DNA of 32,415 nt from Craspedostauros australis (lineage: Eukaryota): contig JALAGF010003737.1 of assembly GCA_030167865.1 (NCBI GenBank), positions 1-32,415 of the forward strand, written 5' to 3'. Positions 1-32,415 of the stretch are shown one piece after another. Made by a program: the position numbers and the translations under genes. Below the pieces are notes generated by a model. The model made no database searches. It was given only the letters and a program-made list of their open reading frames with translations, and was not told the origin of the DNA. Numbering within the stretch: the stretch's first letter is position 1; the number at the start of each line of letters is the position of its first letter.

Positions 1-2
1 CC

Positions 3-653
3 GCCGCCGGTCTCCGGAACATCCTTCTTCGACACAATGGTGGCATCCACAACCCCGGTTCCTGCAGGACCATCATCGTCCCATTGGTTCATCGTCGGAA
101 TGACAGTGGACTGCACCGGTGGCTCCTCCTGCTGCGCCGGCGTTGATCGCGGCATGGGATTGAGAGTGCTCTGCAAGGCCGAGAGCTCTCCGTTGTCGTC
201 CATCTTCTTCAGTTTGTCTTCCAAAAACGGCTGCAGCTTGGTGCCCAGCTCCTGCATGAGATCGGGTCGCTGCGCCATCGTCTCGCCTTTGTTCAATTGC
301 GCTACGTACTCTTCCCACAATCCCGGCTGCAGCTCCTTGCATTCCTTCTCGAGCTGTTCGGCCGCGGCCGGGATGATGAAGCTGGCATAGAGAAAGGCGA
401 CGGCGGCGAAGAAGAAGATGAGGCCTGTGATGACGGCTGCCACGGTCTGCAGGACGCCGCCGGCTTGCTGCAGCATGGAGGGATCCGTCGCGGCGGCCAC
501 GACGGCATCGTCAGCGATGAGAAACGTCTCGGGCAGCAACGTGCCGGCGCCGAGCATGGTGGCAGTATTGCGCGTGTGGTGCATGCGCGGCGTTTGGAAC
601 GCGCTCGCGGATGCTGCGAGGATCAGGAGGACGGAGATGGAATGGAAGGTCAT
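3..653 (-). CDS. Plastid-targeted single-pass membrane protein of unknown function (3' end runs off the window)
   Basis: Open frame from ATG at 653 to the window edge, absent from the ORF track because it has no stop. Translation begins MTFHSISVLLILAASASA-FQTPRMHH..., a signal peptide with the diatom ASA-F cleavage motif followed by a transit-like segment. A hydrophobic helix (VAAVITGLIFFFAAVAFLYASFII) precedes a charged helical domain (AAEQLEKECKELQPGLWEEYVAQL...RPDLMQELG). Confidence 0.8.
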   Translation of the reverse strand, partial: MTFHSISVLLILAASASAFQTPRMHHTRNTATMLGAGTLLPETFLIADDAVVAAATDPSMLQQAGGVLQTVAAVITGLIFFFAAVAFLYASFIIPAAAEQLEKECKELQPGLWEEYVAQLNKGETMAQRPDLMQELGTKLQPFLEDKLKKMDDNGELSALQSTLNPMPRSTPAQQEEPPVQSTVIPTMNQWDDDGPAGTGVVDATIVSKKDVPETGG

Positions 654-1093
654 GATGCTGGAGTAGTGGAAAGGGATGCGTTGTGTTGAATAGCGTTATG
701 GTGCTTGGTGTTGTGCTTCTTGTGCTCTCTTGTTGTTGTGGAGACACTGCGCGCACCCAGCATTGCACAAGTGTGCGAAGAGAAGAAACATCAGCCACAG
801 CGATGTCAAACGGAGCAGGCAGCAGCAACCAACGCAACAGAGATGTGGAAAACGTGTTGATGTTCGTGTCTGTCAGATCCAAGGAGTGTCACATCAACTC
901 CTCCGAAAGATACCATCTTCAAATCAAAGTGTGGGAAATCTTCAGCACGTGTAACGTCTGTCCGCATGTCCGCCTGACGAGAAAAACAAGACACAAGTCG
1001 CAGAAATGATCACCAACGCAGAACGACTGAAGAACAAGAACGAAGTCGTTCCAACAACAACAACAACATCAGCAACAGGGCCCTCATCATTTG

Positions 1094-1513
1094 ATGAGAG
1101 TCATACGACTACTGTTACAATTTGTTGAAACTATTGCACAAGGTCGAGAGCTCCGAACAATCCACCAGCTTGAGCAAGACGCACGCGGCGAGAAGGAGAC
1201 ATTCAATACGAGTCCAGAACAGAGCTATACCCGCGACATCTTGACCATGGACCAACACAGCGCCACGTTGCCGCAGCAACGACTGCTGATGCAAGCAGAC
1301 GTGGAGCAGTACATTGGCGATGCCACACAGAACGATGGCAATGCAGCGCAGCAGATCCAACATGACGACAATGCACCGCAACAACGGTGCACGTGGCAGT
1401 ACATTTGGGACGAGGTCTGGTGATATCTCACGACCGATGGGACGGGTGCCTTGCCCATCTTGTGCATGGCATTTCTCATCGTGCCCATAATCGTGCTGTA
1501 CTTCTTTGCGTAG
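1094..1513 (+). pseudogene. Possible small tail-anchored protein gene interrupted by an in-frame TGA (pseudogene or read-through)
   Basis: A Q/D-rich ORF ends ...WQYIWDEVW at TGA 1421-1423. The same frame continues YLTTDGTGALPILCMAFLIVPIIVLYFFA to TAG 1511-1513, which reads as a C-terminal TM helix. No recognisable family. Confidence 0.35.
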
Positions 1514-2004
1514 GCGCGTCGCAGATGCAACGCAATGGAGGGGTTACCGCGACACTGAGAATGACGTTGTCTCAGATCTTGGGAAGACGAGGGCGTTGCA
1601 TGTCTGTCTGGACAGCACCCTCCGCGCTTCCGTGATCTGGACACTGACGACAGTGCGACATGCTCTATAAAATAATAGAATAGAACATAATGTGATGCCA
1701 TATCTGCGATGCAAAAATAAATGAAATGAAAAATGTTACAAATGTAATAGAATAGCTCTGAGTACTTGTACACAACTCTACAGTTTCCTTCTGCTCCACG
1801 ATGATGGTCCACACCGACACAGTATACTCTATAACTCCAACACACAGTTTTTCGGATGAGGATGATCGCATTGCTTCTGTATCGTCGCCAAGAAACCTCA
1901 TTCATCCACCACCGCCGACGCCCGACGACAACACACTCCCTGCCCTTGCGCGTTCAGTTGTTCGATCCTTCTTCTGATTTGATGCACGATAACGCGCGTC
2001 GTTT

Positions 2005-2664
2005 TCAAAACGTGAAGAAATAGAATTGTTCTCCGTTCTCGTCGAACAGATCTCTCGGATTGGGCCACCGCAGGATCGTGGACAGAGCCGAATCCTTGTG
2101 GACGTCCTGCGTTTCGCAAGGCGCGGCTGCTTTGCGGCAGCAGGGACATGCCAACCGAACGCGCAGCCATCGTTGCAGACAGTGCTTATGAAAAATGGAC
2201 TGGCAGCAGTTGCTGAATTTGACGAGGTCCTTCGCATCGTGTTCCAAGCATATGGCGCAGCAGATCGTTCTGGTGCGACTGTCATCGCAATTCTGTGCGG
2301 CGTACGGCTGCGGGAAGTTGCCGTGCCGTCTCACGATGTCGTCCTGAGAGCTGTCGTCATCGTCGTCGCTTTCGATGCGCAGCACTTGCGCGCGCGAGAG
2401 CAAGCTGCCCGCCATCGCGTATTCGTCCTCGAAGATCCAGCCGTTCTCTCCCAGGTTGTTGGGCTGGAAGCACCATCGGCAGATGGTTCCGACCACGAAC
2501 AGCACGGTTTCGAGGACGAGGAAGACGAGCACGATGGCGAAGATGGAACCCGAAAATGAGATGTGCATGATGGTCTCCTCATCGTGGGAGCTGTCGCAGG
2601 TCGCCGATGGCTGGAATGGGAGGCTTTCCAGCTGGCGGAAGAAGGATGGGAGAAACAAGCTCAT
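2005..2664 (-). CDS. Transmembrane RING-finger protein (ATL/RING-H2-like E3 ubiquitin ligase), 219 aa
   Basis: N-terminal TM helix (IFAIVLVFLVLETVLFVVGTI), an acidic linker, then CAICLE-x-CCQSIFHKHCLQRWL-x-CPCCR, the RING pattern including the conserved W and CPxCR. Confidence 0.8.
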   Translation of the reverse strand: MSLFLPSFFRQLESLPFQPSATCDSSHDEETIMHISFSGSIFAIVLVFLVLETVLFVVGTICRWCFQPNNLGENGWIFEDEYAMAGSLLSRAQVLRIESDDDDDSSQDDIVRRHGNFPQPYAAQNCDDSRTRTICCAICLEHDAKDLVKFSNCCQSIFHKHCLQRWLRVRLACPCCRKAAAPCETQDVHKDSALSTILRWPNPRDLFDENGEQFYFFTF

Positions 2665-3617
2665 GCTTGTTCTGCTGGTTGTTGTGGTGGCTGCTTCAGT
2701 TTCGATTTGTTCTGTGGTATCGTATTCTAATATGAAGTATAATATAGTATGATATGTACGACGACAGCAAGATGAGGAAGGCAGATGGCAATGTGGTTCC
2801 TTGGTACTGTTGCTTCTGGAATTGCTTCTTCTGTCTCTGCTCTTGAGAGTACGACAATGAATGATCTTGCTCCAGATGCTGTCGATGGAACGGAGACTGA
2901 CGGATGATGTCTTTGAGATGTGGGGGCCCTCATTGGCATGACATCAACGCTTTCGCAAAAGCCACAACGGGGATGATGGGGCGAGAAGAGGCGAAGATCG
3001 GCACAACAACATCAGCACCAACAAAGCAGAAGAAAGATCCCACAGAATTTGGGCGTCATCGACACAACAGAGAAAGAAACGATGTGTTTCTTCGTCTTGG
3101 GTGACTGCGAACAGCTGCCGCGCCCGTCGACCAATCAAAATGTCAGCTGTCAGTGTAAATGAGAACTCAATTGCGCAGTGATTCCCATCAGCGCCGACAC
3201 ATGGGAGAAGTGAAGCTTTTTCAACAGAGCTTTCCACCACTTCTGCTGTCGTCAATCATCAATGCCACCTCTTGCTCTGGCCTCTGGTTGGATCGATCGC
3301 CCGCAATGGTTTGATCCATTTCCTCCGCAAGCACGAGCTAGTCTCATGTGATGGGATGTCACTGCAAATCGCGCGCATGTCATCCAAACAAAACATATTC
3401 CTCCCATGTTCATGGACATGAATTGCACAAACTTATGACCCATTATATTTCCTATCCAGAGGTCGAAGACCCATGGATGGAAGGACCCACCCAGTCTCTC
3501 TCTCTCTCTTCATGGCGGGTGGCATGTTGAATGCAAAATGGAGCAGTCGCCCAGAGGCATGATCTGTGGATGCGCCCAAAAGGAAGTCAAAGCGAATCGC
3601 ACGCGCAAAGCTGGCGC

Positions 3618-3626
3618 AAAATGAAA
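3618..3626 (-). terminator. Possible Pol III terminator (TTTCATTTT) directly after the tRNA 5' half
   Basis: A T3-CA-T4 run follows A37 on the minus strand. T4 is the minimal Pol III terminator and may be leaky. Confidence 0.4.
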
Positions 3627-3703
3627 TCGTAGTCAGACGCCTTGCCGTTGGGCCAACAGGTCATCACAAACCTGCCCGGGATTCGAACCCGGAATCTTCT
3701 GAT
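3627..3703 (-). tRNA. trnR-ACG: Circularly permuted tRNA-Arg(ACG): 3' half 3703-3668, 5-nt spacer 3667-3663, 5' half 3662-3627
   Basis: Minus strand reads ATCAGA-AGATT-CCGGG-TTCGAAT-CCCGG-GCAGGTT-T / gtgat / GACCTGT-TG-GCCC-AACGGCA-AGGC-G-TCTGA-CT-ACG-A. Swapping the halves gives a complete 72-nt cloverleaf: acceptor GACCTGT/GCAGGTT (7 bp including 2 G-U), D stem GCC/GGC with the GG dinucleotide, anticodon stem TCTGA/TCAGA, loop CT-ACG-AA, T stem CCGGG/CCCGG with TTCGAAT. No missing half in normal order is visible on either flank. Confidence 0.9.
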
Positions 3704-3726
3704 GTCAGCTTGTTGCCTTTGCGAGT

Positions 3727-3750
3727 AAAATTTAAATTTAATTACATTAT
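3727..3750 (-). promoter_or_regulatory. AT-rich TATA-like element upstream of the permuted tRNA
   Basis: Minus strand ATAATGTAATTAAATTTAAATTTT (23 of 24 nt are A/T) sits 24-47 nt upstream of the tRNA 3' half, in otherwise mixed-composition DNA. CAACAA (3715-3710) follows as a possible Pol III start motif. Confidence 0.5.
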
Positions 3751-4494
3751 TGACATGCTCCAGCATCATTCATTCCAACCCACATCGCTTTCTTGCGCTA
3801 CATACCACACATCTCCGGCGTTAACTTCTTCAACCTCCATATCCTGCGTCACACAAACACGACAGGACATTGCTATCGTTCTGGAGGAGAATTACGCAGT
3901 GCTGGATTGCGATCGCTGCAACACCATCATCGCACAGTGCATGACAACGACACAGTGCAACGCATCACGTCAGCGCGATGCCCACCGTCTGTTGAGATGG
4001 TGCGAACGCAATCGGGATTCACGCAGACGTTTGTGGTGGTTGCCATGCGGTGAGATCCAACCCAAGCTGAAAGCTCTGCGCAGTGTGATGAAATGGACGT
4101 GCGATTGTGGACGCATCGCATGCGAAACTCATGTCCACAACTGGGGGGCTTCGTTCGGCCGCAATCTGCCATTCAATCCGACCAAAGCCACCAGCGTTTC
4201 CGTGGATCTGGGCTGGTTTAGACAAACCACTCTAACCATTCTTGTGGCATCAATCAATTTTCATCAACTCGAGACCCATATCTTCCAACGTCTTATGCAT
4301 CCGTCTGACCTCTGTACGCTCTTGGTCTCCACAAACCAACAAAAAATGGCGCCAAACCGGAAAGCGAACAATCTGATCCAAAACAGATGAACACCAACTT
4401 GTGATGCCACTTTCGACGGCAACAAACAGAGGTCCAAAGGAAAGTCAGAGTTGCGTTGCATTGCACCATTGAGACGAAGACGCCTGGATTAACG

Positions 4495-6922
4495 ATGGAT
4501 TCCACACGCGCAAATCGCGATGGCACCACGAAGAAACGCCGCCGTCGCGGACGCAGCGCAGAAGACAAGTTGAAATGTGCGCAATCCTCCACGCATTGCG
4601 ATGGAGCATCCTCCAAACGAAAGCGGCCCACCAAAGCTCCTCCATCTCAAGACGCCATCGATCTATCGCGGCGACTCAAGGCACTGTCGCAGCAGAAGAA
4701 GCTGAGTGAAGCCTTGCGCGCCTTTGACGCGTCCCTCTCGATCGTCGATGAATACCATCTCTGCAGCATCATCGATTGCTGTTCGCGATGTGGGGATATC
4801 GCATCGGCGGAGCGCATCATGAAGGAGGCCGTGGCCGCCAAGAGGAAGATCAACGTGGAGTGTCGCACGGCGTTGTTGAAGGGATACTGTCATTCGGGGC
4901 ATATGGACAAGGCCATTGGCGTCTTTCGGTCCATGTGCGATGCAAAAAGTGAGTGGAGTGTATGTGTGTGTGTGTTGGATGGAGTGGAATGGAATGGAAT
5001 AAAGTGAAAGGACATGAAGTGAAATGAAAGGAAATGAAATTAAATCATGAGGGAACTGGGTTGCATCTTGCATATGTCAGCGGGCGCACGTCTGGTGCCA
5101 CAAACCTTCTCGCGTGTGTCCACTTCATTTCGTAGCCAACGACCAACCTTGCCAATGCATGCCGATACGCACCGCTCTGCCATTCCCGCCCCCGACGTCA
5201 ACAGTCAAACGCGACAAACCCAATCTGCGAACGCTCAACACCTTCCTGCGGGGATGCATGTGGACAGCAACAACGCTGCACAAGGATGCGCGAGATGGTT
5301 CGGCGTCGCTCTCCGGCGGAGTCAGCGCCAGCGAGACTGCGTGGGATCTGTATCAGCACCACAACTGCTTCCCGCCATTTGATGCATCATCGTACGAGTA
5401 CTGCGTCACGGTGCTATGCCAGGCGATGCAATTGGACAAGGCATCCAAGCGCATTCATGAGCTGGAACAGCTTTCCACGTCGCTGCAACACGCAACGAAT
5501 CCGCAACCGGCCCAGCAGCGCAAGCGGGAGGCTCTGGGAATGTGCTACCTCAGTCTGGCCAGTTCTCACGCGTTGGCCGAGAACCCGGATGACGCCATCA
5601 AGGCGGCGCGGCAGGCCATCGTATCGGCCCAAGCTTCGCGCAAGATTCTCAAACAAATGTCCGATGACCTTGCCTCCACGGCGACGCCCGACCGACGATC
5701 CGAATCCAACGAGATCTTCCGCGTGCATCGGCTGACATCGATCGAGGACGACGCGCGCGTCATCATCCGGCGATGCAAGCCCATCGCGCCGCGATGTCTC
5801 TCGCGGTTGCTTCTGACGCGCGTTCTGTTTGTGAGCGGCGGCGGCACGACGTCCATGCACAACGCACAACAAGGCCACGACTTGCAACAGCAGCTTGTCA
5901 ATGCGGCGTTCTTCAGTTTCGGATTGCAGTCGGCCTTGCGCAAGTTGGATGTCACGATCCAACACAGCAGCGGTTCGCAGTATGTTCCGCTCAAACGAAA
6001 AGAGTGCAATCGCATTCTGGGTGCGGTCGGGTTGCAAGGCGGTATCATCGGCAGCGATGGCGCGATCGACTTTGCAAAGCTCTTTTCAAAGGGTCTTGGC
6101 GATGATGCCAGATCCAAATCCAAGAAGATTCCTTTGGATTTGGAGTTGGGTGCCGGATTCGGTGAATGGATCGTGCATCGCGCCCACAAAAATCCCAAGC
6201 GCAACCATGTAGCGGTCGAGTTGCGCGCCGATCGTGTCGGCAAGATCCTGCATCGTGCCTTTTTGGCAGACAGCAGCAGCGATGGCACCGCGCCGGAATC
6301 CAACCGATTGCCACACAATATCTGCGTGGTGGGCGCGGAAAGCGGAATGTTCTTGCGCCAGCTGGTCAAAAATGGCACCGTCTCCAACATCTTCGTCAAT
6401 CATCCGGAGCCACCAACCCAAACGTACGGAGTGGATGTCACGAATTTGGAAGAGATCATGTCCGGCGACAATGCAGAACCAGCACACATGCTGAATAGTT
6501 CCATGTTGCGCGCTGCTGCCGAATGCCTGCGGGAGTCCAAGCATTCCAGAATTGCCATCGTGACGGACAACAAGTGGTACGGGCGGCTCATCTGCGCGAC
6601 CTTCGTCAAGTTGCTGCGTCAATTCCCGAACCTGTTGATTTGCATGCAGTTGGACAACGAGGTCCATCCGAACGTGAGAGTTACCGAGACCTTCGGCGGT
6701 GGTGGCAGCAAAGGTGTGACCGCGGCCACGGTATCGCTTTTCGAAAGCGAGACTGGGCTTTCCTTTGATGATGCAACAACGAAGGATGTCGGCAGCAACG
6801 GCAACGCAAGCAACGGCACGAGCTACTTTGACCGTCTGTGGCAATCTGGAGGCGGGAGTCATGCAGAACAAACCACAAGGTATTTCATCGTCATGCAGCG
6901 CAACTTCTCCAAATCAAACTAA
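4495..6922 (+). CDS. PPR-TGM protein: pentatricopeptide repeats fused to a TrmB-like tRNA (guanine-N7)-methyltransferase domain; exons 4495-4948 and 5205-6922
   Basis: PPR motifs: DEYHLCSIIDCCSRCGDIASAERIM, NVECRTALLKGYCHSGHMDKAIGVFRSM, PNLRTLNTFLRGC. Phase-1 intron 4949-5204 (GTGAGT...ACAG) joins DAK-I-KRDKP in frame. The C-terminal region has TrmB motifs LDLELGAGFGEW, NPKRNHVAVELRADRV, IFVNHPEPP and IVTDNKWY. Confidence 0.85.
4961..5045 (+). repeat. Intronic (TG)n run plus degenerate GGAAT/GAAAT pentamer repeats
   Basis: tatgtgtgtgtgtg followed by ggagtggaatggaatggaat...gaaatgaaaggaaatgaaat inside the PPR-TGM intron. Confidence 0.6.
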
Positions 6923-7036
6923 AGGGTGCCCATGAAACAACTACAGACAAGGTGATGCCGCACTTGCAATGCGGCAAAGTCGACCGTCCATACAATTCCA
7001 TGTACCTATCTACTATTACCTTCTGCGTGATGGGCT

Positions 7037-10000
7037 CTACACATTTTCGTCCCCCTTCTCGACGCCGTCCACCCACAGTTCCTGGGACGTTGCGTAGTTA
7101 CCCGACTCGCTGTCATCGCAGTCCATTCCAGACACCAGCGACCTCTGACTCTTCTCATCCATGACCTCGGCGGTCAATTCGACGATGGTTTCCAAAGCTG
7201 CTGAGTGGCGCTTGTTTGAGCCGTGCGCGGAGTTCCGTGGCGATGAAGTCTCGCTTCCCTCTTGTTCGTCGCCGTCGGTGCCATTGTCGCCACCTTCCTC
7301 CTCCTCGTGGTCTTCCGCACCCTCCCGTTCGACCCAGAACAGCGTCATCTCTCCCTTCCCCTTGATGTTGAAATCGCCTCGTCGCTTGATGTTGAATCCC
7401 TCCGGTGAATCCAATTCGAGAAGGCTCGCCGTGACCTCCGAACACTGGATCCTTCCTGGCAGCGAGTTGCTCTCCATCCTGGATGCGGTGTTGACTGTGT
7501 CACCGATGATCGAGTAGCGTGGGTTGCGCGTTCCCACCACGTGAGCAACTGCTGGACCCGTGTTGAAACCGCTGCGGATTTCGACGAATCCGCGGGACGG
7601 CTGATCTTCGTCAATCAGCGTGGTTTTAGCAGCATCGACCGCATCCATGGCGAATGCCACCATCCTTGATACGTGAGCTGGGTCCTTCTTGTGGATGTTC
7701 GTCACCGTCATGTACGAATCGCCAACCGTCTCCACCTTGAACACATCGTGGATGTCGCAAAGGTTGTCGAATTTGGTGTAGAGACGATCCAGCAGGCTGG
7801 AAACCTTGGTGGGCGAAAGACCGGAAGAGATCTTTGTGTAGTCGACGATGTCGGAAAAGTAGACGGTGACGGAATCGTGCTGCTCTGGTTCCACCTTCCG
7901 GCCTTCGCGCAAGGCGGTTGCGATGTGTGCCGGGAAGAGCTGCGAGAGGAGGTCTTCCGCGGATCGTTTCTTGCCGTTGGGAGCCTCCCCTGTGCCGAAT
8001 CTCCGATCGCTGGTCGCCACACGGATGTGGTCCGCATCCAGCATTTCGAGCCGGACGCTGATTTCTTCCGCTGTTGGACGCAGCGTCGGATCCTCGCGCA
8101 GGCATGCCTTCATGAGCTGGACGGATTCGCTGGAAAGACCTTTTGGGACGGTCGGGCGTTTCTGGATCTTGGCGTCGGCGACCAGCTGAAGCACCGCATC
8201 GAGTGATTCGCCTTCGTACGGGTCCTTGCGCGTGAGGACCTCGTACAGAACGACACCGAATGCGTACACATCGGACGTCGTCGTGTTGCCGGTTTCGCGT
8301 CGCAGCAGTTCCGGCGCCATCCAATACGGCGTTCCGGCGGCGGCTGCCTTGTCCTGGAAGAAGTAGCGCTTGCGAGACAGGCCGAAATCGGAGACCTTGG
8401 CGTGGAAACGCTCATCGACCAGCACGTTGGCTGCCTTCAGATCGGAATGGATGATCTGCGGCGCGGCGGCATGCAGGAAGCGCAACCCGCGAGCGACGTC
8501 TCGTAGGACGGGGAGCAATATTTCTCCGTTCAGCACCATGGAGTCGTTGTGGAGGAGATCGTACAGCGACCCCAGCTGCATGTGCTCCATAATCAGCATG
8601 GGCTCGCTGCACTTGTCAATCACAGCTCCCATCGTCGTTGTGATGCAGGGATGTCGGAGCTGGGAGAGGAGCCGCATCTCCTGGATGAACTCTCGCTCCA
8701 TCCTCTTCGTGGATGCGCTGCCGAGCGACCCAAATATGTCCTTGAATTTGGACGTTCTTCGCCTTGGTGTGTGGTCACGAGCCACAGATGACATGGAAGA
8801 TAATGCCAGCAGATCTCCCGTTGATCCCCGATTGGTTCTGGAATGTGAGCCATCCATGCGTGACGACGATGAAGAGGAGACCGAAGACACGCCGGAGCTG
8901 CGGCGGATCAACTTGGCTTGAAATTTTGCGGATGCCGTCGAGTCCTTCCCGAGGGAATGCAACGACTGCTGATCGTCAGCACCCGAGGCATCATCGGTGG
9001 AGTTTGCGCTATCTTGAAGTTCGAGGTTCGGCTCGTTCGGTTGTTTGGAAGAAGCGCTCATGCGCATTTCCAACTTGGCCAGTGCCAGGCTGTCGTCATC
9101 GAAATCGAACTTCAGCGAGGCACGACGATTCAGGTTGCGAGCATGTCTGCCAACCGGGAGCACGCGTTTCACGGCCACCTTGGTACCGCGGTACTCCGCC
9201 AGCAGGACCATGCCGAATGTGCCACGTCCCAGCACCTGGGGAGGTTCGCCGTAGATCAGCTCCTTGGGATCGACCTTCCAGATCGCGTCAGCTGCCTTGC
9301 GTTTGTGCTCGACGTACACTAGGACGGCAATTCCCATCATGAGAAGCGTTGGAAGTACAACGGACGGGATGAAGATGGAGTAGGGGACGCAGACTCCGAA
9401 CAGCTCGACGGTGACGGTCGTTTGGCACACGCATTTTCCCGTGCTGGTGGGGATCATGTACGCATCACCTGTGGCGGCGACGCAGTCCCGTTCGTCGATT
9501 TGCAGACGGAACGGACTATCGGGAACCTGCTCCTCATCCACTCGGACGAAGACGATGTGCTCTCCCGTGTCGATGTTGGTGTCCTTCACAACCACCTGGT
9601 ATTCATGCGGCCTGGATGGCACGGGGTCCATGGTGTATCTCATGCCAACGTCGCCGTCGAGGACTTCGACTGACAGGACGACGTCGTTCCGTCTTCGGTT
9701 GTCGATGGCGTAGTACACGATGTAGTCGTTCTGTGACACGTAGCCGCATATGTCGAACTTTTCGCACCCTGATCCAGTTCGGATGGTGGAATTGTTGGCG
9801 GCCAGGGCCAGGTCGATGTCATCATCCTTCCTAACGTCAGTGAGGACCGGGAAGAAGTCGACGTCGGAGGCCTTGACGCAAGGTTTGCACAGGCAGGAAA
9901 AGCCGTGACAGTCCAAGTTCGCATCCTCGCAACCGCGTGTCATGTCTTCCTTGGATTTCGGAAAGTGACCGGCGGGGCAGGTGACACCGTCGGCCAGACC

Positions 10001-11347
10001 TTCTGTGCGAATGCACTTGTGGTCCTTTGTGAGGAAGGCGAGGTTCGTCTGCATGTTGTGGATCTCCATGTAGGATGCCGTTGGCGCGAAACCTGCTACG
10101 TTTGCCTGGGTGAGAGCGAAGTGTGCGGCCAGGGCTTGGAGCAAGGTCGTGTCGCATCGTCGGAAGGGCACAGAGCCCAGTTGCTGCTCCTGAAGGTCGT
10201 GCAGCTCATACATGCACTGCTCGTGGCAGGATGTCAGCTGTGTGGACAGCGCGTTGATCTTGTGCGTGTCGCGAAGCGGATCGCAGGCGGATCGTTCAAA
10301 GCACGCCAGCAGGGACGGGGCGATCGCCGCGTGCTGGGAAATCTGCAGGATGGCCTCTTGCACCGCCTCCACGATGTCGTTGGAGACGTGGCTGAAGGCC
10401 GAGAAGCCCCATTCTGGGTAGAGGTGCGTCGACGATGGGTACGGGAAGAGGTTGCCGTTGACGTCGATGAGCGGAGGGCTGGTGCCGTCCTCGGCGGTCG
10501 TGCCGAACTCTCCCAAGATGTGCACCTCGGACATATCCACCAAGTTGCCGGTGCGCTCGTCGATGGTGCGCTCCAGCTGACCTGTGCGCACGTATCCCAC
10601 CTCGATCTTGCCCTGCAGCACGGCGTTGACGACGTTCGGCTGCTTCTCCATGAAGACGACCTGAGCGACGTCCTGGAGGTGGTGGATGTCGCGCATGATG
10701 AGCTCTCGGAACTGGAGCTGCCCTGCTCCGAAGGCCTCGAGGGCCACGCAGGCCGTCGTTCGGTCGCGAACGTCCTCGATGTCCCGGATCTCGCCTGCCT
10801 TGTCCTTGGCGGTGAAGAGGACGCCACCGTACTGGTTGAGCTCGAACGTCTGTCCTTGCAGTTCGCTTGTGGACGTGACGGTTGCCAAGGAGCGCACGCC
10901 GACCTCGCTTTCCATGCAGGAATGGGCGCCCGTGTGCATGAGCATGAAGTCCAATTCGTTGGACGCCAGGAAGTCGAGGAATCCCTCCTCGCTGTTGAAG
11001 ATGGGGACGAGCTCGAAGCTGATCTTCCTGCTGTCGTCACTTGTATCTCCAATTGAAGTGGACGGGACGTCAGCGAACTGAGGCGAGACGTACATCTCGA
11101 AGTATTCCTGGAAGATGGCTGTGAAGTCCTCCGTGGCCTGTTGGGCACCGCGGATGCCAAACGCGCCCACCTTGTAGACGGTGGCTGAATGCTTGGCCGA
11201 TCTCATGGATGGTGACTGGCTGATGCTGAGCGGTCGCACGGGAATGGGCTTCGACGGAAGGGAGCATTGCTGAGCGGACACCGCCCATGATGACATGGAT
11301 GATAGCATTGAAGCCACCGCGAAGATTGATGCCGTGACGGTCTGCAT
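7037..11347 (-). CDS. Receptor-type protein, 1436 aa: signal peptide, PhnD/phosphonate-binding-type periplasmic-binding fold, Cys-rich and filamin/Ig-like region, TM helix, TKL-type protein kinase, class III nucleotide (guanylate-like) cyclase
   Basis: Single long ORF. PBP-type motifs: VGAFGIRG, VGYVRTGQLE, LYPEWGFSA. Ig-like segment GEHIVFVRVDEEQVPDSPFRLQI. TM helix IFIPSVVLPTLLMMGIAVLVYV. Kinase motifs GRGTFG, VAVK, HSDLKAAN, DFG, GTPYWMAPE, DVYAFG. Cyclase motifs VTVYFSDIV, FKVETVGDSYM, GDTVNTASRMES, IKGKG. Confidence 0.93.
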   Translation of the reverse strand: MQTVTASIFAVASMLSSMSSWAVSAQQCSLPSKPIPVRPLSISQSPSMRSAKHSATVYKVGAFGIRGAQQATEDFTAIFQEYFEMYVSPQFADVPSTSIGDTSDDSRKISFELVPIFNSEEGFLDFLASNELDFMLMHTGAHSCMESEVGVRSLATVTSTSELQGQTFELNQYGGVLFTAKDKAGEIRDIEDVRDRTTACVALEAFGAGQLQFRELIMRDIHHLQDVAQVVFMEKQPNVVNAVLQGKIEVGYVRTGQLERTIDERTGNLVDMSEVHILGEFGTTAEDGTSPPLIDVNGNLFPYPSSTHLYPEWGFSAFSHVSNDIVEAVQEAILQISQHAAIAPSLLACFERSACDPLRDTHKINALSTQLTSCHEQCMYELHDLQEQQLGSVPFRRCDTTLLQALAAHFALTQANVAGFAPTASYMEIHNMQTNLAFLTKDHKCIRTEGLADGVTCPAGHFPKSKEDMTRGCEDANLDCHGFSCLCKPCVKASDVDFFPVLTDVRKDDDIDLALAANNSTIRTGSGCEKFDICGYVSQNDYIVYYAIDNRRRNDVVLSVEVLDGDVGMRYTMDPVPSRPHEYQVVVKDTNIDTGEHIVFVRVDEEQVPDSPFRLQIDERDCVAATGDAYMIPTSTGKCVCQTTVTVELFGVCVPYSIFIPSVVLPTLLMMGIAVLVYVEHKRKAADAIWKVDPKELIYGEPPQVLGRGTFGMVLLAEYRGTKVAVKRVLPVGRHARNLNRRASLKFDFDDDSLALAKLEMRMSASSKQPNEPNLELQDSANSTDDASGADDQQSLHSLGKDSTASAKFQAKLIRRSSGVSSVSSSSSSRMDGSHSRTNRGSTGDLLALSSMSSVARDHTPRRRTSKFKDIFGSLGSASTKRMEREFIQEMRLLSQLRHPCITTTMGAVIDKCSEPMLIMEHMQLGSLYDLLHNDSMVLNGEILLPVLRDVARGLRFLHAAAPQIIHSDLKAANVLVDERFHAKVSDFGLSRKRYFFQDKAAAAGTPYWMAPELLRRETGNTTTSDVYAFGVVLYEVLTRKDPYEGESLDAVLQLVADAKIQKRPTVPKGLSSESVQLMKACLREDPTLRPTAEEISVRLEMLDADHIRVATSDRRFGTGEAPNGKKRSAEDLLSQLFPAHIATALREGRKVEPEQHDSVTVYFSDIVDYTKISSGLSPTKVSSLLDRLYTKFDNLCDIHDVFKVETVGDSYMTVTNIHKKDPAHVSRMVAFAMDAVDAAKTTLIDEDQPSRGFVEIRSGFNTGPAVAHVVGTRNPRYSIIGDTVNTASRMESNSLPGRIQCSEVTASLLELDSPEGFNIKRRGDFNIKGKGEMTLFWVEREGAEDHEEEEGGDNGTDGDEQEGSETSSPRNSAHGSNKRHSAALETIVELTAEVMDEKSQRSLVSGMDCDDSESGNYATSQELWVDGVEKGDENV

Positions 11348-13634
11348 TGCTGTCGATGTCGATGCTGTTGTCGTTGTCGGTCTTAGTGTTGTGAGTAGAG
11401 ACTGGGGCAGAGCAGTTGGATTTGGGTGAAGATCGTCGTTGATGTTTGACTTTGACTTTGACCTGTCGTTCAGTGCATGCGCATTACTGTGGTGATTGGA
11501 GGTCTGTGGAGAGATGGAAGCTGAGGCTGCAACTTGACTGCTTGTGTTGAGAAATATGGATGTGCAGATTTATGAATGGATAGGTGGAAATGGGTTTCCA
11601 GTGGTAGTTTGTGAGCAACTGCCCCGATCAGTGCGCTGATCAGTTGCATCTGCGTTGAACACTTCCACGCACGCATGCATTCATGCATGTGATACGAGAT
11701 TGGGCGTACGGACATTGAAGATTACGCTTCATGGCAGCAGCAATACCGTTGGTCACATCCACGGCCAAAGTCGGCGTTGGGTGCCTCTCGATGGAGGGGT
11801 GTGATCGTAGTTGCGTTTCTCACAAGATCCCCGGGCGCATGGGTACAGGTACGCAGACGCGCAGCGCACATGACATAGTCGCACCACACCTACTCGTGTG
11901 TCCCATGCCAATTGCGCTGCCGCAGGCATCGACGAATCGATCCCTCCGACAATGCTCCGAGAAAGAGGAAGTAACTGCAACGAATAACGAAGAGGTGAAG
12001 ATTCCTTGATGGCACGCGATAGGGGACACACGCATATTTTTAAGATTGTGTGGATGAGAATTTCGTGAGACGCTGGCGCTGCATCGCCTTGGGACAGCAC
12101 CGCGAATCAAGCAGCACCCTTCCCATTTTTCGCACGTCTGCTTCAACCCTGACATTTGTTGGGCCTTTTCACATCATATCCTGCAATAAGCACACATAGA
12201 AACAGAAAATAGAACATGTCAACACTGGGATTGGCGAACAAGGAAACATCAAGTCATATTAGTTTATGTCCACGTATGGAGGTGACTTGCGCAGTTTCGC
12301 TCTTGGCTGCGCAAAAGCTCGTCGACAAAGACAAGATGGCGATTGCGTCTGTCGATGACTGAATAGTGTCAAAGATCACTAAATGAGAACGCGTACATAG
12401 ACATCTTTGTCCAAGGCGACTAATGACATTCTCCAGTCGCTCCGTTGTCGTGTCACGATGAATAAATCGGTGGAGAGAGAAACCGAGTCGACTCGCCGCG
12501 ATTTGCGTCTCGGCCGCTCACCTTTCGCGCCAAATCTACCAAATCCATTGTGCCCATCATGTCAATGACACCATGATGCTCTGCTCTACTCTGGTCTGCT
12601 GACTCCATCAAGCTCCGTGCATCCCTCGCCAATTGCGCCGCTTGGACGGGTATAAGGATTTTCCTCTCGTGAAGCCTCTCACATCACCGATAGTTTTCTT
12701 TTGCAACAAAGCAAGGCACCTTGGATGTTGCTGTCCGTGGCAGAAGGATGGTGTAATCCATACGAGTGGAAGCACAAAGGAGCAGAGACCGGCGGAGTTC
12801 CGGTGAAGCCGGCATCACAAGCGAACGCTCGCACCCACATTCCCGCCAAGCCGTCCCTGGGCGTAATCTGTCAGCCAGCCGGTGAGCCGATCAGTCGGTG
12901 GTCCACCATGCGTCCCTTTCTCAGTCCTCCATCCAAGACGAATCGATCCGTGGCCACGAGATGGTTTCTTCGCCGAGACGCCATTAGCATGTGACCACCT
13001 CAGCGGAACCGAGCGATTACTCTCTTGTCTTGAGTTTGTGTGACTCTTCGTCCGGATCATCACCGAGATCTTGTCTTCTCGCAGAGAGGCTGCGGATTCC
13101 TTGCGTACCCACAGCGGCCTTTGTCTCGAGGGCAAGAGAGGGACTTTTGGTCCTCGGAACGCCCTCGAAGGTGGCGCATCCTTCGTCGCCGCGGAGGTCG
13201 GTATGAGTACCAACAACTAGAAATATGAGGAATTATGCGGACTTGCGGGCACATTCACATAGCCACACTCCATTCGCTTCGGATATCGTGGAAATGGCAA
13301 CTCTTCGTCGTGTTGCCAAACAATACGATCAACATTTGGATCGGAGCGAGACTGAGGAAGCGGGTGGACACTGTCACCAATACTCTACTATTCCATGTCA
13401 CGTCTCGTACGTTGACGACATGGGCGAAACGCGATTGGTGCCATCAGCCCCAGTCAAGGTACGAGTGCGACTATGTCCATGCTTGAATCCTCACTCACGC
13501 GCAACCACTTCCACTCCAACCTTCCTTCGAGGCTCGGTCACCCGAACCCCTCACAAGGGAGTCCACGATTCCATGTTCTACCACGGCTCCAATCAACTTT
13601 TCAGTCCATCTGCACCATACACGTGGCAATGTCG

Positions 13635-15032
13635 TTATCGCGCCGCGCGTTGCGCCTCCATCGGGACGTGCTTGTAGCCAAAGGCATTCATCATCTCTGG
13701 GTCCAATACGTCCCGTGCAGCTTCGAGCTGAAAGTCTGGATACCCCAAGGACCGCGTGGTCTTGTTGCCGTACTTGATGAGAGATCGCAGCAGGCCCTGG
13801 TGGAAGTCTTTGCCCAGCTCGATGCCCTCGTTGATGTTGGCCACGTCCTGAAAATGGATAAACTTGTCATCGGGAAGCATGTGCCCCCCAACACAATCGC
13901 ATATCTTCCGGATCGTGCTCTTGCCTCGAAAGATGAGATCCTCCATGCGCACGATCAAGTGGGGGAAGGTCGCCTCGCGGTAATACCCGGCATACCATTC
14001 ATTCCACATGCCCGGCAAGGATTCATGACGTTCATTCAAGGTGGCCGAGTACTTGACATGTATCGGGACGTGCTTCATCTTGGCGTATCGTGGGTGCGCG
14101 GCGATATCGCTGGGGTACGGCACGATGTTTGGGCAATTATTGTCCACGGCATGGTCAAAACGCGCGTTGTAATTCTGCCGGCACATGGACTGCATCCACG
14201 TGTAGGGATCACGGACGGTGACGACGGGTATCACATTCTCCTGGTGGATGCTCTCGTACCGATCGGCCGTCAGCTTCAATCGCATCTTGGCAGGCACGTG
14301 CTTGCCCCACGGCACCTGCCATTGCATGCTGCGCTTGTTGTACTGTGAGTAGAAGGAGGTGCTGTGTTCCATGTTGGCGCAGTTGGCAACGAGCAGCATG
14401 GACAGCACGTTGGTCCCGGAATTGAAGGTCCCCGCCACACCCGCTATTCTGTCCTTCTCCGGCACGGTGTCGCGGTACGCCTTGCAAGTCTCCAGGCCGA
14501 CGATCTTCGGTGGGCCGTACAGCTCCTCAATTTGCGACCATCGCGGCAACGACGCCATGACGTCCTTGCTGAAGATCGTTGGATCGTGCACGTTGTATGC
14601 GCCCTGCTTCAGTATTTCGTAAATCGGTCTCAATTCGTCCGTATCGAATTGCGGTGGAATGGGCAAAGCTCCCAAATCCTTCTCTTTCCCATCGGCTTTG
14701 GACCAAGATCCACCGCGTCGTCTGGTTCCACGTGACGGCCGTGAGATCCAACCCAACGTCTCATCTTGCATTGTGTCTGCATGCTTGCCATCGACCATGC
14801 GCGATATCCATTCTTCCCATCGATGGATCGTGCTTGCGATGGAATCCTCGAGCGATGTTCGTCTTTGTATCGGAAGCGTCGTCACATGATGCTCGAGTGT
14901 GGTGGCATGCAGGTACATCACCATGATGAAGGAGACGATCCATGGCAGAAGCAGCATGCCGATCACGATCATCGCCTTGCTGTATCGCTTGGGCCGTTTG
15001 CGTCGCGCTGTCGTTGGCAGTTTGTTCATCAT
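13635..15032 (-). CDS. Type II membrane (Golgi-type) sulfotransferase-family protein, about 465 aa
   Basis: Basic N-tail then TM helix (MIVIGMLLLPWIVSFIMVMYL). 5'-PSB-like loop VAGTFNSGTN, WQVPWGKH, 3'-PB-like VTVRDPYTWMQS, IVRMEDL and C-terminal MMNAFGY. First ATG taken at 15032 because the ORF-track start is GTG. Confidence 0.8.
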   Translation of the reverse strand: MMNKLPTTARRKRPKRYSKAMIVIGMLLLPWIVSFIMVMYLHATTLEHHVTTLPIQRRTSLEDSIASTIHRWEEWISRMVDGKHADTMQDETLGWISRPSRGTRRRGGSWSKADGKEKDLGALPIPPQFDTDELRPIYEILKQGAYNVHDPTIFSKDVMASLPRWSQIEELYGPPKIVGLETCKAYRDTVPEKDRIAGVAGTFNSGTNVLSMLLVANCANMEHSTSFYSQYNKRSMQWQVPWGKHVPAKMRLKLTADRYESIHQENVIPVVTVRDPYTWMQSMCRQNYNARFDHAVDNNCPNIVPYPSDIAAHPRYAKMKHVPIHVKYSATLNERHESLPGMWNEWYAGYYREATFPHLIVRMEDLIFRGKSTIRKICDCVGGHMLPDDKFIHFQDVANINEGIELGKDFHQGLLRSLIKYGNKTTRSLGYPDFQLEAARDVLDPEMMNAFGYKHVPMEAQRAAR

Positions 15033-15495
15033 TCGGGTGCAGTTGACGTGACGAGATTTAGAGCGATACGAAAGAGGACCTGAACGACGCCTCACGTTCC
15101 ACCACGTTTGGATGCGAAGGTGGTGGATCCTCTATACTCGGAGGTTCGGTGTCATGAGCAACGGAGCATTGGAGGTATCATTGTCATTGGGCATGTGTGG
15201 GTTGATGCCTGTGCCGTTTTTGTGGTTGGTTTTGGCGCCATATTTTTGAATTTGTGCGAAATGATTGATCCATCTAGTCGAATCGACCCAATCGAATGCA
15301 TTGTTTCTTCTCGAAACATCGTTTTGCTTGTTGATGTTGTTGCGTGAAGTGGACGGAGGAGAGATGGCGATCACGTTTCAATTCAATGGCAACTTGGTCA
15401 ACGCTCGACTATACCCACAAAAGAGTGCATCAGCAAATCACTCCAGACAAAGATAGCAGCCCAATCACCTGTAGCCACAGCAGATCTTGCCCAAG

Positions 15496-16239
15496 ATGGC
15501 CCAAGCCGAGCAGCCGCAAGCAACGCTGAATGCGAATGATGTGGCCGACGCCGTTGCTTCCGTTGTGAAGGATCCTCCTCCGCCGCTTCCCGTGGGATGG
15601 TTCCTCAAGGAAAGCAACACCAATCCGGGTTACTTCTACTATTTCAATGCAGAGACGGGCAAGTGCACGTGGAGTCCGCCAGGCATCGCCGAAGCCGCAG
15701 CGCCGGCAATCAAAACGGAAACGAAGACGGAAACGAAGACGAAATCGAAGAAGACGACAAAGACGACGACGAAGACCAAGGTGAAAGCCGAATCATCGTC
15801 CAGCAGCGATGCCGCCAAGATCAAGTCCGAATCGGACAGCGCCGAAAAATCATCGAAACGACGCAAAACGGACACCGGCCCGCAGCAGGTCCGCGTCTTG
15901 CACATCCTCAAGAAGCACAAAGGATCGCGACGACCTTCGAGCTGGCGGCAGCCCAACATCACGCAGTCGTTGGACGAGGCGCGCGAAGAGCTGCAGGGAT
16001 TGCTGGAGATCGTGCAGGAAGAGGCGAATCCCGATGAGCTGCGTGCGACGTTTGAAGAATTGGCACGCACGGAGTCCGATTGTTCGAGCGCGAAACGTGG
16101 TGGCGATCTGGGATTCTTCGGGCGACGCAAGATGCAGCCGGCGTTCGAGGCGGCGTCGTTCGGGCTGCAGGTTGGGGAGTTGACGAAGGAGCTCGTGGAG
16201 ACGTCGTCGGGTGTGCATATCATTTTGAGGATCGGGTGA
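15496..16239 (+). CDS. PIN1: Peptidyl-prolyl cis-trans isomerase Pin1/Ess1 (WW + parvulin domain), 247 aa
   Basis: WW domain LPVGWFLKESNTNPGYFYYFNAETGKCTWSPP. Parvulin motifs VRVLHILKKHKGSRRPSSWR, FEELARTESDCSSAKRGGDLGFFGRRKMQPAFE, VETSSGVHIILR. Confidence 0.95.
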   Translation: MAQAEQPQATLNANDVADAVASVVKDPPPPLPVGWFLKESNTNPGYFYYFNAETGKCTWSPPGIAEAAAPAIKTETKTETKTKSKKTTKTTTKTKVKAESSSSSDAAKIKSESDSAEKSSKRRKTDTGPQQVRVLHILKKHKGSRRPSSWRQPNITQSLDEAREELQGLLEIVQEEANPDELRATFEELARTESDCSSAKRGGDLGFFGRRKMQPAFEAASFGLQVGELTKELVETSSGVHIILRIG

Positions 16240-16709
16240 AGATGGTGGGCGCGGTGGTATTGATGATGTGCGTGACATTGTCTTGCATGGCGAAGCTGCG
16301 TGGACGGTGAGCTTGACAAGACTTTCAGACAGGAACCAATGCAATACCATGAAGTGCGTGCAAGAGAAAGTAGAAAGGCCTGCTTGTGCTTCGAAATCAA
16401 TTTTCTATTACATCTCTTTGCCAATCAACGAGAACACTCGGCTCTGCTTTTCGAATACATTCATTCATATAATAGTCCTAAAACGTTGATTTGGAGTCCC
16501 ATGCAATGCTCGAAGACAGTGTACTTGTATAATACAACGCCCTTTTCCGTATGACTGCAACAGAGCTCTCGTTCCTATTTTCTGTTCATGCGCGCTTGCC
16601 ACAGCCTGTAGTCTATCGTATCAAGCAATGGCATAGATCATACTCGTTGTGCTCCACCAAACTCGTACCCATACTCGCGCTCGTATGAGGTCAACGATTC
16701 GAACTGGGC

Positions 16710-17201
16710 TCAGACAATCTCAATCTCTCCACCCAGAGCCTCCAACGTCTCCTTGATCTCATCCGCCTTGTCCTTTTTCAATCCCTTTTGAATGACCTTG
16801 GGCACGCCATCCACCATGGCCTTGGCCTCCTTCAATCCCAATCCTCCCAACGCGCGCACTTCCTTGATGATCTTGATCTTGGCCTTGGCATCGTATCCCA
16901 CCAGCTTGACATCGAATGCTGTCTTCTCCTCCACGACTTCCTCGACAACGGCCGCAGCATCAGCTGCACCGCCGCCGCCGCCGAATTCACCTGGATACAC
17001 TTGCGTGCCCAGCACCTGCAGCGTCAAATGTCGCAGAATGTTCAGCTCCTCCTCCGGCAAGGCCGTGACGCGATCGAAGATGCTTTGCAATTTGGGCGTC
17101 GACAGCTGCTGTTTCGAGTCTGTGGCAAAGGACATTCTGCAGGGCCGCGTGGCCGCGACGGCGCGGCGCATCAGGTGTCGGCTCGTGTGGAGGTAGACCA
17201 T
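16710..17201 (-). CDS. rplL: Organellar (probably mitochondrial) ribosomal protein bL12 (L7/L12), paralogue 1, 163 aa
   Basis: C-terminal domain [45 protein letters not shown]...[10 protein letters not shown], a G/A-rich hinge, and an R-rich presequence [25 protein letters not shown]. Confidence 0.9.
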
Positions 17202-17205
17202 GATC

Positions 17206-17235
17206 ACAATGTATGACAATGTATGACAATGTATG
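17206..17235 (+). repeat. 10-bp tandem repeat (ACAATGTATG x3) immediately upstream of the bL12-1 start codon
   Basis: acaatgtatg acaatgtatg acaatgtatg. Confidence 0.8.
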
Positions 17236-17648
17236 GAGGCGTTGTTCAAAGGTGATTGTGATGTGTTTTTGTGGGTGGATCTCTCGTCCATCAATTTTCG
17301 GTCGATTTTGGTTTTTCGACTTGTTCGATTCCAACTCCAAACTTCGTCGCGTCCACCTCTCTCGAGAAGAACATCAGCACACACCACAACGACCTTGATT
17401 CATTGCAAGTTCTGCCATTCAGAGAAGTATGTAACTGCGCTTTGCGAGTTGACAGTAGCAACTATACTGTCTCCTATCTAGAGATTACACGTTCACGAGT
17501 ACTCGTACGCAAGCTGGAGTAAATTCTTAGCGTAGTGAAGCGCTTAATCCTTTTCTCGCCTATCCACCCGCTGGCAAGCATACTAATATATTGTATAATT
17601 GGACTTCACCATTCCGAGAAGTGGGTTTAGTGGAGAACGATCTCTCTT

Positions 17649-17673
17649 TGTGTGTGTGTGTGTGTGTGTGTGT
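17649..17673 (+). repeat. (TG)n microsatellite
   Basis: About 12 uninterrupted TG units. Confidence 0.9.
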
Positions 17674-17771
17674 CGAGAGAGCAATGCTCCAATGTCATGG
17701 TTTGGTTAGTTCGCCACTCCAGTCACCACCATAATTATCACCATAATAATCACCACAGCCTTTACCACCGC

Positions 17772-18476
17772 TCACACAATCTCAACCACCGCACCGACCG
17801 CTTCCAATTGCGCCTTGAGTTCTTCCGCCTGATCGGGTGCCATATCCTTCTGCACCGTCTTGGGCACGCCATCCACCATGGCCTTGGCATCCTTCAATCC
17901 CAATCCCGTGATGGCGCGCACTTCCTTGATGACCTTGATCTTGGCCTTGGCATCGAAACCCACGAGCTTGACCTCCTTGCGTGTATCTTCCTCTGTCGTC
18001 TCTTTGGCCACCGCGACGGTGGCACTGCCGCCACCGCCCGCGAATCGAGCGGGATCGACACCCATCGCTTCATGAATGAGTTGCGTCAGCAAGTGCAGTT
18101 CGATGAAATCGAGCCACAGGATGCGTTGGAACAGGTCTTCGATCTTTTGATGCGATGCCTGCGACAGAGGTGTTGGTGGGGTGAAGGCGTATTGCACTAT
18201 CGGTTCCTCCTCATCATCATTGGTGCTCTCCTTGGAAGCGGCTTCGTCGGAAAGACTTCGCCGTGAAATCGTCATGCATGCATTGTTGCGCAGCAATGCG
18301 GATGCAGAAGATCTGCTGGACATTGTTGTTGTTGCGATGGATCGATTCTGTGTCGAAGAAGGAACGTCGTTGCGCTGCACTGAGGCAGACAGAGATGCTG
18401 CAGCATGTCTATGGATCAGGTTGCGGAGGCTTCGTTTGCCCAAGTTTGAGGATGCTCGCAGGATAGATGGACTCAT
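17772..18476 (-). CDS. rplL: Organellar (probably mitochondrial) ribosomal protein bL12, paralogue 2, 234 aa
   Basis: C-terminal domain [39 protein letters not shown]...AEELKAQLEAVGAVVEI, N-terminal helix KIEDLFQRILWLDFIELHLLTQLI, and a long S/R-rich presequence ending ...ISRRSLS. Confidence 0.9.
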   Translation of the reverse strand: MSPSILRASSNLGKRSLRNLIHRHAAASLSASVQRNDVPSSTQNRSIATTTMSSRSSASALLRNNACMTISRRSLSDEAASKESTNDDEEEPIVQYAFTPPTPLSQASHQKIEDLFQRILWLDFIELHLLTQLIHEAMGVDPARFAGGGGSATVAVAKETTEEDTRKEVKLVGFDAKAKIKVIKEVRAITGLGLKDAKAMVDGVPKTVQKDMAPDQAEELKAQLEAVGAVVEIV

Positions 18477-18724
18477 GATACACCACGTGCACCAATAGCG
18501 TGGAATGGAATGGAGCACGGTCGATTGCGGAGGGAATGTTGGTTTGTCCACGACAACACGTGTTGTTGCAGTCAGTATAATATTCTATGTCGCAAAGGAG
18601 ATTTCTATCGCGAATTAGTGGCAACTGTGGAGTTGTGTGTGGTATTCTACCAATAGAAGTGAACAGTCGATGATCGCTGGGGATGATGAATTGCACTCGA
18701 GCTGTTGCCTGGAGATGGCAGCGA

Positions 18725-18756
18725 CGACTATGATGCGACTATGATGCGACTATGAG
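18725..18756 (+). repeat. 11-bp tandem repeat (CGACTATGATG x about 3) between the divergent bL12 genes
   Basis: cgactatgatg cgactatgatg cgactatgag. Confidence 0.7.
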
Positions 18757-19254
18757 ACGATGATGGTAGGATGATGATGCCAACAGAGTGTTGATCATGG
18801 CGATGATGTGATGGATCGCTGTTGCGTTTGGCCAGAACACGTACATACGGACGGACGCCGCCATTCCACGGTCAAGAAACGAGCCATCGATTTCGCCCAC
18901 ATTCCAACACAAAATCCACATCAACCACATCAACCACATCAACTTGCGCACATCACTTCACTCTCTTCGCTCCGACACAGAGACGCACTGTGGCGCACAA
19001 TCTAATACCAATACTTGCCTGTGGACATCACTGTCAACGACAGCACTCGCAACTCAACCAGTTTGTGTATCATCGTGAAAGGAAGGAAGAAGGGCAACAG
19101 CGACAACGAAGACAACCGAAACAGCGTTGCCAACACTCAGACCTCAAGCGCCAACACAAATACGGTGGATCATTTGATCACGACTGCGAGTCACGAACAT
19201 ATTCTCCACTCTCATCACATTCCATCATATTCCACATCCATCCATCCATCCATC

Positions 19255-19962
19255 ATGATAAACACAGTTCGACGAACATGCTTGTCGCTGGCGATGAGAC
19301 GTCAGCTTGTTACCAGCGCTCCTCGATTTGCCACCTTCGCAGCATCCAGGCTAGCCGCACGACGCGGCACGCGGTCCATCCATTCCACTGCAACCCTCAA
19401 GAAGGACGACGATGATGTTGTGCCGGTCTACCAGAATCCTCTGCATCACAACAATCCCGAACTCGAAAAGATGTTTGAGGAAGATTTCGAGGACGGCGAG
19501 GAGATGCCCATCATCCCGCTGCCACCTCTCAATACGAGCGGCGATCCCAACAAGGTCATGGCACCCGAACATATCCATCAGCTGGCGCATGAGGTCGTGC
19601 ATCTCAACCTGCTGGAAATCCGGGAATTGACGGAAAAAATATCGACGCATTTCGGATTTGATGAGAGTCTGCTGGCGTCCAGCATCGGCGGTGGCGGTGG
19701 TGGCGGCGGTGGTGCAGCGGCGCCTGTCGAGGAGGTCGTCGAAGAAAAGACCAAGTTCGATGTCAAGCTCACCGGCTTCGATGCCAAGTCCAAAATAAAG
19801 GTCATCAAGGAAGTGCGTGCCATGTCTGGATTGGGTTTGAAGGAAGCCAAGGAGCTCGTCGAAGGCGCGCCCAAGACGTTGCAAAAAGATCTGCCCATGG
19901 AGAAGGCAGAGGAATTGAAGGCGAAGCTCGAGGCCGTGGGTGGGACGGTCGAGATCGAGTAG
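19255..19962 (+). CDS. rplL: Mitochondrial ribosomal protein bL12, paralogue 3 (most canonical), 235 aa
   Basis: Presequence [18 protein letters not shown]...RSIHSTATL, canonical N-domain [23 protein letters not shown], poly-G hinge, and C-terminal domain [45 protein letters not shown]. Confidence 0.92.
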
Positions 19963-20650
19963 ACCTTGTTCATACCGCTTGCTTTGTGGAGTTCCGGTAT
20001 TGGTAACACTCGCAGACGCATCGTTGGTTGGCATCGTGCAAATACTTCTGCCTGTGATGTCCGTCACAACAACGAGAGTAGAACATCTCTAACAAATCAT
20101 CGCAAAACACTAATACTACAAAGGCATCTAGATTGACCATCAACGCTGTGCGAGTATGGTTTGGAGTGACACTGGAACGCATTCACACCAAGCCACCAGT
20201 CAAGCATACCGTCACATGGCGAGATAGGTACCGTAGTTGTAAATTGTGGTTGTTGTACTCTATTAGTGTATGATTTATGTTCACTGTACTGCTGCAGGAC
20301 ATCAGGTGTTGCCGAAGGAATCGAAAGAAAAGGGAACGCTGTGGTGAGAATCGCATGTACCAGGTAGCCGCGTGACAGTGTAAAATGTCCACCTCACATC
20401 AAACTTTGTCCACAACCGAATGCATGCGTGGATGAATGAAAGCTCAGAAAAGTTTTGCACGTCGTTATCAACACTATTGGGCTTGAATCCAATTGTCAGA
20501 GACTCTAGTCCGTAAACGATGTTGTTTCGTCATTGCTTTCATTCCGTCAGTCGGTTGGGTTGGGTTGTTGACACCTCCACTCCTCGTACACAGACCAAAT
20601 GAGATGCTTGGACTTACCATACCATACGTTGCTCTGTATTCGCTACGCCA

Positions 20651-23600
20651 TCATCGATAACGCCGCAGCCTCGAGCCGGCTGATAGCCTCGCGGATCTCT
20701 GTTCAATTTGCTGCTGCTGTTGCTTCAACTCGGCCTGCTCCTTGGCAAGCGTTTCCTTCGTCAGGAACTTCTTGAATCGCTGCGTCACGATCGGTTGTCC
20801 CAGCAGCACCGCCAGACGTTTGCGGGCGCGTGTGGCCTCCACCTTCTGGGCCGGCGAGGTCTTGTGGTCATTGGCGTCAGTGTCCAGCATGTCCTCGTCC
20901 AGCTCGATGCCAGCCTCCTGGGCATTCTTGATGAACCACTGGTTGTTGCTCTGCTTCTTGCGTTCATCCTGATCGAACTGCAGAATCTTGGAGGCCAGGT
21001 TCGCGCGTTCTTGGGCTCCCGCGAGCAACCGACCATCGATGCGCAGAGTTTCGAATCGCACGCCGATCGATTCCAGAATCTTGGAGTGGGCCTTGTCTTC
21101 GGCTGGTGCGATCAAGGAGATGCTCGAGCCCACGGCGTTGGGTCCGACGCCGCGCTGTAGTTGTGTGGATGAGCAGATGGATTGCACATGCGTGGCATAA
21201 GTTCATTTGTGCGTCATGATGGTTGGTTCCAATCGATGAGACAGTGGCAATCCAGAGTAGAGCAGTGTAAGTTGTGTGCTTGGTAGGCAACGCATGGTGC
21301 GCGTACGCACAGCGCGATAATGCCTCAGACAGCCAAGGGAATTTTCTCCACATGTTCAGGCTACTACCCCTGATATAATTGTTTCGGAGACTCTAGTCCA
21401 AACTTCCATGTCTTCTTCATCGTCATACTAATACTCATTGAGCACAGGCATCGCATTGCATCGTGTTGTGTCACATTGTGGTTTGTACGTACCGCTGTTC
21501 GACCAGATCGATGGACGAATGTATCGACAGATCGTGCAATGTCGTAGTGAACGACAGAGGAAACGCTTGGGATGTCCAAACCGCGTGCTGCGACGTCTGT
21601 GCAAACGACGACCGCATTTTGGATGGACTTTTGCAAGGATTCGACGGCTCGAAGTCTCGCTTTCTGTGTACGTGTATTGGAATAAAGATAGGGAGCGAGA
21701 GAGAGAAGGAGATGGAGTGGATGAGCGTGGTGAGATTGTGTGTACCCAATGGAAGGATCAAGCATTGCCACGCGCCTCGTTGCTGTCGTTGATATGCTCA
21801 GAGATTGTTCACTATTGGTACCTTCATCGTAAGACAAACACCAACGTGAGACGAACGAAAGGACACAGCGGACGGGACCATTTTGATCACCATCGTTTGC
21901 ATCGCATTTGCTCGCGAATCCCGTTGGTGCTTGTACACCAATGCTCATGTGAAAGAGTTGGACTAAGGGAACCTGTGTTTTCTTCCTCACCGCATACGCC
22001 TGCAGACACAATGAACCAGAGTAAAATGGACCGACTCGACATGGAGTGCAACGGAATGACACGAAGGTGACGTACCTGTTGCATGTTGGCGTGCAGTTGC
22101 CGCACGGGAACACCCAACTTTTGCAAGGTGGCACCCACGCGGCGTACGCCGGCAATGGAGTTGCAAAAGACGAGACACGGTCCGGCACGTCCTTCCTGCG
22201 TTGTGACGAGGTAGGCATACAGATGCGAGTCCTTGTGTCGTTGCGTGCACTTGATATGTTGCAAACGCAAGCCTGGCGGCAGACGCGTGGTGGAGGCGAT
22301 GTGTCGCAGGTTGGCCGTATTGGTGCTGCTGCCGTCGGTGGTGGTGGTCAAATCCACGATCTTCGTTTCGCCGAACACCTTGACCTTCTTGAGGATCTCA
22401 GCGATGGGACCTTCGACTGTTTTGGATTTCGATCGGTGGTTTTGCTTCTGTTTCTTCTTGGACTTGGTGGCGGTTCGTGGCAAGGTCAACGTGGCCGAGT
22501 AGATGAAGGTCTGGCGTTTGACTCGGTTGGCTGATGGGAGCATGTCCATCTCATCGTACTCGACGTCGTTGTCCTCATCTTGCTCACCGTACTGGTCCTC
22601 ATCAAGCTCGCGGATCTCGCCGCTGGTCTCACCGCGTTGTTTGCTGATTTGGGCGAGGATGTCAGGTGAGAGCATCTCGAGCTTGGCTTCGCCACGGATA
22701 CCTGGCAAGGACGGGAGGAAGGCAGTGCCATCCTCATCATCCTCGTCATCGCTGTAGTCTTCATCGATGTCATCCTCCGCGGGATTGGCATCGTGGATAC
22801 GTTGCAGGATCTTCAAGAGCTGCGGGAAGCAATGGTCTTGTGCCATGCGATCCGCCTGTGTGCGTTGTGACAGTGGTTGTGGCGGTGGTTGTGGCGGTGA
22901 TTGGGTGGAAGTGAGGGAACAAGAAGGCAAGGCTAGGCATGTCAGTGAAGAGTCCCAATGCTCTGACGAATCAAAAGAAAAGGAACAGATAGAGATAAGG
23001 CTGAAGCGCTCAGGCCGCCACAACACTCATTGATCACTTACCTCGTCCAAAACAAGGAACTTGAGATGGTCCAATTGATTGACGTGATCGACCGTGGCAT
23101 CCGACATCTGTTGTTGGCGTGAGACAAAATAAAGTGCGTTTGTACGCATGAGTGATTGAGCGTGTGAGTGAGTTCGTCTCTGCATGTGTGTGCAACAGCC
23201 TTTGCAGGAGACATCAAGCAAATCGCAAGTGAGCAATGGCTCCATTTTCACTTGTGCGACGAGTTTCGTTTCGTTTCCATTCGCTTCATCTCATTTGATT
23301 TTCGTTTCATGCTTCCGACTGACGTGCAATTCGAATATAAATCGTCACAAGAATGCACGTAAATACATCTTCGGACGTTTGTGTATTTTGGATATATTCT
23401 TTTTCTTCACTAGCATTGCGATGCCTTGCAAGCGCACGTACCATGGCCCATAGTCGACCGGGCGTCCCGACAATGATATTGGGCTTCGCCTTGAGCAATC
23501 GCTTCTGCTTCACGACGGCGATACCGCCCACGAGACAGGCGCAGTCCTTGGCCTTCGTCAGCAGCTTCTGACATTCGCGTTGAATCTGCATGGCCAGCTC

Positions 23601-24377
23601 GCGCGTCGGCGTGATGATGAGGGCCGTGACGCCGTCGGTGGGATCGTCGTCGCAGAGAATGTGCTGCAGGATGGGCAGCAGGAAGGCCAGCGTCTTGCCA
23701 GAGCCCGTGGGTGCCGCGCCGACCAGATTGCGCTGTCCCAAGATGGATGCCGACAGCGTTGCGCATTGGATGGGCGTCGGCGATGTGTAGTCATGCTGGT
23801 GCAGATGGGAGCACAGTCGTTCGTGCAAGACGACGCCGCCCGTGGAGTTCATCCAGTTGGATTGGATCTGCTGGATGTCCTCCTCTGACGGCGGTTGTTC
23901 CTCGCTGTCGCTGGTTGGTGGAGCATGCTGCGGTTGCTTCTTCTGTGGCTTGGACTTGGAAGATGACGAGGAGGACGCGCCATCCTCCTCTGCCGAGGGA
24001 GCCTGCTTGTCCTTCTTCTTTTTCTTCTTGCGTTTCTTCTTTGAGCATTCCTCCCCTTCCTTCGCAGCCTCGTCCTCGTCAACACCGTCCTGCTGCTGCT
24101 GCTGCTGATGCGGCTGCTCCTTGATCACAAGCTTCTTGATGGAGTCTGACGTCTCCACCAATTCGTACTGATCCGAGGACAGGACCTCCAGCCCGTAGAA
24201 CATGGCGATGTCCTCACCGGGCTGGACGGGCAGATCATCGTTGGCAACGCGCTGCAGCTTGGGATTGTCATAGTGATTGTCGCTCTCCTTGCCGCTGCTC
24301 TGCTTGGTGGGCAGCTCGACCGACACGGAGGTCCATGGTGCGTCCTCCAGTGGACGGCGTTTGCGTTTGTTGGGCAT
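20651..24377 (-). CDS. DDX24: DEAD-box RNA helicase DDX24/Mak5-like, about 818 aa; exons 24377-23442, 23107-23042, 22855-22076, 21663-21493, 21154-20651
   Basis: Motifs: Q (YTSPTPIQ), I (APTGSGKT), Ia (TPTRELA), Ib (GTPGRL), II split by an intron (LVLDE|ADRM), III (SAT), IV (LVFCNS), LHANMQQ|KARL, V ([11 protein letters not shown]), VI (HRSGRTA|R). Four phase-0 GT-AG introns keep the frame. The acidic insert between motifs II and III and the K-rich N-terminus fit the DDX24/Mak5 subfamily. Confidence 0.88.
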
Positions 24378-24721
24378 CGTTCCTCAGATTTGTGAGCAGA
24401 AGTGAAGTGTGGACATCAGTTGTGTGGTTGGACGGCAGAGAAGCATCCATCAAAAACAACAATGAGGGAGATCTTGCGACACACGAAAACGGTTGGTGGC
24501 GGTCATCGCACGAGCAAAGGCCAGACCAACGCAACAAATGGAAGAACGGAACATCTACTCTCGCTCTGTCGAGACGACCATGTTATTGAATCAGACAGAG
24601 CGCGGCACACCAAGATATGCATAAACTACCTATTCTATATCTGATCAATGTATTGTAAACGGCAACTGTCTAATATAGTATAATATTATATAATATATAA
24701 TGGTACGCATACGAACTGACT

Positions 24722-26908
24722 CTACACATCACCATTCTCATCGCGCCGACGCCACACCGTAAAATAATCGCGTTCGGTCTCCCGCTGCGTGCGCCGCGTG
24801 ATGAGAAGGACGGAATCGACGGACATGATCTGCTGCGCGTTCTGCACGCTCGTCGCGAACCCGTTGCCAAAGTTCCACAACGACGCCAATGCGTTCTGCG
24901 TGGACTTGGCATTGACGGGCGTGACGATCCGATCGGACGCGTCGTATCGCAGAGATGCCTGCTGCTCGATGTTGCCGAAGAGTCCGTTCGTGACGCACGA
25001 TGCCTGGCACGTCATGTGCTGCACCGAGATGATCTGCGTCGTGTCGGTCGTGTTGTAGTAGGAGACGCCGTCGCCCTTCTTGTCGGCGAGGAGCTGCAGA
25101 TCCCAGGATCCGTCGAGGTTGGCCAGCATCTGTTCGGACGTGGCGAGGTTGAATTCGTCGGACGAGTAGAGGGGGTTCGTGGGCAGGATGTTCTCGGGTT
25201 GGGACGGCCGGATGGGCACGCCGTCGATGACGGCCGTGGGTTCGAGCTCGGGTTGCTGCGCCACCTTCTCTGCCTCGAGGGCCTCGTCGAAGTGTCTGGA
25301 GATGGATCGCAGGGCCTGCACGACGCGCAGACGCGGCACGGCGCCCTTGCCCGTGGCCTTGAGGAGGATCTGACGCGCCTCGCGGTTGGAGCGCACGACG
25401 GATTCCGTGAGGCGCTTGTAGAAGCTGCCGCTCGTGTCGACGTAGGCCGTGTTGTAGACGTCGTCGAAGTTCTGCGAGATGGTGGCGAGGCCCGTCGTGT
25501 CGATGAAGGTGTTGCGGATCTTCTGTCGCGAGAAGTCGTCGGAGATGTCGCGCATGACCTCCATGGCCTCGAGGCCGTAGAGGAGCTTGCGGGCGTTGTA
25601 CTTGACGTCCTCGTTGCGCGATTTGGTGAGGGTGGAGTAGACCTGGAAGGCCTCCTTGGTCCTGCCGACGGCCTCGTAGGCCATGGCGAGGTCGAGGAAG
25701 ACCTTGGATCCCACGGGCGAGTTGGTGGAGCACCACGGCGTGACCTTCTCCAACACGGACACGGCCGTGGCGTAGACGCCGCGCTGCATGGCGAGGTGGC
25801 CGATCTGCACTGCCTCCTCGATCTGCGTGGCATGCTCCTTCTCGCTGGGCACGTCGATGCCGACCTTCTCTCTGTAATTCTGGAGGAGCTGCTTCGTGCG
25901 CAATTCCGACGCCTCGGAGTCCTCGTTGGAGTAGCCCGGACCAACACGCCTGCCGCCGCCGTAGGCCTTGCTGATGTCCTTGGGACGTGGGAAGGCTCCC
26001 CAGCTTCCCGTCTTTGGCTTGTAGTACTCCGTTGAGTTTTTGTCGTCGGCATCGTCATTCTTGATCCATTTACCGCCGACGCCGCTGGTGAGCTTGGTGT
26101 TTTTATTGCTGCTGTCGGCGGTCGCAGTTGCCGTGGTTGTTTGAGTAGTGGTAGTAGTTGCTGGTGTAGATGACGGCGAAATGAGAGTGGTCGTCGTGAC
26201 AGGTGGTTGATCCGCCTTTTCCGCTGCCCTTTCTGCAAGCTTCTTTGCCACCAAATCCACCAATTCATCATCGCTGAGTTCCGACTTGCCACCATTATCA
26301 TCATTGTTGTTGTTATCGGTATCAGGGCTGTCAAAGAGAGATGGATCGATGATTGGCTTCCTTGTGGCCTTTGATGTTTCTGCTGATGTTTCTGTTGGTG
26401 CCGATTGTGGATCGGCGACATCGATGCCCGCATTGGCAGTGTTGATGATGGGTTGCTCCTGTTCTGGCAATGGATTTGGCAGAGTTCCCAGCGTTCCTCT
26501 CAGACCATCATTGGCACCAATGCTATCGCTATCATCATTGTCAATATCATTGTCAATATCATTGTCAGAATCCAACTCGGCCTGTATCCGTTGCAACTCA
26601 TCATCTGCATCATCTCCATCATCGCCCTCCGAAATGCCCAACATCTTCGTCTTCTTGGCACCAAGCTTGTCCTTGATCTTCTGCGTGTACATGGACATAT
26701 CCGAAGCATCCGTGGGACTTGCATCCTTCAGTCTGCCTTGACGCTTCAATTTCATGATCTTGCGTCGGATCTCATTCTCGCGTGACGATGCGAGGCACAG
26801 CGATGTGCTTCTGCGTGACGCGGGGCGCTGCGTGAAGCCACATGCAGGAGACAGCCATGCGGCGCACACCAGCATGGCGATGCTCAGTCTCATCGTGCGG
26901 TTGTTCAT
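24722..26908 (-). CDS. Plastid-targeted protein with a conserved YKPKxxxWGxFPRPxxISKxxGGGR motif and TPR-like helices, about 728 aa
   Basis: Signal peptide MRLSIAMLVCAAWLSPACG-F followed by an S/R-rich transit peptide (ATG at 26908 or 26893). A low-complexity D/T region precedes YKPKTGSWGAFPRPKDISKAYGGGRRV, a motif I recall from uncharacterised plant chloroplast proteins. TPR-like segment FLDLAMAYEAVGRTKEAFQVYSTL. Confidence 0.8.
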   Translation of the reverse strand: MNNRTMRLSIAMLVCAAWLSPACGFTQRPASRRSTSLCLASSRENEIRRKIMKLKRQGRLKDASPTDASDMSMYTQKIKDKLGAKKTKMLGISEGDDGDDADDELQRIQAELDSDNDIDNDIDNDDSDSIGANDGLRGTLGTLPNPLPEQEQPIINTANAGIDVADPQSAPTETSAETSKATRKPIIDPSLFDSPDTDNNNNDDNGGKSELSDDELVDLVAKKLAERAAEKADQPPVTTTTLISPSSTPATTTTTQTTTATATADSSNKNTKLTSGVGGKWIKNDDADDKNSTEYYKPKTGSWGAFPRPKDISKAYGGGRRVGPGYSNEDSEASELRTKQLLQNYREKVGIDVPSEKEHATQIEEAVQIGHLAMQRGVYATAVSVLEKVTPWCSTNSPVGSKVFLDLAMAYEAVGRTKEAFQVYSTLTKSRNEDVKYNARKLLYGLEAMEVMRDISDDFSRQKIRNTFIDTTGLATISQNFDDVYNTAYVDTSGSFYKRLTESVVRSNREARQILLKATGKGAVPRLRVVQALRSISRHFDEALEAEKVAQQPELEPTAVIDGVPIRPSQPENILPTNPLYSSDEFNLATSEQMLANLDGSWDLQLLADKKGDGVSYYNTTDTTQIISVQHMTCQASCVTNGLFGNIEQQASLRYDASDRIVTPVNAKSTQNALASLWNFGNGFATSVQNAQQIMSVDSVLLITRRTQRETERDYFTVWRRRDENGDV

Positions 26909-28051
26909 CCTGTTGCTGCGGACGCACGGTGGGGCAATCCTCTCCGCCTTGTGTTGGTGGCTGTATTGCACGGATCAGCAGCGTGCACAATGGGAGATGA
27001 ATGAGACGAAGTCAAGCGCAATGCCAATTCTGTTGACACCAACAATGACTGCCCCTCTCGTGCTATCGCAATATGAGAATGTACTCTATTACTATGCCAG
27101 TACGACCTATTGTGTTGCTGTCTTCTCTCTGCCTTCGCCTCTCTCTCAACGTGACGTCTGTCGTGGATGAGCAGATCACAAAGCAGAGGATGTGGTCTCT
27201 CTTCAATTCTCTCAGTCTCCGTTGTGTGGGTGCGTACACACAAACACAAATAGAGTATTGGTATTGGTCCGCCGCTCGTTGCAGATCCTCCCGCTCTGTT
27301 CTGGAAGTGCGTCCGTGTCAACAGAACAGCCAATGAGCGCCGAATCCAGAACGATGTGCGTTGGTGACGTCAAGCATTCGGCCAATCAGGGATTCAATCA
27401 GGTGAGTCAGAATGCCAGATGTTCCGTTTCAATTTATACAAATGTATATATATTGCCGCACCTCCAAGTTCGTGTCTCGGAATTGTTGTTGCAAGTTGAT
27501 GAAGCACGAATGGATGAAGAAAAAATGACGTTCATCCGAGATCACACTTTGGGAGCCTTCGTCTGGTGCTTGTTTGTCACTTTGGGGCTGCACAAAATGT
27601 CACTGTAGGTTGCTAAGCGCGGTCATTCATTCATTGCAAAGAGGATCCAAGATTCGCCACTGGCCTATTTCATTGCGTTCCGTGACACTCACAACCAATC
27701 GGCCTTCACAATTCTCCACCGCCGTTCCCGCGAAGCAAACACACTGTGAATGCTCTTTCCTTCATCGGTCGTGCGTTGAGTTATTCCGCTCTGTGCTTTG
27801 TGTGCGCTTCTGTCGAGCCATAGCAGTCCAGCATCACAAGATGGACTCACGCAACATACTCGACCGAGACGAAAGTGAAGAGTGACAGCCGATACGCCCC
27901 TACTGAGTACCATCGCCCATCTACTTGTCATGCTCCACACGAGCGAGCGGAAGCGTTTCATCATTGGCAGAGCATTGCAAAAGCATTCATTCACTTCGAC
28001 AAGATCGCAGAATCGTCACCACCTATCGCATTATTCAACACAATTGCAAAC

Positions 28052-31000
28052 ATGCTCATCACCAAGACAGCTCTCATGGCTGTACTCGTCGTCGCCAACA
28101 TGGCAACGGCCGACGCCGAGCTGCGTGCCACCAGGAACATCGTGGATCCAACCAAAGAACTTCACATCATGATGAAGAAGACCCGCATCCTCAAGGGCGA
28201 CGACGGTGATAGGAAAAACACCAAGGTCAACAAGAGCAACCCCGTGCCACCATCGGCCAATCCGACTGCTCTGGAGACCTCTGCTCCGACCGCACTACCG
28301 ACTGGGCCGCCGACCGCCAGCCCCACGCGCTTCTCGCCCATGACGGGACAGCCAACGCCTTCGCCAGTTTCGCCGCCAGCAGCCAATCCAGCTTCTTTCG
28401 ATGCCACCATCGAAGTCGTTTGCCAACCAGATGGCACCACCACCCTCACGCTAGATGAAGCACGCGTGAAGACCATCATCTGCAATGCGGACAAACCATC
28501 GTGCCGCGAGGCAGTGACCGCCGTCCAAGAATCCGAGCAGCTGCAGAACTTCTTCGGATGCGCAGGAGACCTTGGCGAAGCAGCCGCGCGCAAGCTATTC
28601 CACATGTACGCATCCGATGACAGACTCGCTGCGCAACTCACGTTGGTGGCGGATGTGGGCGTGGCCCTCGTCACGGAACGACCGGATGCTATGCAAGAGG
28701 CCTGCATGGCCATGGCCATGGCACAGTCCCCTCCTGTCGCCAATCCATGCTGCCAAGGGTCATCAGGATGCACCGCAGTCACCGCTTCTGCGTCCGCTCC
28801 TCCTCCATTCATGACCGTCGCCATCACGGCATGCACCGGTGACAGCGCATGCAAGGATATGGGGCCCAATCCTCTCATCCTCGATTCCTCCTGCACCGGC
28901 GAGAGTGCATGCGAGTTGGTCAACGAGAACGAGATCAACCCCTTCATTACGGGAGTTACCTTCGTTGGTGAGATGGCGTGCACCACCGCACGATCTTGCG
29001 AGGGCGTGGGACGTCGATCCCATGGTGACGTCACCATCCAGACTGGCGCGTGCATTGGTCCAGACGCATGCAACGCAGCTGGACGCCGCGTCAAACAGTC
29101 CGGATCATCCTTTCGCTTCCGCAGTCACATCGACATTGGCTTGAACGCTTGTGTCGGCAGCAATGCCTGCAAGGACGCGCATTCGACAGTGAACCATGGG
29201 GCTGGTGGCAAGGTTGCAGGGAGCTTGACGATCGGTGATGGAGGCTGCGTCGCTGATCGTTCCTGCGAAAAGATGGGTTTCAATGACAGGATGAGGACCG
29301 ACATCGTTGTCCGTCCTGATGGATGCGGCAGCGTCGACAGCTGCAGAGGATGCATGACGAAGACGGAATGCGGCCCCGACGAGGCGTACCTGATCAGTAA
29401 CACCGCTGGAGCCTGTCCAGTTGGAGGTAGCGACAGCAACAACAATCCAACAGGAGACACGGTGGAGGAGTTCTGTGTTGGCAAGGGCACCTTGCCCACG
29501 GAGTGCCCGACATTCTTTCCGACTCCTTTCCCCACACCCCTCACCTCAAGACCGACCAACAGCCCAACCAACTTGATATCTGCTTTGCCAACGGCTCTAC
29601 CATCAGATCGGCCATCTCAGACACCCTCACAAGCCCCGTCTAGTCTTCCGTCCGGCCTTCCGTCCCAGATGCCGTCAGATATTCCGAGTTCATCGCCGTC
29701 CGATAATCCGTCGCTGCCTCCGTCAGGAATGCCGTCCGACTTTCCGTCCGGCCTTCCATCCGAGATACCCTCAGATATTCCGAGCTCGTCTCCGTCCGAC
29801 AGCCCTTCGCAAACTCCGTCAGATCAACCGTCTGATATTCCGTCAACTCTGCCCTCTGAGATGCCGTCACGCATTCCAAGCTCATCTCCGTCCGATCTCC
29901 CGTCCGAGATGCCATCCCGTCTTCCGTCAGATCTTCCGTCCGAGATGCCGTCAAGTCTGCCCTCTGACATGCCGTCGGAGAGCCCCTCGCGCGCTCCGTC
30001 AGATGCACCATCTGAGATGCCGTCCGATCTTCCGTCTACACCCCCGTCGGAGATGCCGTCAGATATCCCGAGCTCGTCGCCGTCCGATCTTCCGTCCAAT
30101 CTTCCGTCGGAGATGCCGTCAGATATCCCAAGCGCGTCTCCTTCGGTCTCACAGGCTCCCTCCAATCTTCCGAGCTCAGGGCCTTCACAAGAACCTACAA
30201 GAACAAGCAGCCCAACCCTGCCCCCTGCCTTTTTTACAGTTGGATGTTTGGAAGGTCCAGGAAACACAGGATCGGCCTTCAACCTGATCACTGCCGGTGC
30301 AGTCTTCTGCGATAGCGGAACCGACACATGTGCAGATTTTGTGGCGGCTGTCGATGCTCTCGGTGACAAGGGGAAGATGATAAAGAGCATCTTCGGATGC
30401 GATGATGATGCAACAACTCCACAGGCCGTGGAGCTGGCAGTCGCCCAGAAACGATTCAACGAGGTCAAGAACGAAGCCAGCGTGACCACGGCGCTGTTGA
30501 CAGCAGTGGAGGGGACGAAGAAGCTCTATTCGGGTTCAGGTGCGGCTGTGACAGCAGCGTGCGGTAGCAACTGCTGCACAGGCACCATTGGTTGCACAAC
30601 GTCGCCTTCTGCCGGTGTGCTGACGGTGAGTGACGCGTCCTGTGACGGTGACCGAGCCTGCTTCGACCTATTTCCCGGCACCATCATCCTTGAAAGCTGC
30701 GATACCAATGATGCATGCAATTTGCTTGGCGCGGTCACTGGAACCCTCCCGAGCCCCACTACTGAGGTTGGATTCAGGGTAGTCGGACCGGGAGCCTGTC
30801 TTGGTAGATTAAGTTGCCAAAATGTCGGCAGAAACATGCTTGGTAATGTGAGAGTCGAGACAGGAGCGTGCGATGGACAATTGTCCTGTGTCAGTATGGG
30901 AGGCCGCTCATTCAGTATCCCACAACCACCAAGAGTGACCAATATCTTCGTTGGAGAGAATGCATGCAAAGGCCAATCCAGCTGTTCCGAAATCCATTCG

Positions 31001-31276
31001 GCTATTCGAGGAGAAACGGGAAAGCCCTCCGCAAGCGTACGAATCGAGAAGGATGCTTGTGATGGCGACAACGTTTGCAAAAGCGTTGCGGCCAATCAAA
31101 ACGCAATCAACGACCTTGTCATCGAGGAGGGAGCTTGCGTCGCCAGCAAACCAGAGAGTTGCAACGCCTGTGTGCGGGAAGTTATGTGCGGTGGGAACGC
31201 TGCGCTCACATATGTCATCAGCGAAGCGGCTGCAGACTGCCCTGGTCCAAACGCAGATGCCTGTAAAAACCTCTAA
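28052..31276 (+). CDS. Large secreted Cys-rich protein (1074 aa) with two homologous C-x-G-x-x-[AS]-C repeat modules joined by a PS-repeat stalk
   Basis: Signal peptide MLITKTALMAVLVVANMATA, RIL (RxL) site, PT-rich linker, Cys module 1, about 240 aa of PS[DES]x tetrapeptides, Cys module 2. No TM anchor is visible. Confidence 0.85.
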   Translation: MLITKTALMAVLVVANMATADAELRATRNIVDPTKELHIMMKKTRILKGDDGDRKNTKVNKSNPVPPSANPTALETSAPTALPTGPPTASPTRFSPMTGQPTPSPVSPPAANPASFDATIEVVCQPDGTTTLTLDEARVKTIICNADKPSCREAVTAVQESEQLQNFFGCAGDLGEAAARKLFHMYASDDRLAAQLTLVADVGVALVTERPDAMQEACMAMAMAQSPPVANPCCQGSSGCTAVTASASAPPPFMTVAITACTGDSACKDMGPNPLILDSSCTGESACELVNENEINPFITGVTFVGEMACTTARSCEGVGRRSHGDVTIQTGACIGPDACNAAGRRVKQSGSSFRFRSHIDIGLNACVGSNACKDAHSTVNHGAGGKVAGSLTIGDGGCVADRSCEKMGFNDRMRTDIVVRPDGCGSVDSCRGCMTKTECGPDEAYLISNTAGACPVGGSDSNNNPTGDTVEEFCVGKGTLPTECPTFFPTPFPTPLTSRPTNSPTNLISALPTALPSDRPSQTPSQAPSSLPSGLPSQMPSDIPSSSPSDNPSLPPSGMPSDFPSGLPSEIPSDIPSSSPSDSPSQTPSDQPSDIPSTLPSEMPSRIPSSSPSDLPSEMPSRLPSDLPSEMPSSLPSDMPSESPSRAPSDAPSEMPSDLPSTPPSEMPSDIPSSSPSDLPSNLPSEMPSDIPSASPSVSQAPSNLPSSGPSQEPTRTSSPTLPPAFFTVGCLEGPGNTGSAFNLITAGAVFCDSGTDTCADFVAAVDALGDKGKMIKSIFGCDDDATTPQAVELAVAQKRFNEVKNEASVTTALLTAVEGTKKLYSGSGAAVTAACGSNCCTGTIGCTTSPSAGVLTVSDASCDGDRACFDLFPGTIILESCDTNDACNLLGAVTGTLPSPTTEVGFRVVGPGACLGRLSCQNVGRNMLGNVRVETGACDGQLSCVSMGGRSFSIPQPPRVTNIFVGENACKGQSSCSEIHSAIRGETGKPSASVRIEKDACDGDNVCKSVAANQNAINDLVIEEGACVASKPESCNACVREVMCGGNAALTYVISEAAADCPGPNADACKNL
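29507..30228 (+). repeat. Coding tandem repeat with a 12-nt period encoding P-S/T-x-x (PSDLPSEMPSDIPSSS...)
   Basis: Recurrent ccgtccgatctt / ccgtcggagatg / ccgtcagatatc units, about 60 tetrapeptides. Confidence 0.9.
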
Positions 31277-32415
31277 TAATCCATATGATACGAGACAACA
31301 TCAGACGCATTACTCATATCAAAGTGACTGGACTTATGACGTTCAGGTGTTACTCGTACCATACACAACTTATTCTACCTACATCTTGAAAGGGGACACC
31401 GAGGCACCGGGAGATCATGCGCAGGAGACTGTCTGCCGCAGAGTATTGGTAGTCACAAGGGCCCGATCACAGCAGATACTCTTGAGTACAATGCCAATAC
31501 TCGAATGTCTTTCACCGACAACACAGCACTCCGTGGGATCCTGTCATTTGTCCAGCTGCGAGCCGACAACGCAAATCTATTCTTTGCGACTACGAGGATC
31601 GCACAGAGTGGAGTATCATACTTATCCTTTATTCTGCTCTGCATCATTGCGAGCCATTCCCAGCCATCATGTACCAACCGCTGTCACGCTGCTATTTGCA
31701 CCGACGCATCATTTGCAGCGAATGTCCATTGCACGTGGTATGCGCCCCCTCGGTCCGCTTGGGTGGACGTTTCATCATTGTTCCCAAAGAATTTCGCAAA
31801 TCGCAACGCATCTACCATGCATTCGCTACACTCTTGCTTCACCCCGATGTGTGCACCCAACCTAGATCGAGTACCTCGTGATGGATCCGCAGACCAACCG
31901 AACCGTCGCAGCATCACATCCTCCAGCGCCGCAGTGTCGTTGGTGCCCTGATGCCTCTTCTTGTACTGTTGTGCGAATCCGTATGTGTACCGCGACCGAA
32001 CAAGATCCTCCAGCCTGGAGATGCTGTGCCGCAGGTAAGAAGCACATCACCGACGGCAATTCCATCTCGTCCAATATATTAAATGGACAGTGCGTGGCGT
32101 AGATTTTGCCACTGCAGGCATCTCAAAGATGCACTGGTTGGTTCCTGCATTCGTGATTCGGAAACGCTGATATGGCATGGAGGGGTATGTACGAGGTGGA
32201 GCGACACGATGTGTAAAAAAGGAAGTGAAATAGCTGACATGATGAAAGGAGAGGACGAGACGCTGATCGCAATCCATTTCCAATCCATTTTCAACCGGGC
32301 ATCGCACAATAGGATACAAGAGCACTTCACGCACTGACGTAATGACGCGAGTCAGCACGTCGCAGGATTGCTCGAATACATGAATGCATACCACTGATAC
32401 GAACGAACCATATCA

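Follow-up and report, generated by a model that had tools for sequence, protein, structure and literature searches.

How might a tRNA whose 3′ half is encoded ahead of its 5′ half be recognized, cut and re-joined by a eukaryotic splicing machinery? This question is raised by a locus on contig JALAGF010003737.1 of the diatom Craspedostauros australis (assembly GCA_030167865.1), which we analyzed over positions 1 to 32,415; this whole stretch of 32,415 nt is referred to here as the window. A first-pass annotation, made from the letters alone, had proposed that the leader and trailer of a permuted tRNA at this locus resemble a split intron, held by an A-I pair and a distal flanking helix rather than by a strict bulge-helix-bulge (BHB). 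Comparison with related metagenomic loci leads us to a modified answer: the locus is probably a type II (37/38) circularly permuted nuclear diatom tRNA-Arg(ACG) gene, processed via a relaxed BHB, with the enzymatic steps, the transcript ends and the circular intermediate as predicted parts of that reading.

Gene order and recognition of the permuted locus

The locus presents the type II order of permuted tRNA genes, with the 3′ half upstream of the 5′ half on the same strand and a short spacer between them (Table 1). When the halves are swapped by script, ARAGORN calls a tRNA-Arg(acg) with a canonical cloverleaf and a 7-nt anticodon loop; in the native window, neither ARAGORN nor Rfam at its gathering threshold reports any match at the locus. 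The junction is placed at 37/38 because no other split gives the loop CUACGAA. Since the spacer comprises only 5 nt, there is no room for a signal between the halves, and in related loci the spacer varies in both length and sequence, from 5 to about 20 nt. No other T-loop motifs were found in the window.

Table 1. Features of the permuted tRNA-Arg(ACG) locus in window coordinates
Feature	Position	Strand	Basis and remarks
Permuted tRNA-Arg(ACG) gene	3703-3627	minus	Halves inverted in order, break at 37/38
TATA-like, AT-rich stretch ahead of the 3′ half, probably a Pol III upstream promoter element	3727..3750 (-24 to -47 from A38)	minus	Sequence; probable function by analogy with PMC3978253, sections 4, 5
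Proximal leader, likely in the RNA: CAACAAGCUGAC	3704..3715	minus	G-3 (3706):C32, G-6 (3709):C35, A-7/A-8 (3710/3711):U+2/U+3
3′ splice site (predicted)	between 3704 and 3703	minus	
3′ half, positions 38-73: A38, anticodon-stem 3′ strand, variable loop, T arm, acceptor 3′ strand, U73	3668..3703	minus	ARAGORN after half swap, alignment stems, T-loop motif
T-loop motif	3679-3689	minus	
Spacer GUGAU (GTGAT in DNA) between discriminator and G1	3663..3667	minus	Sequence; predicted to be removed by RNase P/RNase Z after circularization
5′ half, G1-A37: acceptor 5′ strand, D arm, anticodon-stem 5′ strand, loop C32 U33 A34 C35 G36 A37	3627..3662	minus	Sequence, ARAGORN after swap, alignment
Trailer UUUCAUUUU	3618..3626	minus	U+1 bulged with G36 and A37; U+2/U+3:A-7/A-8
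T4 run, probable Pol III terminator	3621-3618 (+6..+9)	minus	
Downstream DNA with CAGCT and TTGCG arms, most likely outside the functional precursor	3604..3617	minus	Marginal against shuffles, not conserved, past the T-run

Relatives of the gene were collected in one metagenome scan for an anticodon-stem 3′ strand lying 45-75 nt ahead of an anticodon-arm 5′ strand. The scan returned 32 loci, from which L001, L014 and L026 were dropped as chance matches, since inspection revealed no T arm or acceptor. The remaining 29 scanned loci hold 32 copies; the window brings the total to 33 copies, of which 29 are distinct (28 besides the window). In all 29 distinct loci the break lies at 37/38, so that the 3′ half contains A38 and the 5′ half carries a purine at position 37. 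All four cloverleaf stems are 100% paired in the 28 aligned sequences (18 and 10, respectively, for the two junction registers defined below, R1 and R2), and both-sided changes occur in the T, acceptor and D stems across the alignments. The 400-nt flanks of the metagenome loci match the window only in the tRNA itself and contain no convincing coding frames.

Some of these contigs carry more than one copy. Two permuted tRNA-Arg(ACG) copies lie in tandem on one strand in each of L017, L019 and L030, their starts separated by about 521, 178 and 129 nt, respectively, and in L030 the trailer of one copy passes directly into the leader region of the other. L005 likewise carries a second permuted tRNA-Arg copy (L005:173-240, minus strand), apparently in decay, without the T-stem 5′ strand and the T loop; it retains G-3 and the outer helix of the junction, with G:C as its first outer pair against A:T in the intact copy. 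Two features of the acceptor end are unusual for an arginine tRNA. The first acceptor pair (window 3669/3662; columns 49/71 of alignment A1) is G1.U72 in 14/18 R1 and 9/10 R2 sequences, the remainder having G1:C72, and the discriminator is U in most aligned copies.

The conservation of the gene across loci bears directly on whether it is functional. In favor of a functionless locus, be it a dead rearrangement product (such as what is left of a tandem pair of tRNA genes) or an artefact of assembly, the contigs of one public run (X1, its kind a guess; share 0.22), which over positions 2000-7000 cover 2000-2922 and 3303-3519, include none of the tRNA locus, and decaying copies do exist, as the second copy on L005 without a T arm attests. 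Such an origin is nevertheless very improbable, given that 29 distinct loci keep the cloverleaf intact, show compensatory changes in its stems, and have the break, the TATA-like box and the T-run at fixed places. On the minus strand, the contig part at 3303-3519 comes shortly after the tRNA and includes a (GA)n run near position 3500.

When its thresholds are relaxed, Rfam yields at the locus only a T-arm fragment of the tRNA model and a sub-threshold match to YrlA (3632-3700, minus strand; 18.9 bits, E 0.11). This best match, weak as it is, might suggest a tRNA-like RNA that is never re-joined, acting as a Y-RNA-like mimic or a regulatory RNA. The tRNA-like domain of YrlA has its parts in the matching order of T arm, acceptor and D arm, and it is only this order that the score, far under the gathering score of 69, reflects; in contrast, the locus retains both halves of the anticodon stem, the ACG anticodon and a purine at position 37, and we give this alternative the least credence of those considered.

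The genes that surround the locus are of several kinds. A 274-aa frame with a GTG start and no Pfam match (3566-4390, plus strand) overlaps the tRNA gene on the opposite strand, but an in-frame ATG at 3941 suggests that a gene here, if real, has its start downstream of the tRNA, which would then lie in a divergent intergenic region. At a distance of 1.4 kb from the permuted tRNA, a gene of tRNA-modification type (5114-6922, plus strand) encodes a protein with a TrmB-type (tRNA m7G46) methyltransferase domain, which in its diatom relatives is preceded by pentatricopeptide repeats. A 1436-aa frame (7037-11347, minus strand) combines periplasmic phosphonate-binding-type, protein kinase and adenylate/guanylate cyclase domains, and a DEAD-box helicase is encoded at 23307-24377. 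The best named matches of the methyltransferase-domain and helicase proteins are all from raphid pennate and other diatoms (Nitzschia, Cylindrotheca, Fistulifera, Mayamaea) at 39-48% identity, followed for the helicase by oomycetes, which places the window in a diatom.

The predicted splice junction in the window and in related loci

The leader of the window locus, read on the minus strand, ends in ...CTCGCAAAGGCAACAAGCTGAC (3725-3704), directly ahead of A38 (3703); A37 (3627) is the last base of the 5′ half, past which the sequence continues as TTTCATTTTGCGCCAGCTTTGCG (3626-3604). The first-pass annotation had these strings and coordinates right, including the third-last leader base, a G (3706) facing C32 (3632). 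The A-I pair, reportedly defined by Baldi et al. in 1992 as 32:-3, is thus represented by C32 and G-3, next to a 3-nt bulge that holds the predicted 3′ splice site. Taken over its whole length, the junction offers the pairs C32:G-3, C35:G-6, U+2:A-7 and U+3:A-8, with mismatches at U33.U-4 and A34.C-5. The two outer pairs (U+2:A-7 at 3625/3710 and U+3:A-8 at 3624/3711), which had gone unremarked, sit at the expected start of the outer helix of a BHB. A strict archaeal hBHBh′ motif, with a 4-bp central helix between two 3-nt bulges, is not present in the window, where only 2/4 central positions pair, in agreement with what had been reported at first. At -6..-3 the window reads GCTG, whereas its closest relatives, L019 and L030, both likewise with A37, read GTTG. 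Within the window a lone G at -3 is a 1-in-4 event, and its weight therefore derives only from the comparison with other loci.

For this comparison, loci were anchored at the splice sites and assigned individually to register R1 or R2 by maximizing pairs. A G able to pair with C32 is present in all 29 distinct loci, at -3 in 18 (including the window) and at -4 in the other 11, so that the proposal passed on the very point that had been named beforehand as able to refute it, the conservation of this G. Because the register is picked by pair count, the 18/18 obtained for C32:G-3 in R1 is partly circular; what holds without this bias is that G occupies one, and only one, of the positions -3 and -4 in 29/29 loci.

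In R1 (18/29 loci, including the window), the central positions pair in 18/18 (C32:G-3), 13/18 (U33:A-4), 4/18 (A34:N-5) and 9/18 (C35:G-6) cases. A 3-nt bulge (G36, R37, N+1) separates this central helix from the outer one, in which +2:-7 is paired in 17/18 loci through five pair types (AU 6, CG 4, UA 4, UG 2, GU 1) and the following positions in 14/18 (+3:-8), 12/18 (+4:-9) and 8/18 (+5:-10). In R2 (11/29 loci, 10 of them with enough trailer), GTAG or GTGG at -7..-4 pairs with C32-C35 in 40/40 cells, and the outer pair +2:-8 is formed in 10/10 loci through four pair types. The R2 loci therefore do have the 4 bp of the strict hBHBh′, but their 3′ bulge spans 4 nt (-3, -2, -1, A38), and the strict cut rule is not fitted by these 11 loci. 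L004 (R1) and L029 (R2) share an unusual long spacer, which makes them close relatives that stand one bulge nucleotide apart.

The pairing between leader and trailer is specific to each locus. Swapping trailers among loci gave 44.2 ± 5.0 pairs against 74/112 observed, with 0/5000 swaps as high, and after collapsing near-duplicates to 23 combinations the first two outer positions pair in 38/46 cases against 18.7 ± 3.2 (0/10000), counts that overstate independence because the loci are mutually related. Sliding the leader by 1-3 nt lowers the observed pair count to 34-50, and the whole-structure covariation score is 0.201 in R1 (against 0.089 ± 0.011) and 0.204 in R2 (against 0.093 ± 0.015). At least three Watson-Crick pair types occur at the first outer position in each register, and the pairing therefore does not reflect one inherited change.

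Since the C32-pairing G is conserved and the outer helix covaries, the flanks are predicted to form a relaxed BHB that keeps to the register of a canonical intron. The predicted geometry is exactly that of the canonical 37/38 BHB, with position 32 opposite -3, a bulge at 36-37-(+1) and an outer helix running from +2:-7. The original suggestion that leader and trailer act as the ends of a canonical 37/38 intron would is borne out by the conserved G and this register. The companion suggestion of an A-I pair in place of a BHB survives in part: the C32 pair is there, but what the family displays is a relaxed BHB with a covarying outer helix and not an A-I pair alone.

Folding energies paint a less favorable picture. 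Adding the junction pairs changes the energy by -8.0 to +6.8 kcal/mol over 28 loci, with a negative value in only 6/28, and in the window the four junction pairs cost +6.8 kcal/mol, the worst of the 28. The cloverleaf-constrained fold of the window leaves the flanks unpaired, and the fold of the 105-nt terminated precursor forms the four arms with open flanks (z +0.24). Thermodynamic prediction being mostly unfavorable, the case for the junction rests on covariation and not on energy. Judged by its predicted pairs, the window is the weakest member of the junction family, yet a conforming one. Such reliance on comparison is usual for eukaryotic pre-tRNAs, which are described in PMC4090602 as lacking a clear local motif.

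These data also bear on an archaeal or Cyanidioschyzon-style mode of processing, in which the endonuclease would read the BHB alone and the mature domain would be irrelevant. The covarying outer helix would suit this mode, as would the 11 R2 loci, with their perfect 4-pair central helix (as counted in the 10 aligned) and 3-nt 5′ bulge. The window, however, combines its two central pairs with a 2-bp A:U outer helix and the unfavorable energy given above, and A34 is paired in only 4/18 R1 loci. The 4-nt 3′ bulge of R2 counts against this mode as well, because a symmetric cut rule would there give an 8-nt anticodon loop. Moreover, the junction always lies at 37/38, the sole place that a eukaryotic ruler enzyme can reach according to section 8 of PMC3978253. 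We therefore regard recognition of the BHB alone as unlikely.

Probable transcript limits and the distal helix

An upstream TATA-like element and a downstream T-stretch are both present, as sequence features, and recur across the family. Among 28 loci with 60 nt of upstream sequence, the AT fraction reaches 0.82-0.93 at -39..-36 and the TATA-like peak extends over -42..-36, with T in 18/28 loci at -39, A in 17/28 at -38, and T in 17/28 at both -37 and -36. Downstream, a run of at least four T starts at or before +7 in 19/28 loci and at or before +14 in 25/28; TTTT occurs within +1..+12 in 19/28 loci, against 0/28 in the last 12 leader bases and 7/27 further downstream. A later T-run does not go along with a longer outer helix (Spearman -0.01). 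Strings that contain CAA (e.g. CAACAAG, CATCAAG) appear at about -13..-7 in many loci, as seen by eye and left uncounted, and the window carries CAACAAG at -12..-6. In plant Pol III genes the TATA box lies about 25-30 nt before the start, and initiation takes place in CAA motifs. The positions of the TATA-like box and the CAA motif therefore predict a leader of roughly 8-12 nt. Algal permuted tRNA genes likewise have a TATA-like box and a T-stretch (PMC3978253, sections 4, 5).

These limits are of consequence for the distal helix that the first-pass annotation had drawn between the flanks, from AGCTG/CAGCT (3710-3706/3613-3609) and CGCAA/TTGCG (3723-3719/3608-3604). The complementarity is real, but it amounts to no more than chance. 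The duplex between 30 leader nucleotides and the trailer past the T-run, has -19.4 kcal/mol, a value that 55 and 42 of 1000 dinucleotide shuffles attained, as did a fraction of 0.027 of 300 in a second shuffle test at the same locus. Across the family, a distal duplex attains p ≤ 0.05 in 1/27 loci (the window only), about the chance expectation, and own pairs are at -9.20 kcal/mol against -8.95 kcal/mol for swapped pairs (n = 698). The fold of the 131-nt read-through RNA does use CGCAAAG/CUUUGCG, but it loses the anticodon stem (MFE -42.9, z -1.76, 13/200 shuffles as good). Given the TATA-like peak at -42..-36, the distal leader arm is probably upstream of the transcription start. We conclude that the distal helix, as predicted from these arms, is a product of chance. 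The covariation expected of the flanks is found in the proximal outer helix and not in the distal one, which is not conserved.

A clamped precursor would nonetheless be conceivable if transcription read through the T4 run, in which case a long-range helix (AGCUG/CAGCU plus CGCAA/UUGCG, or CGCAAAG/CUUUGCG) could hold leader and trailer together while a lone A-I pair and a ruler set the cuts. Four T make a short terminator, and both the 131-nt fold and the -19.4 kcal/mol duplex, matched by 42-55 of 1000 shuffles, lend this scheme some appeal. Against it, that fold comes at the expense of the anticodon stem, a single locus has a significant distal duplex, own and swapped partners barely differ in energy, and the position of the T-run is recurrent across loci. 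The leader arm (-20..-16) would moreover lie between the TATA-like box and the likely start, and AGCUG would take up G-3 and A-7, which pair conservedly elsewhere. We hold such read-through to be quite improbable, and a short precursor that ends at the T-run is adopted in what follows.

Proposed processing and relation to known systems

In the proposed pathway, RNA polymerase III would start a few nt downstream of the TATA-like box, about 8-12 nt before A38, transcribe the 3′ half, the 5-nt spacer and the 5′ half in that order, and stop at the T4 run 6-9 nt past A37. The tRNA body would then fold, with the anticodon stem joining the short leader and trailer as two stubs of a canonical intron. 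The 3′ cut site would lie in a bulge of three nucleotides (A-2, C-1, A38), bounded by C32:G-3 on one side and the anticodon stem on the other, next to an imperfect central helix, and the 5′ cut site in a 3-nt bulge (G36, A37, U+1) closed by U+2:A-7 and U+3:A-8. Both sites would be cut by the tRNA splicing endonuclease, and tRNA ligase would link A37 to A38, generating a circle that RNase P and RNase Z would open at the acceptor stem, with CCA added and A34 deaminated to inosine. Ruler-type recognition of the substrate is plausible, and the occurrence of 3-nt and 4-nt 3′ bulges at an unchanged distance from the anticodon stem would offer it circumstantial support.

Permuted tRNA genes are known, according to PMC3978253, from red algae, green algae, a single nucleomorph and a single archaeon, and the 34 genes in Table 1 of that review do not include Arg(ACG). 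Its section 8 describes type II, hBH junctions for green-algal permuted tRNAs, and by its predicted pairing the present junction is of this kind. The closest counterparts are the type II genes of Ostreococcus, Micromonas and the Bigelowiella natans nucleomorph (Maruyama et al. 2010, as cited in PMC3978253), which share the 37/38 junction and an AT-rich upstream region and have a relaxed hBH motif suited to a eukaryotic endonuclease, as predicted here; their spacers are given there as 5-64 bp, against 5 bp here. Unlike these genes as PMC3978253 presents them, the present locus has a diatom host and the Arg(ACG) identity, and its family shows a covarying outer helix and a 3′ bulge in two registers, of 3 or 4 nt. 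The permuted genes of Cyanidioschyzon merolae (Soma et al. 2007, 2013, as cited in PMC3978253) have in common with the diatom locus the TATA-like box and the T-stretch, and form a BHB between leader and trailer, as is predicted for the diatom locus. In that alga the circular intermediate was demonstrated by experiment, and the review reports junctions at 20/21, 37/38, 50/51 and 59/60, various BHB types and some extra introns, in contrast to the sole 37/38 junction and absence of an intron here.

Two better-known classes of substrate complete the comparison. An ordinary eukaryotic intron-containing pre-tRNA with an A-I pair likewise has C32 opposite the third-last nucleotide before the 3′ splice site, a 3-nt bulge, an imperfect central helix and cuts at 37/38; unlike in such a pre-tRNA, the "intron" is open here, its ends are the transcript's own 5′ and 3′ ends, and ligation would circularize the RNA. 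A-I pairs and the ruler are mentioned in general terms in section 8 of PMC3978253 and in PMC4090602. The archaeal hBHBh′ motif and the permuted and split tRNAs of archaea (Thermofilum pendens, Nanoarchaeum) also show two bulges around a 4-position helix, flanking helices and pairing flanks of separate pieces, but differ in that the central helix of the window is 2/4 paired, that 11/29 loci have a 4-nt 3′ bulge and that archaeal permuted genes break at 59/60. The literature searched, which includes passages of PMC13578239, PMC12633428, 10.1101/2021.12.21.473619, PMC8450103 and PMC4033280, mentions no permuted tRNA in a diatom or stramenopile and no permuted Arg(ACG); Maruyama et al. 2010 and Soma et al. 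2007 with their supplements, which lie outside that search, may list further lineages.

The identity of the tRNA gives the locus a wider significance. With A34 deaminated, the anticodon of a tRNA-Arg(ACG) is read as ICG and decodes CGU, CGC and CGA, three codons for arginine. Because ARAGORN and Rfam are silent at the locus, annotation based solely on tools of this type could give the impression that a genome lacks this decoder. To our knowledge, the 29 loci provide the first covariation-based picture of a permuted-tRNA junction. More tentatively, diatoms, and also the uncultured eukaryotes from which the 28 metagenome loci derive, might obtain the tRNA that reads CGU, CGC and CGA solely from a permuted gene unseen by standard annotation; in the same speculative vein, the 3-nt and 4-nt bulge forms, found even in the close relatives L004 and L029, would show that a eukaryotic endonuclease positions the 3′ cut by its distance to the anticodon stem instead of using the central helix, even when the substrate is open and has two ends. 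With this locus, the known range of circularly permuted tRNA genes would reach a stramenopile, and its family would supply, in the natural 3-nt and 4-nt bulge variants, test material for the choice of cut site by eukaryotic tRNA splicing endonucleases.
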